The position numbers were made by a program, and so were the translations under genes. A stretch of 64,000 nucleotides of DNA from Bacteroidia bacterium (GTDB lineage: Bacteria; Bacteroidota; Bacteroidia; UKL13-3): NCBI GenBank assembly GCA_023151275.1, contig JAKLJI010000004.1, positions 4,946 to 68,945 on the forward strand, written 5' to 3'. How positions within the stretch are numbered: the first letter of the stretch is position 1; each line of letters begins with the position of its first letter. The notes below the pieces were generated by a model that had not been told where the DNA came from, did not search any database, and worked only from the letters and a program-made list of their open reading frames with translations. This document shows, piece by piece, positions 1-64,000 of the stretch.

Positions 1-462
1 TGGTAAATGGGATGTGAATAAGGAATTTCAACGAATTCCAATTCCGGAAATACCTTCTTCATTTCACGTCGAATAAAGGTATTCAGGCCATAGTTATCGT
101 CAATATGTAGAAAGCCACCACCCATCAAATAATTCCTTAGGTTTTTAGCTTCTGAGCTACTGAAAACAACATTTCCATGTCCAGTAAGGTGAATAAAAGG
201 GTAATTAAATAAATCAGGACTTCCGACCTCTACCACATCTTCTTCAGCTTGAAGGTTGATGCTGAGTTCTTTTCGGCAAAATTGAATCAGATTGGGCAGT
301 GAAGTTTTGTTAGCGTACCAATCGCCTCCTCCTTGATATTTTAAACGTCCAATGCGCAGATTTTGAGTTTTTCCTGGAACAGAAAATAGCAAAATGAAGG
401 CCAAAAGGATGATTTTTGGCTGTTTTTTGATGATTAGTTGCATAGGTTCCGCAAATGCGTTA
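1..462 (-). CDS. DUF4159-like domain protein, 3' end truncated by the window edge
   Basis: My own minus-strand translation; this ORF is not in the track because it is partial. It reads MKVNAFAEPMQLIIKKQPKIILLAFILLFSVPG...RIGRLKYQGGGDWYAN...GGGFLHIDDNYG..., with the ATG at about 462-460. There is a signal-peptide-like N-terminus. The GGGDW and FLHIDD motifs recall DUF4159 proteins of Bacteroidetes. Confidence 0.45.
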
Positions 463-487
463 ACTTTCATATTCAAATGCGAACAAG

Positions 488-2347
488 ATGAGAACTTCAA
501 TACTATTCCTTTTTTTTCTTTTTTTCTCGAGTATTCCATCAAAGGCATTTGTTTATAGCATTCAGCCTTCAACCAATTTTATTCGGTATTCGGCAACTCA
601 AAGTCCGGGAACCTTTAAAATCACCTACAATCTTATGGAGGTTAACCCACTACCCGGGGATGTATTTGTTTTTGCGAATGGAGTCAGGTCGTATTTGAAG
701 GTAGAAAATTTACAAGGGGATAGCTTGAATCCATTAGTTTTTAGAAACGGAAGCGGCCAAATGATTTTAAATAATCCAGGCGGTTATTATGGGCTGGCAT
801 TTTCCGGTTGCAGGTATATCCAAGTTAATGGAAGGGGAACACCCGGCATACCCTATGGTATTCGGATAACCGGGCTAGCAACCGGAGCTGGTTTAAGTTT
901 TGATCAATTTTCATCCAATGCCGAGGTGGAGGGTGTGGAAATTGACCATGTTGGCGCAATTGGAATTATGGCAAAAACAGACCCAACTTGTGGTAATTTT
1001 TCGACTTATTCCAATTTTGTTTTTTATGATTTGGATATTCACCACAACTATATTCACCATGTTGGCACCGAGGGCTTATATATAGGCAATACCGGATACA
1101 GAGATGGTGCAGGAATTACACTAACTTGTTCCGGAGTAAAAACTACTTTGTTGCCCCATAAAATGGTTGGGGTTTCAATTAGCAATAATTTGCTTGATTC
1201 AACCGGATGGGATGCTATTCAAGTAAGCATGGCTAATCCTTGTGTAGTTTTTTCAAACCTAATAAGAAACGATTCGTATGCAGATGAGCCCTCTCAAATG
1301 GGAGGAATAACCATTGGACAACCCTCCATTGCCAGCGTTTATGGAAATTACATTCAGAAAAGCACTGGAGTGGCAATTGCCAGTTTTGGAACAGGAACAC
1401 GGATTTATAACAATCTCATTCTTGAGCCGGGTTTATCGCAAAAGGCAAGAGGTTATTATGAGAATGGCATGTTAAAAGGAACCTCCTTTTTATACGGCAT
1501 TTATTGTTCGGATAAGGTATGCAAGGACACTACAGTGGCAAGATTACCGTATGAGATTTTTCACAATACAATTGTTATTCGTAAAACCTATCGGATGGCT
1601 TCTCCCTATAATACGTTTGCCCCACAAGGAATTAACTTAAATGGTTTAGCTTACATTCAAGGAAGTGTAGTTGGAAATAACCTAATAGCGATTGATACGA
1701 GCTCAGATCAAGCTTCAACAATTATTAATGGGGTGTATTCCTCTAATTCAGTGCCTGGCTATTCAACCCTCACTAATCCATCTTTTATATCCTTGAATAG
1801 TCGCAGTGTTTATGCGCTAAATTTCTATTCAAATGAGTTTGCACTAAGTGGTTTCCGTGATATTGCAAATGGAGATTATCACCTAATTGAAAATGCCCCA
1901 TCTGTTGATTTGGCAGTTCCATCATTGGTGCAGCAGCGTAATTGGTTACAAACAGATATGGAGGGAAGAGGCCGGCCCTTGGGAAGTTCCCCAGATTTTG
2001 GAGCCTTTGAGTCGGCAGCTGAATTGGACTATGGAAATGAATTGTATGTGCTTGCTTATCCCAATCCTTTGCGAGCAAGTTCAGGTTTGATTGAGCAAAA
2101 TTTTGAGATTGCACACACCAATCCGGCAGGGGTAAGTCAGGTTGAATTGCGTTTGCTTACATTGGATTCCAATCCGCAATGGGTGGCAACTCGATTTATT
2201 TTTCTGCCTGATTTGTATTCAGATGGTAATAAGATTAGGTTAACAAGCTCTTGGGATGGAAGTTTGATTTTACCCGGATTGTATGTAGTGCAGGTTTATG
2301 CAGACGGCATATATTCAGGCTCATGCAGGGTGATGATTTGTTATTGA
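488..2347 (+). CDS. secreted right-handed beta-helix (pectin-lyase-fold-like) protein with a T9SS C-terminal sorting domain
   Basis: N-terminal signal peptide MRTSILFLFFLFFSSIPSKA. Repetitive NxxG/IxN-rich beta-helix-like segments. The C-terminal about 90 aa (YVLAYPNPLRASSGL...GLYVVQVYADGIYSGSCRVMI) matches the T9SS CTD pattern. Confidence 0.6.
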   Translation: MRTSILFLFFLFFSSIPSKAFVYSIQPSTNFIRYSATQSPGTFKITYNLMEVNPLPGDVFVFANGVRSYLKVENLQGDSLNPLVFRNGSGQMILNNPGGYYGLAFSGCRYIQVNGRGTPGIPYGIRITGLATGAGLSFDQFSSNAEVEGVEIDHVGAIGIMAKTDPTCGNFSTYSNFVFYDLDIHHNYIHHVGTEGLYIGNTGYRDGAGITLTCSGVKTTLLPHKMVGVSISNNLLDSTGWDAIQVSMANPCVVFSNLIRNDSYADEPSQMGGITIGQPSIASVYGNYIQKSTGVAIASFGTGTRIYNNLILEPGLSQKARGYYENGMLKGTSFLYGIYCSDKVCKDTTVARLPYEIFHNTIVIRKTYRMASPYNTFAPQGINLNGLAYIQGSVVGNNLIAIDTSSDQASTIINGVYSSNSVPGYSTLTNPSFISLNSRSVYALNFYSNEFALSGFRDIANGDYHLIENAPSVDLAVPSLVQQRNWLQTDMEGRGRPLGSSPDFGAFESAAELDYGNELYVLAYPNPLRASSGLIEQNFEIAHTNPAGVSQVELRLLTLDSNPQWVATRFIFLPDLYSDGNKIRLTSSWDGSLILPGLYVVQVYADGIYSGSCRVMICY

Positions 2348-2356
2348 CAGATGGCC

Positions 2357-3085
2357 TTAGCTGTTATAGAATGCTGATACCCAGCTGGCCGATTGTATAG
2401 CTGCAGTTTCTGTACGAAGAATTGTTCTACCTAATGAAACCGGTTTGAAATGGTTCTCAATAGCTAGTTGCACTTCATCAGGTGTGAAATCGCCTTCCGG
2501 ACCAATTAAAACGAGAATATCGGCGGGTGAATTTAGGTTTGATTGCAAATGCTTTAGTAAGCCTTCGTTTTTTTCTGTTTCAACCCAAGCAATAAATCGC
2601 TCGCAATTCCATGTTTGTTGTAATTTGAAAAAGCTATCAAGTTTTTGAATTTCGCCTAGAATGGGTAGTTTGAATTGCTTGCTTTGTTTTAATGCCGAGA
2701 TGGCAATTTTTTCAAGTCGTTCCAAATTTAAGCGTGAACGTTCAGAATTTTTAGTTTCGATAAAGTACAATTCATCTAAACCAATTTCAATGCATTTCTC
2801 AAGCATCCATTCCATTCTGTCGTTATTTTTGGTGGGTGCGATAGCTAATCTTAATCGGTAGTTTCTTGCGCTGACTTGTGCTTCGATGGAGATTATTTCA
2901 AGTTCACACTTTTTTGGATGATCATTTCTAATGATTGCTAAGGCCAGATTTCCTTGCCCATCCATAATGCGAATTTGTTCCCCTTTTGCCTTTCTAAGTA
3001 CCTTAATTAGGTGTTTTGACTCCTCTTCCGGTAAGGTGATTGACTTGAATTCTAAGTTTGGGTGAAAGAAAAGAAACTCGCTCAT
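2357..3085 (-). CDS. rsmE: 16S rRNA (uracil1498-N3)-methyltransferase RsmE
   Basis: 242 aa. The C-terminal LVLIGPEGDFTPDEV...SLGRTILRTETA motif is typical of the RsmE/SPOUT family. Confidence 0.8.
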   Translation of the reverse strand: MSEFLFFHPNLEFKSITLPEEESKHLIKVLRKAKGEQIRIMDGQGNLALAIIRNDHPKKCELEIISIEAQVSARNYRLRLAIAPTKNNDRMEWMLEKCIEIGLDELYFIETKNSERSRLNLERLEKIAISALKQSKQFKLPILGEIQKLDSFFKLQQTWNCERFIAWVETEKNEGLLKHLQSNLNSPADILVLIGPEGDFTPDEVQLAIENHFKPVSLGRTILRTETAAIQSASWVSAFYNS

Positions 3086-3180
3086 GAAAAGTAGTTAAGG
3101 AGGATTACTAATTACGAAGGTAAGCGAATTTGTCTTTTTGAAATTGAAGTCAAACCCCATGGATTCACCCTAGCTGTTTG

Positions 3181-4089
3181 TCAGAGCTTTTCAATTTCCT
3201 GATTTGAAAGTCCTGTAAGCTTAACAATTTCCTCGGTACTTAATCCCATTTGTTTGGCGTTCCGAGCGGTAGTTTTGAGCGCCTCTACTATACCCTCTAA
3301 TTTTCCTTCGGCAAGTCCTTCTAGTTTTCCTTCAACTAATCCTTCTAGTTTCCCTTCCAATTTACCTTCATCAAATGCAGTATCCATAACGCCTTTTAAA
3401 TCGCGGTAAATTTTTAGGCTGCTTTCGTACTTGTCCATTTCGCTTTGGCCCAATTTGGCTAATTCTGCTTTTTCAAAGGCTTGGTTGAAAACTTCATCTG
3501 AGAAAATGCTAGGGATTTGCTGAAAGTCTTCCAAGTTTTTGATGAAGTAAAGCCATTTGTCCAACCGACTTGCAAGTTCCTGTTCGGCGAGTTTGAAATT
3601 TGGCATTTCGAGGTAAATGAAAGTGAGCTTGTCGTAGAATACCTTTCCATGCTGGTTTTTGAGTTTGATGGTATGCAGCACTTCATGTTTCTCGGGTTCA
3701 GTTTCGTAATCATCAAAAGTGAAATCGAGGATTCCGATGCAGTACACCGATTTTAGTTCGTAGTTCCACTCACCTTTTTCGGCTTGTTCGCGTATTGGGA
3801 AGGTTGCGTAGTAAATTGTTCTGTCTTTGAAGAAGTTTTGCTTGGCCTTTTGAAGTTCTACAATAAACTTTTCGCCTTTTTCATTTTCGCAGTAGATATC
3901 AAAAATGGCTCTTCTGTCGTATTCGGATAAACCCGTTTGTTCGGTATTTCGGAAGTTGAGTTGGTAGATTTTATCTTCAGGAGGCAGGAGTGCATTGAGG
4001 AAATCAATAAGCAAAGGCTTACTAGCTTCTTCTCCAAAGATTTTCTTGAATCCGAAGTCGGTAAAAGGGTTAACGTACTTTGCTTTCAT
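3181..4089 (-). mobile_element. Rpn/YhgA-like PD-(D/E)XK nuclease-family putative transposase with a C-terminal (EGKLx)n repeat
   Basis: The N-terminus MKAKYVNPFTDFGFKKIFG...FDIYCENEKGEKFIVELQ is the hallmark of the PD-(D/E)XK 'putative transposase or invertase' family, which is widespread in Bacteroidetes. The C-terminus EGKLEGKLEGLVEGKLEGLAEGKLEGIVEAL is encoded by imperfect 15-nt tandem DNA repeats at about 3255-3375. Confidence 0.7.
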
Positions 4090-4250
4090 GATTTATGCAC
4101 TGACAGTTTGAAATACAAATTTACCGGATTCAGTATTAAGGTTTTCCTTGAATCTGCCTTAAATTAAATGAGGTTTACCTAAGTTATTGCATGTAATTTT
4201 TTGGATTTAAGGGGAATCTGCAATAAAAAGCGTTTCCTGAATGGAGTTGG

Positions 4251-4450
4251 AACTTGCCTGAGGGGTAGAAGCGGTACCCGCCGGTAAGGGCTGATTGAGG
4301 CTGCGCGTTTTGCGGGGCTGCCGGCAGAAAGCCACCGCAAAGCGCATGCAGGCTCTTCAGCACTTGACGGGGAGTACAAGCGGATGACCCGGCCTTTTGC
4401 CTGCACGGATTTTTGTTGTTTGAGGAATTGACCTGGCAAAAGGACAGGCC
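4251..4450 (-). repeat. GC-rich about 200-nt intergenic element, copy A (inverted relative to copy B at 56081-56283)
   Basis: It shares a core caaaaggccgggtcatccgcYtgtactcc (28/29 nt). Both copies have similar ends: ggcctgYccttttg at the 5' end and cccctcaggca at the 3' end. A terminal stem ccttttgcc/ggcaaaagg corresponds to ccttttgggc/gcccaaaagg in copy B, so the change is compensatory. The overlapping ORFs are in different frames in the two copies, which argues the element is non-coding. Confidence 0.6.
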
Positions 4451-4486
4451 CAAGTATGGTGTAAGAAGTTGGATAGGGTTAGGTGC

Positions 4487-4523
4487 AAAAAAAACGGCTT
4501 GAGAAGTTTTCTCAAGCCGTTTT
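4487..4523 (-). terminator. rho-independent terminator downstream of pckA; hairpin flanked by A8 and T4, so possibly bidirectional
   Basis: aaaaaaaa-cggcttgagaa-gtttt-ttctcaagccg-tttt. On the minus strand the stem is followed by T8. Confidence 0.65.
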
Positions 4524-4539
4524 GGATATTGAAGCTTAG

Positions 4540-6135
4540 TTAAGCGTTTTGTTGTGCTTTAGGAGCGGCATTCAGGATTTCTTCGCTTACGCCACTTGCA
4601 AATTGTTCGAAGTTTTTAACGAACATATTGGCAAGTTTATTGGCTTGAGCATCGTAAGCAGCCTTGTCTGCCCAAGTATTGCGAGGATTTAGCAATTCTT
4701 GCGGCACATTTGGACAAGATTTTGGCATCATGTAACCAAATACGGGATGTGCTTCGAATTCTACTGAATTCAGTTCGCCATTAAGGGCTGCGGTAATCAT
4801 GGCACGGGTGTAAGAAAGTTTCATACGTGAACCAACGCCATAAGCTCCGCCCGACCATCCTGTATTAATTAACCATACGTTGATGTTTGGATTTTCGCGA
4901 AGTTTTTTACCCAACATTTCAGCGTATTTTCCAGGGTGCAAAGGCAGGAATGCTTTACCAAAACATGCACTGAAGGTAGCTTGTGGTTCAGTTACGCCTG
5001 CTTCTGTACCAGCAACTTTTGCGGTATATCCGCTGATGAAACTGTACATGGCTTGTCCAACATTGAGTTTTGAAATTGGAGGCAATACACCAAACGCATC
5101 AGCGGTTAGGAAAAAGATATTTTCCGGAGCATTACCCAATGAAGGTTCAGCAGCATTGTCGATGTGGTGAATTGGGTAAGCAACGCGGGTGTTTTCGGTT
5201 ACGCTGATATTTGTATAGTCAACGGTAGAAGTACCTGGAATAAAGCGCGTGTTTTCGAGCAATGCGCCAAATTTGATGGCATTGAAAATCTGTGGTTCTT
5301 TTTCTTGGGTAAGGTCAACACATTTTGCGTAGCAGCCACCTTCAAAATTGAAAACAGAATCATCTGCCCATCCGTGCTCATCGTCGCCAATTAGTTTGCG
5401 TTCAGGATCAGCAGAAAGGGTTGTTTTACCTGTTCCTGAAAGGCCGAAGAAGATAGCAGTATCGCCTTTTTTGCCAATGTTGGCTGAGCAGTGCATGCTA
5501 AGAACTCCTTTTTCCTCAGGAAGAATATAATTCAACACTGTGAAAATTCCTTTTTTCATTTCACCGGTATAACCGCTACCACCAACAAGGATGATTTTAC
5601 GGCTGAAATCGATGATGGAGAAATTGTGCTGACGCGTTCCATCTTCTGCGGCAATAGCTTTGAAGGAAGGAGCGTTGATAATCAGCCACTCAGGTTCAAA
5701 GTTTTTCAGGTCTTCGTTTGTTGGGCGAAGGAAAAGGTTGTAGCAAAACAAGTTGTGGTAAGCCGTTTCATTGATTACACGGATATTTAACTTGTAACGG
5801 GGATCAGCACATGCATAGGCATCACGCACGTAGATTTGTTTTCCGGCATAATGGTTAATCACTTTGTTCAAAAGGGCTTCAAACTTGTTGGAGTCGAACT
5901 TTTGATTCACATCTCCCCACCATACCGTATTTTCGGTTTTGCTATCTAGAACACAAAATTTGTCCTTAGGAGAGCGTCCGGTAAATTCTCCTGTGTCGGC
6001 CATCAGGGCGCCAGTGTCGTTCAATACACCTTCGCCATTTAATATAGCGTGACGAACCAATTCAGCTGGACTCAGGTTAACGTGTGCCTTAGAAGCAAGG
6101 CCCATTACCTTTTCAACAATTTCGTTTGTTTTCAT
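4540..6135 (-). CDS. pckA: phosphoenolpyruvate carboxykinase (ATP)
   Basis: 531 aa. GLSGTGKTTLS kinase P-loop and overall PckA architecture. Confidence 0.95.
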   Translation of the reverse strand: MKTNEIVEKVMGLASKAHVNLSPAELVRHAILNGEGVLNDTGALMADTGEFTGRSPKDKFCVLDSKTENTVWWGDVNQKFDSNKFEALLNKVINHYAGKQIYVRDAYACADPRYKLNIRVINETAYHNLFCYNLFLRPTNEDLKNFEPEWLIINAPSFKAIAAEDGTRQHNFSIIDFSRKIILVGGSGYTGEMKKGIFTVLNYILPEEKGVLSMHCSANIGKKGDTAIFFGLSGTGKTTLSADPERKLIGDDEHGWADDSVFNFEGGCYAKCVDLTQEKEPQIFNAIKFGALLENTRFIPGTSTVDYTNISVTENTRVAYPIHHIDNAAEPSLGNAPENIFFLTADAFGVLPPISKLNVGQAMYSFISGYTAKVAGTEAGVTEPQATFSACFGKAFLPLHPGKYAEMLGKKLRENPNINVWLINTGWSGGAYGVGSRMKLSYTRAMITAALNGELNSVEFEAHPVFGYMMPKSCPNVPQELLNPRNTWADKAAYDAQANKLANMFVKNFEQFASGVSEEILNAAPKAQQNA

Positions 6136-6325
6136 TGTCAGGGTTTTGTAAACTTTGGTGGGTCAAAAATACGCTTTCCGCAATCGAATGCAATGGAAAG
6201 CGCTAACTCTGGCAAATTTGACCTGAAAACGAAACAGAAAAAATGAGCAATATCAGGGAAGATATTGACAGTGTAAGAGTTTGAGATTTTAAAACTTTTT
6301 AAGTGTTCTTTTGTTTTTTTGCCGT

Positions 6326-8563
6326 ATGCGGCGTACTCACTTTATTGAGCTGGTAAGGCAATTTGCAAGTTCATCTGGCGACTCTATTAATTTTCACGAG
6401 TTGTCGGAAGCAGCTTTAAGTTACTCTGACGAGGCTCCTCAGGATTTTCAACAGTTTGTTTTTCAGTTTCAAGAGATTGCCGATTCGGCAGGCTATCATT
6501 TCCAACTGCGCACGCTGACACCTTCAGATTTATTGGCTTTACTTAAAAACGATAGTTTTCCGCTACTTGTTTTTAAAAATGGAGCTAATACTTTAGAGCC
6601 TTTGTTGATTCAGGGAATAAATTCTGCCAGGTTTAGGCAGTTTGATTCTTGGACAGGTCGGGATGAAACTGAGGTGCCTCTTGATACTGCAGAATTATCA
6701 AAGCGGTTTGCGACTATTTCAACCTGTGTGCGAGATTATGCAATGATTTCAGATTCATTTTCGGAATCGGAAATGCGCGAACAGGAAAGCAGGATTGTAG
6801 TCTTTTCCGGGTTCAGAATTCAGGCCAGTGAAGTAGAACTTCAAGAAAATAGCGGTCAAACCCCAGTAAAGCGCTTTTTTAAGTTGCTTGATTTGGAAAA
6901 AAAGGACATTTATACCATGTACTTTTTTGCCATTTTGGTGGCCCTCATAACTCTCACTATTCCACTCGGAATTCAGGCGGTTATTGGATTGGTTTCGGGT
7001 GGACTTCTTCTTGAAAGTGCTGTTTTGCTGATTATTTTAATTATTTTGGCAACTTTAGGTTCGGGTTGGTTGCAGGTGCAGCAGCTTTCCTTAGTTGAAA
7101 TATTGCAACAGCGTATTTTTACGCGAACAGCTTTTGAATTTTCCTACCGCATTCCGCGCATCAAATCAGAGGTTTTAGATAGACAGTACACCCCTGAATT
7201 GGTAAACCGCTTTTTTGATGTGTTGAACGTTCAAAAATCCTTGCCCAAAATTTTAATCGACTTTGCGAGTGCCTTGATTCAGATTATTTTTGGGTTGATA
7301 CTCCTTTCTCTCTACCATTATAGTTTTATTTTCTTTGGTTTGAGCTTGTTTTTGGCAGTTTCATTGGTTTTTGTTTTTACGGGTAAAAAGGCATTGGAAA
7401 CCAGTATTCAAGAATCGAAATACAAGTACAAACTGGCTTTTTGGCTGGAAGAAATAGGAAGAAGTTTGCATGCTTTTAAAATGGCTGCAAACACCGGACT
7501 TCCAGTAAATAAAACGGATAAGATTCTCGACAAATACTTGTACTACCGAAGAAAGCACTTTGGTATTCTGGTAAAGCAGTTTATGGCAGTAATTGGATTC
7601 AAAACAGCCATTACTGCGGGCTTGTTGATTTTGGGCGCGACACTTGTTGTTAATCGTGAGATAAACTTGGGTCAGTTTGTGGCCTCCGAAATCATTATCA
7701 TGTTGATTATTTCATCGGTTGAAAAAATCATTAGCAATATTTCGAATATTTACGATGTACTAACCGCCATTGATAAACTTGGAACAGTAACCGACTTGCC
7801 TATTGAGCCTGTTAACGGCCGAGTTGCCCGCGATTTGGTTCCTGATGGGAAGATCAAGCTCGAAGTGTCGAATTTAAGTTTTGCTTATCCTGATGCTAAA
7901 AATAATAGTATTGAAGGATTGAATTTTGCCATATATCCCGGAAAGAAAATTGCATTGGTTGGAACCAGTGATTCCGGGAAAAGTACTTTATTGAAAATTC
8001 TCTCTGGTTTATATCACAGCTATGAGGGTGCAATTTTGTTGAATGGAGTTTCTTTGCGTGAGGTAAACTTAAACTCGTATCGGAACCTGATTGCCGATAC
8101 TGGAAATTTGAACGATTTGTTTGAAGGAACCATTGAGGATAATATCTGCATGGGGAATCCGCAGCTTGCATTTTCTGAAATTGTAAAGGCTTGTGAATTG
8201 TCATGTTTGAATACTTTTTTAGGAAATTTGGACAAGGGGCTTAAAACAGAAATTACTCCAGGTGCCACTAATTTCCCGAGTAATATTGGAAAGAAGATAC
8301 TCCTTGCACGGGCTTTTGTTGCCAATCCTTCTTTGATGTTAATTGATGATTTGTTTAATCAAATCAATCAAAGTGAAAAGCAAGAGATTTTGGATCATTT
8401 GTTTGCCAAAGCCGACATGTCATTGCTCTTGGTCAGCAGTCATCCATCTGTTTTAAGGCGCTGCGATGAAATTTGGGTTATGAGCAACGGAAGAATAAGC
8501 TCAAAGGGTAATTTTGAAGAATTGAAAAAGGCCGGATTGTTGGATTTTATCATTTTTGAATAA
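6326..8563 (+). CDS. T1SS-type ABC transporter (C39-like domain, transmembrane domain, nucleotide-binding domain) with degenerate ATPase motifs
   Basis: The track ORF begins at TTG 6311; the first ATG is 6326. An N-terminal about 190-aa C39-like domain lacks an obvious catalytic Cys and His. Six TM helices follow. In the nucleotide-binding domain, Walker A is GTSDSGKST and the H-loop is SSH. The signature motif reads PSNIGKK instead of LSGGQ, the Q-loop Q is replaced by N, and Walker B reads LIDD instead of DE. Confidence 0.75.
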   Translation: MRRTHFIELVRQFASSSGDSINFHELSEAALSYSDEAPQDFQQFVFQFQEIADSAGYHFQLRTLTPSDLLALLKNDSFPLLVFKNGANTLEPLLIQGINSARFRQFDSWTGRDETEVPLDTAELSKRFATISTCVRDYAMISDSFSESEMREQESRIVVFSGFRIQASEVELQENSGQTPVKRFFKLLDLEKKDIYTMYFFAILVALITLTIPLGIQAVIGLVSGGLLLESAVLLIILIILATLGSGWLQVQQLSLVEILQQRIFTRTAFEFSYRIPRIKSEVLDRQYTPELVNRFFDVLNVQKSLPKILIDFASALIQIIFGLILLSLYHYSFIFFGLSLFLAVSLVFVFTGKKALETSIQESKYKYKLAFWLEEIGRSLHAFKMAANTGLPVNKTDKILDKYLYYRRKHFGILVKQFMAVIGFKTAITAGLLILGATLVVNREINLGQFVASEIIIMLIISSVEKIISNISNIYDVLTAIDKLGTVTDLPIEPVNGRVARDLVPDGKIKLEVSNLSFAYPDAKNNSIEGLNFAIYPGKKIALVGTSDSGKSTLLKILSGLYHSYEGAILLNGVSLREVNLNSYRNLIADTGNLNDLFEGTIEDNICMGNPQLAFSEIVKACELSCLNTFLGNLDKGLKTEITPGATNFPSNIGKKILLARAFVANPSLMLIDDLFNQINQSEKQEILDHLFAKADMSLLLVSSHPSVLRRCDEIWVMSNGRISSKGNFEELKKAGLLDFIIFE

Positions 8564-8573
8564 GCACATAGGT

Positions 8574-9935
8574 ATGTTGATGCATGAATTGGATGAGCGG
8601 GGATTACACTCTTTAAGGTTGGTAAATACACCCAACCGCTTTAAATATGTGAGGAATTACCTGCTGGGCTTGTTGGCTATTCTACTATCCATTTTATTTC
8701 TGCCCTGGCAACAAAACGTTCGTGGTAAAGGAAAGGTTACCCCGTTTAGTCCGGCTGATCGCCCCCAAACGGTTCCTTCCGTTATTGGTGGACGTATTGA
8801 ACGATGGTTGGTACAAGAAGGACAATTTGTAAAAAAGGGGGATACTATTGCGGTTATCTCGGAGGTAAAGGAGAAGTTTTTTGACCCGAGTTTAATTTCC
8901 AGAACCAATGATCAGATAAAGCGCAAGGAGGAAGCAGTAAATGCAAAGTATCAAAAAATTGAGGCTACTCAGAAGCAGGTTCAAGCGTTGAAAAGTGGTT
9001 TGAGAATTAAGTTGGAGCAGACCCGAAACAAGGTAAAGCAAATGCGCTTTAAAGTGGAAGCAGAACGGGCATCTTTTGAAGCTGCCAAGGTGAATTTAAA
9101 ATTGGCTCAAGACCAATACACGCGTTTAGAAAGTTTGTTTAATAAAGGTCTGGCTTCTTTAACTGAATTGCAAAACCGGAATAATAAAACCCAAGAGGCC
9201 AATGCCAAATTGGTTGAGGCAGAGAACAAATACAATTCGGTACAGAACGAGTTAATCAACGCAGAAATTGAATTGAATGCCGTGGAGGCCGATTACATTG
9301 ATAAAATTTCAAAAGCCGAAAGCTCGGTGAATGAAACTGCCGGAGAAGTTTTTGAATCGCAGGCAGAAATTTTAAAGATGCGCATTGAATTGAGCAACTT
9401 ACAACTTCGTTCAGGATTTTACGTGATTCGTGCTCCACAAAATGGGTATATTGTAAAAGCCTTGCGTTCAGGTTTAGGCGAAAACATTAAGGAAGGCGAG
9501 AACTTGGTTACCATTATGCCCGCTAATGCGCGAATGGCGGTAGAATTGTATGTTCAGGCTCTTGATTTGCCCTTGATGCACAAAGGAGTAAAAGTACGTG
9601 TTCAGTTTGATGGATGGCCGGCTTTGGTTTTCTCGGGTTGGCCTAATGTATCGGTAGGTACTTTTGGGGGTGTAGTTGCAGCCGTAGATCGCGTAAATTC
9701 CTCAAACGGACTTTTTAGGGTACTGGTAACACCAGACCCGGATGATGAGCCTTGGCCCGACTTGGTGCGAGCCGGTGGCGGAGTATATGGTTGGGCTATG
9801 TTAAATCGCGTAAGGGTTTGGTACGAATTGTGGCGTCAGTTTAATGGCTTCCCTCCAGATTTTGTTCAACTGCTGGAACAGCCAGCTAAAGGTGAAAAAT
9901 CGCAAATGGACAAAGGGAAGGAGGCTGAAAAGTGA
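8574..9935 (+). CDS. HlyD-family membrane fusion/secretion protein
   Basis: A single N-terminal TM helix (YLLGLLAILLSILFLPW) is followed by long coiled coils and a C-terminal beta-domain. It overlaps the upstream ABC gene and the downstream TolC gene; the track start is TTG 8556. Confidence 0.8.
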   Translation: MLMHELDERGLHSLRLVNTPNRFKYVRNYLLGLLAILLSILFLPWQQNVRGKGKVTPFSPADRPQTVPSVIGGRIERWLVQEGQFVKKGDTIAVISEVKEKFFDPSLISRTNDQIKRKEEAVNAKYQKIEATQKQVQALKSGLRIKLEQTRNKVKQMRFKVEAERASFEAAKVNLKLAQDQYTRLESLFNKGLASLTELQNRNNKTQEANAKLVEAENKYNSVQNELINAEIELNAVEADYIDKISKAESSVNETAGEVFESQAEILKMRIELSNLQLRSGFYVIRAPQNGYIVKALRSGLGENIKEGENLVTIMPANARMAVELYVQALDLPLMHKGVKVRVQFDGWPALVFSGWPNVSVGTFGGVVAAVDRVNSSNGLFRVLVTPDPDDEPWPDLVRAGGGVYGWAMLNRVRVWYELWRQFNGFPPDFVQLLEQPAKGEKSQMDKGKEAEK

Positions 9936-11356
9936 GGTTGGTCTTATTATTTTCTCTCCTCAGTTTTCAGGTATCAGCTCAACTTTCTGATTCCTTGGTG
10001 TTCAATGCGTTTTATTCCTTGGTAATGCGGAATCATCCGGTGGCCAAGCAGGCTGCCTTATTGCCCGAAATGGCAAGAAGCGAAATTCGGAGTGCACGGG
10101 GCGCTTTTGATCCCATTCTTCAAACCGAGTTACGCGGCAAAACTACCAAGGGAGATGAGTCTTACACCTATTTGCAGCCACAACTAAAAATGGCTACCCG
10201 GCTTGGCGTTGAGTTGAAGGCGGGAATGGACCAAAGTTCTGGTCCCGCAATTAGCCGAGAGTATGCTAAAATTGACCCAACTACGAATCTTCCTGTTGTG
10301 GCCAACTACCAATTGCTTTATGCAGGGGTGAATGTTCCCTTGTTACGAGGTATGTTCACTGATCAACGCCGAACTGAGCTTCAAAAAGCCAAATTGGTTT
10401 TGCAAATGAACGAAGCGGAGCAGGTTAAAGAAATCAACAAGTTGTTTTTGAAGGCTGCCAAAGAATTTTGGAGTTGGCAAGCGGCCTATGCACGCAATCA
10501 ACTCATGAAAAAAAACCTGGATTTGGCAGAAAACCGTTTGAGTTTTATTCGCAATCGCATCTTGGGTGGTGAAGAAAAACCCATTGATAGTGTTGAAGCT
10601 TTGGTTGAATACCGGCGTCGTGAAGCGCTCCTGAAAGAATCGGAATTGGATTTGCGGAATGCCGTGCTTGAATTGTCGAATTATTTGTGGGACGATGATG
10701 GCAATCCCATTCAATTGCCTTTTTCTATGCGGCCTTCTGAGGTTGGCATGGAGCGTGTTCTCATTAGTTCTGATTCATTGGGGACCTTAGTTAGGGGAGT
10801 TGATGAATTGCATCCTGAAGTGCAGAAGTTCCGTGTTAAATTGCAACAGGCTCGAGTTGAGCGAAGATTATCCGCTGAGAATTTAAAACCTCAGCTAAAT
10901 GTGGAGTATTATCCGTTTCAAACCTATACCAATAACAAGCAAGATGTGGTGCCCGGCTTGTTTGAAAAGAACTACAAGTTTGGCTTGAGTTTTTATTCCA
11001 GTTTGTTTCTGCGCAAAGAGCGCGGAAAATTCCAATTAACTGGACTTAAAATTCGCGATGCAGAACTTGATTTAAAACAGGGTAGAAGAGAGCTTAGCAA
11101 CCAAGTAGTTATTGCATACAACGAACTGGAAAACTGGAAGCAATTGCTTGAAATTCAAGACGACTTGGTGAAAAATGCCCGCTGGATGCGTGAAGCTGAG
11201 GAAGCACGGTTTGAAGCCGGTGAAAGTTCCTTGTTTTTGGTCAATCAACGCGAGCGAGCGCTAATTGAGGCTCAGGTGAAGCAGGTTGAACTCAATGCCA
11301 AATATGCATCAGCCAAATACCAGTTGCAATTTGCTTCGGGACGTAGGTTGTGGTAA
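9932..11356 (+). CDS. TolC-family outer membrane efflux protein
   Basis: Signal peptide MRLVLLFSLLSFQVSAQ. Two-repeat alpha/beta-barrel TolC-like layout. The GTG start overlaps the HlyD stop, consistent with a T1SS operon. Confidence 0.75.
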   Translation: MRLVLLFSLLSFQVSAQLSDSLVFNAFYSLVMRNHPVAKQAALLPEMARSEIRSARGAFDPILQTELRGKTTKGDESYTYLQPQLKMATRLGVELKAGMDQSSGPAISREYAKIDPTTNLPVVANYQLLYAGVNVPLLRGMFTDQRRTELQKAKLVLQMNEAEQVKEINKLFLKAAKEFWSWQAAYARNQLMKKNLDLAENRLSFIRNRILGGEEKPIDSVEALVEYRRREALLKESELDLRNAVLELSNYLWDDDGNPIQLPFSMRPSEVGMERVLISSDSLGTLVRGVDELHPEVQKFRVKLQQARVERRLSAENLKPQLNVEYYPFQTYTNNKQDVVPGLFEKNYKFGLSFYSSLFLRKERGKFQLTGLKIRDAELDLKQGRRELSNQVVIAYNELENWKQLLEIQDDLVKNARWMREAEEARFEAGESSLFLVNQRERALIEAQVKQVELNAKYASAKYQLQFASGRRLW

Positions 11357-11527
11357 GGGTTTCTAGATTGGAGTTTAACTAATTAATATCAGGCTGAAAG
11401 TAGTTTAATTTAAAATGGTTTAATCTTAATTCAGCAAACAATAAGGAAATCCATTTTTTATCCTTGCTTGAATTTATTTAGCAAATCTGAAACTTCTAGT
11501 TTTTTCTTTGCTCTTCTAATAGGTTAG

Positions 11528-12193
11528 TCAGCTAACTTTATTGTTATCCCGCATGTATCCAATAATCAAATTGTCAATCGACTTGGATTTATACTTATTC
11601 CAATTCCATCGATCTACTTTTATTTTATTGAAGTCATAGGAGTGTGCAAAAGAGTTAAACTGGAATAGTATTTTGCAATAGAGATCAAATTGTTTGTTTA
11701 TTTCCTGTGGGATATTTCCATGACCGAAAAAGAAATTTAGTGTGTAGCGCCTGTCAATTGGCATTAGTAATTCCGGAAGAAAAAAATGAATTAATTTAGA
11801 GAATGTAACAAGTCCTGCCTTTGTTTCTACCAAGGTCATATTGTAGAACAGCTGCCTTATTTTTTCTAGCTCTGAAATATTAATAGTGGAATCTTCGATT
11901 TTGATTTCTGATAAACCTTTGATAAAATTCTTGTTTTTTATTATTGAATGTTTGAAAGTTTTAAAATCAATCAATTTCGCTCCACGAGTATTCATATTCC
12001 AAGCTTTAAGAATAATGTAGCATAACTCAATAAATTCATTACTAAACTTTTCTTCAAATGAATATGCACAAATTTCGCGATATAAATAAATTCCTGGGTC
12101 TAAGTATTCCTGCTCAATTAAAGAATGATTTGCCCATTTTGGTATTTTGGAAATATTTTCAGAATTCAAAAAAAAGGTTTTCAAGTCCTTCAT
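11528..12193 (-). CDS. hypothetical protein (no recognised domain) in a low-GC island
   Basis: 221 aa. AT-rich codon usage distinct from its neighbours. No signal peptide. Confidence 0.4.
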   Translation of the reverse strand: MKDLKTFFLNSENISKIPKWANHSLIEQEYLDPGIYLYREICAYSFEEKFSNEFIELCYIILKAWNMNTRGAKLIDFKTFKHSIIKNKNFIKGLSEIKIEDSTINISELEKIRQLFYNMTLVETKAGLVTFSKLIHFFLPELLMPIDRRYTLNFFFGHGNIPQEINKQFDLYCKILFQFNSFAHSYDFNKIKVDRWNWNKYKSKSIDNLIIGYMRDNNKVS

Positions 12194-12194
12194 T

Positions 12195-12449
12195 TTATTT
12201 TTTCAATTGATCCATAATACCTCCGATTTTTGAACCGTGAGCATTTATTATAGCATAATTTTCATAAATGCGAATTGTCACAGGTCCACTAGCAAGGCCT
12301 GCTTTTATTGTTGGGCTGAATGACATAAAATTTTCAGAATTTACATCATTCTTAAATCCTGCTTCTGTTACTACGAATAAGGCATTTTGAATAAAGGCTT
12401 GCTTGTCTGTAAACTCAATCTTTTCTTCCTTCTTTCCAATCATCAGCAT
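12195..12449 (-). CDS. hypothetical small protein; the in-frame upstream sequence encodes a TM helix
   Basis: 84 aa from the ATG. The in-frame upstream sequence encodes KIFAILIAVAIGAIIMLMIGKK, so there may be a non-ATG start or a membrane anchor. It sits 1 nt from the 221-aa gene, so the two are probably co-transcribed. Confidence 0.3.
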   Translation of the reverse strand: MLMIGKKEEKIEFTDKQAFIQNALFVVTEAGFKNDVNSENFMSFSPTIKAGLASGPVTIRIYENYAIINAHGSKIGGIMDQLKK

Positions 12450-12579
12450 TATGATTGCCCCAATAGCAACTGCAATTAATATCGCAAAAATCTTAGTCGT
12501 TAAAATTTTAAGTTAAAATTTTGTTTCCTTAGTTTGTGTTAATGAATAATATGAATTTGGGTTAGACCTACTATTGTTT

Positions 12580-13536
12580 TTAAAAAACCTGACTTGCTAT
12601 GGCCTTAGTGGTTTCTGCAAGTCCCATGGTATAGTAATGCAATACCGGAACATGGGCTGCTTTTAATTCCTTCGACTGTTGAATAGCCCATTCAATTCCA
12701 ACCTGTTTTACTGCTTTTTCGTCTTTGCAGGCTTCTACTGCATTTACCAAATCTTCAGGAAGATCGATATGGAAAATCTTCGGCAAAACAGTTAGTTGTT
12801 TGCGGGTGGTAAGCGGTTTAATGCCTGGAATAATAGGTATGGTGATTCCCATTTCACGGCATTTGTTTACAAACTCAAAATATTTTTCGTTGTTGAAAAA
12901 CATTTGAGTTACGATATAATCAGCACCGGCATCTACTTTTTGTTTCAACCAGGCCATGTCTTTGGCCATATTGGGCGCTTCAAAATGCTTCTCGGGATAT
13001 CCTGAAACCCCAATACAGAATGATGAAACAGCCGGGTTTTCGAGTTCGGGGTCCAGGTATTGACCTTGGTTCATTTTCACCACTTGCTGCAAGAGTTCGA
13101 GCGAGGTTTTATTTCCATCCGGTTCTGGAACAAAGTTGCTTTCGTTTTTGATGTTGTCACCGCGTAATGCCAACACATTGTCAATCCCTAAGAAGTGCAA
13201 ATCTATCAATGCGTTTTCGGTTTCTTCTTTCGAGAAACCACCGCAAATAAGATGAGGAACTGTGTCAATATGGTACTTGTTCATCAATGCCGCGCAAATG
13301 GCAACTGTACCCGGACGTTTGCGGGTATACACTTTATCAAATCCTCCGTCTTTGCGTTTCCGCAGAACAAATTCCTCCCGGTGGTAGGTTACATCTACAA
13401 ATGCCGGCTTAAATTCCATTAAAGGGTCAATTCCGGTGAAAATGCTGTGGATGTCTTTGCCTTTTAATGGAGGGAGAATTTCAATGGAAAAAAGGGTTTT
13501 GCCATTTGCCTGAGCTATATGTTCTGTAACTTTCAT
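12580..13536 (-). CDS. metF: 5,10-methylenetetrahydrofolate reductase
   Basis: 318 aa, with a MetF-type TIM-barrel fold and typical conservation. Confidence 0.9.
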   Translation of the reverse strand: MKVTEHIAQANGKTLFSIEILPPLKGKDIHSIFTGIDPLMEFKPAFVDVTYHREEFVLRKRKDGGFDKVYTRKRPGTVAICAALMNKYHIDTVPHLICGGFSKEETENALIDLHFLGIDNVLALRGDNIKNESNFVPEPDGNKTSLELLQQVVKMNQGQYLDPELENPAVSSFCIGVSGYPEKHFEAPNMAKDMAWLKQKVDAGADYIVTQMFFNNEKYFEFVNKCREMGITIPIIPGIKPLTTRKQLTVLPKIFHIDLPEDLVNAVEACKDEKAVKQVGIEWAIQQSKELKAAHVPVLHYYTMGLAETTKAIASQVF

Positions 13537-13596
13537 GTGGTTTAATTCAAGCCTGTTAAATTAAGAAATGCCTGTGAAAATTGGTGTTGTATTGAA

Positions 13597-14598
13597 TTAT
13601 TTTTGATTGTCGAGTACAATCTTCCCAAATTGCTTGCCTTCGTCCATGTGACGCATGGCCTTTTCTGCTTGTGAGAGCGGGAATACGGAGTCAACAACCG
13701 GCGTTATTTTATGCTGATTCACGAAGGAAACCATTTCCTTAAATTCGTCATCGTTGCCCATGGTTGAGCCTAAAATATCCAATTGTTTCCAGAAAATTTT
13801 AGCCGGAACACCACTGTTAAACGGACCCAAGGTTGCGCCATAAAATGCAATTCTACCGCCAGGTTTGGCCATATCAATCAGTTTAGAAAACTGCTCTCCA
13901 CAGGCTGAGTCGACGGTAGCATCAAAACCTCCACTTAGGCTTTGCAATTCTTTGTGCCAGTTTTCGCTTTTGTAATTCACACCACCTTTTGCGCCCATGG
14001 CAATGGCTTTTTCCAACTTTTCGTCGGAGCCGGAACTTACAAAAACCTGAGCACCTGCGGCTATGGCAAATTGCATCGACAACAGGGCAACGCCACCTCC
14101 AATACCCGTTACAAGGACAGTTTCTCCGGCTTTTACCGCTGCTCTTTTCATGGTAGCTCTAAATCCGGTTAAGCCTGCCAGAGGCAAAGCTGCGGCCTGT
14201 TCTGCGGATAAATGCGCTGGTTTTTCGGCAAGTAAGCGCTCGGAAATAGCAACTTGTCCTGCGAATGTTCCGTTTTTCGGCAAACCCAAAATTACATAAT
14301 CTTTGGCTTGTACTCGAGGATTAGAACCCCAATTCAAGGATGGATTCATTATAACCTCCTTGCCAATCCAATTTGTGTGGTTTGTGTTTTGAACGACTGA
14401 TACTGTTCCACAGCCATCGCTGCCCAGAATAATCGGAAATTTTAAACCGGCATATTGGCCTTTTTGAATCCAAACATCCCGGTGGTTAAGAGCGGATGCT
14501 TTTACATCCACCAGGACTTCATTTTCAAGTAATTCAGGCGCGGTTGTTTCTTCAAAAACCAGAGCCTCATTAATTCCTTTTAGTATTGCTGCTTTCAT
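13597..14598 (-). CDS. MDR-superfamily NAD(P)H quinone oxidoreductase / zinc-type alcohol-dehydrogenase-like protein
   Basis: 333 aa. GroES-like N-terminal domain plus a Rossmann GxGxxG (VTGIGGGVA). Confidence 0.8.
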   Translation of the reverse strand: MKAAILKGINEALVFEETTAPELLENEVLVDVKASALNHRDVWIQKGQYAGLKFPIILGSDGCGTVSVVQNTNHTNWIGKEVIMNPSLNWGSNPRVQAKDYVILGLPKNGTFAGQVAISERLLAEKPAHLSAEQAAALPLAGLTGFRATMKRAAVKAGETVLVTGIGGGVALLSMQFAIAAGAQVFVSSGSDEKLEKAIAMGAKGGVNYKSENWHKELQSLSGGFDATVDSACGEQFSKLIDMAKPGGRIAFYGATLGPFNSGVPAKIFWKQLDILGSTMGNDDEFKEMVSFVNQHKITPVVDSVFPLSQAEKAMRHMDEGKQFGKIVLDNQK

Positions 14599-14604
14599 GT
14601 GCGT

Positions 14605-16914
14605 TTAATGGATAAATACAAATTTACCGGCATAAGATGTATTGCCTTCTTCATCGGCTGCCATAACCAGGTAAACCCCGGTTGATGCCCTTTTGCCGTT
14701 TACCGTTCTGCCATTCCAGGTTGCAGTTCCTCCGTTGGCTGTGGTTTCGTACACCAGGTTTCCGCTGATATCTGTAATTTTAACAATAGCATTTTTAACC
14801 AAACCCCGAATGGTGATATCGCCATCAAATTCAGGCCTTACCGGGTTTGGAAATATTTTTACGTTTTTAAATTCTTCTTCACCCTTAGTGGCATCTGCCA
14901 CATACGAGATCATGCCCTTTTCGGTTCCAAAAAATACTTCTCCACTTTCTTCATCAATGCCAATTTCCAATACATTATTGGAAAGTAAAGGGGAGTTGGC
15001 AGTGGTGAAATTTTTGAGAACGGTGTATCCATCAGGCGAAACCAATACCACACCATTTTTAGTGCCTATCCATTTTCTGTTTGCAGGGTCAACCTTGATG
15101 CAATTGATGGCTTCTTTACCCAGGAAAACTTCATAGTTTGACCCAACCTGAATTATGATCTGTCTGGCATCGTAAGAGGCGTTTTTGGTGTTGAAAATCA
15201 TACCCGGGTTTGAAAAAATGCATAAACCCTCGCTGGTTCCTACCCACATTTCTCCTCGCTGGTCTAAAGTCATGCATAAAACAGTATTGCTTGGCAAAGC
15301 ACCTTGTCCCGCTTCCGTTGTTAATAATTTATAGGTATCATCATTGGGATTATCGGGTGTGCCTGCATGATTATAAACCAAAATGCCTTTGTCTTTCAGC
15401 GTATTGGTCCAAACATTGTTGTATTCATCGCAGGTAACCCAACCAATTTCGTTACCGAGCAATAAGGTTCCAATGGAGAAGGCGGTCCATCCGTTTCTGC
15501 TTTTTACACTGAGGGGTTTTGGGTTGCCAAAATTGCTTACCCATAAATTCCCATAACTGTCAAAATCCATACCTCCTGCCAGCAAAGGACGGTAGTTGGG
15601 GTCGGCAGAAACAGTTCGTTGAAGTGTACTATTGGTTTCATCGTAGAAGTTAACAATGGCATCATTTTCCATTTCAAAAATCCCGGTTCCATAACTGCTA
15701 ATGAAAATCCGGTTCGAAAACGGATTTTTCTTGATGTCGATGAAATCTCGCGCAGGCTCTATTTTGGGATGGTCTTTTGCTGAGTAGTTGTACCATTGCC
15801 CGTATTGGTAGCGCGAGAATTTGGTGTTGTTGTACTCAAGCGGACTCCAAACATCGTTTACGTAGCCACCGGTTACATACAAGCGCTTATCGAAGTAAAG
15901 CATTTTGGAAACTGTTTTTCCTGCCGGACCACCCGGTACATAATAATCTACATTGCCTTGGTCGGTGCGATCAATGGTTAAACCAAATTGATTGTCGACC
16001 ATAGCTAAAAAGCCACGGCTATCGTAAACGGCATCATTTCTAAATGAAAACGGTTTTTTGATAATACTTCCGTCTGGTTTTTGGGTAATAATTTCCTCAT
16101 CGGTTATCACCAACAATTCACCATACGACTCCCGAATTCTTCTTATTTTATTGCTTGATGTATGTGGCCATTTGGTCCAGCCAATTCCATCGTAAACTTG
16201 AACCTGACTATCCAATTCGGCAATTACCTGGTTTTTAAAAACTGCTGCAAACCGGCTATTGGTGCTGGTTTGAGTTCGTGTCCAGAATTTAAAATCAGAA
16301 AGGTTTGGTGCATCTAGTGAAGCGCGGAAAATGCCGTTTTGGCTCAAGGCAAAGATGGATTGCTGATTAATAACGAGGGCTTGAAATTCTACCTGAGCCC
16401 CATTTGGTCCCAAATTCTGATAGGAGTCTGCAATTTGCTTGCGGTTCATATCAACCACAACTACACCAAATGAACAGGCTAGCCAGGCTTGTTCTTCATA
16501 GAAGAAAATATCGTTGATACTTTTTTTGCCGATAATGCTTTTCTGGAGAATGTCGGGAATGTTGTAAATGCTACCGGTTTGATGGTCAAAAACATCGATA
16601 TTGGCGTTGTTGTAAACAATCAAACTCTTTTTTAGCGATGGGTTGTAGCGGAACAGTTTTACTTCTACATCCGAAAATCCTGCGGGTTTACTCAGACGTT
16701 CAATGCTATTGTCGCTTACATCAAAGGTAAACAGGCCACTTAGGGAGCCACAGAATAGCTTTTTATCAACCCGCTCAATGCAAAAATTGCTTTGATAGGG
16801 GAGGTGAACCTGCCAAGTGCCTGGTCCTGCGTTGGTTTGCTGCGCCCTGGATGAAAAAAACTGGAGCTGAAAAAACAGAAAGAATGCTATGGCGAACGAT
16901 TTCATTTTCATCAA
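14605..16914 (-). CDS. two-component-regulator-propeller (Y_Y_Y-like beta-propeller) protein with a T9SS C-terminal sorting domain
   Basis: Signal peptide, then many WD-like repeat segments. The C-terminus KIFPNPVRPEF...GNLVYETTANGG...GKFVFIH is a T9SS-CTD-like sequence. Confidence 0.6.
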   Translation of the reverse strand: MMKMKSFAIAFFLFFQLQFFSSRAQQTNAGPGTWQVHLPYQSNFCIERVDKKLFCGSLSGLFTFDVSDNSIERLSKPAGFSDVEVKLFRYNPSLKKSLIVYNNANIDVFDHQTGSIYNIPDILQKSIIGKKSINDIFFYEEQAWLACSFGVVVVDMNRKQIADSYQNLGPNGAQVEFQALVINQQSIFALSQNGIFRASLDAPNLSDFKFWTRTQTSTNSRFAAVFKNQVIAELDSQVQVYDGIGWTKWPHTSSNKIRRIRESYGELLVITDEEIITQKPDGSIIKKPFSFRNDAVYDSRGFLAMVDNQFGLTIDRTDQGNVDYYVPGGPAGKTVSKMLYFDKRLYVTGGYVNDVWSPLEYNNTKFSRYQYGQWYNYSAKDHPKIEPARDFIDIKKNPFSNRIFISSYGTGIFEMENDAIVNFYDETNSTLQRTVSADPNYRPLLAGGMDFDSYGNLWVSNFGNPKPLSVKSRNGWTAFSIGTLLLGNEIGWVTCDEYNNVWTNTLKDKGILVYNHAGTPDNPNDDTYKLLTTEAGQGALPSNTVLCMTLDQRGEMWVGTSEGLCIFSNPGMIFNTKNASYDARQIIIQVGSNYEVFLGKEAINCIKVDPANRKWIGTKNGVVLVSPDGYTVLKNFTTANSPLLSNNVLEIGIDEESGEVFFGTEKGMISYVADATKGEEEFKNVKIFPNPVRPEFDGDITIRGLVKNAIVKITDISGNLVYETTANGGTATWNGRTVNGKRASTGVYLVMAADEEGNTSYAGKFVFIH

Positions 16915-16955
16915 AACACAAATAAACGGAAACCTTTGGAGGTTTCGTCTTTTGA

Positions 16956-19394
16956 TTGAAGGATTCGCGTCAGGTTAGAATAAAATTAACAGGTTTACAG
17001 AAATTTCAAACTTCATACCCATTCCTTTTTGGTACTTTTGCCCGATTTATGTGGAATACGCTAGGCACTTATGTAATCAGAAACCGTTTTTGGATTTTGG
17101 TTGCCCTTGGACTTCTTACCCTTGGCATGGCATGGTTTGCAACCAAGGTGCAAATGACTTATGATTTTGCCAAGGTAATTCCTCAGGATGACCCTGATTT
17201 TGTGGAGTATGTAAAGTTTAAACAGACTTTTGGGGAGGATGGAAATATTTTGGTCATCGGCGTTCAGCAAAAAGACCTGTTTCAAAAAGAATTTTTTTAC
17301 GATTGGGCCAACTTGTGTAATGATATCGAAAAGATAGATGGGGTAGAGAAAGTTCTTTCCATTACAAAACTTTACAAGCTCCAACGAAACGATTCATTGC
17401 AGAAGCTTGAATTGCAACCGCTGGCTATTGGCACTTTCAAAACACAAAAAGACATTGATTCGCTCAAACAAAAGCTGGAAGAGTTGAAGTTTTACGAGGG
17501 TCTGCTTTACAATCCGGAGAATCAGGTCACTTTGATGGCGGTTACGCTTAAAAAAGATAAACTCGACAGCAAAGCCAGAATTCCTTTGGTGAAAGCAATA
17601 GAAGACAGAGCCAATCAGTTGGGCGAAAAACATCAAACCAAAATTCACTACTCCGGATTGCCTTATGTAAGAACCGTTTTTAGCTCAAAGGTTGCTGAAG
17701 AGATTAAGATATTTACCTACCTCTCTATCCTAGTTACCGCCATATTCATTTTTTTATTTTTCAAGTTCTTTTCGGCAGTATTTTTCTCCTTGATCGTAGT
17801 GGTTATTGGGGTTGTTTTTACTTTAGGGACACTTGGAATTTTCGGCTACAAAATTACATTACTTACAGGTGTACTTCCTCCATTAATGGTAATTATTGGG
17901 GTGCAGAATTGCATTTACCTATTGAATGTGTACCACCAAGAGTTTACACGACATGGTAATAAAATGCTTGCCCTAATCCGATTGATTTCAAAGAATGGAC
18001 TTGCACTCTTTTTAACCAATATCACTACGGCCATTGGATTTGTTGTGTTCAGTTTCTCGGGTTCTTCAGTTCTCGACCAATTTTCGGTGGTGTCGGGAAT
18101 TGTAATCATGGCGATTTATGTGATTTCGTTGGTTTTTATTCCCATTGTATATTCGTATTTACCACCTCCACATCCCCACCATATCAAGCATTTGGATGGC
18201 GTTCGGCTGAATAAAGTATTGGATTATTGCAATTACCTGATTTACAATCACCGGAAAGGAATTTATGGGATTACCGTTTTGTTGCTTTTAGTGTCTGTTT
18301 TTGGGGCATTTCAGGTGAAGAATTTAGGCTATGTGGTTGATGATTTACCCGAATCGGATCCGGTTTACCAGGATTTGAAATTTTTTGAAAAGCATCTCAA
18401 GGGAACGCTACCCTTTGAAATACGGATAGATACCAAAAAGGACGATGGAATTAAGGATTATGTAACTCTTCAAAAGATTAACAAACTTGAGAAGGAATTG
18501 GTAAAGTATCCGGAATTTTCAAGGCCTGTGTCAGTGGTTGATTTTTTGAAATTTGCCAACCAGGCCATGAACGACGGAGATCCCAGGTTTTATGTGGTTC
18601 CAAGTGTAATGGATATTACCAATATTGTGTCGTTTTTGCCCCGGAACAATGGAGGAGCCAATCTGCTGAAGTCGATGGTGGATAGCAATTACAGAGTTGC
18701 CAGGGTAAGTGTTCAAATGGCCGATATTGGTTCACAGGAAATGAAAGTATTGTCTGCTTCGGTTCAAAACAAATTGGATTCCATTTTTCCAAAGGACAAG
18801 TACGAAGTTAAAATTACCGGAACATCAGCCATCTTTTTGAAAGGAAACGATTATTTAATTGAGAACTTAATCGAAAGTATGCTTTGGGCACTTGCACTGA
18901 TTTCGGTTATGATGGCATTCTTATTCTTCTCCTGGAAAATGGTTGTTATTAGTCTTATTCCAAACTTGATACCGTTGGTAATGACCTTTGGTATCATGGG
19001 TTATTTTGATATCCGATTGAAGCCATCAACCATTATTATTTTTAGTATTGCTTATGGAATTGTGATTGATTTTACCATTCACTACCTCGCCAAATACAGG
19101 AACTCACTCAAACGAAACGATTGGGACATGAACAAAGCCATACCTGAAAGTTTGGTGGAAGCAGGTCCGAGTATTATTTATACCGCGGTAGCCCTATTTG
19201 GTGGATTCATCATATTCTCTGCTTCCAATTTTGGGGGTACTGTGGCATTAGGTGTGCTTACCTCGCTGGCCTTGCTCTTTGGTATGTTTATGAATTTGCT
19301 GCTTTTGCCTTCTATGCTACTTTCGCTTGCAAAGAGTATTAATGCCAAAGAAGAGTTCAGCACAGTATTAGTAGATGTAGAGCCAGAAGATTAA
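16956..19394 (+). CDS. MMPL/RND-superfamily exporter (12 TM helices, two large periplasmic loops)
   Basis: 812 aa with duplicated 6-TM SSD-like modules. Confidence 0.7.
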   Translation: MKDSRQVRIKLTGLQKFQTSYPFLFGTFARFMWNTLGTYVIRNRFWILVALGLLTLGMAWFATKVQMTYDFAKVIPQDDPDFVEYVKFKQTFGEDGNILVIGVQQKDLFQKEFFYDWANLCNDIEKIDGVEKVLSITKLYKLQRNDSLQKLELQPLAIGTFKTQKDIDSLKQKLEELKFYEGLLYNPENQVTLMAVTLKKDKLDSKARIPLVKAIEDRANQLGEKHQTKIHYSGLPYVRTVFSSKVAEEIKIFTYLSILVTAIFIFLFFKFFSAVFFSLIVVVIGVVFTLGTLGIFGYKITLLTGVLPPLMVIIGVQNCIYLLNVYHQEFTRHGNKMLALIRLISKNGLALFLTNITTAIGFVVFSFSGSSVLDQFSVVSGIVIMAIYVISLVFIPIVYSYLPPPHPHHIKHLDGVRLNKVLDYCNYLIYNHRKGIYGITVLLLLVSVFGAFQVKNLGYVVDDLPESDPVYQDLKFFEKHLKGTLPFEIRIDTKKDDGIKDYVTLQKINKLEKELVKYPEFSRPVSVVDFLKFANQAMNDGDPRFYVVPSVMDITNIVSFLPRNNGGANLLKSMVDSNYRVARVSVQMADIGSQEMKVLSASVQNKLDSIFPKDKYEVKITGTSAIFLKGNDYLIENLIESMLWALALISVMMAFLFFSWKMVVISLIPNLIPLVMTFGIMGYFDIRLKPSTIIIFSIAYGIVIDFTIHYLAKYRNSLKRNDWDMNKAIPESLVEAGPSIIYTAVALFGGFIIFSASNFGGTVALGVLTSLALLFGMFMNLLLLPSMLLSLAKSINAKEEFSTVLVDVEPED

Positions 19395-19451
19395 AAGATT
19401 ATTAGATAAAATTTTAATTGACTGCGCGTTTAAAAAAAGTAAATTTGGTAC

Positions 19452-20651
19452 ATGGTTGATGAGGCGGCAAGGCTAAAAGAGCTGGAGTTCTACGAAATTC
19501 TGGATTCCGGAGAAGAGGAAGGCTTTAATGAATTGGTTTCATTGGCATCAGCGATTTGTGGCACACCTATTTCGCTGGTTTCATTAATTGATGAACATCG
19601 GCAATGGTTTAAGGCCAGGATTGGTCTTGAAATTACGGAAACACCAAAAGAGTTGGCATTTTGCAAGCATGCCATTGAAGGAGAGGGCCTATTTGTTGTC
19701 CAAAATGCCCTTCAAGACGATAGGTTTAAAAATAATCCTTTAGTAACCGGAGATCCAAATATTCGCTTTTATGCAGGAATGCCTATAACAAGTCCGAACG
19801 GATACAACCTAGGCACTTTATGTGTTATCGACCGTATTCCTAGAGAACTGACAGACCAGCAAAGGTTTGCCTTGCAGGTGTTGGCCAATCAGGTTATGCG
19901 CCAGATTGAGAACAGGAAATACTTGAAAAAAATTGAGGAGCAAAATCTGGAATTAAATCGAATTAATAAACAAAAAGACAAACTTTTTGGCATTGTTGCC
20001 CACGATTTGAGAAGTCCGTTGATAGGGATTACCAGTTTGGTTGAGGCCTATGTTTCCGGAGATTTAACTGAGCAAGAGATTGAGCCTTATTTCAAAAAGT
20101 TGTTTCATAACCTGGAGCATTCGCTTGAAATGATGGACAATTTGTTGAATTGGACACGCACTCAACTTAAAACCGATCGCTTGAAGCCAGAACGAATTGT
20201 TTTTTCGGAATTGTTGTCCGGAATTATTCGTAACCTGGAAAAAGCCTTGGATAGGAAATGCATCCAATTGAAAGTGGATTGCCAGAATTCGACAGCAATT
20301 TTTGCAGATAAGAGCAGCGTGGAAATGATTTTCAGAAATTTGATTCACAATGCCATCAAGTTTTCTAATCGGAATTCAAGTATAGAAATCAACTGTCAAA
20401 CTTCCGATTCAGGTAAGTTTCTGGTGGTGGAGGTAATTGATTTTGGTATTGGAATGGACAAAGCCTTGGTTGATGAACTGTTCACTGAGACCGGACCAAA
20501 ATCTTCCTATGGAACTGAGGGTGAAAAAGGCACAGGATTGGGATTTATTCTCATTCGCGAATACCTCCACAAGAACCATGGGAAAATAGAAGTATTCAGT
20601 GAGCCGGGTAAAGGTACCCGATTTGTGGTTCAACTCCCCATTGTCGACTAG
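19452..20651 (+). CDS. GAF-domain sensor histidine kinase
   Basis: N-terminal GAF domain. H-box IVAHDLRSPL. HATPase_c G-boxes GTGLGFILIRE. Confidence 0.8.
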   Translation: MVDEAARLKELEFYEILDSGEEEGFNELVSLASAICGTPISLVSLIDEHRQWFKARIGLEITETPKELAFCKHAIEGEGLFVVQNALQDDRFKNNPLVTGDPNIRFYAGMPITSPNGYNLGTLCVIDRIPRELTDQQRFALQVLANQVMRQIENRKYLKKIEEQNLELNRINKQKDKLFGIVAHDLRSPLIGITSLVEAYVSGDLTEQEIEPYFKKLFHNLEHSLEMMDNLLNWTRTQLKTDRLKPERIVFSELLSGIIRNLEKALDRKCIQLKVDCQNSTAIFADKSSVEMIFRNLIHNAIKFSNRNSSIEINCQTSDSGKFLVVEVIDFGIGMDKALVDELFTETGPKSSYGTEGEKGTGLGFILIREYLHKNHGKIEVFSEPGKGTRFVVQLPIVD

Positions 20652-20733
20652 GTGCTGTAATTCAAATTTTTGGCCCCTTTTCTCGCTCAAACCCACTATT
20701 TTTGCAGACTTTTAAAATCTGTAAAAACTGGTT

Positions 20734-23700
20734 ATGAGTAAGTATAAAGAGTACAAAAAGCTTGATTTCCCTGCCTTTGAGGAAGAAGTATTAAAAAATT
20801 GGCAGGACAATCAGGTTTTTGAGAAGAGTGTTTCGCTGCGTGAAGGCCAACGATCTTTTGTATTTTACGAAGGGCCACCTTCTGCTAATGGAATGCCGGG
20901 CATTCATCACGTTATGAGTAGGGCGGTTAAGGATATGTTCTGCCGCTACAATACCCTAAAAGGATTTCAAGTAAAGCGCAAAGCAGGTTGGGATACCCAT
21001 GGTTTGCCTGTTGAGATTCAGGTAGAGAAAACCCTTGGCATTACTAAAGAAGATATTGGAAAGAAAATTTCGGTTGCGGAATACAACGAAGCTTGCCGTA
21101 AGGATGTAATGAAATTCACGGACGTTTGGAATAACCTGACCCAGCGCATGGGTTATTGGGTGAATCTGAATGATCCTTATGTTACTTACGACAACAATTA
21201 CATTGAAACCCTTTGGAATTTACTTTCTCGTTTGTTTGAGAAAGGATTGCTTTACAAAGGCTATACCATTCAACCTTATTCACCGGCAGCAGGTACCGGA
21301 TTAAGTTCACATGAACTCAATCAACCCGGAACCTATAAGGATGTAAAGGACAGTACAGCTGTTGCCATGTTTTTGTTGAATGATGCTTCTGCATTAAAGC
21401 CCGAAACAGAGCGAGTTTACATGTTGGCTTGGACAACCACACCTTGGACATTGCCTTCCAATACAGCATTGGCAGTTGGAGCAAATATTACCTATTGCTT
21501 AATCAAAACCATTCATCCACATACCCACGAGTTGGTGAGTGTGGTAATGGCCAAAGATTTGGTAGGAAAATACTTCAAACCTGAGCAGGCGGAACTCGAT
21601 TTTGCAGCCTACCAAGCTGGAGATAAATTGTTGCCTTACCACATCAGTGATGAGTTTAAAGGTGAAGAATTAAAAGGATTAAGCTACCAGCAATTGCTTC
21701 CGTTTGCACAAGTTGAAAATGGCGATGCGTTTCGTGTAATAACCGGTGATTTTGTTACAACTGAAGATGGTACTGGTATTGTACATATTGCGCCTAGTTT
21801 TGGTGCCGACGACTTTAGAGTTGCCAAGCAAAACGGAATTGGCTCGCTAACTTTGGTTGATAAACGTGGTCGTTTCTTGGATTGCGTGCAGGATGGCGTT
21901 TTCTTGTATGGTGAAGAATATGTAAAAGAAGCTTACCTTACAGAAGATGAAAAGCAGAAGGATTTAGCTATTCAAAAAGAGAAATTGAGCTCAGTAATCA
22001 AAGACACTTCCAAGCTGAATTACCTGAGTGTGGATGAGCGTATAATTCTTAAGCTGCAAACCGAAGGCAAACTTTTTAAAAAGGAAAAATACGACCATAC
22101 GTATCCGCATTGCTGGAGAACAGATAAACCCATTCTTTACTATCCACTTGAAAGTTGGTTTATCAAAACCACAGCAGTAAAAGAAAGAATGGTTGAATTG
22201 AATAAATCAATCAACTGGAAACCTGAGCACACTGGAACTGGCAGATTTGGCAATTGGCTTGAAAATCTGGTAGATTGGAACCTTTCTCGCTCCAGGTATT
22301 GGGGAACGCCGCTGCCTGTTTGGAGAACAGCAGACGGTTCTGAAACCCGTTGCATTGGAAGTGTAAACGAATTGCAGGAATGCATTGAAGCCGGAAAAAA
22401 AGCAGGGTTTATGCCTGAATCTTTTGAATTGAAAGACCTGCACAAACCTTTTGTGGATGAGGTAATTTTTCCTTCATCAAAAGGCGAAAAAATGTTCAGA
22501 GAGCCTGATTTGATTGACGTTTGGTTTGACTCAGGGGCCATGCCTTATGCGCAATGGCATTATCCGTTTGAGAACAAGGAAATATTTGAGGGAAATTTCC
22601 CGGCAGATTTTATCGCCGAAGGTGTTGACCAAACACGTGGATGGTTCTTTACCCTGCATGCACTATCTGTGATGTTATTTGACCAGATTTCTTACAAGAA
22701 TGTAATTGCTAACGGACTGGTACTCGACAAGAACGGTCAGAAAATGAGTAAGCGCTTGGGGAATGTGGTGGATCCATTTGCAACCATTGCCAAGTATGGC
22801 GCTGATGCTACCCGCTGGTACATGATTTCGAACAGCGATCCTTGGGACAACCTGAAATTTGATATCGAAGGCGTTGCCGAATCGCAGCGTAAGTTCTTTG
22901 GAACCCTTTACAATACTTACGGATTCTTTGCCATATATGCCAATATTGATGGATTTGAATTCAATCCGGATAAAACCACACCGTTGGCGCAGCGCACAGA
23001 ACTCGACCGTTGGATTTATTCCAAACTGCAAAGCTTAGTAAAGACAGTTCGCCAGCACATGGACGATTACGATCCAACACCTGCTGCACGCGCCATTGAG
23101 GAGTTTGTATGTGACCATTTATCGAACTGGCATGTACGTTTAAGTCGTCGTCGTTTCTGGAAAGGTGAAATGAATGAGGACAAACAAGCAGCTTACGAAA
23201 CCCTGTACGAATGTTTGTTGGTGGTTTCCCAGTTGATGAGTCCAATTGCGCCATTTTTCTCCGATTGGTTGTACAAAAACCTGAATGGGAAAATGGAATC
23301 GGTTCATTTAACGGATTTGCCAGAAGTTATTGAAGCTGCCATTGATACCGAATTGGAGGAGCAAATGGATTATGCCCAGCGCATTTCTTCCATGGTTCTT
23401 TCTATCCGGAAAAAGGAAAATATCAAGGTCCGTCAACCCTTGCAAAAAATCCTTATTCCTTTAATTGATCAGCGGATTAAGGATGAAATTGTACATGTTC
23501 AAAACCTAATTCTTGCCGAGGTGAACGTAAAACAACTTGAATTTATTGATGCCATTGATAAATCAATCAAACCTAATTTTAAAGTATTGGGTAAAAAGTT
23601 GGGCGGTAAAATGAAAGCCGGAGCGGCCTTAATTCAAGCCATGACTCAGGATCAAATTGTTGAACTGGAATCCAAGGGACAATTGGAACTTCAGATTGAG

Positions 23701-24078
23701 GATGAAGTTTTTGTTATCGAATTGGGTGATGTTGAAATTTTATCGAAGGAAATTCCGGGATATAAGGTAGCCAATGAGGGCAGATTAACTGTGGCTTTAG
23801 ACATTTCTTTGAGCGAAGAATTGCGTCAGGAGGGCATTGCACGCGAGTTCATTAGTAAGCTTCAGGCCTTGCGGAAAGATTCCAATTTGGAGGTTACAGA
23901 TAAAATCCACATCCTGGTGGGAGAACATGAATATTTAAAAAGTTCTATAAATCAGTTCAAAACATATATTTGCACCGAATTATTGGCAGCCTCTTTGGAG
24001 TTTGCAAGCGGCAAAACCCTTGAAAATACTATTGATGTAGACGATAATTCAATTCAGGTTACTATCCAAAAAGCATAA
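20734..24078 (+). CDS. ileS: isoleucine--tRNA ligase
   Basis: 1114 aa. HIGH-type motif (PSANGMPGIHH) and KMSKS (KMSKRLGN). Confidence 0.95.
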   Translation: MSKYKEYKKLDFPAFEEEVLKNWQDNQVFEKSVSLREGQRSFVFYEGPPSANGMPGIHHVMSRAVKDMFCRYNTLKGFQVKRKAGWDTHGLPVEIQVEKTLGITKEDIGKKISVAEYNEACRKDVMKFTDVWNNLTQRMGYWVNLNDPYVTYDNNYIETLWNLLSRLFEKGLLYKGYTIQPYSPAAGTGLSSHELNQPGTYKDVKDSTAVAMFLLNDASALKPETERVYMLAWTTTPWTLPSNTALAVGANITYCLIKTIHPHTHELVSVVMAKDLVGKYFKPEQAELDFAAYQAGDKLLPYHISDEFKGEELKGLSYQQLLPFAQVENGDAFRVITGDFVTTEDGTGIVHIAPSFGADDFRVAKQNGIGSLTLVDKRGRFLDCVQDGVFLYGEEYVKEAYLTEDEKQKDLAIQKEKLSSVIKDTSKLNYLSVDERIILKLQTEGKLFKKEKYDHTYPHCWRTDKPILYYPLESWFIKTTAVKERMVELNKSINWKPEHTGTGRFGNWLENLVDWNLSRSRYWGTPLPVWRTADGSETRCIGSVNELQECIEAGKKAGFMPESFELKDLHKPFVDEVIFPSSKGEKMFREPDLIDVWFDSGAMPYAQWHYPFENKEIFEGNFPADFIAEGVDQTRGWFFTLHALSVMLFDQISYKNVIANGLVLDKNGQKMSKRLGNVVDPFATIAKYGADATRWYMISNSDPWDNLKFDIEGVAESQRKFFGTLYNTYGFFAIYANIDGFEFNPDKTTPLAQRTELDRWIYSKLQSLVKTVRQHMDDYDPTPAARAIEEFVCDHLSNWHVRLSRRRFWKGEMNEDKQAAYETLYECLLVVSQLMSPIAPFFSDWLYKNLNGKMESVHLTDLPEVIEAAIDTELEEQMDYAQRISSMVLSIRKKENIKVRQPLQKILIPLIDQRIKDEIVHVQNLILAEVNVKQLEFIDAIDKSIKPNFKVLGKKLGGKMKAGAALIQAMTQDQIVELESKGQLELQIEDEVFVIELGDVEILSKEIPGYKVANEGRLTVALDISLSEELRQEGIAREFISKLQALRKDSNLEVTDKIHILVGEHEYLKSSINQFKTYICTELLAASLEFASGKTLENTIDVDDNSIQVTIQKA

Positions 24079-24084
24079 TTGTTT

Positions 24085-25155
24085 ATGGCTAAAAACACAA
24101 AAAAAGCACCTGCCAAAAAGGCGGTGAAAAAGCCGGCAGCAAAAACACCTGCCAAAAAGCAAAAAGCTGCAATAAAGAAAACAGCTGCTAAAGCGCCTGC
24201 AAAAAAGGCTGTGAAAAAGGCTGCTGTGAAGAAAGCTGCTCCTAAAAAGGCTGCTATCAAAAAGGCAGTTGCTAAGAAAGCTGTGAAGCCTGCAGTGAAG
24301 AAACAAGCAGTTAAGAAGCAGGTAAAAGCAAAACCAGCTTCAAAGCCTGTTGCTAAGAAGGCAACCAAGCCGGCCGCAAAACCTGTTGCTAAAAAAGCAT
24401 CGGCAAAAAAAGCGGCTAAGGCAGTAAAGCCTGTTGCTAAGAAAGTTACAAAGACAGTTCAAAAATCTGCTCCCGTAAAATCAAGCAAGACTGCGGTAAA
24501 ATCGGCCGCAAAGAAGCTTACTAAGCCAACTGCAAAACCTGTTGCTAATAAAGCATCGGCAAAAAAGACTGCTCCTAAACCAGTATTAAAGCCAGTTGCA
24601 GAAAAAGCGGTAAAGGCCACCAAAAAGGTTCCTACAAAAGCGGTTAAGTCAGCTAAGCCATCCAAACCCGCCAAAACGGAAACCAAAGTGGTGAAGCCTT
24701 CAGCTCCGAAAAAGGAATTGCAACCAGTGGTTAGCAAAGAGCCTCATTTTGAAGAAGAAAAGCAAGAAATACTTCCCATTGAAGCAAAGCGCTACAGCGA
24801 TGTAGAATTGGAAGAGTTTCGTGAAATCATCAACAGAAAATTGAAAGTAGCTCGTGAAGAGTTGACCAACCTAATGGATCAAATGCAGAACCCGGGTTTA
24901 AACGGTGGTGCAGATACCGACAATTCCTACAATAAAATTGATGATGGATCATCTACTTCTGAAAAGGAATATTTGAGCCAATTGGCTGCTCGTCAGCGCA
25001 AGTTCATCGAGAATTTGGAAAATGCACTTATCCGTATCGAGAACAAAACCTACGGAATTTGTAAAGTTACCGGGAAGTTGATTTCCAAAGAGCGCCTGAG
25101 GGCGGTTCCACATACCACGTTGAGTATGGAAGCCAAACTTCAGCAATACAAGTAA
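24085..25155 (+). CDS. DksA/TraR-family C-terminal domain fused to an about 200-aa Lys/Ala-rich histone-H1-like N-terminal repeat region
   Basis: The track start is TTG 24079; the first ATG is 24085. The N-terminus carries (KKAxKKAAxK)n repeats. The C-terminus contains a coiled coil plus ...YGICKVTGKLISKERLRAVPHTTL, which resembles a degenerate DksA/TraR zinc-finger region. The conserved ileS-dksA-lspA gene order supports the call. Confidence 0.6.
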   Translation: MAKNTKKAPAKKAVKKPAAKTPAKKQKAAIKKTAAKAPAKKAVKKAAVKKAAPKKAAIKKAVAKKAVKPAVKKQAVKKQVKAKPASKPVAKKATKPAAKPVAKKASAKKAAKAVKPVAKKVTKTVQKSAPVKSSKTAVKSAAKKLTKPTAKPVANKASAKKTAPKPVLKPVAEKAVKATKKVPTKAVKSAKPSKPAKTETKVVKPSAPKKELQPVVSKEPHFEEEKQEILPIEAKRYSDVELEEFREIINRKLKVAREELTNLMDQMQNPGLNGGADTDNSYNKIDDGSSTSEKEYLSQLAARQRKFIENLENALIRIENKTYGICKVTGKLISKERLRAVPHTTLSMEAKLQQYK

Positions 25156-25171
25156 GAATTTACATCTTTGA

Positions 25172-25198
25172 AAGGGGCCTTAGGCCCCTTTTTTTTGC
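25172..25198 (+). terminator. rho-independent terminator after the dksA-like gene
   Basis: ggggcc-tta-ggcccc followed by T8. Confidence 0.7.
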
Positions 25199-25232
25199 CT
25201 ATTTCAGTCTGCATTAAATATATTGCCGCTTC

Positions 25233-26078
25233 ATGGCATCAAAATCCCTTGCCGAACGGCTAACTGCGCATCAATATCCTAGCTGGTACTTTTCTCAGCC
25301 TTGGGTGCTTAAGGTGGTTTATGCCTGGTTTGCCTTGATTTACCAGCGAGTTGGGTTGAGTTTCAAAGGAATTCACACAATCCTCCGCAAATTGCCAGCC
25401 GGGGCAACTGTATTGGATGCCGGATTTGGTGAAGGACAATTTTTGTATGGCAATGCCCGTCGAAATCCCCACTTACATTTCGTTGGCTTGGACTTCAATT
25501 CAAATACTCTTGAATTAGGCCGATTTTTGATTCAACACAAGGGCCTAAAGAATGTAAAATTGAGTCAGGCCGATTTGTCCAAACCTTGGCCTGTGTCCTC
25601 AAATTCATTGGATGCTATTTGGTGCATTGGTGTTTTGCACTGTATCCCCAATGATACAGAAGTGTTGAAAAATGCGTCAAATTGCCTCAAACCAAATGCT
25701 CCGCTGCTAATCTACTCCCCACTTCAATCGCGGTTGGTGCTTGGTCCCTACAAATATGTAATCCGGAAATACCCGGGTTACGACCGTTTGTATAGGTCCC
25801 ATGATTATTCAATGGAAGAATTGGTTGAAAAGGCAAAACAAGCTGGACTTCAATTACAGGCTGCCCGCTTTACACATGGCCTGCCCGGGATTATAAGTTA
25901 TGAACTTTTTACCTTATTGGTTACCCTAATTACCCATGGTCATTTCCCGTTAAAGGTGCTTTCAGCCCTATTCTTTTTACCTTGCCTTCCACTTGTGTTA
26001 ATTCTTCGTTGGATTGATCAGCTTTTTCCGCCCCAAAAGCAGGGCAACGGATTATTGATTGAGTTTTTGAAAGCATAA
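25233..26078 (+). CDS. class I SAM-dependent methyltransferase with a C-terminal membrane segment
   Basis: Motif I VLDAGFGEGQF, and a hydrophobic C-terminal tail. Confidence 0.6.
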   Translation: MASKSLAERLTAHQYPSWYFSQPWVLKVVYAWFALIYQRVGLSFKGIHTILRKLPAGATVLDAGFGEGQFLYGNARRNPHLHFVGLDFNSNTLELGRFLIQHKGLKNVKLSQADLSKPWPVSSNSLDAIWCIGVLHCIPNDTEVLKNASNCLKPNAPLLIYSPLQSRLVLGPYKYVIRKYPGYDRLYRSHDYSMEELVEKAKQAGLQLQAARFTHGLPGIISYELFTLLVTLITHGHFPLKVLSALFFLPCLPLVLILRWIDQLFPPQKQGNGLLIEFLKA

Positions 26079-26122
26079 GGGCTACTGTGTTTTTCATGCT
26101 GCTTTCTTTAGATTTGCCCTGA

Positions 26123-26743
26123 ATGAAAAATCTTCGTCTGTTGGCTTTTTTGCTGTTAGCGGTAATTCTGGTTGTTGACCAGATTGTGAAATTGTATGTA
26201 AAAACTCACTTTGTACTTGGTGAGGAGATTCATGTTTTGGGTAACTGGTTTCGAATCCATTTTACTGAAAACTATGGAATGGCTTTTGGGATTGAATTTG
26301 GCGGCAAAACCGGAAAAATATTTTTGACACTATTCCGTATACTGTTTGTTGCCGGTATCCTTTGGTACATTAATAATCTTATTGAAACCAAGGCTGGCAA
26401 GGCTTATGTGTTTTCATGGACCATGATTGCCGCCGGTGCTTTGGGTAATATTATTGATTCTGTTTTCTATGGCGTGTATTTTGGATACGATTCCTGGTTT
26501 CATGGAAGGGTAGTGGATATGTTTTATTTTCCCTTGATTCAAACCCGAATTCCTGAATGGTTCCCGTTTTGGGCTGGTGAGGATTTTGAATTTTTTCGCC
26601 CGGTTTTCAACCTGGCAGATGCCGCAATTTCCATTGGTTTTGTATTGATTTTGTTAACTCAAAATCAAGCCAATCCAGCTCAGCCAGCAACCACTGCCGG
26701 CGAATTGGGTTCCGAAAGTGAAGCTGAAATCAAACCTGAATAG
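26123..26743 (+). CDS. lspA: lipoprotein signal peptidase II
   Basis: Four TM helices. Conserved NYGMAFGI and FNLADAAISIG boxes. Confidence 0.85.
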   Translation: MKNLRLLAFLLLAVILVVDQIVKLYVKTHFVLGEEIHVLGNWFRIHFTENYGMAFGIEFGGKTGKIFLTLFRILFVAGILWYINNLIETKAGKAYVFSWTMIAAGALGNIIDSVFYGVYFGYDSWFHGRVVDMFYFPLIQTRIPEWFPFWAGEDFEFFRPVFNLADAAISIGFVLILLTQNQANPAQPATTAGELGSESEAEIKPE

Positions 26744-26835
26744 GCATTTTGTCAGACGAAAATTCTGGCATAGCTATTGAATTCCATGACCGGCATTCGT
26801 ATTCTGCGAAAGCCTTATATATTTGACTAAATACC

Positions 26836-27525
26836 ATGAGCATGAATTTTGGAAAAGAATTTCGCAACTATGCGATTAAACACAAAGGTTTTTCCAGCCT
26901 GAAAGTGGATGCGTATATCGAAAGTACCGCTGAAAACATGACCCGCACCGTAATTGAGGAGCGCCCCATGAATTTCCGGGAAATTGATGTGTTCTCGCGT
27001 TTGATGGCCGACAGGATTATTTTCCTGGGCATGCCTATTGATGATTATGTTGCCAATATCATTCAGGCGCAATTGCTGTTTTTAGATTCAATGGACGCCC
27101 GCCGTGATATCCAAATGTATATCAATAGTCCGGGTGGTTCTGTTTACGCAGGATTGGGAATTTATGATACCATGCAATGGGTAAACCCTAGCGTGGCAAC
27201 CATTTGTACAGGTTTGGCCGCATCTATGGCCGCCGTTTTGTTGTGTGCCGGAGAAAAAGGCAAGCGTTCTGCTCTTCCACATGCCCGCGTTATGATTCAC
27301 CAACCTTTGGGTGGCGCACAAGGACAGGCTTCTGATATTGAAATTACAGCTCGCGAAATCCAAAAGCTGAAAAAAGAATTGTATGATATCATTGCCTCCC
27401 ATAGTGGACAACCTTTTGAAAAAGTTGAGGCCGATAGCGACCGCGATTATTGGATGATAGCCAGTGAAGCCAAAGAATACGGCATGATTGATGATGTATT
27501 GCTGAAAACAAAAACCGAGAAGTAA
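26836..27525 (+). CDS. clpP: ATP-dependent Clp protease proteolytic subunit
   Basis: The catalytic Ser lies in GLAASMAA, the catalytic His in MIHQPLGG, plus the Asp. There is an N-terminal extension. Confidence 0.9.
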
Positions 27526-27625
27526 TTCGGTTTGCAAATTTCAGCACAAACTGAATCACCATCCGGTTAACCCATTTTTTCGGTTATTGGCCGAAGGTGT
27601 ACATCCCTTTTTTCAGCTTTTGTTT

Positions 27626-27667
27626 GAAAGCGCGGTCTGAAAAGGCCGCGCTTTCTGCATTTTTGTT
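27626..27667 (+). terminator. rho-independent terminator after clpP
   Basis: gaaagcgcgg-(loop)-ccgcgctttc followed by tgcatttttgtt. Confidence 0.6.
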
Positions 27668-27938
27668 GCCGCTTTTTCATCAGCAAGTGCGACATTGATT
27701 TTTACTTTTTTTTCGGTTTTGTGCAGAAAATCAAAAACTGTATTCTTTTTAGTACTTATTGATGTTTTCCACAAGGTTTTGTTGAAACAGCTTGTTTTCT
27801 TCAAGTTGCAAGAATTGCCAGTAATTTGGTTGATTTTTCGGGTTGAGATGAGGTGTAGTCCTTGACTGGCTTGAGCTGACGAATTTTGAAAGCTATTGAA
27901 TGAATTTGCTATGAGAAATTTGCATCAAACCAAGTCGT

Positions 27939-28421
27939 ATGAATTCAAGCCATTACTCAAGTCGAATTTTGTTGCTCCTCTTAGGAGCTAACCTCCTTTT
28001 TTCAGCCTGTAAAAAAGGAGCTGGTATTGATGCTGATTCCAGTTCCACGAAATGCATTCCAACTCTGCTACCCAATCAGTTCCGGAGTATTTTTCTTTCC
28101 GACCCCATACCCAATTCCACCGAGGAGCAGGCGCTTGCGGTTTTCCATTTTTCGCAATCCATGAAAACCTATTCAAATACCCCTTGCAAAGCATTGCCCA
28201 ATGAATGTAGCACCCAACTCAGGGTTCAGAATGTGAGTGGAAAGAAAATGCGTCTTGCCTATTCCATCTCCTATTCGCAAGGGAACAACAATTGGCAGTC
28301 GGATGGTTTTGTTGAACTCCTTCCCGATAGTTCAAGCCAAGTTGGTCAAATTACCAGCAACTGCGGATGGATTACCGCTGAAGGTCTGCGGGTTGTAAAA
28401 AGAAGCCTAAGTCTGGATTAG
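27939..28421 (+). CDS. hypothetical lipoprotein inserted between clpP and clpX
   Basis: Lipobox LLFSAC after a hydrophobic signal. No recognised domain. Confidence 0.4.
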
Positions 28422-28456
28422 GCAGAATCAAACCCGTAAGGTATCTTTGGCGCGTT

Positions 28457-29707
28457 ATGGCGAAAAGAAAAGAAGATCATTGCTCATTCTGCGGCCGTGG
28501 CAGAGCTGAAACAGCTATGTTAATTGCCGGTATAGATGGATTAATTTGTGACGAGTGTATCATTCAGGCTCACCGTATTGTGAATGAAGAAGCCGAAGTA
28601 ACAAGCTCAACTCCTTCAAAAGGATATAAGTCTTCACGCAAGCTTCTAAAACCAGCCGAAATCAAAGCGCACCTCGACCAATACGTTATTGGGCAGGATG
28701 AAGCTAAAAAAGTATTGAGCGTTGCCGTTTACAACCATTTTAAGCGCATCAATTCAGGCTCAAAAGCGGGTGATGACCTCGAAATTGAAAAGTCGAATAT
28801 CCTTTTAGCGGGTGAAACCGGAACCGGAAAAACCTTGCTGGCTAAAACCCTCGCAAAAATTCTGGATGTGCCTTTCTGCATTGCCGATGCAACTGTGCTT
28901 ACAGAAGCAGGTTACGTTGGCGAGGATGTTGAGAATATATTAGTTCGCCTTCTTCAGGCCGCCAATTACAACCTCGAAGCAGCTGAAAAGGGAATCATCT
29001 ACATTGATGAAATCGACAAAATTGCGCGCAAAAAAGACAATCCTTCCATCACACGTGATGTGAGTGGGGAAGGTGTGCAACAGGCTTTGCTTAAGATTTT
29101 AGAAGGTACGGTTGCCAATGTTCCTCCACAAGGCGGCAGAAAGCATCCCGAACAAAAAATGATTCAGGTAAATACCCAGAATATTCTGTTTATCTGCGGT
29201 GGTGCTTTTGATGGCCTGGATAAAATCATTGCTCGTCGTTTACAAACTCAGGCAATCGGCTTCAAATCGCAAGATTCAGAGGAGCTCGATAGCTCAGAAA
29301 ATCTCCTGCAATACGTTTCTCAAGCCGATATCAAAACCTTCGGTCTAATTCCCGAAATCATTGGTCGTTTGCCTGTGCTTTGTCACTTGAATCCACTCGA
29401 TAAATCAACCTTGCATAATATTCTTACTCAGCCCAAAAATGCTTTAATCAAACAATACAAATACTTGTTTACGCTTGAAGGCATAGAGCTGGATATTAAA
29501 GATGAGGTAATTGATTTGATTGTTGATACGGCTTTTGATTTGAAACTGGGAGCTCGTGGTTTGCGTAGCATTTGCGAAGCCTTAATGCTGGATTACATGT
29601 ACGAAGTGCCCGGAATGGATAAGAAGATGGATAAGCTTGTAATTGATGCCGAAACTGCAGCCGAGAAAATCAAAATAATCCGCTTCAAGCACCAAAAAGC
29701 ATCCTAG
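28457..29707 (+). CDS. clpX: ATP-dependent Clp protease ATP-binding subunit ClpX
   Basis: N-terminal C4 zinc finger (CSFCGR...CDECI). Walker [12 protein letters not shown]. Confidence 0.95.
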
Positions 29708-30757
29708 CTACAGGTGATTCTTTCGGATAAAACTAGTAGTACTCAACAAATGCATCAACGAGCATCTGAGTAGGCCTCCCATGGTTTCTGCGCGTTCAAA
29801 ACGACTGCTTTTGTAATGCTCGCTCAGTTCCTCGCGTAACCTCCTAACGTGGTCTTCCGGTGCCAATGGGTCCCGACTCATGGCTTCAATCAGCCTAACC
29901 AAAGGCCATTTTGCAGCTTTCATCCGGTTTATCATCATGGCGCGCTCCTCACGTTGGTACTGCTTCATCGATTCAACTGAAATATACTTCATCCCCAATT
30001 CCACATAGGGATTGTTTTGCTTGTAATATTGCGGAAGGTAAACCGTCTTCTTGCCTTCGTAACATTGCTGGTCAAAATCAATGGCGCGAATGCGGTAATG
30101 CACTTCTTCAAAATCTGGCGTAAGCTGAATTACAAAATTGCTGCTGTGCATATCACCCAATAGCTTAATAAAACAACGCTCGTTGAATTTAATAAACTCC
30201 TTCGATAAGCGAATGGGATTGAAATCGCTATGGTCTTGATACAACTTTAAAAAAGCATCGCCCGGAACACCCGCAATATGTTCTTCAATTAGCGTGTCGT
30301 TGTACACAAGATAATGAATTCGGTTGGGCGACAATAAGTGCTCAAGTTCTAGTCCGAGTATGCGCGATGCATCAGCCTTTTTTACATAGAAATAATCAAA
30401 ATTGTCGTTTATTCGGTTCACAATCCGAATGCGAAATGGTGAGGTGTTTCCGTACAGGCAGTTATCAATCCGGTCAACATACAAATGCTCCATCACCCCA
30501 ATATCTCCGCCGGCTTTCATCAAGGCATACACCTCAATTAGTCCACGCTGCAATTCGTTAAACCATTCATGCGGATACATGCAGGTTTCCCAAAGCGTGT
30601 CTTTGCCTTTTTTATCGTACAAGGCAATTGAATCACTAAAGCCCATCAAATCACGATACTCAATTCCAATGCGCATTTCACGATGGTGGTGCTTCAAATA
30701 ATTGCGCAAATAAGCACCCACCGGAACGGGAATTTTCTTTTTCGATATTTCGGGCAT
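29708..30757 (-). CDS. hypothetical protein with a possible protein-kinase-like / aminoglycoside-phosphotransferase-like fold
   Basis: LLGDMHSSNFVI resembles the HGDxxxxN catalytic loop and IDFDQ resembles a DFG-like motif. Both are weak. There is no signal peptide. Confidence 0.3.
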   Translation of the reverse strand: MPEISKKKIPVPVGAYLRNYLKHHHREMRIGIEYRDLMGFSDSIALYDKKGKDTLWETCMYPHEWFNELQRGLIEVYALMKAGGDIGVMEHLYVDRIDNCLYGNTSPFRIRIVNRINDNFDYFYVKKADASRILGLELEHLLSPNRIHYLVYNDTLIEEHIAGVPGDAFLKLYQDHSDFNPIRLSKEFIKFNERCFIKLLGDMHSSNFVIQLTPDFEEVHYRIRAIDFDQQCYEGKKTVYLPQYYKQNNPYVELGMKYISVESMKQYQREERAMMINRMKAAKWPLVRLIEAMSRDPLAPEDHVRRLREELSEHYKSSRFERAETMGGLLRCSLMHLLSTTSFIRKNHL

Positions 30758-31152
30758 AACAGGCTCAATTTAATCAAATTCGTGCTTAAAACACTTGCTC
30801 GCGTTCAAGATTCAAAATGAGCATTCATTCCAATTTTTTTTGGGCATGCCCCCTTGGAGGATAATTATTTTCAGCTTCGCAATGCGTTTCCACCAAGGGG
30901 TCGGGTGTTTGCTCCAATCTTTTTGCCTGCCCTTGCGACGCCGGCCCGCGCGCGCAAAAAGGATTTCCACGTCACCCCCTCATGCGGGTTTCCGTTATCC
31001 AATCTTACTTTCCTCGCCGATTTAAATATGGAATACTACCTGGTTAAAATTTTTAGTACATATTAAATGCCTGGGCATGCAACGCCGAATAATCCCATTG
31101 GAAATCAAATTGGAAGAAATAAGGACTTCTTAATTGCCTATTTCGGCTTTAC

Positions 31153-32574
31153 TTGTATTTTCACCGAATGAATGCAGAACTGAATAATCCGAAGACCATT
31201 CGTGCCTGGACTTTTTACGACTGGGCAAATTCGGTATTCTCACTTACCATTGCTACGGCCATTTTCCCACCCTACTACGAAGCAGTAAGTAAGGCCGCTT
31301 CTATAAGCCAAGGCAATGCTCCAGATGGACCATTTTACCTCGATATACTTGGGCTTAAAGTTGTCAATACGGCCTTGTATTCCTATGCCCTTTCGCTGGG
31401 ATTCCTTTTAGTAGCCTTCTTTTCGCCGGTTCTTTCAGGCATTGCCGATGCACGTAAAAATAAGAAAACCTTCATGCGCTTTTTTGCCTACCTGGGTTCA
31501 TTAAGCTGCCTGCTCATGTTTTTTATGACACCGGAAACGGTTTATTTTGGTATCTTACTTTTTGTCCTTAGCTTGTTTGGCTTTGGTGGGTCAATTGTTT
31601 TTTACAATGCATTTTTACCCGAAATTGTCACCGAAGACCGCTACGATGAGGTAAGTGCCCGTGGATTTTCAATGGGCTATATTGGTTCGGTACTTCTCCT
31701 AATTATTAATCTGGCTCTCATTATCAAAGCTGATTTCTTTTTCCCGATAGAGAACCTTGCCAAGGAATATGAACTAGCAGGATTGGATGCCACACTTGCC
31801 CTTGAAAAGGCCAAAAGTTATTATGAAACACTAGCCATTCGCTTAAGCTTTGTAAGCGTAGGAGTATGGTGGGCCGGTTTTGCCCAGATTACCTTCAGCA
31901 ACCTCTATGAAGACAAATCGCTTGCCTTAAAGGGTGATGACTCTCTTATTCACAAAGGATTTAGGGAAATTAAGAAGGTGCTCCAGGAAATTAGAAAGCC
32001 AGAACAAGCTAAAATAAGAAACTACCTTCTCGGTTATTTTTTCGCGTCCATGGGTGTTCAAACTGTTATGTATGTGGCCAGTTTATTTGGTTCACAAGAA
32101 TTAAAAATGGCAACCGATGAACTCATTCTTACCATACTCATCATTCAGTTAATTGCCATTGCCGGTGCATGGGCATTCTCCAAGTTATCGGGCAAAATCG
32201 GTAATATTTATACCCTGCTTATCATGCTTCTTGTTTGGATTGGTATTACCATAGCGGCCTATTTTGTAAGTTCTTCCAATCAATTTTATGCACTTGCAGT
32301 AGTTGTGGGTATTGTTATGGGTGGTATTCAATCCATGTTCCGTTCAACTTATGCAAAACTTATTCCGGATCATACCACAGAAACAGCAAGCTGGTTTAGC
32401 TTTTTCGATTTTTGCGAGAAAATTGCCATTGTACTAGGAACCTTGATTTATGGCCTGCTCATTGATGCAACACAAAGTATGCGCAGCTCGGTATTGGCGC
32501 TCATGTTGTTTTTTTTAGTAGGTTTGTTTTTTATATCGCGAATTAAAAACTTTATCGGTCAAAGCTCAGATTAA
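31153..32574 (+). CDS. MFS-type transporter
   Basis: 473 aa with about 12 predicted TM helices. Its stop overlaps the start of the next gene (TAATG). Confidence 0.7.
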   Translation: MYFHRMNAELNNPKTIRAWTFYDWANSVFSLTIATAIFPPYYEAVSKAASISQGNAPDGPFYLDILGLKVVNTALYSYALSLGFLLVAFFSPVLSGIADARKNKKTFMRFFAYLGSLSCLLMFFMTPETVYFGILLFVLSLFGFGGSIVFYNAFLPEIVTEDRYDEVSARGFSMGYIGSVLLLIINLALIIKADFFFPIENLAKEYELAGLDATLALEKAKSYYETLAIRLSFVSVGVWWAGFAQITFSNLYEDKSLALKGDDSLIHKGFREIKKVLQEIRKPEQAKIRNYLLGYFFASMGVQTVMYVASLFGSQELKMATDELILTILIIQLIAIAGAWAFSKLSGKIGNIYTLLIMLLVWIGITIAAYFVSSSNQFYALAVVVGIVMGGIQSMFRSTYAKLIPDHTTETASWFSFFDFCEKIAIVLGTLIYGLLIDATQSMRSSVLALMLFFLVGLFFISRIKNFIGQSSD

Positions 32575-33305
32575 TGGCAGTTCAGAAAATCCAGATTCAA
32601 ATTCCCTGCTTCGTCGATCAATTCAAACCTGAAACCGGAATGAATTTAGTGAAGGTGCTTGAAAAGGCAGGTTGCCAGGTGAATTACAACCCGGAACAAA
32701 CCTGTTGTGGGTTGCCGGCATTCAATGCAGGCCAATGGGAAGATTCTCGTCAAGTAGCTGAGAAGTTTTTGGATGAAATTTCACTCGATAAAAATCTGGT
32801 ATGCGCGGCATCTGCTTGCACATCCATGATTCGCAATTCCTACGATTTGCTGTTTCAAAATTCAAGCTTCCACAACAAATACCGTCAGCTTCAGAAAAAA
32901 ACCTTTGAACTGAGTGAGTTTCTGATTGATGTTTTGAAAATAGACCAGTTGGGTGCTCGCTTTGATGGCAAAGTCTTACTCATGGATTCTTGCCAGGCTA
33001 CCGGGCATTGCGGAATCGCTGCTCAGCCTCGTCAGTTGCTTAAAAACGTGGAAGGTCTTGAGCTTGTAGAATTGCCCAAAGAGGGCATGTGCTGCGGTTT
33101 TGGCGGAATGTTTGCCGTGCGTTCAGAGGCCATGTCGGTTAGCATGGGACTTGAGATTTTGGAAGCTGCAGAACTGGCCGGAGCCACTGCAATAACATCT
33201 ACAGATACAACCTGCTTATTGCAATTGGAAAGTCTTTTAAAGAACAAACCCCGTTCCGGACTAAAAGTCCTTCATTTGGCTGATATTTTGGCTTCAGGTT
33301 GGTAG
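32574..33305 (+). CDS. (Fe-S)-binding protein with two CCG cysteine-rich domains (LutA / GlcF-like)
   Basis: CCG motifs CCGLPAFNAG and CCGFGGMFAV, giving a LutA-like size and layout. Confidence 0.65.
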   Translation: MAVQKIQIQIPCFVDQFKPETGMNLVKVLEKAGCQVNYNPEQTCCGLPAFNAGQWEDSRQVAEKFLDEISLDKNLVCAASACTSMIRNSYDLLFQNSSFHNKYRQLQKKTFELSEFLIDVLKIDQLGARFDGKVLLMDSCQATGHCGIAAQPRQLLKNVEGLELVELPKEGMCCGFGGMFAVRSEAMSVSMGLEILEAAELAGATAITSTDTTCLLQLESLLKNKPRSGLKVLHLADILASGW

Positions 33306-33334
33306 TTTTGTAATCCATTACTCCGCTCAATTTC

Positions 33335-34390
33335 ATGAAAAAATATTCCCATGCGCAATTGCGCAGTTTTACAGAACAAGTCTTTGTAAAGTTGGGCATG
33401 CCCGCCAATCAAGCTGAAATTGCTTCCTCCGTTTTAACAGAAGCCGATTTGCGAGGTATAGATTCGCATGGTGTGGCTCGTTTAAGCGGTTATGTTCGTC
33501 TGCGCGATGCAAACCGAGCCAATTTTGCACCGAGTTTAAAGATTCTACACGAAACGCCATCAACTGCCAGCCTGGATGCCGATTTGGGCCTGGGCTTGTT
33601 CACAGCACAAGAGGCTATGAAATTGGCCATGGAAAAGGCGCGCAATGTGGGAACGGGTTGGGTTGCGGTGCAAAATAGCAATCACTTTGGAATAGCCGCA
33701 GCTCACGCCATGATGGCGCTTGAGGAGGATATGATTGGATTTGCCATGACGAATGCAAGCCCCTTGGTGGCTCCAAGCGGAAGCAAAGAACGTATGTTGG
33801 GTACAAATCCAATTTGTGTAGCCATACCCGCCGGAAAAGAAAAACCATTTGTATTGGACATGGCAACCAGTGCTGCAGCCAATGGAAAGCTGGAAATTGC
33901 TCAGCGCCTAGGCAAGTCGCTACCTGATAATTGGGTACAAACGCGCGAGGGAGGCTCAAGTAACGATGCATTTGAACTTAAAAATGGAGGCTCATTGCTT
34001 CCTTTAGGCGGACATAAGGGTTATGGTTTGGCCGCAATGGTTGATATTTTGTCGGCGGTATTACCAGGCGCAAATTATGGTCCCTGGGTGCCACCATTTG
34101 TTGCCTTTCTAAACCCATTGGAAAATTTACCCGGAAAGGGAATCGGGCATTTTGTAGGCGCCATGCGTGTGGATGCGTTTCGTCCAAAAGAAGAGTTTCT
34201 TGCTCACATGGACAATTGGATTCAACGCTTCAAGGCCTCTGAACGATTAAATCCGGAAGAGCCTGTGCTAATACCCGGTGAGCCGGAGCTTGCCGCAAAA
34301 CAAGAAAGATTGGCAACTGGTATCGGGTTGAATGCAGAAGTTGAAAATGACTTATTGGCTTTAGCTGCTCGATTTGAACTTAGTTTGTAA
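33335..34390 (+). CDS. Ldh_2-family (malate/L-lactate dehydrogenase-type) oxidoreductase
   Basis: The N-terminus ...TEADLRGIDSHGVARL... and the overall length match the Ldh_2 family (AllD- and ComC-like). Confidence 0.75.
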   Translation: MKKYSHAQLRSFTEQVFVKLGMPANQAEIASSVLTEADLRGIDSHGVARLSGYVRLRDANRANFAPSLKILHETPSTASLDADLGLGLFTAQEAMKLAMEKARNVGTGWVAVQNSNHFGIAAAHAMMALEEDMIGFAMTNASPLVAPSGSKERMLGTNPICVAIPAGKEKPFVLDMATSAAANGKLEIAQRLGKSLPDNWVQTREGGSSNDAFELKNGGSLLPLGGHKGYGLAAMVDILSAVLPGANYGPWVPPFVAFLNPLENLPGKGIGHFVGAMRVDAFRPKEEFLAHMDNWIQRFKASERLNPEEPVLIPGEPELAAKQERLATGIGLNAEVENDLLALAARFELSL

Positions 34391-34487
34391 AAGACCTTTA
34401 GCTTCCAACTCATTCATAAGTGGACTTTTCTGCCCTGGTTGTTTAATAATTGATAAAAAGTGCTAAATTCATTCAAATTTTAAACCT

Positions 34488-34715
34488 ATGGGAGGAATTA
34501 GAGGAAAAGTAAAAACCATTATTATGGACAAAGCACCTTCTGCAGATAGCTTGAGGATGCAAAGCAACTTAGGATTTCAAAGTGGTGGCTATACCAGCCT
34601 CACAGATGCCTTGAATGCCGAGTTTGAAATTACATTAACAGAAGCAGAAGTTGAAGCCCAGGCTACCGTAAACGATGTAGTTCTGTTGGTTGAAAGCAAG
34701 GTTCCGAATCCTTAA
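34488..34715 (+). CDS. hypothetical small acidic protein
   Basis: 75 aa. It contains ADSL but does not have the ACP layout. Confidence 0.3.
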   Translation: MGGIRGKVKTIIMDKAPSADSLRMQSNLGFQSGGYTSLTDALNAEFEITLTEAEVEAQATVNDVVLLVESKVPNP

Positions 34716-34756
34716 AAAGAAATGGGCTCAGAATTTTCCGAGCCCATTTCTTTTCT
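34715..34756. terminator. bidirectional terminator hairpin between convergent genes
   Basis: agaaatgggctc-(loop)-gagcccatttct with T-runs on both strands. Confidence 0.6.
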
Positions 34757-34770
34757 ACCCTAATCAAAAT

Positions 34771-35577
34771 TTATTGGTATTCGTTGAATTGGAGAATGAA
34801 TGTTTTTTGGTGCTGAGTAAAAGGAATAAAGCTTTCAAAGTTTCTTCCACTTCTTTCCAATTGAATTGTTTTTTGCTCTCCGTTTAGCAACTTTTCAAAC
34901 TCTTCAGATTTCTCTTTATTTGGAAGCAGCAAGTAGGTTTCTTTTTCAAAGGCACTTGAATCCTCATCATTTTCGTAATATTCTGAAATGCTGAAAAAGT
35001 GTTTTTTGCCATTCAAAGTGTCTTGCCAAATCAGGGATAAATTACCAGGTCTTCCATTTAGCTGGTTAATAAATGAAAGGGTTTTCTCACTTTTACCAAT
35101 CCAGTTTTTGTTGAATTCATAGGCTTCAAGCTCTACTTCTTCGGCTAATTGTGTCTGTAAATGCTTGGCAAATTCTAAACTTTTTTTGCTTGCAATTTCC
35201 TTGTAGTAGTTATCTCCGGCAAACAAGGCAATTGCTACAATTGGAAAGCCTGAAAGCAAAATCCATTTCAAGCGCTTCACCTTTTGCGGACTATCTTCAG
35301 ACTGCGGTTCACCGCGGGAGGCTATTCGGCTAAGGTTAAACATGATATTCAAAATAAGCGCCCCTGCCATTAGGGAGAGTAAGGCTAAAATTGAAATACC
35401 AAAGAATTCTTTCCGAAAGCTAATGAGTTGGAGGTCGAAAATTTCGGTAACAATAAAGCCGAATACCCAGAATAAAAGAAGAAGAATTGCAATCAAACCG
35501 ATTGAGTTGCTAAGTTTTACAATGGTTTTTGGGTTCAACATGTTGGTAGATTTATTTTTACAAAAAATGCCATTCAC
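34771..35577 (-). CDS. hypothetical membrane protein (two or three N-terminal TM helices)
   Basis: 268 aa, N-terminally hydrophobic. Confidence 0.4.
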   Translation of the reverse strand: MNGIFCKNKSTNMLNPKTIVKLSNSIGLIAILLLLFWVFGFIVTEIFDLQLISFRKEFFGISILALLSLMAGALILNIMFNLSRIASRGEPQSEDSPQKVKRLKWILLSGFPIVAIALFAGDNYYKEIASKKSLEFAKHLQTQLAEEVELEAYEFNKNWIGKSEKTLSFINQLNGRPGNLSLIWQDTLNGKKHFFSISEYYENDEDSSAFEKETYLLLPNKEKSEEFEKLLNGEQKTIQLERSGRNFESFIPFTQHQKTFILQFNEYQ

Positions 35578-35596
35578 CCGAAAGTGAATGGCATTT
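35558..35596 (-). terminator. rho-independent terminator for the 35614-37344 gene
   Basis: aatgccattcac-ccgaaa-gtgaatggcatt, with T6 on the minus strand. Confidence 0.6.
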
Positions 35597-35613
35597 TAAA
35601 ATAGCTAATTTTA

Positions 35614-37344
35614 TTAATTTGAGCAACGCTCTACTTCAAATTCTACTACAACTGAATTTGGTAGCGTAGCTCCAGGAGGTGTGTCGTACAAATAGTCAAT
35701 ACGCTCAGTATATTGGCCGGTACCATAATAAACAGAGGCTCTGTATTTGGTACCTGGTTTCAATAAACTTTTCAGGAGGTTAGTCTTTGAATAGGGATTG
35801 TTATTGTACACTGCATCTGAAGAAATCATTTTTGTCCAAGAAACTCCGGAAGGAGAGGTTTCAATTGGATAAACTCTATGACCATTCACATAATTTGCCA
35901 GATTTTGATAAACACTTTCTTCAATGAAATAAACAGTTGTATTCGGAGGAAGTGTGGCAAAGTTCATGCTTCCGCTTTTACATTTTGCGCGGAAATAAAA
36001 GTTAATTACATCTGTTGAAGTTCCTCTGTAATCAAGCGTTAATGTGGCATTACAGGCTGGCAGTTCCAGCGCGTTTTTTGACAAACTTAAATCTTGCGAC
36101 AAATACCTGACAGCGTTAATTCGGATTCTATCTACATTAATTCCAATTGAACTTGCAATCGCATTTCGAATAACTTCATCGTTACCCATTGCGGTGATTT
36201 CTGTTCCCTCTATGGTTAGGAGCGAGCTGAAACGAATAATGGGTTGAAAAGTAACCACCAGTGGCTCTTCAGTATCTTTTAAGATGGTGGGTGTATTTAA
36301 GGTGAAATTACATTTTGTAGACATCAGCCCAACCAACCACGATGAAAGGTGGGTTATGGACATATTGGCCTCGAGTTTGCCGGTAGTTGAATTTTTGGTA
36401 ATCGTTGTACTTCCTTCACGAACCCAATTGCTTTCATTGTCATTTTTGCTGAAAACATCAAGAAGATCACCTTCTTTGTATGGTGCAGAAGTTGTAGGAT
36501 TGAGCATTCCGTCAGGAATCTCAATGATACTATTCACCGGCTTACTGAATGATTTAACTTCCTTTCCTCCCGAAGTCATATCAATAGTAAGTAAACCAAC
36601 TGGACGAAGTTGGGTGGCTGAAAGTGTTGCGCCTGTTGCATCTTTAATTTCCAAATCCGACATCTTCCCGGGTAGGGCTTCGTAAGATTCTGCTGAATTA
36701 ACGGAATTGTGTATTACGCGTGATTCAACTTCTCCACTTACCGGATTTCCACTTGCATCTTTTAATATGGTTCCGCTACTTATGCTTAAGGTTGCTTTGG
36801 TTGATTTGTCTGCGCCAGCATCCGAAACAATTGATACATCGGTTGAAACTTCACCATTTCCAGCTGCGGAAACAAGCTGGGTTTTAGCACCCATTCCACC
36901 AGGTAAATTTGTAATTTTTACTAAAGAAATCGTTTGCGTTACAGGCGCTGCGGAATACAATTTTACGGTATACACCTCAGAAAGAAATCCGTTTGCTTCT
37001 ATATTGATAGTGTATTCAATTGGGTTGGTTATTGTGGGTACAACTCCTTTTCTCAAGGATATCAATAAGGCTCCTTCTTTTACATAAATGTCTTTTCTTC
37101 CGGTAGCTGAATAAACCTTATCAGCATCTTTACCCGTTATTTTTACCTCCAAATTCTCAAAGGCAGCATCTGAATAACCGCTTTTGGCATCAACCAAATT
37201 GAAAAAAGAGGGAGCATTGATTGCATCTGCCCGAACTGTTATTTGAAATCCTTCAGTTGGAGTTTTCAATTTGCAGGCGATGGGTAAGCTCGCAAAGCCA
37301 GCTACAAGTCCATACAGGGAGGCTTTAAGTAATATCTTTTTCAT
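35614..37344 (-). CDS. hypothetical large lipoprotein
   Basis: Lipobox PIACK. Rich in T/S/N, no clear domain. It is probably in an operon with the upstream OMP-like gene. Confidence 0.4.
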   Translation of the reverse strand: MKKILLKASLYGLVAGFASLPIACKLKTPTEGFQITVRADAINAPSFFNLVDAKSGYSDAAFENLEVKITGKDADKVYSATGRKDIYVKEGALLISLRKGVVPTITNPIEYTINIEANGFLSEVYTVKLYSAAPVTQTISLVKITNLPGGMGAKTQLVSAAGNGEVSTDVSIVSDAGADKSTKATLSISSGTILKDASGNPVSGEVESRVIHNSVNSAESYEALPGKMSDLEIKDATGATLSATQLRPVGLLTIDMTSGGKEVKSFSKPVNSIIEIPDGMLNPTTSAPYKEGDLLDVFSKNDNESNWVREGSTTITKNSTTGKLEANMSITHLSSWLVGLMSTKCNFTLNTPTILKDTEEPLVVTFQPIIRFSSLLTIEGTEITAMGNDEVIRNAIASSIGINVDRIRINAVRYLSQDLSLSKNALELPACNATLTLDYRGTSTDVINFYFRAKCKSGSMNFATLPPNTTVYFIEESVYQNLANYVNGHRVYPIETSPSGVSWTKMISSDAVYNNNPYSKTNLLKSLLKPGTKYRASVYYGTGQYTERIDYLYDTPPGATLPNSVVVEFEVERCSN

Positions 37345-37347
37345 AAT

Positions 37348-38064
37348 TTAGTTTTCTTTTAAGCTGTTTAACCGAATGTTGATGCCGATATTCATAACAG
37401 GCAACCAGCTGTAGCCTTTGATGTTTTCTCTCAATACAGCCTGCTGGTTGCTTGTAGGCTCCAACATGCCCGTTGCACTGAAATTTAACTGGGGAGTTTG
37501 TATGTAATAGGCTCCTAAATCAAGTGATACTCCAACCCGGCCTTTGGGTACAGCTCTTCCAAAACCAATTCCCACATAGGCACTTGGTTTAAATGTTACC
37601 CCAAACTTAATTTCACCTACCTCTTTGGGTGAGATTTTAATATCGCCTTGTTGAACCGAATCTTTCAATAATCCTGTTGCAGCAATATCTGTCATAATGG
37701 AAGATGCACCAAGCGTAAGTTTGAACGCATTGTTAAATGGATGCCAATCTAAAAAGCCTCCAACCGATCCTATGGTGGCATTTATGTCGAGAATGACTTT
37801 CGTTTTATTAAAGTCGTACTCAAAATTCTTGATCTCAACGGGCAGGTATTTGCCATCAAGTCGTAACTGCAGATTGCCTTTCTTGTTCAGCGTAAAGCCA
37901 AGGTTAGCTCCGGGGCCATTGGTTGACAGGTTTATCCCAAAAGCAAATCCCGGTTTTGTACACCTGTCTTCGGTTTGGATAGGAGTGGGGCTAAGATCAG
38001 GAGCCTGAGCGAATGTCCCAAATGCCAGTAATAACCAGGCAATTAGTGTAGTGCTTTTTTTCAT
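37348..38064 (-). CDS. putative outer-membrane beta-barrel protein
   Basis: Signal peptide AFGTFAQA. Alternating hydrophobic beta-strand pattern and an aromatic C-terminal region. Confidence 0.4.
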   Translation of the reverse strand: MKKSTTLIAWLLLAFGTFAQAPDLSPTPIQTEDRCTKPGFAFGINLSTNGPGANLGFTLNKKGNLQLRLDGKYLPVEIKNFEYDFNKTKVILDINATIGSVGGFLDWHPFNNAFKLTLGASSIMTDIAATGLLKDSVQQGDIKISPKEVGEIKFGVTFKPSAYVGIGFGRAVPKGRVGVSLDLGAYYIQTPQLNFSATGMLEPTSNQQAVLRENIKGYSWLPVMNIGINIRLNSLKEN

Positions 38065-38170
38065 TGAGGTTAGTTTAGGCCAAATGTAAAATTTCGGATT
38101 AAAACTTCCTAGTTCATTGGTCCCTGGGATTAATAATTGATAAAAACCTAAACTAAAGTCAATGAATTTT

Positions 38171-38755
38171 TCAAAATTTCATCAACTTGAGCAGCTCCTC
38201 TTGAATTTTTACCTGCTTATCGTATGCATACCATTTGTGCAATTCTTCGGCATAATTTGCAGCCGTTTCCGGATTGTTTTTTAACTGAACAACCAAATCT
38301 TGTGCTTCCACAGGACGAGGTCCCCAAGTGCTTTGCAATTCATTGGATTCATTTAAAATCAACAATTTAGGAATAGAACGTCCGCCATTGGTTAAATGTG
38401 CATCCATCAATTCCAGGTTTTGATCGCGATAAACCAATTTCAAGTTTATCTTTCCTGCTGAGGCCTGAGCAAGGGCGGCCAGAACCGGAACAATTTGAGC
38501 GGCATCTCCGCACCAATGCTCTGAAATCACCAGCCAATTTTGCTTGCCAGCTTTTGCTGCAATTGCGGCCAATAAATCGGCATTTAGCTGAATGGTTCGT
38601 TCTATCCGGCTAAGCCGCTGCCAGTTCATAGGCAGGTATTGTTTGTACGGATTTTCGTCTGAACCATTCAGTTCCTTTTCAAAATTTTCTTTGTAGCTTG
38701 AGAAATCAATTCCCTTGGCTAAGTAAAAGCCATAATCTATTGCCTCTTTTTCCAT
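38171..38755 (-). CDS. thioredoxin-fold family protein
   Basis: WCGDAAQIVP motif in a thioredoxin-like context. Confidence 0.5.
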   Translation of the reverse strand: MEKEAIDYGFYLAKGIDFSSYKENFEKELNGSDENPYKQYLPMNWQRLSRIERTIQLNADLLAAIAAKAGKQNWLVISEHWCGDAAQIVPVLAALAQASAGKINLKLVYRDQNLELMDAHLTNGGRSIPKLLILNESNELQSTWGPRPVEAQDLVVQLKNNPETAANYAEELHKWYAYDKQVKIQEELLKLMKF

Positions 38756-38762
38756 AGTGTTA

Positions 38763-39707
38763 TTACATCCATCCTTTTCTTCTGAACCATTGGTAAATGA
38801 CCAAGGTTATCCCTAGCATACCCAACATAACCGCAGGGTAACCCCAGGTGAATTTAAGTTCGGGCATAAACTCAAAATTCATTCCATATATGCCCACCAC
38901 AAAGGTAAGTGGCAGAAAAATAGCCGAAAAGGCAGTCAAAATACGCATTACGTCATTGGTTTTCTGACTCGAAATGGCCAGGTATAAATTCAACAAGGAA
39001 TTGATACTGTCATAAATTTCATCTGTCAAGCTATCAAGACCAACAAAATAATCGTACATATCGCTGTAATAGGTTGATTTTTTGTGGTTATGTGGAAGTG
39101 CTTCGATAACCGTTTTGTTAATCAGATTTAAACGCTTTATCAAATAGGCTTTTCGCTTAATCCGGTAGAGATTTTGCAGTAAATCTGGAACCTTCTTTTT
39201 CAGGAAAATGCTTTGTTCATAAACATCCACTTGTTTGTCGATTTGCTTCAGTGGAATTTGAAAAGTCTCCATTACGTTTTTGTTGATTTTGCAAACAACG
39301 TCAAATGGTCGCTTTACCAAAGGATCGCCGCAGTATTTTTCCGCAACTTTTTGAATGATTTGGGTATGACTTCTGTGAATGGTTAATAGGAATTTCTCAT
39401 TAAAAAAAATGGCCAGTTTTCGAGTAAGCTGCTGGAAATTGGTTGGATGGTGAACCGAATGCTCATCAAACATCCTGAAAATTACAAAAGTGTATTCTTC
39501 AAATACCTCAAATTTGGGTAAGTGGTCTGATTGCAAACAGTCTAAAACCGCAGGTTGAGGTAAATTAAATCGAACCGCTAATTCCCGTAGCTCCTCCTCA
39601 CTTGGGGTGCCCACATCAATCCATTCAAAGGGTAGGTTTGGGTAATGAATTTGAGTAGAATGGTTCATGTAACTTTTGTTCCGTTGAATTGCATCAAATC
39701 TACGCAA
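38763..39707 (-). CDS. corA: CorA-family magnesium/cobalt transporter
   Basis: YGMNF signature (GIYGMNFEFMPEL) before two C-terminal TM helices. Confidence 0.85.
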   Translation of the reverse strand: MRRFDAIQRNKSYMNHSTQIHYPNLPFEWIDVGTPSEEELRELAVRFNLPQPAVLDCLQSDHLPKFEVFEEYTFVIFRMFDEHSVHHPTNFQQLTRKLAIFFNEKFLLTIHRSHTQIIQKVAEKYCGDPLVKRPFDVVCKINKNVMETFQIPLKQIDKQVDVYEQSIFLKKKVPDLLQNLYRIKRKAYLIKRLNLINKTVIEALPHNHKKSTYYSDMYDYFVGLDSLTDEIYDSINSLLNLYLAISSQKTNDVMRILTAFSAIFLPLTFVVGIYGMNFEFMPELKFTWGYPAVMLGMLGITLVIYQWFRRKGWM

Positions 39708-39716
39708 CTTTGAGGA

Positions 39717-41312
39717 ATGAAGCTTAAAATGAATCTTTTGCCTTTGTTGGCCTTTCTTTTGTTTTCAATTGGTGCAGCACAAAGTCAACCCTTTCAAATT
39801 GCCCTGCATCCAAAAACAGGTATGCAATTGCCGGCCATTCAATCATTCGCATGGGGAAACTTTGGCGATTACGTTTTTCTTTTTGGAGGTCGCACCGATG
39901 GACTTCACAGACGCCAGCCTGTATTTAGTTTTGCTGCATCAGGCAACAATACTCAGGTTTACCTTATCCATAACCGAACCTTTGAGGTTAAATCCTTTTC
40001 CTTAAGTCTTTTACCAAGTGGCATTCAGGAGCAATTGCAGAGTACCAATATGCAATTTGCCCAATACGGTAACTATTTGCTTTTAACCGGTGGCTATGCT
40101 TATTCGGCAACTCAGGCCAACCACATTACATTTCCAAATTTGACTGTTGTAGATTTGGAAGTGCTTTATTCGGCCTTTCAACAAAATGCAAATTTTTCAC
40201 AGGCCTTTAGGCAAATTTCTGATCAACGGATGGCTGTAACCGGTGGGCACATGGTTGCAATTGGGGATCGCTTTTTTCTCGCGGGTGGCAATCGATTCGA
40301 TGGAAGATACAATCCCATGGGCGGCGCTTCTTATGTGCAAAAGTACACCAATTCTATCCGTTCCTTTAACCTGAATCTTGCCGATACTCAGCTTACAATT
40401 CTTGATTTTCAGGAATGGACAGATAGTTTGAATTTGCATCGCAGAGACTATAATCTAACCCCTTTTCGTGCTGCAAATGGCCATACAAAATTTCATATCT
40501 GGTCAGGAGTTTTTCAATATGGGGTTGATTTACCTTGGTTAAATGTGGTGGAGTTTGATGAAGTCAGCTTCCAAGTAATTCCCAATTTCAACCAGTATTT
40601 GAATCAATACCATACTGCCAATGCTGTACTTTATGATTCGGCAACTCAAACCAATTTCACCCTTTTCTTTGGAGGAATTGGTCAGTACCAGTATCAAAAT
40701 GGTACTTTGGTCAGAAATGATAGTGTTCCATTTGTGAGAACTATTAGCTGTGTTGAAAGAAAGTCAAATGGTGTGATGGCTGAATTTGAACTTCCTGTTC
40801 AAATGCCCGGTTATCAGGGTGCTTCTGCCGAGTTTATTCCTGCCACCGATTTGCAAGGCGATGAACATAGTGTTTTTGTTTTACCTCCTAGCATAAAGGA
40901 TTCAATTTTGTTGGGAACTGTTTATGGGGGGATTTCGAGCACTGCTCCCAATATTTTCTTTACAAATACCGGAACCCAAAGTTCTGCTTTAGGCACATGG
41001 ACAGATGTTTGGCTGAAACCAGGTAAAGCCACTGCCATTCCAGTTAAAGAAATGAGTAGGGTAGAATTGGATGTTTTTCCCAATCCATTTTGCCAATTTT
41101 TACAAGTACGGGTTCCAGAAGCCTTTAAAAACGATTATAGTTTTTCATTGTTAACTATGCATGGGAAAAAACTGGAATTGCCTCCTATAAAGCAAGATGG
41201 AAATTCTTTCCAGTTTGATTTCTCCCAAGTGAATATTCAGGGAGTACTTTTTTTAGAGATTTCTTCGCCCAAGGGAAAGTCACTAATCAAACTTATTCAT
41301 AACTGTAATTAA
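39717..41312 (+). CDS. secreted Kelch/beta-propeller-like protein with a T9SS C-terminal sorting domain
   Basis: Signal peptide. Repeated GG..-containing blade-like segments. C-terminus VELDVFPNPFCQFLQVRVPE...LFLEISSPKGKSLIKLIHN. Confidence 0.55.
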   Translation: MKLKMNLLPLLAFLLFSIGAAQSQPFQIALHPKTGMQLPAIQSFAWGNFGDYVFLFGGRTDGLHRRQPVFSFAASGNNTQVYLIHNRTFEVKSFSLSLLPSGIQEQLQSTNMQFAQYGNYLLLTGGYAYSATQANHITFPNLTVVDLEVLYSAFQQNANFSQAFRQISDQRMAVTGGHMVAIGDRFFLAGGNRFDGRYNPMGGASYVQKYTNSIRSFNLNLADTQLTILDFQEWTDSLNLHRRDYNLTPFRAANGHTKFHIWSGVFQYGVDLPWLNVVEFDEVSFQVIPNFNQYLNQYHTANAVLYDSATQTNFTLFFGGIGQYQYQNGTLVRNDSVPFVRTISCVERKSNGVMAEFELPVQMPGYQGASAEFIPATDLQGDEHSVFVLPPSIKDSILLGTVYGGISSTAPNIFFTNTGTQSSALGTWTDVWLKPGKATAIPVKEMSRVELDVFPNPFCQFLQVRVPEAFKNDYSFSLLTMHGKKLELPPIKQDGNSFQFDFSQVNIQGVLFLEISSPKGKSLIKLIHNCN

Positions 41313-41516
41313 ACCCGGATTATGCATTTGAACTTCGTCATGAGGGCCAAAATGCCAAAGAAATAGGCAGTTTCACGAGCAAGGCATAATGTATTGTTAT
41401 GGTGAGTGAGTGAAACTGAGTTTACGCCCAATTTCACAGGCATTTTGGGCAGTAATAGATGGTCAAATGCGTATTCCTGGTTAAATCTGGTTTTCATTAG
41501 GGGTTTTGATTACCGG

Positions 41517-41551
41517 AGGCCGGCGGAGTTTTCTGCCGGCTTTTTTTTGTC
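41517..41551 (+). terminator. rho-independent terminator about 200 nt downstream of the 39717-41312 gene
   Basis: gccggcgg-agtttt-ctgccggc followed by T8. Confidence 0.6.
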
Positions 41552-41646
41552 AGGTTGAATACATCAAACAACCGATGGTATAAAATTGAAATTCAGGAGG
41601 AAGAATTACAGAACTGCTGAGTATTTTTGTTTTATTCGTTCAATTT

Positions 41647-44262
41647 ATGCTTAAAAATTTACTCTTTAGTTTATTCCTTCTTGCGGTAATTGGCTCAGTA
41701 AAGGGCCAAGTGCATTCCCGAAATGCTGGAGTTACATTTCGCTTTGATGATTACCAGGAGCCTGCCAAGCTTGAGAAAATCAGGACTGTTTTTAAGCAAT
41801 ACGGTTTTCATTTTGTGCATGGAGTAAATCCTTCCAATGCTTACCTCTACGCTGATTCAAATGCCTATTGGAATCTACTGAGAACCCTTCAAGCAGAAGG
41901 CCATGAATTGGCAGATCAAACGCCCAATGATATGACCCATTTTTTCAAGTATCATTTGCCGGAAGAGGCTGCCTATTTTGCCGCAAAGCCTGGAGTTGAT
42001 CATGTGAATACCCTCGAAAAACGGGTTTGTTTGAATTATACCATCAATGATTTTTCGGGAGTTGGAAACGAAAGTCGAGTAACCATAAAAGACAATATGA
42101 TTATCTCCGGAAAAAACGGAGAATGGAATGCCGAGAACACTTGGGGTGATAACTATTTCACCCATTTGTACCTGCCTGCCACCAATCAGGTACTGGGTTT
42201 GGCCTATTTCCACAGCACAGTGCCAAGCGACCCCGATACTGCTTTTGTTCGTTCGTTTTGGGGTGAAACCATCAGCTTGAACAACGCAACAAATGTTGAG
42301 TACCGAAAAATTTCTCCCTTTGATATCAGCATTGCAAACGATGGGGTTAGGTTACTGGCTCAATACAGCCAAATGCTTTTCGCAGCCAATCAGCTTAAGG
42401 CTCCAACTGTTTTTCTTCAACCCGGAAATTCTACTCCGTATCTAAGCAGCAAGCAAGTGCAGGAAATTTATGAGGCAGAATACGGCTATACCTGCGGAAA
42501 TGTCTATCCCCTCAAACAAAATACTTACTTGTTTAGCAATCCGGAAGGCAATAATCATTTCAAAATTCGAGGTGGGGATTTTACCGAGGAATACAATTCA
42601 GTTGCTGAAATCATCAAGCTAATTGCCGATAACTCTGCTTCGCATATTGTTACTGTAAGCCTGAATCACCTCAGTTCATGGGGAGGTGCTGCGCAAATTG
42701 ATGATGTGGTGGCCAAGCTTCAGCAAATTTTGGCCTTTTGCAAAACCCATTCAATTCCCGTAAGAACCTATTCGGAAGTAAATGCCGATTTAAACTTGTC
42801 TTCCGTTTATTCAGCAGAAAACATCTTTCCAAGTCTATCCCGCGACCGTGATGTGGATGGCAACCCCGATGGAATTGTATTGGGTGTTGGAAATTATTCG
42901 CCAAATGGTGGTCCCGATAACCTGCCTTATTTGTCGGGAAACATTGGCGGCCAATTGCTTCGAGTTCCGATTTTAGGTGGATTAACCAAAGGTTGGAACC
43001 AAATGAGCATGAAAACCAAAGGGGGAAAAAATCAATGGGAGAACATTGGTATGTATATGCAATTACCGGAGGCCAATATGGATTTATTGCGGACTTTTCC
43101 GGCAGATACTCCCGATTGGACCACACAAACGGTTTGGTTTTATGTGCCCGAAAATGTGAATGTAATAAGCATTTACTTAAACCTAAATGCACCCCTGGGT
43201 TCAACTATTTATGTGAGCGATATTCGATTAAACGGATACCAATCTCCACAAATTTTGGCGGGTAGATTAGCAAGAAAAGCCAATCAGGCATTTCCGGTGT
43301 TGGATTTAGACAATAAGGTAAAATCAGAAACCTATCTTCCTTCCACCTTAACCTGGGAAATTCTGAATCAAGGAGTTTCCAATACAGCCGAAATCAGAAA
43401 TCGAAATTTGTATGTGTATCCCAATAAGCATTTTCAAACTGGGGAAGACCAGGTTCTCATTCGGGTTTTTCATCCTTCAGATAGCTTGTATGCAGATACA
43501 GCGGTCATAAGTTTAGTGGCAACTGAGGCGGTTGCCTGCAAAAACTGCCGTCAAACCTTGGAGGTGCTTCCTTCACCGGATGATTCGGTGTACACCTGGA
43601 CATCGAGTCCGCAAAGCACCATTCGTTACGGAGCCTTGCCCTATAAAATTGAAGTTCAACCTACTGCCCCAACTACGTTTCAGCTTCAAATTACCAAAAA
43701 GGGAGGTGCCATGGGTTCCCATGCTCATCAATTTAGGTTGAACGATCCCTTTGAATACCCGGGAGGCTCGAAGATGCTTTATTTTGAATCAGCGCCGGCC
43801 TTGGCCATTCCATTAAAGGCAAGTGGACTTCCCAACTTTTACCATACCGTTGCCATTCACAAGAATTTCAACCAGCATCAGGCACAATTCAACAATCAGA
43901 ATTTGATGCCAGATACCCTTTACATCCTTAGAAATGCAGGGTATTCCGGGTTTGATAATTTGGATTTGGTATTCACCAGCCCAAGCTGCGATCGCTTGTT
44001 GTTTACCATTCAAACCAGCACCTATCCGGTTGGATTGGAGGAGCAGGTTGGCAAAAAGCTACAGGTATTCCCGAGTCCATTTACAGAATTGTTGCAGGTA
44101 AAGGGAATTGAGAATGGAAGTTCCTTTGTTGTGTTTGATTTGAATGGACGTTTGATTGCCACAGGTCAGGTTCAAAACGAAGAATTGGAGCTAAAAGGTC
44201 TGGAACCTGGCATGTATGTGTTGAAAATAGGCGAAGGCTATTGCCGGTTGATAAAGAATTGA
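41647..44262 (+). CDS. large secreted protein with a T9SS C-terminal sorting domain
   Basis: Signal peptide. C-terminus LQVFPSPFTELLQVKG...GMYVLKIGEGYCRLIKN. Confidence 0.55.
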   Translation: MLKNLLFSLFLLAVIGSVKGQVHSRNAGVTFRFDDYQEPAKLEKIRTVFKQYGFHFVHGVNPSNAYLYADSNAYWNLLRTLQAEGHELADQTPNDMTHFFKYHLPEEAAYFAAKPGVDHVNTLEKRVCLNYTINDFSGVGNESRVTIKDNMIISGKNGEWNAENTWGDNYFTHLYLPATNQVLGLAYFHSTVPSDPDTAFVRSFWGETISLNNATNVEYRKISPFDISIANDGVRLLAQYSQMLFAANQLKAPTVFLQPGNSTPYLSSKQVQEIYEAEYGYTCGNVYPLKQNTYLFSNPEGNNHFKIRGGDFTEEYNSVAEIIKLIADNSASHIVTVSLNHLSSWGGAAQIDDVVAKLQQILAFCKTHSIPVRTYSEVNADLNLSSVYSAENIFPSLSRDRDVDGNPDGIVLGVGNYSPNGGPDNLPYLSGNIGGQLLRVPILGGLTKGWNQMSMKTKGGKNQWENIGMYMQLPEANMDLLRTFPADTPDWTTQTVWFYVPENVNVISIYLNLNAPLGSTIYVSDIRLNGYQSPQILAGRLARKANQAFPVLDLDNKVKSETYLPSTLTWEILNQGVSNTAEIRNRNLYVYPNKHFQTGEDQVLIRVFHPSDSLYADTAVISLVATEAVACKNCRQTLEVLPSPDDSVYTWTSSPQSTIRYGALPYKIEVQPTAPTTFQLQITKKGGAMGSHAHQFRLNDPFEYPGGSKMLYFESAPALAIPLKASGLPNFYHTVAIHKNFNQHQAQFNNQNLMPDTLYILRNAGYSGFDNLDLVFTSPSCDRLLFTIQTSTYPVGLEEQVGKKLQVFPSPFTELLQVKGIENGSSFVVFDLNGRLIATGQVQNEELELKGLEPGMYVLKIGEGYCRLIKN

Positions 44263-44269
44263 GGATTAG

Positions 44270-44575
44270 GGAATCTTCAATATTTGGTTCTATAAACCTA
44301 TTACCCCTTCAGGGTGAAATTTCGGATTACCATTTCGGTTTCAACTGTACCACCGTTCCGGATTCAATTCTAGGATAATTCTGGAACCTGATTTGGTTGT
44401 TATTTGTAATAATAATCCCGAAGGGATTGCAGGTTTATAGAAATTAGATGGATTGGACGGCAGTTCGACCCCAAAGGGGTCGTAGGTTTATAGCAATGGG
44501 TTAGTCATCAAAATTCGACCCTGAAGGGGTCGCAGAAACCACCGCAATCCCTTGGTTTTACTATGCTTTTCCCTT
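44270..44575. repeat. about 270-bp repeat unit (one copy) carrying REP-like palindromes, on the 3' flank of the Y1 transposase
   Basis: Near-identical to the units at 45295-45690. It contains the palindromes cgaccccaaaggggtcg and cgaccctgaaggggtcg. Confidence 0.75.
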
Positions 44576-44585
44576 GGTCAATTTT

Positions 44586-45047
44586 TTAATCAATCCAATT
44601 GAATAAATACTTTTCATCATGTTCAATTTCAAATTTCTTTAAAAAGTCAATATACTCCTCCTTGAAGGATGTTTTTTTATGATGCTCTTTTTGATTTTCG
44701 ATGTATTTCACCACGGCATCAATTTGTGAATGGCTGTATGAAAATGCGCCATAACCATCCTGCCAACTGAAATTAAACTTGGAAAATTTGTTTAACTGAA
44801 TGAATTCATTGCTACTTTTCTTTATTTCCCTTATCAAATCAGAAAGGCAACAAGAAGGTTTCATGCCTATGAAAATGTGGATATGATCCGCCATGCCATT
44901 TATTGCGATCAGTTTTTGCTGTTTAGCCCTTACTATACCTGTAATGTATTGGTAAAGTCTTTCTTCCCATTCTTTTTCGATTAGGCTTTCTCTCCCTTTT
45001 ACAGCAAATACCACTTGAATGTAAATTTGTGAAAATGTTCCCGCCAT
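44586..45047 (-). mobile_element. tnpA: IS200/IS605-family Y1 (HuH) transposase, RAYT-like
   Basis: 153 aa. HuH motif DHIHIFI, and the size and architecture of TnpA(IS200) / REP-associated tyrosine transposases. Confidence 0.8.
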
Positions 45048-45230
45048 ATTTCTATTTTTTTATTAAGTCAATTTGCACAAGCTGAAAGTCTTTTTAGTTT
45101 AAAATTTATGAAGTGCAATTTACCTTGAATGCTTGGGGAAATCCAATTTTGGCTCCAATAGCTTTGAATTTAAAGGACGATTTTGAGGCTGTTGTTATTA
45201 GGAATAGCAGTACTTCAGTAAAATCGGGCC

Positions 45231-45690
45231 ATGAAATTAAAAAAGGAAAATGGTGGAGGTGATTGTACGACCCCTTCAGGGGCGTGTGAATCCTATTCGC
45301 AATTTGTCCTATAAACCTATCACCCCTTCAGGGTGAATTTTTGGTTCACCATTTCGGTTTCAACTGTACCACCATTTCAGATTCAATGGTTAGATAATTC
45401 TGGAATCTTATTTGATTGCTATTTGCATCTATTATCCCAAAGGGATTACAGGTTTATAGAAATTAGATGGATTGGACGGCAGCTCGACCCCAAAGGGGTC
45501 GTAGGTTTATAGCAATGGGTTAGTCATGAAAGTTCGACCCTGAAGGGGTCGCAGAATTCTACACGCCGATTTGTCCTAAAAACCTATCAACCCATCAGGG
45601 TGAAATTTCGGATTACCATTTCGGTTTCAACTGTACCACCATTCCGGATTCAATTGTTGGATATGACCCATTCAAACAAAAAAGGCGATC
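45231..45690. repeat. about 1.4 tandem copies of the about 270-bp REP-bearing unit on the 5' flank of the transposase
   Basis: A full unit at about 45295-45570, then a partial second unit at about 45573-45690. There is an additional REP-like palindrome acgaccccttcaggggcgt at about 45266-45284. Confidence 0.75.
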
Positions 45691-45710
45691 AACAATTGAC
45701 CGCCTTTTAT
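45675..45710 (-). terminator. rho-independent terminator of lpd
   Basis: On the minus strand: ggcggtcaa-ttg-ttgatcgcc followed by ttttttgtttg. Confidence 0.6.
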
Positions 45711-45728
45711 TGTAATTATTCGTTTGGT

Positions 45729-47117
45729 TTACAAATGGATGCATTCTCCATAAGCCTGGGCTGCTGCTTCCATTACCGCTTCCGACATGGTTGGATGCGG
45801 GTGAACGGTTTTTATGATTTCCATGCCTGTTGTTTCCAACTTGCGTGCCGCAACAATTTCGGCAATCATTTCGGTAACATTGGCTCCTACCATGTGGGCT
45901 CCCAATAATTCACCGTATTTGGCATCAAAAATAACCTTAACAAATCCTTCTTTGGCGCCTGCTGCCGATGCTTTTCCGCTGGCTGAGAATGGGAACTTGC
46001 CAACTTTGATTTCATATCCGGCTTCCTTTGCTGCTTTTTCGGTATAACCAACCGAAGCAACTTCTGGCGAACAATACGTACAACCCGGGATATTGTTGTA
46101 GTTCAAAGGTTCAGGATGGTGTCCCGCAATTTTCTCAACGCAAATAATGCCTTCTGCCGAAGCCACGTGCGCCAAAGCCGGACCTTTTACAATATCACCA
46201 ATGGCATAAACTCCCTTGATATTGGTTGCATAGTAATCATCAACCACTACTTTGCCCTTATCGGTTTTTACACCAACAGATTCCAGACCTAGGTTTTCAA
46301 GATTGGTTTGAATACCTACTGCAGATAAAACTACATCGGCTTCCAAATCAACCATGCCTGAGGCAGTTTTAACTTTTACCTTACAGCCTTTTCCGCTGGT
46401 ATCAACAGATTCAACCGAGGCTGAAGTCATAATTTCAATACCCGATTTCTTGAAAGATTTTGCAACTTCTTTTGAAACCTCTTCATCCTCGATAGGAAGA
46501 ATATTGGGCATAAACTCAACAATAGTAACCTTGGTTCCCATGCTGTTGTAGAAATAAGCAAACTCGCAACCAATGGCACCAGAGCCCATAACCACCATTG
46601 ATTTTGGCTGCTCGGCCATAACCATTGCTTCGCGATATCCAATAACCTTTTTTCCGTCGAGTTTTACATTGGGCAATTCGCGACTGCGAGCGCCGGTGGC
46701 TAAGATTATGTGTTTAGCTTCAACCGTTTTCTTGCTTCCGCTAGCTTCAGTTACTTCAACTTTAGAACCTGAAAGCAATTTGCCATAGCCTTGAATAACA
46801 TCGATTTTGTTTTTCTTCATCAAAAAAGCAATTCCTTTACTCATGCCTTCAGCAACACCGCGACTGCGTTTTACAACAGCACCAAAATCATGCTCGGCGC
46901 TAGAAACTGTAATTCCGTAATCCTTGGCATGTCGGATATATTCAAAAACCTGTGCAGATTTTAATAAGGCCTTGGTGGGGATACAACCCCAGTTCAGACA
47001 TACTCCACCCAGTTCTGCTTTTTCAACAATGGCAGTTTTCATTCCCAGCTGGCTGGCACGAATAGCAGCAACATATCCACCGGGACCACTTCCGATTACA
47101 ACAACATCGTAATTCAT
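45729..47117 (-). CDS. lpd: dihydrolipoyl dehydrogenase
   Basis: FAD motif GSGPGGY. Redox-active disulfide GGVCLNWGCIPTK. Confidence 0.9.
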   Translation of the reverse strand: MNYDVVVIGSGPGGYVAAIRASQLGMKTAIVEKAELGGVCLNWGCIPTKALLKSAQVFEYIRHAKDYGITVSSAEHDFGAVVKRSRGVAEGMSKGIAFLMKKNKIDVIQGYGKLLSGSKVEVTEASGSKKTVEAKHIILATGARSRELPNVKLDGKKVIGYREAMVMAEQPKSMVVMGSGAIGCEFAYFYNSMGTKVTIVEFMPNILPIEDEEVSKEVAKSFKKSGIEIMTSASVESVDTSGKGCKVKVKTASGMVDLEADVVLSAVGIQTNLENLGLESVGVKTDKGKVVVDDYYATNIKGVYAIGDIVKGPALAHVASAEGIICVEKIAGHHPEPLNYNNIPGCTYCSPEVASVGYTEKAAKEAGYEIKVGKFPFSASGKASAAGAKEGFVKVIFDAKYGELLGAHMVGANVTEMIAEIVAARKLETTGMEIIKTVHPHPTMSEAVMEAAAQAYGECIHL

Positions 47118-47214
47118 GTTCGTTTAGATTTGGCGCAAAATAAAGGAATCGCAGCAATTATTCCGCTTTCCTAATTTCTATAACCCTTTCTGCTACCCAA
47201 TTATTTGACTTAAT

Positions 47215-47673
47215 TTGCAGCCAAAATTACTAAACATGCGTACAGCTGAAATCCATACCAACAAAGGACTCATGAAGATTGAGTTTTTTGAAAAAGATGC
47301 TCCTCAAACCGTAGAAAATTTCTGTAAACTGGCCACTAGCGGATATTACAACGGCGTAAGCTTTCACCGCGTTATTCCTGATTTTGTTATTCAAGGCGGC
47401 GACCCCACCGGTACAGGTGCAGGTGGTCCCGGATATACCATTCCCTGCGAATTGGATGGCGATAACCAATACCACGATCGTGGTGTGTTAAGTATGGCAC
47501 ATCGAGGAAGAAATACCGGCGGTTCACAGTTCTTTATCTGCCACAACCGTTCAAATACCCAACATCTTGATAGAAACCATACTTGCTTTGGAAAAGTGGT
47601 TGAAGGTTTAGATGTAATCGACCAGATTCGTCAGGGCGATGTGATGGAGAAAGTTTTGATTGTTGAAGCTTAA
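47215..47673 (+). CDS. ppiB: cyclophilin-type peptidyl-prolyl cis-trans isomerase
   Basis: [16 protein letters not shown] signature. Confidence 0.85.
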
Positions 47674-47685
47674 GCCGAATCCACT

Positions 47686-48957
47686 ATGTTGCAAATTCAA
47701 ACCATCCGCGAAAATCTGGAGGATGTTAAACGCAAACTGGCCAAGAAACTGGTAAAAAACCTGGATGATTTGGACGAGTTGCTTCGCCTGGACGATGAAA
47801 AACGTCAGTTGAAAGTAAGTGTAGAAAACAATCAGGCTGAAGCCAATCAACTTGCCAAGAAAATTGGCGAATTGATGAAGGCAGGTCAGAAAGAAGAAGC
47901 CGAACAGCTAAAACTTCGTTCAACCGAACTTAAGGAATTGGCTCGTCAAGGTGAGGAAGAGCTGAAGTCGCTCGAAGAAAAGAGTTTCCAGATTTTGGTT
48001 TCGTTCCCCAACATGCCAAGCGATGAGGTTCCTGAAGGAAAAACTCCTGAAGAGAATATTAATGTTTACCAATGGGGAGAGGTGCCAACATTACACGAGG
48101 CCGCAGTTCCACACTGGGATTTAATCAAGAAATACGACCTGATTGATTTTGAATTGGGTGTGAAAATTGCAGGGGCTGGATTTCCGGTTTATAAAAACAA
48201 AGGTGCCCGTTTGCAACGCGCGCTTATTAACTTTTTCCTGGATGAAGCCACCAAAGCAGGTTATACCGAAGTTCAACCACCCATTGTAGTTAACGCTGAT
48301 TCTGGTTTTGGAACCGGCCAGCTTCCAGACAAAGAAGGGCAGATGTATCATGTTACTGCCGATGAGTTGTACCTGATCCCTACTGCCGAAGTTCCTATTA
48401 CCAATTTGTACCGAGATGTAATTCTGAAAGAAGAGGATTTGCCGATTAAAAACGTAGGCTATACACCATGTTTCCGTCGTGAAGCCGGAGCCTGGGGAGC
48501 TCATGTGCGTGGTTTGAATCGTCTCCATCAGTTTGATAAGGTAGAAATTGTTCAACTTGCTCACCCCGATTCCTCCTACCAGATTTTGGAAGAAATGGTG
48601 AAGCATGTTCAAGGTCTTTTGGAAAAGCTTGAACTCCCTTACCGGATTCTGCGCCTTTGTGGTGGCGATATGGGATTCTCTTCAGCCCTAACCTACGATT
48701 TTGAAACGTATAGTGCAGCTCAACAACGTTGGTTGGAAGTGAGCTCCACTTCAAATTTTGAAAGCTTTCAGGCCAACCGCATGAAATGCAGATTCAAGCC
48801 AAAAGAAGGAAAAAATCAACTGGTTCACACCTTAAATGGCAGCGCTCTTGCGCTTCCTCGCATTGTGGCCACCCTGTTGGAAAACAACCAGACGCCTGAG
48901 GGAATTCGCATTCCAAAAGCCTTGGTTCCTTATACCGGCTTTGATTTTATTAGTTAA
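47686..48957 (+). CDS. serS: serine--tRNA ligase
   Basis: N-terminal coiled-coil arm plus a class II catalytic core. Confidence 0.95.
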   Translation: MLQIQTIRENLEDVKRKLAKKLVKNLDDLDELLRLDDEKRQLKVSVENNQAEANQLAKKIGELMKAGQKEEAEQLKLRSTELKELARQGEEELKSLEEKSFQILVSFPNMPSDEVPEGKTPEENINVYQWGEVPTLHEAAVPHWDLIKKYDLIDFELGVKIAGAGFPVYKNKGARLQRALINFFLDEATKAGYTEVQPPIVVNADSGFGTGQLPDKEGQMYHVTADELYLIPTAEVPITNLYRDVILKEEDLPIKNVGYTPCFRREAGAWGAHVRGLNRLHQFDKVEIVQLAHPDSSYQILEEMVKHVQGLLEKLELPYRILRLCGGDMGFSSALTYDFETYSAAQQRWLEVSSTSNFESFQANRMKCRFKPKEGKNQLVHTLNGSALALPRIVATLLENNQTPEGIRIPKALVPYTGFDFIS

Positions 48958-48971
48958 ATCAATTTAAGTAA

Positions 48972-49002
48972 AAGGGGAAGCCATTTTGGTTCCCCCTTTT
49001 TT
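48972..49002 (+). terminator. rho-independent terminator after serS
   Basis: ggggaagcc-atttt-ggttcccc followed by T6. Confidence 0.6.
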
Positions 49003-49010
49003 AATAACAC

Positions 49011-49574
49011 ATGGGATTAATTGCGCACCTCCACCAATTTTGTGAATTGGATAGCCAGGCAATTTCCTGGTTAGAAAACCATGTGGTTGAAGGCAGGAAT
49101 GCCAAAGGAACGATATTGCTGGACTGTGAGCAGGTTTGTAATCACCTGTTTTTTATTAAATCCGGACTAGTTTGCGGAATTTTAGAAGCTCCCGACCAAG
49201 ACCATTGCACTTGGCTCGCCGAAGAAAATGCGCTTGCTACTTCTTATTACAGTTTTTTAAGCAGGCAACCCTCACCCGAACGTATTGAGGCTTTGGAAGA
49301 TACCATCTGGGAGGCTTTGTCCTACGATGATATTGAGGAACTTTACAAAAAGTTTCCTGTCACCGAAAGAGCAGGAAGGAAAATCCTGGAAGCTTACTAC
49401 GCTCAGTTGGAAGAACGCTGGCTTTCTTTGCAACTCAATACAGCTGCCGACAGGTACAAAAAACTAGTTTTGAAACGACCTGCTCTCTTGCAAAGAGTAA
49501 GTTTAGGGAAAATTGCTTCTTATCTCGGAATAAAACAAGAAACCTTAAGTAGAATTAGGGCCGGAAAGGCATGA
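49011..49574 (+). CDS. Crp/Fnr-family transcriptional regulator
   Basis: cNMP-binding-like N-terminal domain plus a C-terminal HTH (ETLSRIRAGKA). Confidence 0.7.
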   Translation: MGLIAHLHQFCELDSQAISWLENHVVEGRNAKGTILLDCEQVCNHLFFIKSGLVCGILEAPDQDHCTWLAEENALATSYYSFLSRQPSPERIEALEDTIWEALSYDDIEELYKKFPVTERAGRKILEAYYAQLEERWLSLQLNTAADRYKKLVLKRPALLQRVSLGKIASYLGIKQETLSRIRAGKA

Positions 49575-49648
49575 ATTCCTTTTTGATTTTTGTCAAAGGT
49601 GGCTTTGCTCTACTCTCTGCAACTTTGTGCCTGTAATATCTACGCACC

Positions 49649-50236
49649 ATGATAACTAATTTGCAATTGTTCAGCCTTAATGGCTTGCTATTTTTGATTT
49701 CGGCCTCACTTTTTACGATGTCCTGCTCAAACCGGTTTTCAGAATGCCATCCAAATGGCACTAACTCCATGAATGGTGGATTTGAAGAATCAGTCGATGG
49801 GTATCCTGCAAATTGGTTATTGTATACCAATAAGGCAGCAGCTTCCGGCGATTTTACCCTAACTTTAAATTCTTCGGATAGGGTAGAAGGGAAGCAAGCA
49901 CTCGAATTCTCAATTAATACCTGCTCCAACAAAGGAGGTTACTTGTCACCGGGATTTACAAATGAATTCGATGCAAAACCGGGAAGATCTTACCTGATTA
50001 GCTTTTATACAAAATCTTCCCCTGAAACGAAATGGATTTTCAAGCTTAGTGGAGTTACCGCTAAGAAAGGATTTGGTGAAAAAGTTATTTCCTCTCCTGC
50101 AGCTTCATCAAATTGGGAAAAACACGAACTTAAGTTTACCCAACCCGAAAATGCCAAAAGAATACGCATGGAACTGAATGTACTTAGTACCGGTAAGTTT
50201 CTAATAGACGGAATTGAAATGCACGAAGTAAATTAA
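49649..50236 (+). CDS. hypothetical lipoprotein with a carbohydrate-binding-module-like (jelly-roll) domain
   Basis: Lipobox TMSCS. The GGFE...W...Y pattern is CBM-like. Confidence 0.35.
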   Translation: MITNLQLFSLNGLLFLISASLFTMSCSNRFSECHPNGTNSMNGGFEESVDGYPANWLLYTNKAAASGDFTLTLNSSDRVEGKQALEFSINTCSNKGGYLSPGFTNEFDAKPGRSYLISFYTKSSPETKWIFKLSGVTAKKGFGEKVISSPAASSNWEKHELKFTQPENAKRIRMELNVLSTGKFLIDGIEMHEVN

Positions 50237-50261
50237 AGTATCAAATCCCATGTGCATGTGC

Positions 50262-50300
50262 AACAAAAAAGCCATCTGAATTTTCAGACGGCTTTTTTTT
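50262..50300. terminator. bidirectional terminator shared by the lipoprotein gene and tig
   Basis: A6-gccatctgaa-ttttcagacggc-T8. Confidence 0.7.
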
Positions 50301-50310
50301 GGAGTACCAA

Positions 50311-51699
50311 TTAATGTTCGTGGTTATGATGGTGTTTCGCATTGTGTTCAGAAACAATGGCGTTAAACTCTTCAATGCTAACCTCTTTAACGTCTTTTGT
50401 GATGGTATTCATCAAATACTCGTTCACCTTAGCTCTTGCTGCAACATTAATCATGCGGCTGCGGAAATCGTCTTTCTTCAACTGTGGCTCAATGATGCTG
50501 TTCAAGAAATCATCTCCTAGGTTCCCCATGTTGTAACCACCAAACATTTGAAGGGTATAGCCTTTTGCAGCTGCGCGGATATCCTCTTCAGTGATTTGGA
50601 TATTGTTGCTCAACAAAATTTTCTCTTCAAGGATATGGTTTCTTAGGTAATTGGCTTCTGGTTTGTAGGCTTCATCAATGTTTTCAGCATTGAATTTATC
50701 CGGATGACGATCCATTAACCAGCGCTTCAAAAATTCATCAGGCAAGGTAATTGAATGCTTGGCAACCAAACTGTCGAACAATTCGTGTTCCAACAAGTGG
50801 TTAGCCTGCTGCTCAAAATAGCCTTGGATTTCGGTTTTGATGCGGGTACGCAATTCTTCTTCAGTGCTAATTGCGCCAGGACCGTAAATTTTATCAAACA
50901 GCTCCTGATTGATTTCAGATTCTGTAGTACGTTTAATTTCGTTCAAGGTAAAACGGAACTCTTTGTTCAAATCAGCAATTCCTGCTTTTTGAACGCCAAG
51001 TGCATGACTCATTTCAACTTCATCGTTGTTGAACAAAGCAAAAATGTTCAAATTCATGCTTGCACCTTTGGTAAGCGCCATTACCGCTTTTTTCAATTCT
51101 TCGTCCTTAATGGTATTTACCGCCAAAGGAACAGAAGGAGCATTAACGCCACCGTCTAAAACTTCTCCACCTTCGTTCAACTCGGTTAAAGAAGCATAAA
51201 CCATGTCATTTTCACCAACTTCCTCAACATCAGTAAGTGTACCCATTTGCTTGCGCATACGATTGATTTCATCATCAACCATTGCTTCGCTAACGGTTAC
51301 GCTGTAATACGGATAGGAATCTGCTGATGAAATATTCAGTTCAATTTCTGGAGTTAATCCAATTTCAAACTTGAAGGTATAAGAAGCAGTTTTGCTTAAT
51401 TCGTCAATTTTGGTGTCTTCTGTCAAAACAGGCTGACCCAAGATATTGAGTTTGTTTTGTTCGATGTAATCGTGAAGCGCATTGCTGGCAACCATATTTA
51501 CTTCTTCAAGTAAAATGCTTTGACCAACCATTTTTTCAATAACACCTTTTGGAGCTTGTCCGGCACGGAAGCCTGGAATATTGGCTTTCTTTCCGTAGTC
51601 TTTCAGCTTTTTGTCGTAGGAAGGAATGAAATCAGTGGGTTCGATTGAAATGGCAATCGTGCCATTGAGTTCGTCTTTTTTGTCAAATGTAACGTTCAT
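50311..51699 (-). CDS. tig: trigger factor
   Basis: The true start is MNVTFDKKDELNGTI at ATG 51699. The track ORF extends upstream, through the tRNA, to 51753. Confidence 0.85.
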   Translation of the reverse strand: MNVTFDKKDELNGTIAISIEPTDFIPSYDKKLKDYGKKANIPGFRAGQAPKGVIEKMVGQSILLEEVNMVASNALHDYIEQNKLNILGQPVLTEDTKIDELSKTASYTFKFEIGLTPEIELNISSADSYPYYSVTVSEAMVDDEINRMRKQMGTLTDVEEVGENDMVYASLTELNEGGEVLDGGVNAPSVPLAVNTIKDEELKKAVMALTKGASMNLNIFALFNNDEVEMSHALGVQKAGIADLNKEFRFTLNEIKRTTESEINQELFDKIYGPGAISTEEELRTRIKTEIQGYFEQQANHLLEHELFDSLVAKHSITLPDEFLKRWLMDRHPDKFNAENIDEAYKPEANYLRNHILEEKILLSNNIQITEEDIRAAAKGYTLQMFGGYNMGNLGDDFLNSIIEPQLKKDDFRSRMINVAARAKVNEYLMNTITKDVKEVSIEEFNAIVSEHNAKHHHNHEH

Positions 51700-51714
51700 G
51701 GTGTTAAAAAAACG

Positions 51715-51796
51715 TGCGGATGGAGGGACTCGAACCCCCACGCCTCTCGGCACCAGATCCTAAGTCTGGCACGGCTACCAATTACGCCACATCCGC
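51715..51796 (-). tRNA. tRNA-Leu (anticodon TAG)
   Basis: My reading of the minus strand gives GCGGATGTGGCGTAATTGGTAG...CCAGACTTAGGATCTGG...long variable arm...GGTTCGAGTCCC...CATCCGCA. That is a 7-bp acceptor stem, a CTTAGGA anticodon loop, a long variable arm and a T-loop GGTTCGAGTCC. No CCA is encoded. Confidence 0.85.
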
Positions 51797-52000
51797 AAGT
51801 GAATAAAGAACTGTGCTTTAAAAATAAAGGACTGCAAATGTAGTCGTTTCCTTTTCATTTCCAAATCTATTCCGATTTTTATTCCTCTTTTTTCCTGATT
51901 ATGCCCTCTTTGTCCGCATCAAACCTCGATATTTTTTATTTTTACTTTTTCTGGTTTCCCCTTTTTTTAACTAGATTGAGCCCAAGCAGAACCCTCCAGA

Positions 52001-54211
52001 ATGGAAACCAAACCTGATCCTATACTTCAAGAAAATCAGCTGATTGTAAAACAATATCGCCTTCTTCTTCGCAGCATCAAGCGTACACTTACTTCACAAG
52101 ATCGAAAAACAATCCGGGAAGCCTTCAACCTAGCCCTTGAGGCCCATAAAAATATGAGGCGTAAAAGTGGAGAGCCTTATATTCTTCATCCCATTGCCGT
52201 GGCCCAGATTTGCGCAGAGGAAATTGGTCTTGGCGTTACTTCGGTTGTAAGCGCACTTTTGCACGATACCGTTGAAGATACCGACATTACCCTGGATTTG
52301 GTAAAGCTTAAATTTGGTGAGCGGGTGATGCGCATTATCGATGGCCTTACCAAAATTTCCGGCGTTTTTGACCAGCCCGACCGCAGCATTCAGGCCGAGA
52401 ATTTCCGCAAAATGTTGCTTACCCTGGGAGATGATGTGCGCGTGATTCTCATAAAATTGGCCGACCGTTTGCACAATATGCGTACGCTTGACTCCATGAG
52501 TCCGAAATCGCAGCTCAAAATCTCTTCAGAAACGGCTTATGTGTATGCGCCACTTGCGCATCGACTGGGTCTGTACGCTATCAAAACCGAGCTCGAAGAT
52601 TTGAGTACCAAGTATTTGGAGGCTGATAATTACAATTTTGTTAAGAACAAACTCAACGAAACCAAAACCCAGCGAAACAAATACATCAAAAATTTTATCG
52701 AACCTATTATTGGTGACCTTGATGCTGCCGGATTGGTTTATGAAATCAAGGGAAGACCCAAAAGCATTCATTCCATCCTCAACAAAATGAAAAAGCAAAA
52801 CATACCCTTTGAGGAGGTGTATGATTTGTTTGCTATTCGAATCATCATTGATACTGAATACGAATTTGAAAAATCGGATTGCTGGAAGGTTTACTCGTTG
52901 GTTACCGACCACTATACGCCCAATCCCGACCGTTTGCGAGATTGGGTAAGTACTCCAAAGGCCAATGGATACGAGAGTTTACATACCACTGTAATGGGGC
53001 CTTCTGGTCGTTGGGTTGAAGTGCAAATTCGTTCAAAACGCATGGATGAAATTGCCGAAAAAGGATTCGCCGCCCATTGGAAATACAAAGATGCTGCCCA
53101 AAACAACGACAATGGCTTGGAGAGCTGGCTCGCTCGCGTTCGTGAAATTCTTGAAAGCCCTGAAAGCAATGCCCTTGAGTTTCTCGATGATTTTAAACTC
53201 GCGCTTTATACCGATGAAATTTTTGTGTTTACGCCCAAAGGCGACCTTCGGAAAATGCCTGCCGGCTCAACCGTTCTCGATTTTGCATTCGATATTCATA
53301 CCGATTTAGGCGGAAAATGCATCGGAGCAAAACTGAATAACAAACTTGTTCCCAATACCCATAAGCTGGCCAATGGCGATCAGGTTGAAATTTTAACTTC
53401 GGCCAAGCAAAAGCCCAATGAAGAATGGCTAAACCATGTGGTTACAGCCAAAGCCAAGGCCAAAATCCGCGATTACTTCAAACAACTTAAGCTGGAAGCG
53501 GCTTCCATGGGTAAGGAAATTTTGGAACGTAAATTCAGGAACGCAAAGATTGCGTTCACTTCCGAAGCCCTACAGGATTTAATCAAACACCTCAAGATAA
53601 AATCCGTTTCTGAGCTGTATTACCTCATCGCCACCGAGAAAATAGACCGCACCAAGCTGGATATCAGTGCTATTTTGTTGGCTGAAAAAAGTAAGCCGGT
53701 CGAGACTCAAAATCAATCCAAACCCAAACCACAGGCTGCACATGCCAACGATGCCATTATTCTTGGCGACAATGAAGTTGAACTGGATTACTCCTTTTCT
53801 AAATGCTGCAATCCCATTCCGGGTGACGAGATTTTTGGATTCATCACGGTAGGTGAGGGGGTTAAAATTCACCGCACCAATTGCTCAAATGCACTTGGGC
53901 TTATGAGCAATTACGGGTACAGAATCATTCGTGCCAAATGGGCCGATGATGCCCTAAATCATGGAAAGGCATTTCTTACCTCCATTCGCGTTGCCGGAAT
54001 CGACAGCGTTGGAATTGTGAGCTTGATTGCAGATATCATTTCCAGACAACTGAATATCAATATGAAATCCATTTCCATAACCTCCAATGAAGGCTCATTT
54101 GAAGGCTCCATTGATTTGGAAGTGCACGATACCGGTCAACTTGAGAATATCATGACGGCCATAAAAAATTCAAGCCCGCTTATCAGCGTAAGCCGCGTGG
54201 ATTTAAGTTGA
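52001..54211 (+). CDS. bifunctional (p)ppGpp synthetase/hydrolase (RSH; RelA/SpoT family)
   Basis: HD domain (HDTVEDT), synthetase domain, TGS domain and ACT domain. 736 aa. Confidence 0.9.
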   Translation: METKPDPILQENQLIVKQYRLLLRSIKRTLTSQDRKTIREAFNLALEAHKNMRRKSGEPYILHPIAVAQICAEEIGLGVTSVVSALLHDTVEDTDITLDLVKLKFGERVMRIIDGLTKISGVFDQPDRSIQAENFRKMLLTLGDDVRVILIKLADRLHNMRTLDSMSPKSQLKISSETAYVYAPLAHRLGLYAIKTELEDLSTKYLEADNYNFVKNKLNETKTQRNKYIKNFIEPIIGDLDAAGLVYEIKGRPKSIHSILNKMKKQNIPFEEVYDLFAIRIIIDTEYEFEKSDCWKVYSLVTDHYTPNPDRLRDWVSTPKANGYESLHTTVMGPSGRWVEVQIRSKRMDEIAEKGFAAHWKYKDAAQNNDNGLESWLARVREILESPESNALEFLDDFKLALYTDEIFVFTPKGDLRKMPAGSTVLDFAFDIHTDLGGKCIGAKLNNKLVPNTHKLANGDQVEILTSAKQKPNEEWLNHVVTAKAKAKIRDYFKQLKLEAASMGKEILERKFRNAKIAFTSEALQDLIKHLKIKSVSELYYLIATEKIDRTKLDISAILLAEKSKPVETQNQSKPKPQAAHANDAIILGDNEVELDYSFSKCCNPIPGDEIFGFITVGEGVKIHRTNCSNALGLMSNYGYRIIRAKWADDALNHGKAFLTSIRVAGIDSVGIVSLIADIISRQLNINMKSISITSNEGSFEGSIDLEVHDTGQLENIMTAIKNSSPLISVSRVDLS

Positions 54212-54283
54212 TTTCTGCCTTGGGCCTTAAATTCAATTTCCGTCCTAAAGCGTCAACCCTTATCTTCGCAACTTCAATTTGCT

Positions 54284-54787
54284 ATGAGTACTGAAAATCA
54301 GCAATTACAGGATCAAATCAAAGCCGAGGTACGCCAGAAATTCATCGAGTTCCTGGAATACCATCAGCAACGCAAAACCCCCGAGCGTTTTGCAATCCTT
54401 GATGAAATCTACTCAAACAAAGAGCATTTTGATGTTGAAACACTCTTCGAGCACATGAAAAACCGCAACTACAGAGTTAGTAGAGCAACAGTGTACAATA
54501 CACTCGACCTCCTTCTCGATTGCGGCCTGGTAATCAAACACCAGTTTGGACGAAACATCTCGCGCTATGAACGCGCATACGGTTTCCGCCAACACGATCA
54601 CCTCATTTGCAATGTGTGCAACGATGTGCTTGAGTTCTGCGACCCCAGAATCCAGCAAATCAAAAGCACCATGGGAGACTTAATGAAATTTCAGATAACC
54701 AATCACTCATTATATTTATTCGGTCAGCCACAGGTAGATGCCAATCAGCAATGCCTCAACTGCCGCAAAACAGTTAAACAGGATTAG
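54284..54787 (+). CDS. Fur-family metal-responsive transcriptional regulator
   Basis: Winged-helix N-terminus. HDHLICNVCNDV...CLNC metal-site motifs. Confidence 0.8.
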   Translation: MSTENQQLQDQIKAEVRQKFIEFLEYHQQRKTPERFAILDEIYSNKEHFDVETLFEHMKNRNYRVSRATVYNTLDLLLDCGLVIKHQFGRNISRYERAYGFRQHDHLICNVCNDVLEFCDPRIQQIKSTMGDLMKFQITNHSLYLFGQPQVDANQQCLNCRKTVKQD

Positions 54788-54792
54788 ATTTT

Positions 54793-56055
54793 ATGGTAGA
54801 TGTTGTTCTCGGCCTCCAATGGGGTGATGAAGGAAAAGGAAAAATTGTTGATGTGCTAACCCCGGAGTACGACGTGGTTGCTCGTTTTCAGGGTGGTCCA
54901 AATGCTGGCCATTCGCTCGAATTTGGAGGTAATAAATACGTGCTCAATACCATTCCTTCGGGTATTTTTCATGAACATTGCATCAATATCATCGGCAATG
55001 GCGTAGTGGTTGATCCGGTTCAACTCAAAAAGGAAATCGAAAAGGCCTCAGCTACCGGTGTAGATATCAGTAAAAACCTCTACATCTCACAAAAGGCTCA
55101 CCTCATTTTGCCAACTCACCGCTTGGTAGATGCGGCCTCCGAAGCCAAAAAAGGCGAACACAAAGTGGGTTCAACGCTGCGTGGTATCAGCCCAACTTAC
55201 CAAGATAAAATTGGTCGTAGTGGATTGCGAATTGGCGATATTCTTTCGCCTGATTTCAACAAGAAGTACAGAAATGCTGCCAATATTCACTGCGAACTGC
55301 TCAACTCCTTAGGTTTTGAATACAACCTAAACGACCACGAGCCGGCGTTTTTTGAAGCCGTTGAATACATCAAGCAGTTTAAAATTATCAATAGCGAATA
55401 CTTTGTAAACAACCTCATCAGCCAGGGCAAAAAAATCCTGGCAGAAGGTGCACAAGGTACTTTGCTCGATATCGACTTTGGCTCTTACCCATTCGTTACT
55501 TCTTCCAATACAATCACCGGCGGAGCTTGCTCCGGTTTGGGTATCGCGCCACAGCATATTCAAAAAGTATATGGCATTTTTAAGGCCTATTGTACCCGCG
55601 TGGGCAATGGACCTTTCCCAACCGAACAGGAAAATGAAACCGGTGAAATGCTTCGCAAATTAGGCCATGAGTTTGGTGCAACAACAGGTCGCCCCCGCCG
55701 CACAGGCTGGCTCGATTTGCCAACTTTACGCTATGCCATTATGCTCAATGGCGTTACTGATTTAATTTGCACCAAAAGCGATGTGCTTAGCGGCTTCGAA
55801 GAGGTATTGGTTTGCGATAGGTATGCCATCAACGGACAAGAAACCAACGAAATTCCATTCAGTCTTCAGGATGTAAATGCAGAGCCCTTATACCGCAATT
55901 TCCCGGGATGGACAGGCGACCTGAGCAAAATCAGAACCTATTCCGATTTGCCTGAAACTTTCCGCAAATACATGAGCTATGTAGAAGGCCAAATTGGCGT
56001 TCCGGTAAATGTAATTTCGGTAGGTCCCGACCGCGAAGAAACCATCCGTCGCTAA
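54793..56055 (+). CDS. purA: adenylosuccinate synthetase
   Basis: QWGDEGKGK P-loop. 420 aa. Confidence 0.95.
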   Translation: MVDVVLGLQWGDEGKGKIVDVLTPEYDVVARFQGGPNAGHSLEFGGNKYVLNTIPSGIFHEHCINIIGNGVVVDPVQLKKEIEKASATGVDISKNLYISQKAHLILPTHRLVDAASEAKKGEHKVGSTLRGISPTYQDKIGRSGLRIGDILSPDFNKKYRNAANIHCELLNSLGFEYNLNDHEPAFFEAVEYIKQFKIINSEYFVNNLISQGKKILAEGAQGTLLDIDFGSYPFVTSSNTITGGACSGLGIAPQHIQKVYGIFKAYCTRVGNGPFPTEQENETGEMLRKLGHEFGATTGRPRRTGWLDLPTLRYAIMLNGVTDLICTKSDVLSGFEEVLVCDRYAINGQETNEIPFSLQDVNAEPLYRNFPGWTGDLSKIRTYSDLPETFRKYMSYVEGQIGVPVNVISVGPDREETIRR

Positions 56056-56080
56056 ATCAAATTCATTTTCAGATTTGGTG

Positions 56081-56283
56081 GGCCTGCCTTTTGGGCCTCG
56101 GCAACTTCATGCACGAAGTAAATTCCTGCCGCCCAAAAGGCCGGGTCATCCGCCTGTACTCCTCGGCCGGGGATTAAGCGTCTGCATGGCTGCTGTCGGG
56201 GCTTCCTGCGGTCGCCCGCCCTCAGCCGCATCCGCTAAATCCCCGTCCTGTGGGGTACTGTCTCCTGCCCCTCAGGCAGAGGG
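56081..56283 (+). repeat. GC-rich about 200-nt element, copy B (same family as 4251-4450)
   Basis: See copy A. It lies 25 nt downstream of the purA stop and immediately upstream of the ATPase/DUF4276 islet. The overlapping 71-aa ORF is judged spurious. Confidence 0.6.
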
Positions 56284-56507
56284 AAGGTGATCTTAATTCT
56301 AAAGGTGCTAGAAAATGGAAGGAATTTTGAAATGACTTCGAAAAAAAATTGCCTCATTTTTTGATGTCAAACAGGTAGTCTTGTTATTGTCCTGAATCTC
56401 TGGAGTTGCATCATTCAAAGTGGAAGAGTTTAGAATTGTACTTTCTATGGCTTTCTTTTCAAAAACGAGTACGTTAACCTAGTTTCGGGAGGTTGAATTG
56501 TTAAAAT

Positions 56508-57698
56508 ATGCGAATTGAGAGTATTACAATCGAAAACTATAAGGTTTTTAAAAACACCACAATAAAGAATCTTCCAAGGATGTCAGTTTTTTTAGGCCCA
56601 AATGGTTCAGGAAAATCCACCTTTTTTGATGTTTTTGGCTTTCTAAGCGATTGTTTGCAAAACAATGTCAACATTGCCATAAACAGAAGAGGAGGTTTCC
56701 ACGAATTAATTTCTAGGGATACTGACCATTCCAAAAATATTAAGTTTGAGGTGAAGTTTAGAAATCCTATTCCTAATGAAGATCGACCTCCGTTAGTTAC
56801 TTATTACATCGAAATTGGATTCAATCAAGGAAGGGCCTTTATTAATAAAGAGGTTCTAAAATACCGAAGAGGTCAATATGGAAAACCTTGGCATTTTTTG
56901 GACTTTTCAAACGGTGAAGGATATGCTATTTCAAATGAGGATGAGTATGATTCAAATGAAAGTAAAGAAAAAAGGGAATTCCAAAAGGTAGCGAGTCCTG
57001 ATATTATGGCTATTAAGGGTTTAGGGCAATTTGAGAAATACAAAGTATTAAGTGCTTTTCGGACTTTGCTTGAGCGTTGGTATGTTTCAAACTTTAAAAT
57101 AGAATATGGTAGGAATTTATCAGAAACAGGAATCAGTGAACATTTATCTGTTACAGGGCATAACCTCGCACAGGTTACAAAATATTTGTACGATTACCAT
57201 AGAGATACATTTAATAAAATTTTAGAAAAATTACCAAGACGCATTCCTGGAATAAATAAAGTCGAAGCGAAGGAAACAGAAGATGGAATGATTTTACTAA
57301 AATTTCAGGATAAAAGCTTCACGAATCCATTTTTATCAAAATTCGTATCCGATGGTACCATTAAAATGTTTGCCTTTTTGATATTATTAAACGATCCAAA
57401 CCCTCATCCTCTTTTGTGTATTGAAGAACCAGAGAATTTTCTTCATCCGGATTTGCTCTTACAGTTGTGTGAAGAAATACGGGAGTATGCAGAAAGAGGG
57501 GGACAGGTTTTGGTATCTAGTCATTCTCCTGATTTTGTAAATGGGGTAAGAGTAGAAGAACTATTTTTTCTAGTAAAAAAAGATGGGTTTAGCGAAATCA
57601 GGTCCGCATTTGAAGATGAGACAGTAAAAGAACTTGCAAAGGAGAACCAGCTTGGTTGGCTTTGGCGCAACAATTACATCAACGGTGCCAATCTATGA
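56508..57698 (+). CDS. SMC/ABC-type ATPase (AAA_15/AAA_21-like), the ATPase component of a two-gene OLD-like module
   Basis: The N-terminus IESITIENYKVFKNTTIKNL..FLGPNGSGKST has a RecF/SMC-like Walker A. The C-terminus has the Walker B LLCIEEPENFLHP and the H/D-loop VSSHSPDF. Its stop overlaps the start of the next gene (ATGA). Confidence 0.75.
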   Translation: MRIESITIENYKVFKNTTIKNLPRMSVFLGPNGSGKSTFFDVFGFLSDCLQNNVNIAINRRGGFHELISRDTDHSKNIKFEVKFRNPIPNEDRPPLVTYYIEIGFNQGRAFINKEVLKYRRGQYGKPWHFLDFSNGEGYAISNEDEYDSNESKEKREFQKVASPDIMAIKGLGQFEKYKVLSAFRTLLERWYVSNFKIEYGRNLSETGISEHLSVTGHNLAQVTKYLYDYHRDTFNKILEKLPRRIPGINKVEAKETEDGMILLKFQDKSFTNPFLSKFVSDGTIKMFAFLILLNDPNPHPLLCIEEPENFLHPDLLLQLCEEIREYAERGGQVLVSSHSPDFVNGVRVEELFFLVKKDGFSEIRSAFEDETVKELAKENQLGWLWRNNYINGANL

Positions 57699-58270
57699 AA
57701 TTCATCCATATTTTCGTTGAAGAACCTTCAATAAAGCGAGTGCTTGATGTGATTATTCCGAAGTTGTTACCTGAAGGCGTATTTTATTAGGTTTATCCAC
57801 ATCAGGGGAAGCAGGTCCTTGAAAAAGCAATTATTTCCGCTCTTCCAAGTCTTAGTATGATCCCAGGTTCACGAATAATAATTTCACGAGATCAAGATAG
57901 TGCGGATTGTAAGGAAATAAAAAATAGGCTTGAGCAAATTGCACAGGGCAGGCTATCCTGTCCTTTTAAAATTCGGATTGTTTGCAGGGAGCTTGAAAGC
58001 TGGTTTTTAGGGGACCTCTCTGCATTGGCTAAAACCTATCCTAGATTTAAACCAGAATCAATCTCCCATAAAAGTGAATTGCGTTTTGTAGACGAAATTT
58101 TCAAACCATCTACTTTGCTACTAAAGGTTATCCCTGAATATGCACAATTTGCTTTCCTGCCTAAAATTGAAAATGCTGAGAAAATAGCTCCTAATCTGGA
58201 TTTGAATAGGAATACTTCGAGTAGTTTTATTCAAATGATACAAGCGATTAAATATTTAGCAGAGATTTAA
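57695..58270 (+). pseudogene. DUF4276-family (TOPRIM-like) gene interrupted by a single in-frame TAG at 57788-57790
   Basis: Continuous reading from ATG 57695 gives MKFIHIFVEEPSIKRVLDVIIPKLLPEGVFY, then a stop, then VYPHQGKQ...SMIPGSRIIISRDQDSADC.... The track ORF 57857-58270 is the downstream part. The N-terminal pattern MK.I.IFVEE....L..I.P.L matches the remembered DUF4276 N-terminus. The FVEE and RDQD motifs are TOPRIM-like. Confidence 0.55.
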
Positions 58271-58434
58271 GTTGGAATAGAGAATCGTCTTCGATAATGT
58301 AATTGGTTGCTGTTTTTTTAGCAAAGGAATTACGAATAAACCTTGGTGCCAGAAGACCACTCAATTCATTTCAACTAATTTATTGAGGGAGAATTTCGTT
58401 AAGCCCTTTTCGGAGTTATCGAGAAAAAGTATGT

Positions 58435-58788
58435 TCAATGGCTGTCGGATTTCGCTTCTTGCTCGTCTCTTTTTGAATCATAAAAAAGAATACCTACCCG
58501 TTGAATGTGGTTGATAAACTCAGGGTTGTTAAGCGAAGTAAAATCAACCAAATCTACAGCTACTGGTAGGCTGCTTTCGGCACAATCTGCCAATATTCGG
58601 CTTATGGTTTTGGGTTGTAACCCGGTATTCATTACCGCCAGGTCAATATCACTGCCAATAGTATAATTTCCTTTCGCCCTGCTTCCAAAAAGATGTACCT
58701 CCTTAACATCGGTATATTTTTTAAAAATGGCATACAATTCCCCAATGTTTCGCTCTGTTAGGCCGAATTTGTTCTGTTCTTTACTCAT
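58435..58788 (-). CDS. minimal nucleotidyltransferase (MntA/HI0073-like antitoxin)
   Basis: LFGSRAKGNYTIGSDIDLAV is a GSx9-13DxD pol-beta nucleotidyltransferase motif. Confidence 0.8.
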   Translation of the reverse strand: MSKEQNKFGLTERNIGELYAIFKKYTDVKEVHLFGSRAKGNYTIGSDIDLAVMNTGLQPKTISRILADCAESSLPVAVDLVDFTSLNNPEFINHIQRVGILFYDSKRDEQEAKSDSH

Positions 58789-58802
58789 CTAATCTCATCA
58801 AA

Positions 58803-59225
58803 CTAGTTAGCTTGTGATTCATTAATTTGTTGCTGAAAGAATTCGTAAAGTGCTTTTAATGCCGGAAAGGTTTCTTGGCGTAATTGCTCTTCTGCACGTT
58901 CAAACTTTTGACCATCATAATCGTGCGATAGTTCATTTCGTAGGTCCAGCCCGTCTATTAACTCTTGCGCATAGCCAATATAGCCGCCTTCTTGCGCCTT
59001 CCTAAAGGTGTCTTTAGGCGAAGGTTTAAATGCAAAGCCCTTTTCTACTAGAAAATCTTTTGTAGTTTTCCAAGCCAGTTCCAGGGTGAATTCAAAGCGC
59101 TGAACCAGCCCATTTCGTTCCAGTTCGTTTAATTCATCTTCTGCCATAGCCTCACTCAGACGATTAAACGCTCTCTCGAAATTGGCAAATCGTTGTTTCC
59201 AGCGTATGTCTTTTTCTTCCATCAT
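58803..59225 (-). CDS. HEPN-domain protein (nucleotidyltransferase-substrate-binding, HI0074/HepT-like toxin)
   Basis: Rx4-6H motif (RNELSHDY) in an about 140-aa all-helical protein, adjacent to the minimal nucleotidyltransferase. Confidence 0.75.
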   Translation of the reverse strand: MMEEKDIRWKQRFANFERAFNRLSEAMAEDELNELERNGLVQRFEFTLELAWKTTKDFLVEKGFAFKPSPKDTFRKAQEGGYIGYAQELIDGLDLRNELSHDYDGQKFERAEEQLRQETFPALKALYEFFQQQINESQAN

Positions 59226-59446
59226 TCAATTTGCTCTTTAAATCTACCAACTTCTATTATCCAAATAAATCAGTAATCTCTTGGTAATCAAAAATTATTC
59301 CCATAGGTTCTCCAAAAGTTGGCTGTGATTGTTTAAGCTGGGTCGACATAAGGCAAATTTACATCTTATCGGCAATAACACTCCATTTGCCAATTTCCTT
59401 CTCAGAATTGCGGAGCATCATTGATGTTGAGTTGATTGTAATGGCT

Positions 59447-59490
59447 CAAAAAAAATCCTGCTAGCCTTTAACTAACAGGATTATTTTTCG
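59447..59490 (-). terminator. rho-independent terminator of the SIMPL-domain gene
   Basis: atcctg-(loop)-caggat with T8 on the minus strand. Confidence 0.55.
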
Positions 59491-59495
59491 AGGAT

Positions 59496-60239
59496 TTACT
59501 TGTTCAACAACTGGTACCGAATTTCAACTCGTTCCGAAAATTCAATTTCCTGAATGCTGAAGTCGGTTGAAAATTGCTGTCCGCTTGCATCAGCCACCGC
59601 TGCAGGAGCCATCCATTTCATTTCTGCATTTACAGGTGCATGCAGTTGTTCGGCTAAGTGGTAACGGATATATTCTACGTTGCCAACTTTCATTCCAGAG
59701 GCTTCGGCTAGTGCATTGGCGCGAATACCTGCATTTTTAACCGCAATCTTAATCAATTCCAATTCTGTTTTTTCTTTCAATGCCTCCGAGCATTCGTTGC
59801 CCATTGAAATGGTTAAATCGGCGCTGGTATTTTGCGAGCTAAGGTTTTTATAAACCTTCAACAAGCGCTGCTTATCCAATGGAAATTTAACAACATAACT
59901 TTGGGTTGCACTAAATCCAATCCGTTTTGCTTCTCCATTCTTTCCATAATCAAAGCGTGCATTTACCGAGAAATTGCTTAGTTTTATTTGTTCCTCAGTA
60001 AAGCCTTCTGCTTTCAATTGCTTGAGAATTTCTTGCTGCCTGCGCGCTAGCTTTTCCAAACTTTCCGATTCTGTTTTTGCATCTGCATTCAGATTTAGGT
60101 ATAAAATGGCAACGTCAGGAATTACCAATTTCCGAGATTCTCCTGCAAGTGCAATTCCTGCTGCTTGTGCTTGTACCTGCTGACTTTTTCCTGCCACAAC
60201 CAGCAACAGGAGAATAAAGAATAGACTTAATTTTTTCAT
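59496..60239 (-). CDS. SIMPL-domain (DUF541, YggE/Bp26-like) periplasmic protein
   Basis: The likely true start is MKKLSLFFILLLLVVAG, a signal peptide; the track ORF runs on to 60356. LVIPDVAILYLNL and the C-terminal ...ALAEASGMKVGNV... follow the SIMPL pattern. Confidence 0.6.
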   Translation of the reverse strand: MKKLSLFFILLLLVVAGKSQQVQAQAAGIALAGESRKLVIPDVAILYLNLNADAKTESESLEKLARRQQEILKQLKAEGFTEEQIKLSNFSVNARFDYGKNGEAKRIGFSATQSYVVKFPLDKQRLLKVYKNLSSQNTSADLTISMGNECSEALKEKTELELIKIAVKNAGIRANALAEASGMKVGNVEYIRYHLAEQLHAPVNAEMKWMAPAAVADASGQQFSTDFSIQEIEFSERVEIRYQLLNK

Positions 60240-60372
60240 GTGATTTCGTTTGAGATTATTTTGTGAACACTTATGTATTGCCTCAAGCCATTCAAATTTC
60301 ATTCCAAAGCAATTTCCGGTTGAGTGCATGAATTTGAAGGCCTCAGTAAGACCCATTTAAATTCTTTAGTGA

Positions 60373-61092
60373 TTAGCCTTTGAGGCACCTTTTGTACAGT
60401 TGAATGGTGTTTTCCAATCCCAACATGAGTGAATCACAAACCAATGCATGGCCTATGGAAACTTCCTCCAACCAGGGAATGCAGGTTTTAAAGTAGGCAA
60501 GGTTTTCTAAACTTAAATCATGGCCTGCATTCAAACCCAAACCAAGCTCTTTGGCGCGTTCTGCTGCTTTAACATAAGCCTCAATTGCCTGTTCTTTTCC
60601 TTTTGAATATTGACTTGCGTAGGCCTCGGTGTACAATTCTATCCGATCCGTGCCACATTCATAAGCTCCTTCTACCAAGCGAACATCAGGGTCTACAAAA
60701 ATGGAAGTACGAATGCCTGCATTTTTAAAGGTTTGAATCATGGATTTCAGGAAATCTTGCTCCTTATACGTGTCCCAACCGTGGTCGCTGGTGAGTTGAT
60801 TACTAGCATCGGGCACTAGCGTAACTTGGTGTGGTTTATTCTTTAAAACCAGTTCGACAAACTTTTCTTCTTTAGGGTTGCCTTCTATATTTAGCTCAGT
60901 TCCAATAACTTCTTTCAAGGCAGAAACATCTGAATAGCGAATATGTCTTTCATCCGGCCGGGGATGAATGGTGATGCCATCTGCCCCGAATTGCTCACAA
61001 AAAACGGCCATCCGAATAATATCAGGGTTATTTCCTCCTCTTGAGTTACGGATTAACGCTAATTTATTTATGTTTACACTTAATTTTGTCAT
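60373..61092 (-). CDS. pdxJ: pyridoxine 5'-phosphate synthase
   Basis: MTKLSVNINKLALIRNSRGGN N-terminus; the start is taken at the internal Met of the track ORF. Confidence 0.85.
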   Translation of the reverse strand: MTKLSVNINKLALIRNSRGGNNPDIIRMAVFCEQFGADGITIHPRPDERHIRYSDVSALKEVIGTELNIEGNPKEEKFVELVLKNKPHQVTLVPDASNQLTSDHGWDTYKEQDFLKSMIQTFKNAGIRTSIFVDPDVRLVEGAYECGTDRIELYTEAYASQYSKGKEQAIEAYVKAAERAKELGLGLNAGHDLSLENLAYFKTCIPWLEEVSIGHALVCDSLMLGLENTIQLYKRCLKG

Positions 61093-63721
61093 TCGTACAC
61101 GGGTGTTTTTTATCTTCAAACATACAAAAGTTTGTGCTTGGCATAGGCCAATATTGCTGCTAGTAATTTTATTTGCCGGTTTTCAGCCACTTTGGTCGCA
61201 GGTTAAAACAGACAGCATCCGCCAGGTTTTGCATTCAGGCAAGCTAAATACTGCTGATTATGCAGAATCAATGGTAGATTTATCCTTCGCACTTCTGGAA
61301 AATGAACACCTTGATTCCGGTTACAATACCGCTGTTTCGGCATTGGAATTTGCAAGGTTAAATAAATTAAAAGAGACAGAAGCTTATGCGAAACTTGCTA
61401 TTGTTTTTAGTCGATTTGATAAACAACCTTACGATAGTTCAATCTTAATACTTGAAGACATTATTCGGGTTCTTGCTGAATCAGAGAAAAAAAATGCACT
61501 TGCCCGCGCTTTCAACCTGTGTGGAATTGCCTTTGAGCGCCGTGGCTTGTATAAACAAGCTATACAAAACTATTACAAGGCAATGTACATCTTTGAAGAA
61601 AAGAAAGATTTGCATGGTCTGGCAGATACATATAACAACATAGGCCTGCTTTACCAAGCCGAAAAAAGATACACCGAAGCCACAGCTTTCTTCAAAAGAT
61701 CCCTCGAATTGGTTTATAAGATGGGTGGTAACCACAATTCCGAGGCCAATGCCCTTAACAATTTAGCGATTGTTTACCACGAAAATCATCAGCCTAGAGA
61801 GGCATTAAAGTATTTTTTGAAAGTTTACGAGCTCGACAAAAAAGAAAACTATCCGCCCAATTTGGCATTGAGCTACAATAACCTGGGTTTGGTTTACTCC
61901 GATTTGGGCCAAATGGATAAAGCTATCGATTACTTGCGAAAATCAATTGCAATAAAAGCCTCCTTTGGTGCAACACTTGATTTAGGAAATGCTTACAACA
62001 ATTTGGGTTTCGTTTACCTGAAAAAGAATTGGTTAGATTCCTCCGAAATCTATTTCCGAAAGGCAGAAAAACTTGCAACCACAAGTGATGGAATACCCTT
62101 GTTACTTGAGGTGTATGATGGATTGCATAAGGTGTTTCAAAAAAAGAACAACTTTAAAGAGGCCTATACCTATCTCCAAAAGTTTGATGCTCTTAAAGAT
62201 ACAATTTATCGCAAGGAAACTAGTTCCCACCTCGACCAGTTGCAATTGGATTACCTTCAGCTAAAATCGGAAAAGAACGAGGCCGAAACCAATTCCTTCC
62301 GTGAAAAGGCTCGTTTCCGTAAGACCTTGCTCATTTCGGGTGTTCTAATTAGCTTTTTAGTTCTGTTAATTATGTGGTTCTATTTGGTTAGGGTAAAGCG
62401 CGTAAATCATGAACTTAATGCCAAACAAAAGAAAATCGAGATTCAAAATAAAATTCTTCAGGTAAAAAATGTAGAAATCCTTCAAGCAAAAGAGGCGGCT
62501 GAGGAGGCCGCAAAAGTAAAGGCCCAATTCATTTCTACCATTTCACATGAAATTAGAACTCCTTTGAATGCAATCGTTGGGGTTACAAATTTGCTTCAAC
62601 AAAGCAATCCACCAACCAGTCAGCTCGAAAACCTGAATATCCTCAAGATATCTTCCGATAATCTCCTGGCCCTCGTGAACAATATCCTCGATTTTTCCAA
62701 AATGGAGGCTGGTAAGATGCAATTTGAAAATATCGAGTTCAACCTGAAAAGTATTGTTCTTGATATCCGCGATTTGTTCTCGGTTAAGGCCGCAGAAAAA
62801 GGAGTAGAACTGCTGGTAAGTTTTGACGAAAAAATTCCCGCAGTCCTCAAGGGTGATCCATTACGGATTAACCAATTGCTGATTAATCTCGTAAGCAATG
62901 CCATTAAGTTTACTGAAAGGGGTTATGTTAAGATTGAAGTTGGGCTTCAATTAAGCACGGTCAATCATTCACTGGTGCATTTTAAAATTAAAGACACCGG
63001 GATTGGAATTTCAAATCAAAAACAAAACCAAATATTTGAATCCTTTACACAAGCAGATGGAAACATAACTCGCAAGTATGGCGGCTCCGGTTTGGGATTG
63101 TCCATTTGCAAACGCATTTTGGAAAATCTGAATAGTAAGCTGCAATTGAGCTCCGAACCAGGAACGGGTTCTACCTTTTATTTTTCAATTAATTTCGAGG
63201 TTAGCAGAAATGCTGCGGTTGGAAAAAGCCAAAGAACTGCCTCATTTGAGGATTCTCTGAAAGGCAAGCGTGTTCTTATTGCTGAAGATAATATGATGAA
63301 TATCCTGGTTATCCGCCAGTTCCTGCACAAATGGGAAGTGTTAACAGATGTGGTAATGAATGGTAAAGAAGCCTACTCAAAAGCGTTAACAGAAACCTTT
63401 GATGCGATTCTGATGGATATTCACATGCCGGAGATGGATGGTATTGAAGCCACAAAATTAATCCGTAAAATTCCGGATGAACGGAAACGCCGTATACCGA
63501 TCATCGCTATCACAGCCGAAAATGAAATGCAATTCCGCCAAAAAGTGTATGAAGTGGGGATGAATGACTACATTTTCAAACCTTTTAACCCAGATGATTT
63601 AAAGGAAAGATTAGGGTACGTGCTTTACAATAACCATTTGTTTGTAAGCCAGTCTCAAAAATCACCGTCTGAAACCTTTAGTGTCTCTAATCTAGTTGAT
63701 AATACCAATGTAAATCCGTAA
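61070..63721 (+). CDS. hybrid sensor histidine kinase with N-terminal TPR repeats, HisKA, HATPase_c and a C-terminal receiver domain
   Basis: TPR-like N-terminal half, one TM helix, H-box ISHEIRTPLNAI, G-box GGSGLGLSICKRI, and a REC domain (LIAEDNMMN...DAILMDIHMP). The start is uncertain: ATG 61070 or GTG about 61103. The track start of 60968 would overlap pdxJ. Confidence 0.8.
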   Translation: MFTLNFVIRTRVFFIFKHTKVCAWHRPILLLVILFAGFQPLWSQVKTDSIRQVLHSGKLNTADYAESMVDLSFALLENEHLDSGYNTAVSALEFARLNKLKETEAYAKLAIVFSRFDKQPYDSSILILEDIIRVLAESEKKNALARAFNLCGIAFERRGLYKQAIQNYYKAMYIFEEKKDLHGLADTYNNIGLLYQAEKRYTEATAFFKRSLELVYKMGGNHNSEANALNNLAIVYHENHQPREALKYFLKVYELDKKENYPPNLALSYNNLGLVYSDLGQMDKAIDYLRKSIAIKASFGATLDLGNAYNNLGFVYLKKNWLDSSEIYFRKAEKLATTSDGIPLLLEVYDGLHKVFQKKNNFKEAYTYLQKFDALKDTIYRKETSSHLDQLQLDYLQLKSEKNEAETNSFREKARFRKTLLISGVLISFLVLLIMWFYLVRVKRVNHELNAKQKKIEIQNKILQVKNVEILQAKEAAEEAAKVKAQFISTISHEIRTPLNAIVGVTNLLQQSNPPTSQLENLNILKISSDNLLALVNNILDFSKMEAGKMQFENIEFNLKSIVLDIRDLFSVKAAEKGVELLVSFDEKIPAVLKGDPLRINQLLINLVSNAIKFTERGYVKIEVGLQLSTVNHSLVHFKIKDTGIGISNQKQNQIFESFTQADGNITRKYGGSGLGLSICKRILENLNSKLQLSSEPGTGSTFYFSINFEVSRNAAVGKSQRTASFEDSLKGKRVLIAEDNMMNILVIRQFLHKWEVLTDVVMNGKEAYSKALTETFDAILMDIHMPEMDGIEATKLIRKIPDERKRRIPIIAITAENEMQFRQKVYEVGMNDYIFKPFNPDDLKERLGYVLYNNHLFVSQSQKSPSETFSVSNLVDNTNVNP

Positions 63722-63980
63722 GGTTATACAAGGCAATTAAACGGCCTTTTTCATCAAACAAAGCATTTATCGACTTCTTTTTTTCCTGCTCTGTTAGAAT
63801 GTAGATATTGGTGAAATTTTTCTCTCCGGTTGAAAAGCTATTCACTTTGCTGAACTTAGCAGGGTCAAATCCGGGAGCTCTTTCTGATTGCCCGTAATCT
63901 GTGAGTAGAATTCCCCCACGGCTATTGTAATCTTTACCCCAAAAAAACAATTGAAGATTTTCTTTTTCCTGTCCATCCAA
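63687..63980 (-). CDS. hypothetical protein, possibly N-terminally incomplete at the window edge
   Basis: 97-aa ORF. No recognised motif. Confidence 0.25.
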   Translation of the reverse strand: MDGQEKENLQLFFWGKDYNSRGGILLTDYGQSERAPGFDPAKFSKVNSFSTGEKNFTNIYILTEQEKKKSINALFDEKGRLIALYNLTDLHWYYQLD

Positions 63981-64000
63981 CTTGAAAATGCTTACATTAA

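Follow-up and report, generated by a model that had tools for sequence, protein, structure and literature searches.

The window analysed here, a 64-kb stretch of Bacteroidia bacterium DNA, contains two copies of a GC-rich element of about 200 nt. Copy A (197 nt, 4256-4452, forward strand) and copy B (199 nt, 56079-56277, reverse strand) are refined limits of a repeat that the original prediction had placed close to these coordinates. The two are alignable over about 200 nt and have G+C contents of 63-67%, against 41% for the window. In copy A, a 5-bp closing helix (P1) is formed by GCCUG (4256-4260) and CAGGC (4445-4449), and it encloses a long arm (4262-4390), with the foot GGGGUAGAAGCGGUAC / GUACAAGCGGAUGACCC, variable stems and the apical loop GGCUGCCGGCAGAAAGCC, and, after a junction of one or two G, the hairpin P4 (4391-4444 including the junction; CCUUUUGCC...GGCAAAAGG), which has an AU-rich top. 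The 3' strand of P1 runs into a CCA tail (4445-4452 together). The corresponding parts of copy B, all on the reverse strand, are P1 (56277-56273 with 56086-56082), the long arm (56271-56143), P4 (56142-56087) and the CCA tail (56081-56079). The three-way-junction fold of copy A has a minimum free energy of -96.2 kcal/mol (z -4.9), and the covariance model scores copies A and B at 102.7 bits (E 8e-22) and 116.2 bits (E 6e-25), respectively. No third copy was found in the window by nhmmer at maximum sensitivity or by the covariance model with filters off, the next match scoring 16 bits.

The core that had been described as near-identical in both copies is an exact match of 29 nt, GGAGTACARGCGGATGACCCGGCCTTTTG, located at 4371-4399 (forward strand) in copy A and 56134-56162 (reverse strand) in copy B, with two matches in the window versus 0.00 expected from shuffles. 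In copy A it extends over the long arm's 3' foot and the junction leading to P4. Protein-coding conservation, already discounted in the original prediction, was rejected because the overlapping ORFs run in different frames across the core (4184-4453, reverse strand, phase 0; 56075-56290, forward strand, phase 2). A compensatory stem change between the copies had also been claimed. The change is real, from CCUUUUGCC/GGCAAAAGG in copy A to CCUUUUGGGC/GCCCAAAAGG in copy B, and lies in P4, which is 3'-proximal on the best-folding strand.

Copy A is located 32 nt past the intrinsic terminator of pckA (4488-4525, reverse strand; a hairpin and an 8-T run), which comparison with the related loci L096 and L097 places outside the element, and copy B 21 nt past the purA stop codon. 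On the 5' side of copy A is a PDDEXK_2 gene (Rpn-like nuclease or "putative transposase"; 3181-4089, reverse strand; Pfam E 3.7e-72), and on the 5' side of copy B is an accessory islet (56508-59225), absent from relatives, with genes for an AAA_21/AAA_15 ATPase (56508-57698, forward strand), a DUF4276 protein (57857-58270, forward strand), a nucleotidyltransferase (58435-58788, reverse strand) and an NTase_sub_bind-like protein (58803-59225, reverse strand). That both copies sit 3' of housekeeping genes, as first reported, is true but incomplete, since the element and the accessory genes are missing in pckA and purA relatives. Copy A and the PDDEXK_2 gene form an insertion between pckA and rsmE: in L096 and L097 (PckA 92-93% identical) the order is pckA, terminator, 75 nt and rsmE, with both inserted parts absent. 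Copy B and its islet are inserted between purA and a SIMPL gene; relatives whose PurA is 86-91% identical have pdxJ, a terminator, or an AT-rich spacer leading to the SIMPL gene after purA. A search at the far end of this islet revealed no remnant of the element. From these comparisons, both window copies appear to be recent, lineage-specific arrivals together with their cargo. The islet at 56508-59225 is a probable defence or toxin-antitoxin islet, and genes assigned by eye or motif only include HipA-like genes and a type I restriction subunit-like gene near L044, a possible SIR2-like ORF near L045 and a PD-(D/E)xK-like 551-aa protein near L100. A link of the element to the PDDEXK_2, AAA_21 or DUF4276 genes was rejected, as these are seen at the window loci only, and GC skew over the window is too weak for relating copy orientation to replication.

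Relatives were retrieved by two scans. A core scan of species-representative genomes returned two true relatives (L010 and L011, both in one Saprospiraceae MAG) and 27 chance matches, and a two-block pattern scan of metagenomes returned 39 loci, about 29 of them real; removal of duplicates left 22 distinct members from the metagenomes and the Saprospiraceae MAG. Two scans of viral contigs gave chance matches only, in GC-rich coding DNA. The family is found in a clade of uncultured Bacteroidota, namely a Saprospiraceae MAG and related freshwater or marine MAGs, and NCBI annotation assigns the PurA and PckA proteins of the window to uncultured Bacteroidota/Bacteroidia MAGs. Metagenome Ga0102832 contains at least eight distinct copies, with an exact copy A (L063), a near copy B (L036, the only case of two copies within 1.1 kb) and six or more others, all distinct, on further large contigs, so the family is multi-copy within a genome. 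Median identity in the long arm is 57%, and in P4 identity over all non-redundant pairs is about 46%, the background level. The retrieval patterns were built on the two foot blocks, and the invariance of the foot is therefore partly ascertainment, whereas the helices were not ascertained.

Folded alone, each of the 22 non-redundant members gives the same three-way junction, with the order, 5' to 3', of the P1 5' strand, a junction A, the long arm, one or two junction G, P4, the P1 3' strand and the tail; P1 unites both element ends. The long arm is 125-138 nt in length and has a purine-rich foot, invariant and largely non-canonical, AGGGGYAGNAG / GCGGAUGACCC, built from GGG/CCC, a 6x6 loop (GYAGNA/GGAUGA), GC/GC, a 1x2 loop and GUAC/GUAC; within the 6x6 loop, G-A, Y-G, A-U, G-A, N-G and A-G oppositions are possible. 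Above the foot the stems are variable, and the apex is one of a few loop motifs, either GACNNNNRGAA closed by GGC/GCC or GGCUC-tetraloop-GAGAC. P4 (11-83 nt) has no conserved sequence. The first base of P1 is G in 19/19 members and conservation begins exactly there, with U at -1 in 14/19, and the 3' tail is C (17/19), C (13/19), A (15/19). Both strands of the element fold stably, but the forward strand (AGGGG...GACCC) is the more stable in 15/20 members (mean -86 vs -78 kcal/mol) and its stems contain about 18 G-U cells versus 6 A-C cells, which indicates that this strand is the one that folds, as RNA or as single-stranded DNA. An intrinsic terminator of the element's own was not found, the structure is not followed by a U-run on either strand, and no promoter motif was seen by eye at a fixed distance from it.

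Covariation is strong in P1, the long arm and P4. Ten different Watson-Crick combinations of P1 occur across the family, and the reverse complement of the P1 5-mer preceding AGGGG is found downstream in 18/19 members versus 7.7% in a control that combined 5' strands with the downstream regions of other members (binomial tail ~1.6e-19). For the long arm, an RNAalifold structure of the 11 type-1 members has 34 pairs, 17 of them changed on both sides. Paired cells make up 89% (75% in shuffles), double-change cells number 55 (19.9 in shuffles), and 0/500 shuffles attain the observed value by any measure; with partners slid by 1-3 columns, 31-42% of cells are paired. P4 hairpins have a median z of -3.1, and a compensatory change from G-C to C-G separates copy B from its ortholog at L036. 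The proposal that compensatory change maintains a conserved helix, drawn earlier from two copies, is upheld by covariation in P1 and the long arm that is far stronger than two copies could give; further copies and covariation, which the original prediction had suggested looking for, were both found. A copy upstream of pyrG is held at the same site in two species whose PyrG proteins are 87% identical, and its stems are nearly all rewritten between the species with pairing intact. The fold, the covariation and the maintenance at this conserved locus together show that the element is a functional structured nucleic acid.

An Rfam search with the element, also suggested at the outset, was run and yields no matching family in Rfam 15. 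Nothing relevant appeared at E<10 for either copy, 14 related loci had no match, and the sole Rfam or ARAGORN match in the window is the tRNA-Leu at 51714-51796 (anticodon TAG, long variable arm); ARAGORN found nothing tRNA-like in the element. Literature searches by element sequence and for structured RNAs of Saprospiraceae or Bacteroidetes turned up no description of the family. The family is uncatalogued, being outside Rfam 15 and without a description in the searchable literature. Surveys of GC-rich intergenic regions have described orphan structured bacterial ncRNAs (PMC2864571, PMC6429828, PMC8632094), and the element resembles these in being a GC-rich island in an AT-rich intergenic region with a covarying multi-helix fold and conserved internal loops. 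It differs from them in that not one of Rfam 15's 4227 models matches it, with E<10 as the limit, and in being multi-copy with recombination mosaicism. The element is new but of a broadly known kind, that of orphan structured RNAs or structured intergenic repeats, and its unusual features are the branched fold, the deep within-genome divergence with structure kept, and the location at points of accessory-DNA exchange.

The original prediction had offered three candidate explanations (a small ncRNA family, a MITE-like repeat and an integration site), none of which is proven; the small ncRNA family fits best, the MITE is unsupported and the integration site is partly supported. We tentatively favour, at somewhat below an even chance, the reading that the family consists of stand-alone structured RNAs and that the invariant core of the dispersed copies may also serve as a recombination crossover. 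RNA is favoured because the covarying P1 helix encloses the entire element and bridges the putative crossover, because conservation is concentrated in a non-canonical, purine-rich helix of the sort typical for RNA-protein platforms, because some copies stand alone between housekeeping genes (e.g. L038, ilvC-E-pyrG, and L010), and because the conservation ends are sharp and tRNA-like (U-1/G+1, CCA). Several observations count against RNA. Neither a promoter motif at a fixed distance nor a terminator of the element was found, and ARAGORN recognised nothing tRNA-like. At L010 the element lies between two co-directional photolyase-family genes with 2 and about 10 nt to spare, and so fills the gap and leaves no room for a promoter of its own. 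The window copies and their accessory genes are also jointly absent in relatives, which fits an element travelling as DNA at least equally well.

The placement of copies bears on whether the element is a (formerly) mobile, non-autonomous structured DNA repeat of the REP/ERIC/PATE kind, spreading past gene ends and mobilised in trans. The family has reached new loci within a short time, copies A and B being absent in relatives with 86-93% identical PckA or PurA, and copies are fitted tightly into short intergenic gaps just past stop codons or terminators (L010, L034, L044 and L050). Orientation relative to neighbouring genes is random, there are multiple copies per genome, and contig assemblies break at the element, all of which favour a mobile repeat. 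Set against this, the 5 bp of P1 are the only terminal inverted repeat, target-site duplications are absent, and the T at -1 is all there is of a conserved target motif; the copies within a genome are old and diverged (median long-arm identity 57%; P4 about 46% over all non-redundant pairs), unlike those of recently active MITEs; no transposase, RAYT or reverse transcriptase is consistently near; and the intact pyrG-linked copy implies selection at that locus. We consider a mobile repeat of this kind rather unlikely, and give the same weight to its corollary that the hairpins would be recognised by a mobilising enzyme or by a host process, for instance the protection of mRNA 3' ends, and the fold kept for that reason. 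A classical MITE was rejected, given the lack of terminal inverted repeats beyond P1, the lack of target duplications in the flanks and the diverged within-genome copies. Like REP, BIME, ERIC and bcr1 repeats, the element is multi-copy and intergenic, occurs preferentially at gene 3' ends and in convergent gene pairs, is a hotspot of recombination, has some positionally conserved copies and is probably transcribed together with its neighbours; in contrast to them, it is much larger and branched, carries conserved non-canonical loops, shows extreme within-genome divergence with its structure kept, and has no RAYT-type partner seen near its copies. REP palindromes of RAYT systems are 20-40 nt and come with a cognate RAYT gene, whereas the element is a branched structure of 190 nt.

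About half of the copies lie 0-70 nt from a gene's 3' end, and many copies either do so or abut the terminator of a convergent gene. The closeness to gene 3' ends would also suit a cis-acting transcript element (a 3'-end stabiliser, terminator or insulator) that works within neighbouring mRNAs and shields or separates housekeeping genes from acquired ones. At purA the element is the sole terminator candidate, no other terminator being seen, and the stability of both strands would serve such a role. A terminator or stabiliser would nonetheless be odd without a U-run after the structure on either strand, and the conserved purine-rich loops and the strand asymmetry would be superfluous for simple stabilisation; pckA retains its own terminator beside copy A, and orientation to the adjacent gene is inconsistent. 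We regard a cis-acting role as improbable. The downstream gene is convergent in about 10/18 contexts and the same-strand downstream genes are unrelated, and no recurrent flanking protein family was found within 3.5 kb on either side of 19 distinct loci. A riboswitch or 5' leader was rejected, as the downstream genes are not consistently on the same strand and are functionally unrelated, and a retron ncRNA, an OMEGA (TnpB, IscB) RNA and an IS110 bridge RNA were rejected for lack of the partner gene at the flanks.

The 5' and 3' halves of the element are mosaic across strains, with most junctions at the invariant core. Strains whose PurA proteins are 99-100% identical show three arrangements of the purA locus. 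The first is that of the window. In the second, a 1-kb insert with genes for an HTH protein and a receiver-domain protein is bordered by direct duplicates of 131 nt of the 5' module, the left one ending at GCGGAT. The third has another upstream flank, and its 5' module, similar to that of the guaB-linked L044, continues into the purA-specific P4. At other loci, 93-97% identity in the long arm goes together with unrelated P4 hairpins and unrelated downstream DNA, and similarity stops directly after GATGACCCG. A single upstream flank was seen with three different downstream regions, and a single downstream region with two upstream flanks, and the recent chimeras L061 and L054 have a P1 mismatch. 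Other junctions fall outside the core, at the 5' edge of the element (L054 vs L062) and about 25 nt upstream of the core (L053 vs L054). The overall junction pattern is what recombination between dispersed repeats would give, with the core as the only long identical stretch, and only the GCGGAT junction needs another explanation. A recombination role of the invariant core is supported under any reading.

These junctions would suit an attachment or recombination site, in double-stranded form or as an attC-like folded strand, at which a site-specific recombinase would insert and swap accessory modules by crossover between GCGGAU and GACCCG in the 3' foot of the long arm. The near-identical long arms with unrelated P4 and downstream DNA, and the purA form whose duplication ends at GCGGAT, fit this, as do the accessory or defence-type genes beside A, B, L044 and L045, the Xer/IntI-like tyrosine recombinase gene 155-270 nt away at two independent loci, and the attC-like build of the long arm (conserved at the foot, with a 3x3 unpaired spacer and a second box bearing extra-helical bases, and variable at the top). 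The junctions outside the core are instead those that homologous recombination would give, and the P1 helix, which pairs over the proposed crossover and covaries in 18/19, would be hard to maintain under free exchange of halves. The element further lacks an AAC/GTT core, many copies have housekeeping genes on both sides, no such integrase is present in the window, and the nearby recombinase has its own canonical site on its opposite side and no IntI-specific insertion. We consider the attachment site unlikely. The integration-site motif put forward originally is partly supported by the mosaic junctions at the core and by the inserted accessory DNA next to both copies; the recombinase that would act there is putative.

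The likeness to integron attC sites is one of architecture. The long arm of the element is an imperfect hairpin of 125-138 nt (57-141 nt for attC) with a foot conserved on both strands, a spacer that is unpaired, a second paired box containing extra-helical bases, and a variable top with compensatory changes, and it lies beside accessory or defence genes with mosaic junctions at the 3' foot. The differences are in the foot, which in all members is AGGGGYA...UGACCCG with no RYYYAAC/GTTRRRY core, in the copies, which are single and dispersed rather than arrayed, and in P4 and P1, which span the putative crossover; genuine attI and attC sites in related loci carry AAC/GTTA cores, unlike the element. 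No cassette arrays ending in the element were found, and no integrase with an IntI-specific insertion was found beside the copies.

The tyrosine recombinase gene lies in a shared upstream flank, divergent from the element and starting 270 nt from it, and a truncated relative is 155-230 nt from another copy. Its product is closest to the XerA and integron-integrase models, below their cut-offs, and lacks the IntI-specific insertion (20 residues vs 62 in VchIntIA). Its own site is on its other side, where four contigs are identical up to GGGTATAAGTAAGTTA and then have three continuations; after AAGTAAGTTA come three cassette contents with canonical AAC...GTT attC hairpins. A 48% identical relative at rplU-rpmA has six cassette sets in eight contigs after ACAAGTTA. 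The 64-kb window itself contains no integrase of this family. Examined as a candidate cognate enzyme of the element, the recombinase gave no direct support for that role, since it is one of a Xer-like group running integron-like cassette arrays and has its own GTTA attI beyond the gene. The integron platform is one more type of accessory DNA beside the element.

Several further features were noted in passing. What look like integron-like platforms, run by an Xer-like recombinase lacking the IntI-specific insertion, are present at L103-L110 (e.g. L103:4001-8714), L100:1264-1427, L054:2200-2735 and L053. In L103-L110 an identical integrase follows rplU-rpmA, a conserved spacer of about 265 nt leads to TATATACAAGTTA, and six gene sets in eight contigs are split by attC-like hairpins of 130-150 nt (GCTAACA...GGTTTGGCAAAAGTGG...CCACCTTCGCCAAGCC...ACGTTA). 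Platforms of this Xer-run, integron-like type may be under-described in Bacteroidota, since IntegronFinder surveys report complete integrons to be very rare in Bacteroidetes (PMC9024848). The integrase next to the element at L053:1450-2535 (also in L054 and L065) has the same frameshift, in an A-run near ...NVIKK, in three independent assemblies and is intact in Logan assemblies (L100:202-1263; 353 aa, P0241). A pseudogene, phase variation or an assembly error common to all three could account for this. About 1.4 kb from an element copy, and beside a truncated integrase, lies a fragment of a group II intron maturase domain (GIIM; L042:2-349). Purine-only, GA-rich tracts of about 85 nt on the same strand flank some copies (L053:2695-2790 and 3000-3080), also upstream of L032, L034, L054 and L061, and short-read contigs end there; a conserved stretch, GTTTG...GTGGGKYTTT, stands right before P1. 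In L103-L110, the interval from the integrase to attI contains a GA-rich tract of similar kind.

Genes for tRNA and tmRNA are integration hotspots for islands and for integrative elements such as tycheposons. The element shares with them a structured, conserved, multi-copy nature, a position on the border of core and accessory DNA, a partial duplicate flanking an insert, a tyrosine recombinase adjoining some loci, and tRNA-like ends (G+1, U-1, CCA and the P1/P4 stack). In contrast to them it has no cloverleaf or T-loop and is negative by ARAGORN, the duplicated part is the 5' two-thirds of the element and not its 3' end, the recombinase has another cognate site, and the element is missing in close relatives at both window loci. 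A broader version of the recombination reading would make the element a structured anchor, an RNA gene or DNA site with a fixed crossover between GCGGAU and GACCCG, at which a dedicated putative recombinase would plug accessory modules beside housekeeping genes. The modules would be defence islets or even a whole integron platform, and incoming DNA would bring a replacement for the 5' two-thirds of the element; we judge this anchor reading quite unlikely. Such an anchor would function like the sites of tRNA-targeting islands or attC cassettes, except that the site is unrelated to either and three-armed.

For the favoured reading of stand-alone RNAs, the analysis shows the fold, its covariation, the paralogous multi-copy character and the lack of any coding or cis-regulatory logic. 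Beyond these, the foot and the junction would form the functional core, probably a protein-binding platform, with the stems as scaffold. The RNA may be excised from read-through transcripts or from transcripts of nearby promoters, with no fixed promoter of its own, and such release by processing would account for the missing fixed promoter. A coaxial stack of P1 on P4, with U-1/G+1 and the 3' CCA, would resemble an RNase P minihelix substrate. The copies may act as crossover points, with one another and with incoming DNA. A crossover role is suggested by the 25-30-nt identical core that all copies share amid diverged sequence, and it would explain the strain-swapped flanks and the gathering of accessory genes beside copies.

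If the element is an RNA, it is a new and well-supported class of structured bacterial RNA, with a clear three-way junction and an invariant non-canonical core, occurring as several paralogous copies per genome in a poorly studied clade of uncultured Bacteroidota, and its multi-copy occurrence would make the family a direct target for RNA-seq, pull-down and structural work. Whatever the molecular role, the copies mark places of accessory-DNA exchange, and strains that are identical in housekeeping genes differ precisely at the element. The family can therefore serve in practice to mark flexible regions of these genomes, and exchange at the element explains the assembly breaks there in these organisms.

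Two other features of the window were noted. A separate repeat family at 44284-45663 comprises a pair of direct repeats of 254 nt (89% identical) and a partial third copy of 94 nt, each carrying 26-nt inverted repeats (CTATAAACCTATTACCCCTTCAGGGT / ACCCCAAAGGGGTCGTAGGTTTATAG). At 24105-24620 is a tandem-repetitive coding region, rich in Lys, Ala and Pro and of the AKKA type, with several nested direct-repeat families.

Follow-up and report, generated by a model that had tools for sequence, protein, structure and literature searches.

The HUH-Y1 gene analysed here, which is flanked on both sides by tandem copies of a long hairpin-bearing unit, is best read as the centre of a REP/RAYT-like ('REPtron'-like) locus whose enzyme belongs to the IS200 class, a resident gene being kept together with its own cognate sites; we give this reading a probability of about 0.55. 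The gene is intact, encodes 153 amino acids and occupies positions 44586..45047 on the minus strand of the window, that is, of the whole 64,000-nucleotide stretch of DNA that was analysed. What appears to be new, judging from the sequences compared, is a conserved module beside a gene family that had been reported as lacking partner repeats.

The product of the 44586-45047 open reading frame contains the DHIHIFI motif and matches the Pfam family Y1_Tnp with an E value of 2.5e-27. It passes the NCBIfam IS200 model NF033573 (72.8 bits, cut-off 55) and fails the REP_Tyr_transpos model NF047646 (23.6 bits, cut-off 80). Its key residues are the HUH pair H55-I-H57, W95-Q96, the catalytic Y115, Q119 and H122-H123; H55, H57, W95, Q96, Y115, Q119, H122 and H123 are invariant across the sequences of 12 relatives, and Y115 and Q119 align with Y127 and Q131 of IS608 TnpA. 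The motif around the tyrosine is YIENQ, of class 1, and the Y---NP motif that distinguishes class 2, the RAYTs (PMC6006769), is absent. In a fold search with the predicted structure, a model of moderate confidence (pLDDT 66.6) that served for fold ranking only, the top matches were the TnpA proteins of ISDra2 and IS608 bound to their end hairpins, and the E. coli RAYT structure, 4er8, ranked 30th, after 29 IS200/IS605 chains. By its sequence, then, the protein is of the IS200 class and no RAYT, and the 'RAYT-type' label given to it in the earlier note does not hold. The enzyme looks active, its catalytic residues being intact. Within its class it carries the signature of subclass 1.2 (Y---Q--HH), defined by Quentin, Siguier, Chandler and Fichant in 2018 by DH[IV]H, WQ and YIxNQKEHH motifs, a length of ~150 residues, a conserved C-terminal extension, occurrence in Bacteroidetes or Cyanobacteria and low copy number (PMC6006769). 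Inspection of our protein against the published table of that paper found Y---Q--HH, DH[IV]H, WQ, YIxNQKEHH, a length of ~150 residues, the C-terminal extension, the Bacteroidetes range and the low copy number.

Y---Q--HH HUH-Y1 enzymes are common in Bacteroidota, and at least 7,999 relatives were counted among the 8,000 candidates scored. The gene is present once in the 64-kb window and differs by 0-1 nucleotides from its counterparts in 8 other assemblies. On every contig long enough to tell, the identical protein is encoded next to lpdA, and because of this constant position the gene is considered to be resident at one locus and not hopping. A search of plasmids returned two homologues only, both distant; relatives were looked for on viral contigs and none was found, and the PADLOC defence models left the protein unmatched.

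The gene had been described as flanked by direct units, a single one 3' of it and about 1.4 on the 5' side, and this layout was borne out. Two direct repeats of 254 nt, at 44284-44537 and 45303-45556, are 89% identical, and 45570-45663 holds a third copy, which is partial; the units recur every 267 nt (a unit of ~267-268 bp), with 1 unit 3' and 1.35 units 5' of the gene. Tandem Repeats Finder reported nothing in the window, where the tandem copies number fewer than two. The palindromes that had been noticed, two in each unit and a third by the promoter, were all located: CGACCCCAAAGGGGTCG at 44466 and 45485, CGACCCTGAAGGGGTCG at 44516 and 45535, and the third, imperfect, at 45266-45284. Combined, they give 7 matches where 0.06 would be expected by chance, and pattern counts for the motifs of the locus exceed shuffled expectation. 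Three features had been missed. Two more hairpins, AATCCCGAAGGGATT and CACCCCTTCAGGGTG, are present in each unit; AGGTTTATAG, a tag of 10 nt, adjoins three of the four hairpins and occurs in 6 exact copies, at this locus only; and a 22-nt core shows no differences among the three unit copies.

On the 5' side (all features on the minus strand), the start codon is preceded by a leader of 215 nt (45048..45262) reaching to the gene-proximal hairpin, 213 of its 215 nt being as in the compared locus L001. Promoter and 5' UTR are probably located in this leader, and a 49-codon reading frame opposite to it is probably spurious. The leader has no counterpart in relatives, whose start codon lies 1-45 nt past the upstream gene or hairpin. 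A sigma-70-like TTCACA-17-TACAAT at 45290-45262 overlaps the third palindrome; it does not rise above chance, and the promoter consensus of Bacteroidota differs from the sigma-70 type. Beyond the leader comes a partial module (45263..45340; covariance-model match 45210-45340, 54.9 bits, E 1.7e-12). It contains a CACCC-TGAAG-GGGTG hairpin with the tag TAGGTTTATAG (45309-45336), then, at 45266-45284, a hairpin of central type (gene strand CGCCCCTGAAGGGGTCG), which is the imperfect third palindrome; its counterpart in L001 is perfect and lies within a 215-bp variant of the unit. The complete 267-bp unit, delimited by the repeat families D1/D2 and motif positions, spans 45303..45569. In gene orientation it comprises the central hairpin Hd (45535-45551), an inverted tag (tag') with hairpin Hc (45485-45512), a further tag' with hairpin Hb (45433-45459), M1 (a 23-nt direct-repeat pair, 45349-45394) and hairpin Ha with its tag (45309-45336). 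A full-length module match covers 45479-45607 (105 bits, E 9e-23), the first unit in L001, L002 and L004 shares 98.5% identity with it, and as single-stranded DNA it has a folding z of -3.2. The distal partial unit (45570..45663, ~0.35 unit, the third copy of D2 at 90% identity) retains a degenerate tag AGGTTTTTAG, a hairpin Ha' and M1 (core 45616-45637). The array ends 17 nt short of the lpdA terminator hairpin (45680-45708), a distal boundary that is equal in L001.

On the 3' side, also on the minus strand, a module begins directly past the stop codon (44460..44586; covariance-model match 57.5 bits, E 1.6e-11), with a decayed hairpin A and tag, Hd (44516-44532) and tag' with Hc (44466-44493). 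The rest of this single unit (44284..44459, the reference copy of D1, placed by motif positions) carries tag' with Hb (44414-44440), M1 (44330-44375) and a terminal Ha with tag (44290-44318). The array ends ~8 nt past this tag and 21 nt from the stop codon of an 871-codon gene, a position that matches L001 and L002 although the DNA beyond differs there.

All covariance-model matches in the window with E below 1e-3 fall within 44220-45609. The best match outside the locus, at 21155-21225 (16 bits, E 0.07), lies inside a reading frame of 1114 codons, has no hairpins and was put down to chance. A look-alike of tag' plus hairpin at 44221-44260 belongs to the C-terminal coding sequence of the 871-residue secreted protein, and its resemblance is probably coincidental. 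The M1 spacer was compared with the 3' end of the gene, from which repeats derive at L058/L060, and no similarity was found past the shared hairpin. Reading frames within the arrays are called as genes at several loci; the arrays are taken to be non-coding, since unit lengths of 267-269 nt break the frame and no protein family matches.

The core of the unit is a module of ~130 nt in which hairpin A and AAAGGTTTATAG are followed by a CGACCCC...GGGGTCG hairpin and then by CTATAAACCT and hairpin B, so that two hairpin-and-tag elements are inverted around a central hairpin. The central hairpin, CGACCCC-nnn-GGGGTCG (CTACGACCCC...GGGGTCG), is invariant, with CTA directly before it. In this species the module is enlarged by an extra tag and hairpin and a ~95-nt spacer into the 268-bp unit (or its 215-bp variant), which is repeated head-to-tail both 5' and 3' of the gene, constantly in gene orientation. 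With the covariance model, the module was found to adjoin the gene in 12 of 12 lineages (73-87% protein identity), four of which (L054, L056, L058-60 and L033) had stood outside model building, and in every lineage the plus-strand score, in gene orientation, exceeds the minus-strand score. It accompanies the gene family across at least nine genomic contexts in fixed orientation. Hairpin and tag variants differ between lineages, the architecture being constant: a Bernardetia homologue, 58% identical, has an equal layout in which the hairpins are of another sequence (GTTGC-aga-GCAAC) and the tag, ATATTTGTAGAA, is a related one. The module occurs at two places only on the 600-kb Bernardetia replicon, which tells against the reading preferred here. 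Tandem arrays at other loci have unit lengths of 60-280 bp, one relative having units of 279 bp; long composite units are thus not peculiar to this locus.

In the module alignment, 90% of hairpin cells are paired, a share that drops to 33-50% if the partners are slid. Compensatory changes affect five of six pairs in hairpin A and five of seven in hairpin B, and the observed covariation score was reached by none of 500 shuffles; by these comparisons, selection acts on the structure of the hairpins. Between lineages, the tag also changes in step with its inverted copy (GG/CC, CG/CG, TG/CA). The GAA loop is on the sense strand in hairpin A and on the opposite strand in hairpin B, a mirror design that points to recognition in DNA. 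The known substrates of the enzyme fold are single-stranded DNA hairpins, and the hairpin-and-tag element is the candidate DNA substrate. The enzyme would bind the module hairpins in single-stranded DNA, as the TnpA proteins of IS608 and ISDra2 and the RAYTs do, and the adjacent conserved tag would position cleavage and rejoining by Tyr115. Excised units may then be reinserted at the tag of an existing copy; it is proposed that copies pile up locally because the tag is a long and rare target. RecA-type unequal recombination or slippage between units would also make the arrays grow and shrink. By analogy with these systems, we infer a role of the enzyme in array amplification, through binding and cleavage of hairpin-and-tag sites.

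The units had been called tandemly amplifiable, and variation among assemblies agrees with this. At the lpdA-adjacent locus, assemblies encoding the identical protein carry 1.4-8.4 units upstream (at most 5.4 + 3) and 1-2.9 downstream, in flanks that differ by 1-4%. These copy numbers come from short-read metagenome assemblies, which are prone to collapse or mis-walk repeats. Judging from the sequences, the arrays are dynamic. Amplification could be purely passive, with slippage or unequal crossing-over as its only motor, the hairpins having some host function, such as stabilising mRNA 3' ends or insulating transcription, and the enzyme being uninvolved. The order of units is mosaic and neighbouring units are near-identical, as such a process would have it. 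The repeated unit at L058/L060 takes in the last ~55 nt of the reading frame, a boundary more easily reconciled with imprecise duplication than with insertion at a specific site. Hd followed by AATTTT has a terminator-like score. Moreover, the 268-bp unit was not found away from the gene in this species, whether in the 64-kb window, in the flanks of L001-L004 or in a 21-mer scan of the metagenome. Hence nothing in these sequences points to transposition in this species, and recombination alone could explain the arrays. Nevertheless, a passive repeat leaves unexplained why the module tracks one gene family through so many contexts without changing orientation, and why hairpins and tags vary in step with the lineage of the protein. 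In most hairpins there is no T-run, so that they are not intrinsic terminators. Nor does a passive repeat account for the metagenome-assembled genome OH_CDB_274, which has 60-65-bp arrays at the gene locus, where the gene lies within the module, and three isolated, gene-less modules dispersed on other contigs. The latter show that dispersal can happen, at low copy number. We therefore regard a purely passive origin as unlikely. Of the proposal that the flanks are a REP-derived repeat family which the transposase may mobilise or amplify, what stands is that the units carry REP-like hairpins and that their hairpin core is tied to this gene family, the module being beside the gene in all relatives covered. 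The 268-bp unit, which the searches just given found at this locus alone, does not form a genome-wide family in this species.

The variation in copy number might itself be unreal and the array fixed, as every comparison was made on short-read metagenome contigs, several of which stop within repeats. In contig L005, downstream units run into upstream-type units, an order that suggests a mis-walk of the assembly graph. Against such an artefact, the units differ by 2-12% and are hence distinguishable, and shared ones keep their order between independent assemblies. In addition, L058 and L059/L060, which encode an identical protein, differ by the presence of one upstream module set in unique sequence, a difference that repeat collapse cannot yield. 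An artefact on this scale seems rather improbable.

Equally doubtful, in our view, is a reading in which the subclass 1.2 gene and its module form a self-contained single-stranded-DNA cassette, inserted precisely between the reading frames of operons and functionally tied to type I restriction-modification. Half of the relatives lie within type I restriction-modification operons, and in operon insertions the start codon falls 1-3 nt past the upstream stop codon and the module trailer abuts the next start codon. Under such a reading, the cassette might be a defence accessory or a switch of hsdM/hsdS expression tuned by module number. A literature search found no account of these repeats or of their restriction-modification context.

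It was also considered that the module acts as RNA, either as a 3' UTR element or as a non-coding partner RNA co-transcribed with the Y1 gene. The module is constantly gene-oriented, begins 2-4 nt past the stop codon in relatives and lies inside operons in some of them, where it would be transcribed, and the covariation of its hairpins would suit an RNA as well. However, the module had no match in Rfam, either at the locus itself (scanned to an E value of 1) or at five related loci (scanned at the gathering threshold), the one match being a tRNA elsewhere. The opposite-strand GAA loops and the tags in hairpins A and B have no obvious RNA purpose, modules are also present on the upstream side of the gene and, isolated, far from it, and the fold of the enzyme speaks for a DNA partner. 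An RNA role is thus quite improbable.

Least probable of all is an ordinary IS200/IS605 element whose left and right ends are the gene-nearest hairpins, which lie ~215 nt ahead of the reading frame and 53 nt behind it, the rest being locally duplicated flank: the protein exceeds the NCBIfam equivalog cut-off, databases name it so and the unit is locus-unique in this species, but these two hairpins are mutually reverse complementary and not same-strand copies, they are part of a repeated module and not unique ends, the chromosomal position is single and conserved in all strains, the start codon of relatives leaves no room for a left end, and the Y---Q--HH clade was described as being of low copy number and without IS200 ends (PMC6006769). 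A unit unique to this locus, inside an element with standard IS200/IS605 ends, had been named as what would speak against a repeat family; the unit was indeed found at the locus only in this species, but the standard architecture was not matched.

If the REP/RAYT-like reading is right, the Y---Q--HH clade, set apart in 2018 without known substrate or role, gains a candidate DNA substrate in the hairpin-and-tag module. A resident enzyme would be maintaining its own small set of hairpin repeats on the IS200 side, and the REP/RAYT lifestyle may have arisen twice, once among IS200-class enzymes and once among RAYTs. That the gene is found time and again inside type I restriction-modification operons is a hint that its role may go past selfish mobility. 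The arrays could also serve as a strain marker, as they vary among strains that differ by 1-4% in the flanks.

Several known systems resemble this locus. Subclass 1.2, to which the protein is so similar, was reported as 'REP: no', non-IS and generally without terminal secondary structures (PMC6006769), whereas a conserved three-hairpin module stands beside the gene in all 12 lineages here. Both sequence and fold place the protein nearest to the class of IS608 and ISDra2 TnpA, of the IS200/IS605 family. These enzymes share the catalytic HUH, Tyr and Gln, and the substrates expected by analogy are single-stranded DNA hairpins with nearby cleavage sites. In contrast to that family, the gene occurs once in the 64-kb window and always next to lpdA in the other assemblies, no same-strand left and right hairpins bound an element of ~0.7 kb, the flanks are tandem arrays, and the gene often sits within operons, 1-3 nt past the preceding reading frame. 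The gene inside a module and the dispersed gene-less modules of OH_CDB_274 recall the relation of insertion sequences to PATEs and MITEs. With the REP/RAYT systems of Proteobacteria (REPtrons, REPINs), the locus has in common a single-copy Y1 gene at a fixed site, flanked by its own inverted hairpin repeats, a conserved tag by each hairpin, comparable to the GTAG of known REPs, repeats that co-vary with the protein lineage, inverted hairpin pairs that make a larger, REPIN-like unit, and isolated copies elsewhere in at least one genome. It differs in that the protein is of class 1 (Y---Q--HH) and not class 2 (Y---NP), the module has three hairpins with an invariant centre, and copies are few and mostly local and in tandem, as compared to hundreds dispersed, none having been found off the gene in this species by the searches given above. 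Finally, BIMEs, the REP mosaics of enterobacteria, likewise consist of hairpins of alternating orientation in tandem, with intervening motifs and strain-variable copy number. BIMEs are scattered over hundreds of positions between genes, where IHF, gyrase and Pol I bind to them. The arrays described here, in contrast, stand at the enzyme's own gene and are built of units of up to 268-279 bp.

The Y1 protein (153 aa, motif DHIHIFI) is encoded at 44586-45047 on the minus strand. Its ORF is the only one in an interval that runs from 44262, where the gene for a secreted protein of 871 aa has its stop codon, to the lpdA (lipoamide dehydrogenase) terminator hairpin at 45680-45708. A repeat finder applied to the window returned a direct repeat of 254 nt (44284-44537 versus 45303-45556, 89% identity) and a partial third copy (45570-45663), with a period of 267 nt. 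One unit lies on the 3' side of the gene and about 1.35 on the 5' side, in agreement with an earlier note based on the sequence alone. The palindromes reported in that note are indeed present (7 matches at ≤3 mismatches versus 0.06 expected), including both of those assigned to each unit, but the unit has four hairpins rather than two. Three of the four stand beside a 10-nt tag, AGGTTTATAG, whose 6 exact copies are all found here, and the three unit copies share a stretch of 22 nt without a single difference. The tag, this stretch and the two extra hairpins had been overlooked.

The surroundings of related genes (proteins at 73-87% identity) were compared, and a genome scan with the hairpin and tag pattern recovered a 75%-identical homologue in the related MAG OH_CDB_274. 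In every relative examined, one architecture directly adjoins the Y1 gene. Read in gene orientation, this module consists of hairpin A (6-bp stem, GAA loop) followed by AAAGGTTTATAG, a spacer of about 25 nt, CTA and the central hairpin CGACCCC-nnn-GGGGTCG, a spacer of about 22 nt and, finally, TTCTATAAACCT with hairpin B 2-3 nt further on, typically AATCCC-ttc-GGGATT. When 23 modules are aligned, hardly any variation is seen in the central stem or the tags. Pairing and covariation were tested on a structure that we had specified: 90% of cells are paired, versus 33-50% when the partners are slid, compensatory changes affect 5 of 6 pairs in hairpin A and 5 of 7 in hairpin B, and none of 500 shuffles reached the observed covariation score. 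RNAalifold independently predicted the three hairpins. From lineage to lineage, a change in the tag is accompanied by a change in its inverted copy (GGTTTATAG/CTATAAACC, CGTTTATAG/CTATAAACG, TGTTTATAG/CTATAAACA). With a covariance model made from this alignment and searched against the window and the relatives' loci, all window matches with E < 1e-3 fall inside 44220-45609, one of them being a decayed module directly after the Y1 stop codon. The model also recovers gene-adjacent modules in four lineages outside its training set, and gene orientation always gives the higher score. A Bernardetia homologue (58% identity) keeps the layout with other hairpins (GTTGC-aga-GCAAC) and the tag ATATTTGTAGAA.

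Beside these results one has to weigh the possibility of a structured RNA co-transcribed with the Y1 gene. The module has a mirror design: hairpin A has its GAA loop and tag on the sense strand, hairpin B on the antisense strand. This is consistent with one protein recognizing DNA hairpins on either strand, and the known substrates of the Y1 fold point in that direction too.

The protein matches Pfam Y1_Tnp (E 2.5e-27) and passes the NCBIfam IS200/IS605 model (72.8, cut-off 55), but fails that for REP-associated tyrosine transposases (23.6, cut-off 80), so that the "RAYT-type" label of the earlier note is not supported. Among solved structures, a sequence search matched only IS200/IS605 TnpAs (E about 1e-5), whose alignment places HIH on the HUH motif and KYIENQ on the catalytic Tyr-x3-Gln. 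When the predicted structure, a model of moderate confidence (pLDDT 66.6), was ranked by fold, 29 IS200/IS605 chains came ahead of the E. coli RAYT structure. The motifs DHIH, WQ and YIENQKEHH, whose key residues are invariant in 12 relatives, agree with TnpA_Y1 subclass 1.2 of Quentin et al. 2018 (PMC6006769), proteins of about 150 aa with Y---Q--HH, found at low copy number in Bacteroidetes and Cyanobacteria. A plain IS is one rival reading here; subclass 1.2 is described as not sharing IS properties, as "REP: no", and as falling outside the classification that Bertels et al. made for RAYTs (PMC6006769). The literature searched contained no account of such repeats, and the sole characterization of the clade says that it is without REPs (PMC6006769).

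Six of the 12 lineages at 73-87% identity carry the Y1 gene inside type I restriction-modification operons (L010, 5999-6601; L016-L023, 5998-6870; L024, 5994-6596; L045, 4844-5738; L048, 4998-6083; L058-L060). Three backbones are represented: one with an HsdR of 929 aa, one with an HsdR of 1027 aa, and one HsdS-only locus. The Y1 gene is encoded on the operon's strand and either separates hsdR from hsdM or precedes hsdS; its start codon is 1-3 nt past the preceding stop, and modules occupy the gap up to the hsdM or hsdS start, with about 15-17 nt between hairpin B and the ATG that follows. The Y1 protein matched no PADLOC model, and no description of a Y1 gene in such an operon was found in the literature. 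In L058-L060 a Piwi-domain (prokaryotic Argonaute) gene comes right after the operon (7506-8462, 7042-8145 and 7139-8027, respectively), and these loci therefore look like defence islands. In the L045 operon, abbreviated modules of two hairpins are found where hsdM meets hsdS and right behind hsdS (7350-7427 and 8682-8760), one a compact inverted pair lacking the central hairpin, the other hairpin A, tag and central hairpin only. A relative at 76% identity (L056, 3720-5214) sits in an ABC-transporter operon between permease and ATPase, its stop codon overlapping the ATPase start codon; its module, upstream of the gene, has a central hairpin of differing sequence, GCGATGCCttcGGCATCGC.

That the repeats are purely passive and serve the host is a further alternative, to be considered together with the distribution of the modules. 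Three modules of OH_CDB_274 stand alone on other contigs, away from any Y1 gene; their similarity extends from about 35 nt before hairpin A to just past hairpin B. Further Bacteroidota genomes likewise have hairpin and tag elements with no gene close by: L035 has arrays of 49-bp units (3625-3940 and 5469-5840; CGACCCCgaaGGGGTCG and CATGTCTATAG) and L037, a Hymenobacteraceae MAG, composite units of about 300 bp (2930-3600), with no Y1 gene in the 8 kb of surrounding sequence that was retrieved. For the window's species, a metagenome scan with a 21-mer of the unit matched two contigs only, both the Y1 locus; neither this, the covariance-model scan of the window nor a scan of the L001-L004 flanks revealed modules beyond the locus.

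Arrays are common in this Y1 family and unit length is lineage-specific: about 60-65 bp in OH_CDB_274, about 135 bp in L016, L045 and L048, about 215 bp in L058/L060 (with the final ~55 nt of the ORF as part of the unit), 268 bp in the window's species and 279 bp in L054. The long composite unit picked out in the earlier note thus stands at one end of a range and is no singularity. In the downstream tandem array of L058 (4590-4680) and L060 (4155-4245), the unit has a truncated hairpin A and a tag fused directly to the copy of the ORF end (...GTTTATAGAAAA|AATTTGAAATTGAA...); this junction, right at the tag's 3' edge, might mark a point of cleavage and joining.

At least nine other metagenome contigs have a gene for the identical Y1 protein, adjoining lpdA wherever the contig reaches far enough; their flanks are only 96-99% identical to the window, and they therefore represent different strains. 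Upstream, the window has 1.4 units of 268 bp and no 215-bp variant, L003 has 2.4 (no variant reported), L004 3.4 plus two variants, L002 4.4 plus three, and L001 5.4 plus three; downstream, the window has one unit and L001 2.9. Shared units keep a constant order, L001 having an additional near-duplicate of the first. Since these are short-read assemblies, the counts may be affected by repeat collapse. In the 2.2-kb contig L005 (808-2173) the downstream array runs into units identical to other strains' upstream units and then the 215-bp variant, a path which, extended, would return to the Y1 gene; either the assembly went astray in the repeats, or gene and arrays exist in a circular or tandemly duplicated form. 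Between strains (window versus L001-L009), 0-1 of the 462 nt of the ORF and 2 of the 215 nt of the leader (to 45262) differ, suggesting recent exchange or homogenization of the locus between strains, or unusually strong nucleotide-level constraint. The end point of the downstream array is common to all strains, to the base (...AGGTTTATAGAACCRAAT). Beyond it, L001 (11302-12101) and L002 (5406-6257) share an 821-nt sequence, 100% identical, with an ORF of 117-129 aa, which is missing from the 64-kb window, where the secreted-protein gene stands instead (44263 leftwards); synteny thus breaks exactly at the array's end. As for an assembly artefact, L059/L060 have one upstream module that L058, with an identical protein, lacks, a difference that assembly collapse could not produce.

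In the reading that we prefer, the enzyme would bind hairpin and tag sites in single-stranded DNA and cut close to the tag; the arrays would be made and remodelled by two processes, reinsertion nearby at tags already present and ordinary unequal recombination. In anatomy the locus corresponds to a REP/RAYT locus, yet it is built on a protein of the IS200 class that falls short of the RAYT cut-off.

Follow-up and report, generated by a model that had tools for sequence, protein, structure and literature searches.

Several described defence systems combine an ABC ATPase with a TOPRIM protein. PARIS, a class 4 OLD-like system, consists of the ABC ATPase AriA and the DUF4435 TOPRIM protein AriB, and in the methylation-associated defence system (MADS) of Pseudomonas aeruginosa, deletions of mad3 and mad4 weaken the defence. 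MADS3-4 has been counted among the ABC-ATPase+TOPRIM systems (Burman et al. 2024), and DUF4276 has been placed in the TOPRIM superfamily, equated with Mad4 and published as a Menshen effector (2025 Menshen paper). HEC-01 (Hma-embedded candidate 01, PADLOC-DB v2) is an ABC ATPase plus a TOPRIM protein sharing the BpOLD metal site; the family was discovered by its embedding in Hma and RM systems, and it gave no protection in an E. coli screen (Payne et al. 2024, bioRxiv 10.1101/2024.01.29.577857). In contrast, a cold-seep HEC-01 was reported, without detail, to protect E. coli B from one or more of the phages T4, T5 and T7 (2026 Nat Commun). With one screen negative and one positive, the experiments on HEC-01 give little and contradictory support for a role in defence.

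We analysed a window of Bacteroidia DNA, by which we mean the whole stretch of 64,000 nt, and found that its ATPase and DUF4276 pair is an already catalogued two-gene candidate defence module, PADLOC HEC-01. The ATPase matches the corresponding HMM and an adjacent, co-oriented gene matches the DUF4276/TOPRIM HMM; a functional HEC-01 system has both genes intact, and here the second gene is interrupted by an in-frame TAG (57788-57790). A first-pass annotation of the sequence had held that such a pairing was without an experimentally assigned function, which is not the case, because HEC-01 had already been tested twice and DUF4276/Mad4 had been published. The same annotation placed the pair in an islet between purA and pdxJ, beside a HEPN/MNT toxin-antitoxin pair, and Pfam matches and coordinates agree with this layout:

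54793-56055: purA, left flank of the islet
56069-56320, no strand assigned: structured GC-rich repeat bordering the islet on its left, outside the module
56508-57698, plus strand: HEC-01-type ABC ATPase gene, 396 aa, apparently intact (Pfam, PADLOC)
56595-56621, plus strand: ATPase Walker A, GPNGSGKST, G30-T38 (sequence motif)
57411-57434, plus strand: ATPase Walker B, LLCIEEPE, residues 302-309 (sequence motif)
57513-57530, plus strand: ATPase H-loop, VSSHSP, residues 336-341 (sequence motif)
57695-58270, plus strand: DUF4276 / predicted OLD-like TOPRIM nuclease pseudogene, in the frame from the ATG overlapping the ATPase stop
57719-57724, plus strand: catalytic E9/E10 of the DUF4276 gene (sequence/alignment)
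57788-57790, plus strand: premature in-frame TAG, codon 32 of the DUF4276 gene (translation)
57857-58270, plus strand: residual 137-aa ORF, annotated as a DUF4276 family protein in the source MAG (MCK6610429.1)
57890-57898, plus strand: D66-Q-D68 of the DUF4276 gene (sequence/alignment)
58435-58788, minus strand: MNT of the HEPN/MNT toxin-antitoxin pair (Pfam Polbeta 6e-16, NTP_transf_2)
58803-59225, minus strand: HEPN (NTase_sub_bind) partner with intact Rx4H, RNELSH (PF08780, 1.3e-27)
between HEPN and pdxJ: SIMPL-family gene
about 60373-61092, minus strand: pdxJ, right flank of the islet

The HEPN/MNT pair is identified by its Pfam matches together with the motifs GSRAKGNYTIGSDID and RNELSH (GSx10DxD and Rx4-6H, respectively). 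A scan for sigma-70 promoters and terminators gave no useful signal, with fewer sites than in shuffled sequences.

The first gene had been read as an SMC/ABC-type ATPase with Walker A, Walker B and H-loop, and this was correct: the three motifs were located, and the protein matches Pfam AAA_21 (7e-30), AAA_15 (1.5e-20) and SMC_N (9e-11). In PADLOC it matches the HEC-01 model PDLC04144 over positions 1-395 of 395 (2.5e-167, 555 bits), and a second HEC-01 ATPase model, PDLC04182, with 418 bits. The AlphaFold2 model of the ATPase was poor (pLDDT 60.7) because the aligned sequences were too few and too alike, and Foldseek with this low-confidence model found ABC heads only (Rad50, PtuA, GajA, SMC and OLD), which we took solely as evidence for an ABC head. 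All columns that are invariant among 24 homologues are kept in the window ATPase, whose C-terminal tail LGWLWRNxYIxGANL is invariant, and because every invariant residue is kept, it may retain residual function without its nuclease.

The ATPase stop overlaps the start of the next gene in an ATGA at 57695-57698, as first annotated, with the TGA of the ATPase at 57696-57698 and the ATG of the DUF4276 gene at 57695-57697. The frame from this ATG reads MKFIHIFVEEPSIKRVLDVIIPKLLPEGVFY, followed by the in-frame TAG, then VYPHQ and, further downstream, IIISRDQDSAD. When the stop is read through, the 191-aa product exceeds the Pfam DUF4276 gathering threshold (33.1 vs 30.2 bits), consistent with the DUF4276 similarity claimed from its N-terminus, and it matches the HEC-01 models PDLC04143 (2e-36, 123 bits) and PDLC04202 (1.7e-35) over their full length. 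There was no match to Pfam Toprim_Old at E<=0.01, NCBIfam held no model for the small protein, and a PDB sequence search with the DUF4276 profile returned nothing meaningful, so a fold comparison was needed. An AlphaFold2 model was built from a 24-sequence alignment (mean pLDDT 94). It predicts the three-layer alpha/beta fold of TOPRIM domains, with a Glu after strand 1 and a DxD after strand 3: the invariant E9-E10 comes directly after strand 1 (residues 2-8), the invariant D66-Q67-D68 ends strand 3 (59-66), and the invariant E99/E101 lies beyond strand 4 (91-96). As modelled, the small protein is a DUF4276 protein with an OLD-like TOPRIM fold, and the glutamates and DQD motif that had been picked out as TOPRIM-like fall at the expected strand ends.

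All catalytic residues are still encoded, but the TAG splits the segment of strand 1 and helix 1, which holds the catalytic glutamates, from the DxD-bearing rest of the fold. The residual 137-aa ORF has neither strands 1-2 nor the catalytic glutamates and hence is unable to build the TOPRIM sheet. In this genome TAG serves as an ordinary stop codon, terminating 7 of 45 long ORFs of the window; the single tRNA found by an Rfam gathering scan of the window is a tRNA-Leu, and no suppressor tRNA was seen there. Position 32 is R, K, N or S in homologues and a stop in none of them. The 90%-identity protein cluster holds truncated products only (137, 137, 129, 81 and 81 aa), and DUF4276 homologues of ~190 aa are uninterrupted in more than 95% of cases overall, including all 80 genome loci retained in the survey described below. 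The local DUF4276 gene is a pseudogene, and the module in the window is not functional.

We scanned 185,579 species genomes for homologous pairs, and 287 loci were found, of which 80 were retained. The ATPase lies directly upstream of DUF4276 on the same strand, and both genes are uninterrupted, in 80/80 of these; the two genes overlap by 1-4 nt in 46/80 and overall mostly overlap or nearly abut. Among 1.84 billion representatives the DUF4276 profile found 1677 clusters, and the best 150 of these are all stand-alone proteins of ~190 aa, thus the split architecture is the rule. Hosts are Bacteroidota, Cyanobacteria, Desulfobacterota, Alpha- and Gammaproteobacteria, Verrucomicrobiota, Myxococcota, Acidobacteriota and Firmicutes, and 11 plasmids carry the ATPase. 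Identity of the ATPase is 70-99% in the 120 best database matches and 58-86% in the first 35 loci, with homologues at 70-89% identity across many phyla; that of the nuclease is lower, about 45-67% among homologues. Given this far stronger conservation, the ATPase may respond to something that itself changes little, for instance a structure in nucleic acid or a process of the host, more likely than to a phage protein that evolves quickly. In IMG/VR viral contigs the DUF4276 profile had no matches, and ATPase matches in the phage collection were distant only (<=35% identity).

The neighbourhoods of the pair were surveyed in 37 non-redundant loci by taking the three nearest ORFs on each side (219 ORFs). 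The flanks are heterogeneous and non-syntenic, and mostly housekeeping genes are found there (CstA, DAHP synthase, Era, MetRS, OTCase and dehydroquinase), therefore guilt by association is weak. Few defence-type genes recur among the neighbours: Uma2/PDC-S03 genes account for 12 ORFs, mostly immediately upstream of the pair in cyanobacteria; type I R-M genes occur in ~3 of the 37 loci, and AbiE, PD-T4-6 and PDC-M55 once each. In Runella slithyformis the pair stands alone, inserted between genes for a SIS-domain protein and an SDR. A minority of pairs lie near RM, Abi, Mrr or toxin-antitoxin genes: the pair in L086, of lineage L086-88, adjoins Mrr/NA-iREase, a HEPN gene and an antitoxin, and that on the Synechocystis PCC 6803 plasmid pSYSM lies among MNT/DUF86, RelE/HigA, HNH and a dnd-associated methyltransferase. 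Hence the context typical of defence islands that had been assumed for this locus is overstated: the HEPN/MNT neighbours are real, but homologous pairs are mostly solitary between housekeeping genes, with a defence-rich minority. The pair looks like a small mobile module that inserts anywhere and not like a resident of classic defence islands, and its non-syntenic, patchy distribution argues against a housekeeping role.

We conclude that the locus is very probably a horizontally acquired, now inactivated copy of a HEC-01-type ABC-ATPase/TOPRIM module, on the strength of the domains identified, a TOPRIM fold, genes that are strictly paired, a real lesion, decay in related strains and recent exchange. 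A defence role is the best reading of the ATPase/DUF4276 pair. The proposal of a candidate anti-phage module thus keeps its defence reading and loses its novelty, the module being HEC-01, and also its claim to a working local system, the nuclease being a pseudogene. That the pair is not immune at all, and is instead a selfish addiction-type module or a RecF/Rad50/OLD-like DNA-repair accessory made mobile by chance, is unlikely. Such a role would suit the mostly housekeeping flanks, the empty IMG/VR scan, the negative first screen of HEC-01 (Payne et al. 2024) and the conservation of the ATPase at 70-89% across phyla vs 45-65% for the nuclease, which is atypical for a sensor co-evolving with phage. 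It fits poorly with a non-syntenic location and patchy distribution, with a family discovered embedded in Hma and RM systems (Payne et al. 2024), with the one positive phage assay (2026 Nat Commun), with the requirement of the homologous Mad3/Mad4 for MADS defence, and with loci that are defence-rich (L086 and pSYSM).

Lineage L091-95 (four JGI metagenomes and GCA_020162015.1) is ~4% diverged from the window in core genes. Window and L091 agree at 99-100% of positions across the 2.7-kb tract 56448-59146, which comprises the ATPase, DUF4276, MNT (99.1%) and the greater part of HEPN. For relA, fur and purA, window and L091 show pS of 0.15-0.20 and 93-98% nucleotide identity, and the SIMPL region is only 78-91% identical. 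Because the islet is ~99-100% identical while flanking genes differ by ~4%, the comparison points to recent exchange of the islet between lineages. The ATPase region and islet have 31-35% GC, vs 43-48% in the flanks. A GC-rich repeated element beside the islet had also been noticed in the first-pass annotation, and it is indeed present at 56069-56320 with a second, inverted copy at 4218-4426, reaching 68% GC against a window mean of 41%. This element marks a recombination junction: the left junction of the exchanged tract falls in it, and in L091-95 a 135-nt piece of it is directly repeated, flanking a 1-kb insert with a response-regulator gene and an XRE-type HTH gene that is absent from the window. 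A metagenome scan with its 27-nt core matched the same species only.

Lesions in related lineages follow different routes. In L081-83, which are 99.2% identical overall to the window, one base is missing from the ATPase gene at 56629, so that translation ends shortly beyond Walker A. In L091-95 the DUF4276 lesion is a +1-nt frameshift located three bases from the nonsense change of the window, giving GTA TTT TAG TAA GGT compared with GTA TTT TAT TAG GTT. From the aligned codons, the most parsimonious history would start from an intact ancestor, GTA TTT TAT AAG GTT (VFYKV), with one lesion per lineage: AAG would have become TAG in the window lineage, and a G would have been inserted in the L091 lineage. 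Y at position 31 and K at position 32 are both present in homologues. In a third, unrelated lineage, L086-88 (at least nine contigs), a TAG occupies codon 26 and the ATPase is intact. All three independent lesions thus lie within codons 26-32. This clustering exceeds naive chance and is explained only partly by ascertainment, which contributes because an ORF long enough to be annotated survives only when the lesion is N-terminal. Between window and L091 there are ~6 differences in the 573 nt of DUF4276 and 1 in the 1188 nt of the ATPase. The three amino-acid differences between the two DUF4276 alleles are all at conserved positions: the window has V41 where 23/23 homologues have D, and M55 where 23/23 have K/R, and L091 has Q22 where 21/23 have P. 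Because these differences fall on invariant positions, decay is indicated.

It is very unlikely that the ATPase has been kept as an orphan for a separate function, say together with HEPN/MNT or with a nuclease in trans, the locus being remodelled and not dead. Neither the window nor L091-95 has a disrupted ATPase, and the two differ only once in 1188 nt, but too little time has passed since the lesion for intactness to demonstrate selection, and L081-83 lost the ATPase. Likewise, the ATPase-DUF4276-MNT-HEPN tract moved jointly between lineages, and MNT/HEPN-type pairs occur near the Synechocystis pSYSM pair and a HEPN gene near the L086 pair; however, HEPN/MNT does not recur beside the pair in the survey of 37 loci, and an intact DUF4276 accompanies the ATPase in 80/80 loci. 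The chance is similarly slight that the clustered interruptions were themselves selected, either as throttling of a toxic TOPRIM protein or as a nuclease knock-out with the ATPase in a new role. If throttling were true, it would amount to a recurrent, selected cut to trace nuclease through read-through or +1 frameshifting.

Slighter still is the chance that the interruptions are a recoding or regulatory device, in which UAG read-through or a +1 slip would give traces of a toxic nuclease. Three lineages do carry lesions in codons 26-32 that all involve UAG, with downstream frames otherwise open, yet the lesions differ in position and type, and more than 95% of homologues, including 80/80 loci, are uninterrupted. 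If tRNA-Phe slipped by +1 on the UUUU of L091-95 (shifty stop U-UUU-AG), this would give a product of exactly the family length, but this product would have Ser where 23/23 homologues have F/Y/V/L/C. Moreover, all amino-acid differences between the two alleles are at conserved positions, DUF4276 has gathered ~6 differences in 573 nt vs 1 in 1188 nt for the ATPase, the ATPase was also destroyed in the sister strain (L081-83), and no suppressor tRNA was seen in the window. Decay therefore fits the lesions better than recoding. Finally, although the window comes from a metagenome-assembled genome, a sequencing, assembly or MAG-consensus artefact that hides an intact module is hardly credible, because the TAG at 57788-57790 is shared by five independent assemblies (the window and Logan L081-L084, from two studies) and the 90%-identity cluster has no full-length member.

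Returning to an inactivated HEC-01-type module, intact relatives translate the 396-aa ABC ATPase and the ~190-aa DUF4276 TOPRIM protein as a coupled pair. We infer an anti-phage role, a division of labour between sensor and effector, and an order of events. By analogy with PARIS, OLD, Gabija and the Mad3/Mad4 of MADS, the ATPase would act as an ATP-dependent sensor and keeper, which on sensing infection would license the metal-dependent TOPRIM nuclease to cut nucleic acid; this would stop the phage, though the cell would probably pay for it. In the window genome, the nonsense mutation at codon 32 leaves no full-length TOPRIM protein, thus rendering the module inert. The nuclease would have been lost first and the ATPase, frameshifted in the sister strain, later. 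Recurrent nuclease knock-outs are as expected of a costly or self-toxic effector. The locus offers little discovery value, the module type being in PADLOC, the TOPRIM nature of DUF4276 published and the copy in the window broken. It does, nevertheless, show clearly how a defence module is lost in steps in nature: two lineages whose shared islet is 99.9% identical each had the nuclease knocked out on their own. The intact pair on pSYSM of Synechocystis PCC 6803 (WP_011153560.1 / WP_011153561.1) provides a tractable test case for HEC-01.

Comparison with other systems sets the locus apart from most of them. PARIS has a DUF4435 nuclease, AriB, where the window has DUF4276, and its proteins are larger (AriA ~464 aa vs 396 aa, AriB ~305 aa vs 191 aa); PARIS was rejected because the small protein has no DUF4435/AriB match and the AriA models match weakly and generically (84-92 bits). 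In OLD proteins (P2 Old, B. pseudomallei, T. scotoductus) and GajA, ATPase and TOPRIM are on one polypeptide, whereas here they are separate genes; a fused OLD nuclease of classes 1-2 was rejected on these two genes, on Pfam matching only DUF4276, and on finding no fusions in the best 150 relatives. Gabija was rejected as well, since GajA models score 60-65 bits over a C-terminal stretch and the islet has no GajB-like helicase. The window ATPase weakly resembles AbiLi of AbiL (93 bits) and has weak HMM and structural similarity to PtuA of Septu, but the partners in these systems are AbiLii and the PtuB HNH nuclease, whose models do not match the small protein. In MADS, as here, the AAA_15/21 ABC ATPase (Mad3) has as its partner a TOPRIM protein of the DUF4276 family (Mad4), which is required for defence. 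The window proteins are not orthologous to Mad3/Mad4, however: the ATPase is only distantly similar to mad3 (PADLOC 107 bits), the small protein matches no mad4 model, and the islet has purA, MNT, HEPN and SIMPL as neighbours and no methyltransferase or other mad genes; membership of MADS was rejected on NCBIfam MAD3 (111.7 bits vs a cut-off of 420) and the absence of mad5-8. From HEC-01 the locus differs in the nonsense codon that this copy carries in its TOPRIM gene, and in belonging to a subfamily that is mostly solitary and not embedded in Hma or RM systems, and it shares with HEC-01 the same two-gene order, in which the ABC ATPase gene comes first and the small DUF4276/TOPRIM gene second.

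The low-GC islet between purA and pdxJ that carries the ATPase/DUF4276 pair is preceded by a structured, GC-rich element of ~240 nt, which recurs in the window and in the sister lineage L091 (~4% diverged in core genes).

56069-56320, plus strand: GC-rich element, intergenic
4218-4426: inverted copy of the element
30867-31020: further location of the element
L091, 4972-5102 and 6123-6253: the element in the sister lineage

Its GC content is 61-68%, compared with a window mean of 41%, and it is predicted to fold as a pair of long hairpins (-111 kcal/mol, z -5.5). Between the two window copies, which are 72% identical, ~7 compensatory pairs preserve the second hairpin. The element matches no Rfam family, and its exact 27-nt core was found among metagenome contigs in the same species only. 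In L091, a 135-nt piece of it forms a direct repeat that brackets a 1-kb insert of two genes, encoding a response regulator and an XRE-HTH protein, and this insert is absent from the window. The GC-rich element thus acts like a recombination junction or a cassette junction.

At the left edge of the islet, the stretch 55899-56486 looks like a short recombination tract. The sister-strain assemblies L081-83 (99.2% identical) differ from the window at 47 positions, and 43 of these are concentrated here, in the purA 3′ end, the GC-rich element and the intergenic DNA that precedes the ATPase gene. To the right, the divergent region 59147-60346 is that of a SIMPL-family gene.

59496-60356, minus strand: SIMPL-family gene, encoding a secreted/periplasmic SIMPL protein

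Identity of this gene to the L091 lineage is only 78-91%, compared with 95-98% for the surrounding core genes and 99-100% for the adjoining islet; the allele is either hyper-divergent or a replacement.

Within the pair itself, the end of the ATPase is strongly conserved.

57650-57695: ATPase C-terminus, last 16 residues, LGWLWRNxYIxGANL

This tail is nearly invariant in an alignment of 25 ATPases from several phyla, and its coding sequence reaches as far as the overlap between the ATPase gene and the start of the nuclease gene; we regard it as a candidate element for docking of the TOPRIM partner. As to naming, the A/B labels of two PADLOC-DB v2.0.0 models appear swapped for this subfamily: the 395-position ATPase model (PDLC04144) is labelled HEC-01B and the 190-position DUF4276 model (PDLC04143) HEC-01A, and the remaining HEC-01A models in that release are all ATPases.

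Among cyanobacterial loci such as L036, L037, L042, L043 and L066, several carry a co-oriented gene of ~194 aa immediately upstream of the ATPase. Uma2 (PF05685; PADLOC candidate PDC-S03) was matched by 12 of the 219 neighbour ORFs, a survey-wide count not tied to individual ORFs, and if the upstream gene accounts for these matches, such loci may represent a three-gene variant of the module. An intact homologous pair is present in a model organism and is convenient for experiments.

Synechocystis sp. PCC 6803 plasmid pSYSM (NC_005229.1), 25994-27735: intact pair (L099), WP_011153560.1 (AAA family ATPase) and WP_011153561.1 (DUF4276)

Its ATPase is 50% identical to that of the window, and the pair is surrounded by MNT/DUF86, RelE/HigA, HNH and dnd-associated methyltransferase genes.

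Follow-up and report, generated by a model that had tools for sequence, protein, structure and literature searches.

A gene of the DUF4276 family at positions 57695 to 58270 of a 64,000-nucleotide stretch of Bacteroidia DNA (the window) is interrupted near its beginning by one in-frame TAG, and the question is what this codon means. It could mark a dead gene, an error in the sequence of a living one, a site at which translation continues, or the upstream border of a shorter protein with a role of its own. A sequence-only reading of the window had raised the first three options, with readthrough as the least likely. The evidence assembled below makes it very probable that the segment is a pseudogene, in which a fixed nonsense mutation has disabled the Toprim-like effector within a decaying HEC-01-type candidate cassette.

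A single gene interrupted at codon 32

The upstream neighbor of the interrupted gene (56508–57698, plus strand) encodes an intact ABC-type ATPase of 396 aa. It matches Pfam AAA_21 (7e-30) and AAA_15 (1.5e-20) as well as the PADLOC HEC-01 model, and carries the Walker A motif GPNGSGKST at residues 30–38 and the Walker B motif CIEEPE at 304–309. Its stop codon TGA (57696–57698) overlaps the ATG (57695–57697) of the DUF4276 gene on the same strand, and the resulting ATGA (57695–57698) suggests translational coupling of the two genes. From this ATG, 31 codons (57695–57787) encode MKFIHIFVEEPSIKRVLDVIIPKLLPEGVFY and are followed by the TAG at 57788–57790; the frame then carries on as VYPHQGKQVLEK..., past an ATG at 57857, to a TAA at 58268–58270. 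Every coordinate that the sequence-only reading had given proved correct, as did its account of the overlapping start, the 31 codons, the TAG, and the continuation through VYPHQGKQ into a 137-aa ORF. That ORF (57857–58270, plus strand) is the annotated product, recorded at NCBI as the ‘DUF4276 family protein’ MCK6610429.1, and its ATG is codon 55 of the longer frame.

When the stop is masked, the reading comprises 191 residues and matches Pfam DUF4276 (PF14103) over profile positions 1–191 of 192 with 33.1 bits, the gathering cut-off being 30.2 bits; the 137-aa ORF alone scores 32.4 bits over positions 75–191. The joined protein also aligns gaplessly with homologues of about 190 aa, with identities of up to 67%. 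Given the full-length profile match and the gapless alignment, the segment 57695–58270 is a single gene cut by a single stop and not two chance ORFs. As encoded in the window, with TAG at codon 32, it lacks the uninterrupted coding sequence that would make it a functional member of the family.

PMC12065111 assigns DUF4276 to the Toprim superfamily and describes a Glu in the loop that joins strand 1 to helix 1, together with a DxD that follows strand 3; the same placement, with a catalytic Glu and the DxD motif, is given in bioRxiv 10.1101/2024.01.29.577857. Both elements are found in the joined reading. According to the translation, the alignments, and the AlphaFold2 model of a homologue, the first 31 codons cover strand 1, E9, E10, helix 1, and the beginning of strand 2, while the remainder (codons 33–191 and the TAA, 57791–58270) encodes H36-Q-G-K-Q, D66-Q-D68, C72, R94, C97, and ELESWFLGD. 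Across 110 full-length homologues, E9, E10, H36, G38, K39, D66, and D68 are invariant. In the model (homologue P0003, 65% identical, pLDDT 96.4), strand 1 spans residues 2–8, the helix 11–23, strand 2 29–35, strand 3 59–66, and strand 4 91–96, and on these positions the TAG at codon 32 is predicted to fall within strand 2, with the Glu pair before it and the DxD after it. The alignments thereby bear out the earlier suggestion that the interruption lies between the Glu-bearing strand and the DxD segment, with E9/E10 upstream and D66-Q-D68 downstream. A Foldseek comparison of the DUF4276 model with the PDB gave no significant match, and a profile search of PDB sequences for DUF4276 returned nothing.

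The cassette has a G+C content of 35%, compared with 41% for the window. Downstream, a minus-strand pair (58435–59225) adjoins it, consisting of a nucleotidyltransferase of 117 aa and an NTase-substrate-binding/HEPN-like protein of 140 aa, with matches to Pfam Polbeta (6e-16) and NTase_sub_bind (1.3e-27); cassette and pair make up a small island bounded by purA and pdxJ. A GC-rich element at 56075–56290, located between purA and the ATPase gene, reaches 63% G+C in the 41% window and has no match in Rfam. A second copy of this element, 72% identical and inverted, lies 52 kb away on the opposite strand at 4255–4399. Two further repeat regions occur elsewhere in the window. Direct repeats of 254 nt (two copies, 89% identity) and 94 nt (three copies, 85–90%) occupy 44284–45663, which holds no ORF of at least 200 codons. 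Tandem-like repeats at 24105–24573, within the ORF 24079–25155, appear by eye to consist of AAG/GCN/CCN-rich units encoding a Lys/Ala/Pro-rich peptide.

Recurrence and history of the lesion

A sequencing or assembly error hiding an intact gene would be a natural concern, as the window derives from a metagenome-assembled genome and the two assemblies fully identical to it (L004/L005, SRR176655xx, 100%) may share its reads. The TAG at codon 32 is present in these and also in L001–3 (SRR36443198/199/211), which are 98.1% identical to the window over 12 kb, and in L097 (ERR12320354), which is 99.3% identical. Because it recurs in separate sequencing projects, in haplotypes distinguished from the window by other sites, the TAG can be taken as genuine on the assembled sequences and an artefact as excluded, which refutes the error option of the sequence-only reading. 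The exact 137-aa product is moreover on record in both NCBI and Logan assemblies. An error is also contradicted by the site itself, which is no long homopolymer, by two more non-conservative changes at conserved positions of the same allele, and by the lack of any intact allele in about 15 billion catalogued proteins; the probability left to it is vanishingly small. Divergence between strains is patchy: of the 231 differences that separate L001–3 from the window, 171 lie within 1.5 kb (61500–63000), where a TPR/histidine-kinase hybrid gene is located (60968–63721), and a smaller patch lies at 55500–56500.

The homologues of the gene carry a sense codon at the interrupted position. At position 32, the 110 homologues have mostly Arg, Gln, Asn, or Lys (R65, Q17, N10, K6, S4, H2, E2, T1) and never a stop. 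Closer relatives are provided by a sister clade known from contigs L091–95 and L098/99, which were assembled in four JGI metagenomes, two Logan runs, and an NCBI MAG, and whose cassette is 99.5% identical to that of the window while the flanks reach just about 95%. At the lesion site, the sister clade reads GGCGTATTTTAGTAAGGTTTATCC and the window GGCGTATTTTATTAGGTTTATCC; the sister sequence is one base longer, so its DUF4276 gene is frameshifted. In the downstream frame, its codon 32 is AAG (Lys). The simplest common ancestor would have read GTA TTT TAT AAG GTT (V-F-Y-K-V), with Y31 and K32 both acceptable in the family. From such a sequence, the window clade would require only A57788T, converting the Lys codon AAG into TAG, and the sister clade one extra G, placed between 57786 and 57787. 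Calls of 129 and 81 aa also belong to the 90% cluster of the 137-aa product, whose representative is the 137-aa ORF itself.

Other changes accompany the stop. Relative to the sister clade, the window clade carries D41V (GAC>GTC, 57815–57817) and R55M (AGG>ATG). Position 41 is near-invariant (109 of the 110 homologues have Asp and one has Glu), and position 55 is otherwise Lys (80), Arg (28), or Gln (2); the annotated 137-aa ORF owes its ATG to R55M. In L001–3 and L097, a 1-bp deletion at 56629 additionally shifts the ATPase frame at codon 41 and truncates the protein after about 45 residues, just beyond Walker A. Most members of the sister clade add P22Q, and one of them (L094) has E307V in the Walker B motif CIEEPE of its ATPase. 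No intact allele is on record; the best full-length match is 67% identical. Pattern scans of JGI metagenome DNA returned nothing for a first pattern and just the known frameshifted contig for a gapped one. The TAG is common to at least three haplotypes, two of which subsequently lost the ATPase as well, and is neither private nor very recent. With this refinement, the evidence supports the proposal that a nonsense mutation had inactivated the nuclease partner.

The distribution of the differences between the two clades is uneven. Four of the five fixed in-gene differences fall within 72 nt at the lesion (p ~0.001 in a simulation assuming a uniform distribution), the lesions of the two clades lie 1–2 nt apart, and the three substitutions of the window clade are all to T. 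Possible explanations of the clustering include a short tract of recombination, a burst of mutation, and selection silencing a costly nuclease. In the C-terminal 137 codons, the differences between clades are synonymous only (58030, and 57898 in L001–3), with the exception of Q84R in L097; such sites are too few to reveal relaxed selection.

Variation is also seen around the cassette. Upstream of the ATPase start, the window differs from most haplotypes of both clades by substitutions at 56401, 56444, 56473, and 56486 (L091 and L095 being left out of the comparison at 56401), which could represent a change in the promoter region. In the sister contigs L091 and L095, 131 nt matching window positions 56148–56278, within the GC-rich element, form a two-copy direct repeat, and between the copies lies about 1 kb with a response-regulator gene and an HTH gene, both missing from the window. 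Between 59000 and 60400, around a SIMPL-domain gene on the minus strand (59496–60356), window and sister clade differ by up to 55 positions per 200 nt. This divergence beside a 99.5%-identical cassette points to a recombination patch or to diversifying selection on a secreted or periplasmic protein.

The short or garbled entries in the list of protein matches turned out to be independent wrecks of the DUF4276 gene. L006–9 have a TAG at codon 25 beside an intact ATPase. L010 has an internal deletion and a frameshift near codon 136, with an ATPase that is present and cut by the contig edge. L101/102 combine a TAG at codon 19 with a +A frameshift, and their ATPase is mostly deleted. L100 and L103 retain 5′-truncated remnants, the former without a visible ATPase on a contig that begins 105 nt upstream, the latter without an ATPase upstream. 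In view of these independent wrecks, decay of the cassette is recurrent and ordinary.

Early in-frame TAGs thus occur in two unrelated lineages besides that of the window (L006, 2836–3411, and L101, 328–901), and all three nonsense lesions of the subfamily are TAG. Single-step mutation would be expected to yield TAA, TAG, and TGA in the proportions 39:24:15, which gives p ~0.03 with n = 3. On present evidence, neither this pattern nor the proximity of the lesions rises above chance plus ascertainment. Their N-terminal clustering was discounted as a signal, given that the protein list shows only lesions that leave a long C-terminal ORF. Parallel evolution of Met at position 55 or 56 in the window and L006 was likewise discounted, as Met 56 is an ordinary variant of the family (11 of 110 homologues) and a start codon is needed for detection.

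The same observations bear on the idea that translation from 57857 yields a C-terminal fragment of 137 aa with a non-catalytic function, for example in binding or modulating the ATPase. Its start codon arose through R55M on the very branch that carries the nonsense mutation, the clade differences within its codons are synonymous, and L006 presents a similar arrangement, with a TAG upstream and a Met at position 56. The fragment would, however, lack strands 1 and 2, the former being central to the sheet, along with the invariant residues E9, E10, H36, G38, and K39, and with these elements missing its stable folding is unlikely. Furthermore, the sister clade has no such ATG, its remnant being called at 81 or 129 aa; cases with Met would be found by ascertainment, and the substitutions are too few for selection to be measured. 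A functional fragment is therefore considered improbable.

Decoding of the TAG codon

Whether the TAG might be translated is a separate matter, for which the genetic code of the organism, the RNA around the site, and its conservation are all relevant. Reassignment of the codon was ruled out, since TAG terminates 5 of the 39 long ORFs in the window; the comparison with homologues covered the split at 57788. A listing of TAGs flanked on either side by an open frame gave three others in the window; the homologue comparison was confined to the one at 57788, the only in-frame TAG of the window shown to be spanned by homologues. A tRNA scan of the window found tRNA-Leu(tag) alone and no suppressor tRNA within it. 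The region 55800–58600 has no match in Rfam, and the predicted fold of 57770–57900 is weaker than that of shuffled sequences (z = +1.48), with no stable structure predicted 3′ of the TAG; neither result points to an RNA element at or after the codon. A conserved recoding site in the family was excluded as well: an interruption, whether stop or frameshift, was found in 0 of the 80 closest loci from species-representative genomes and in 0 of the 110 full-length homologues. Neither a conserved stop nor the use of TAG as a sense codon, one of which programmed readthrough or reassignment would entail, was found. The readthrough option of the sequence-only reading is left without support by a TAG that acts as a normal stop, homologues that have none, the lack of RNA structure, and D41V.

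A less regulated form of decoding, in which leaky readthrough or a suppressor tRNA (for instance from a phage translating TAG as Gln) yields the full-length nuclease at a low or conditional level, can still be weighed against the pseudogene. TAG-to-Gln recoding by Bacteroidota phages equipped with suppressor tRNAs has been documented (PMC9523058; bioRxiv 10.1101/2021.08.26.457843). Gln occupies position 32 in 17 of 110 homologues, the three independent nonsense lesions of the subfamily are all TAG and lie within the N-terminal 32 codons, and both the window and L006 retain an intact ATPase partner. However, the position of the stop varies among the three unrelated lineages (codons 19, 25, and 32) and is seen in none of the 80 loci or 110 proteins, and the N-terminal location is in part ascertainment, only lesions that leave a long C-terminal ORF being detectable. 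The allele of the window has also lost a near-invariant Asp through D41V, the ATPase is frameshifted in relatives that share its TAG, a frameshift takes the place of the TAG in the sister clade, and L101 is plainly dead. With no stabilizing RNA structure (z = +1.48) and no suppressor tRNA in the window, decoding of any kind is very unlikely.

In one specific version, the TAG would act as a conditional gate. Decoding of UAG, for instance by a tRNA-Gln(CUA) suppressor introduced by a TAG-recoding Bacteroidota phage, would be required to complete the Toprim effector, and the recoding machinery of the phage itself would turn on a nuclease of abortive infection. The idea is kept open because all three nonsense lesions are TAG, the ATPase is intact in two of the three, and Gln is tolerated at position 32, and it is nevertheless regarded as extremely unlikely.

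The sister clade raises a related question, as its lesion site resembles a +1 frameshift site of the prfB type. The sequence GTA TTT TAG TAA G would allow tRNA-Phe to slip from UUU to UUU at a hungry UAG, and a +1 slip at TTT-TAG-T would yield a product of exactly the family length. It is conserved in no homologue, and it belongs to the sister haplotype and not to the window. The sister clade also carries P22Q and, in the ATPase, E307V, and a plain 1-nt insertion suffices to explain it. Beyond this formal likeness to prfB, nothing supports programmed frameshifting in the sister clade.

Probable loss of the effector and relation to known systems

The preferred reading, a pseudogene, is supported by a stop that several strains share, that homologues lack, and that stands alongside further damaging changes. 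Mechanistically, the single A>T substitution would stop ATPase-coupled translation, which begins at the ATGA overlap, after a 31-residue peptide. The sole downstream in-frame start, the new ATG at 57857, would give a fragment without strands 1 and 2, the Glu-Glu pair, and HQGKQD. No active nuclease could then be made, and the cassette would be non-functional although the ATPase is intact in the window strain. PARIS, OLD, and Gabija suggest by analogy that the pair, when intact, would have combined an ATPase sensor with a Toprim nuclease effector. Loss of the effector may have been neutral decay or may have been favored because the nuclease is costly. The effector was struck first and the ATPase afterwards. 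Some observations fit the pseudogene less readily, namely the intact ATPase of the window, the nearly exclusively synonymous differences in the C-terminal 137 codons, and the three nonsense lesions that are all TAG (p ~0.03, n = 3). Likewise, the 72-nt clustering of differences and the lesions 1–2 nt apart are not predicted by simple random decay.

On this reading, the public 137-aa ‘DUF4276 family protein’ is its tail, and the annotation should read pseudogene. The HEC-01-type cassette should accordingly not be counted as an active defense system of the source organism. The locus offers a small, clean example of the death of a cassette, in which the effector goes first and does so in two ways in two sister clades. 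Loss of the effector followed by the ATPase is the order expected if the nuclease effector is the costly part.

Among known systems, HEC-01 is the closest. In the description by Payne et al. (bioRxiv 10.1101/2024.01.29.577857), it pairs an ABC ATPase with a TOPRIM-like protein. The window cassette shares with it the gene pair, the gene order, and profile matches over full models: the ATPase matches PADLOC model PDLC04144 with 2.5e-167 over positions 1–393 of 395, and the joined DUF4276 protein matches PDLC04143 with 2e-36 (full model) and PDLC04202 with 1.7e-35. The AriA, GajA, Old, and mad3 models of PADLOC match far more weakly. With an adjacent ATPase and TOPRIM-like gene that both match their models, the two genes are assigned to the HEC-01 type as a candidate anti-phage cassette. 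A start/stop overlap (ATGA, GTGA, or TAATG/TGATG) occurs in at least 47 of 79 homologous loci, and such an overlap with the ATPase is typical of the DUF4276 family. The window differs from HEC-01 in that its TOPRIM-like gene is broken by the TAG. Even an intact HEC-01 is merely a candidate for defense, since its representative protected E. coli against 0 of the phages tried (bioRxiv 10.1101/2024.01.29.577857).

The DUF4276 Pfam domain also occurs in NsnC of Menshen and Mad4 of MADS, and the Glu and the DxD are both present in the joined reading of the window. In contrast to these proteins, the DUF4276 protein of the window stands alone, with 191 aa, beside an HEC-01-type ATPase. The MADS system differs further, as the window ATPase matches mad3 with just 3.3e-31 and the methyltransferase context is absent.

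PARIS (AriA + AriB) likewise pairs an AAA_15/AAA_21 ABC ATPase with a small Toprim effector, and the PARIS phylogeny (PMC11464382) includes DUF4276 as a partner of AAA_15/21 ATPases. The effector, however, is DUF4276 in the window and DUF4435 in AriB, and the window ATPase matches the AriA models with 2e-26 as opposed to 2.5e-167 for HEC-01, which places the cassette outside PARIS. Judged by analogy, PARIS nonetheless provides the likeliest model of the mode of action that the pair would have when intact.
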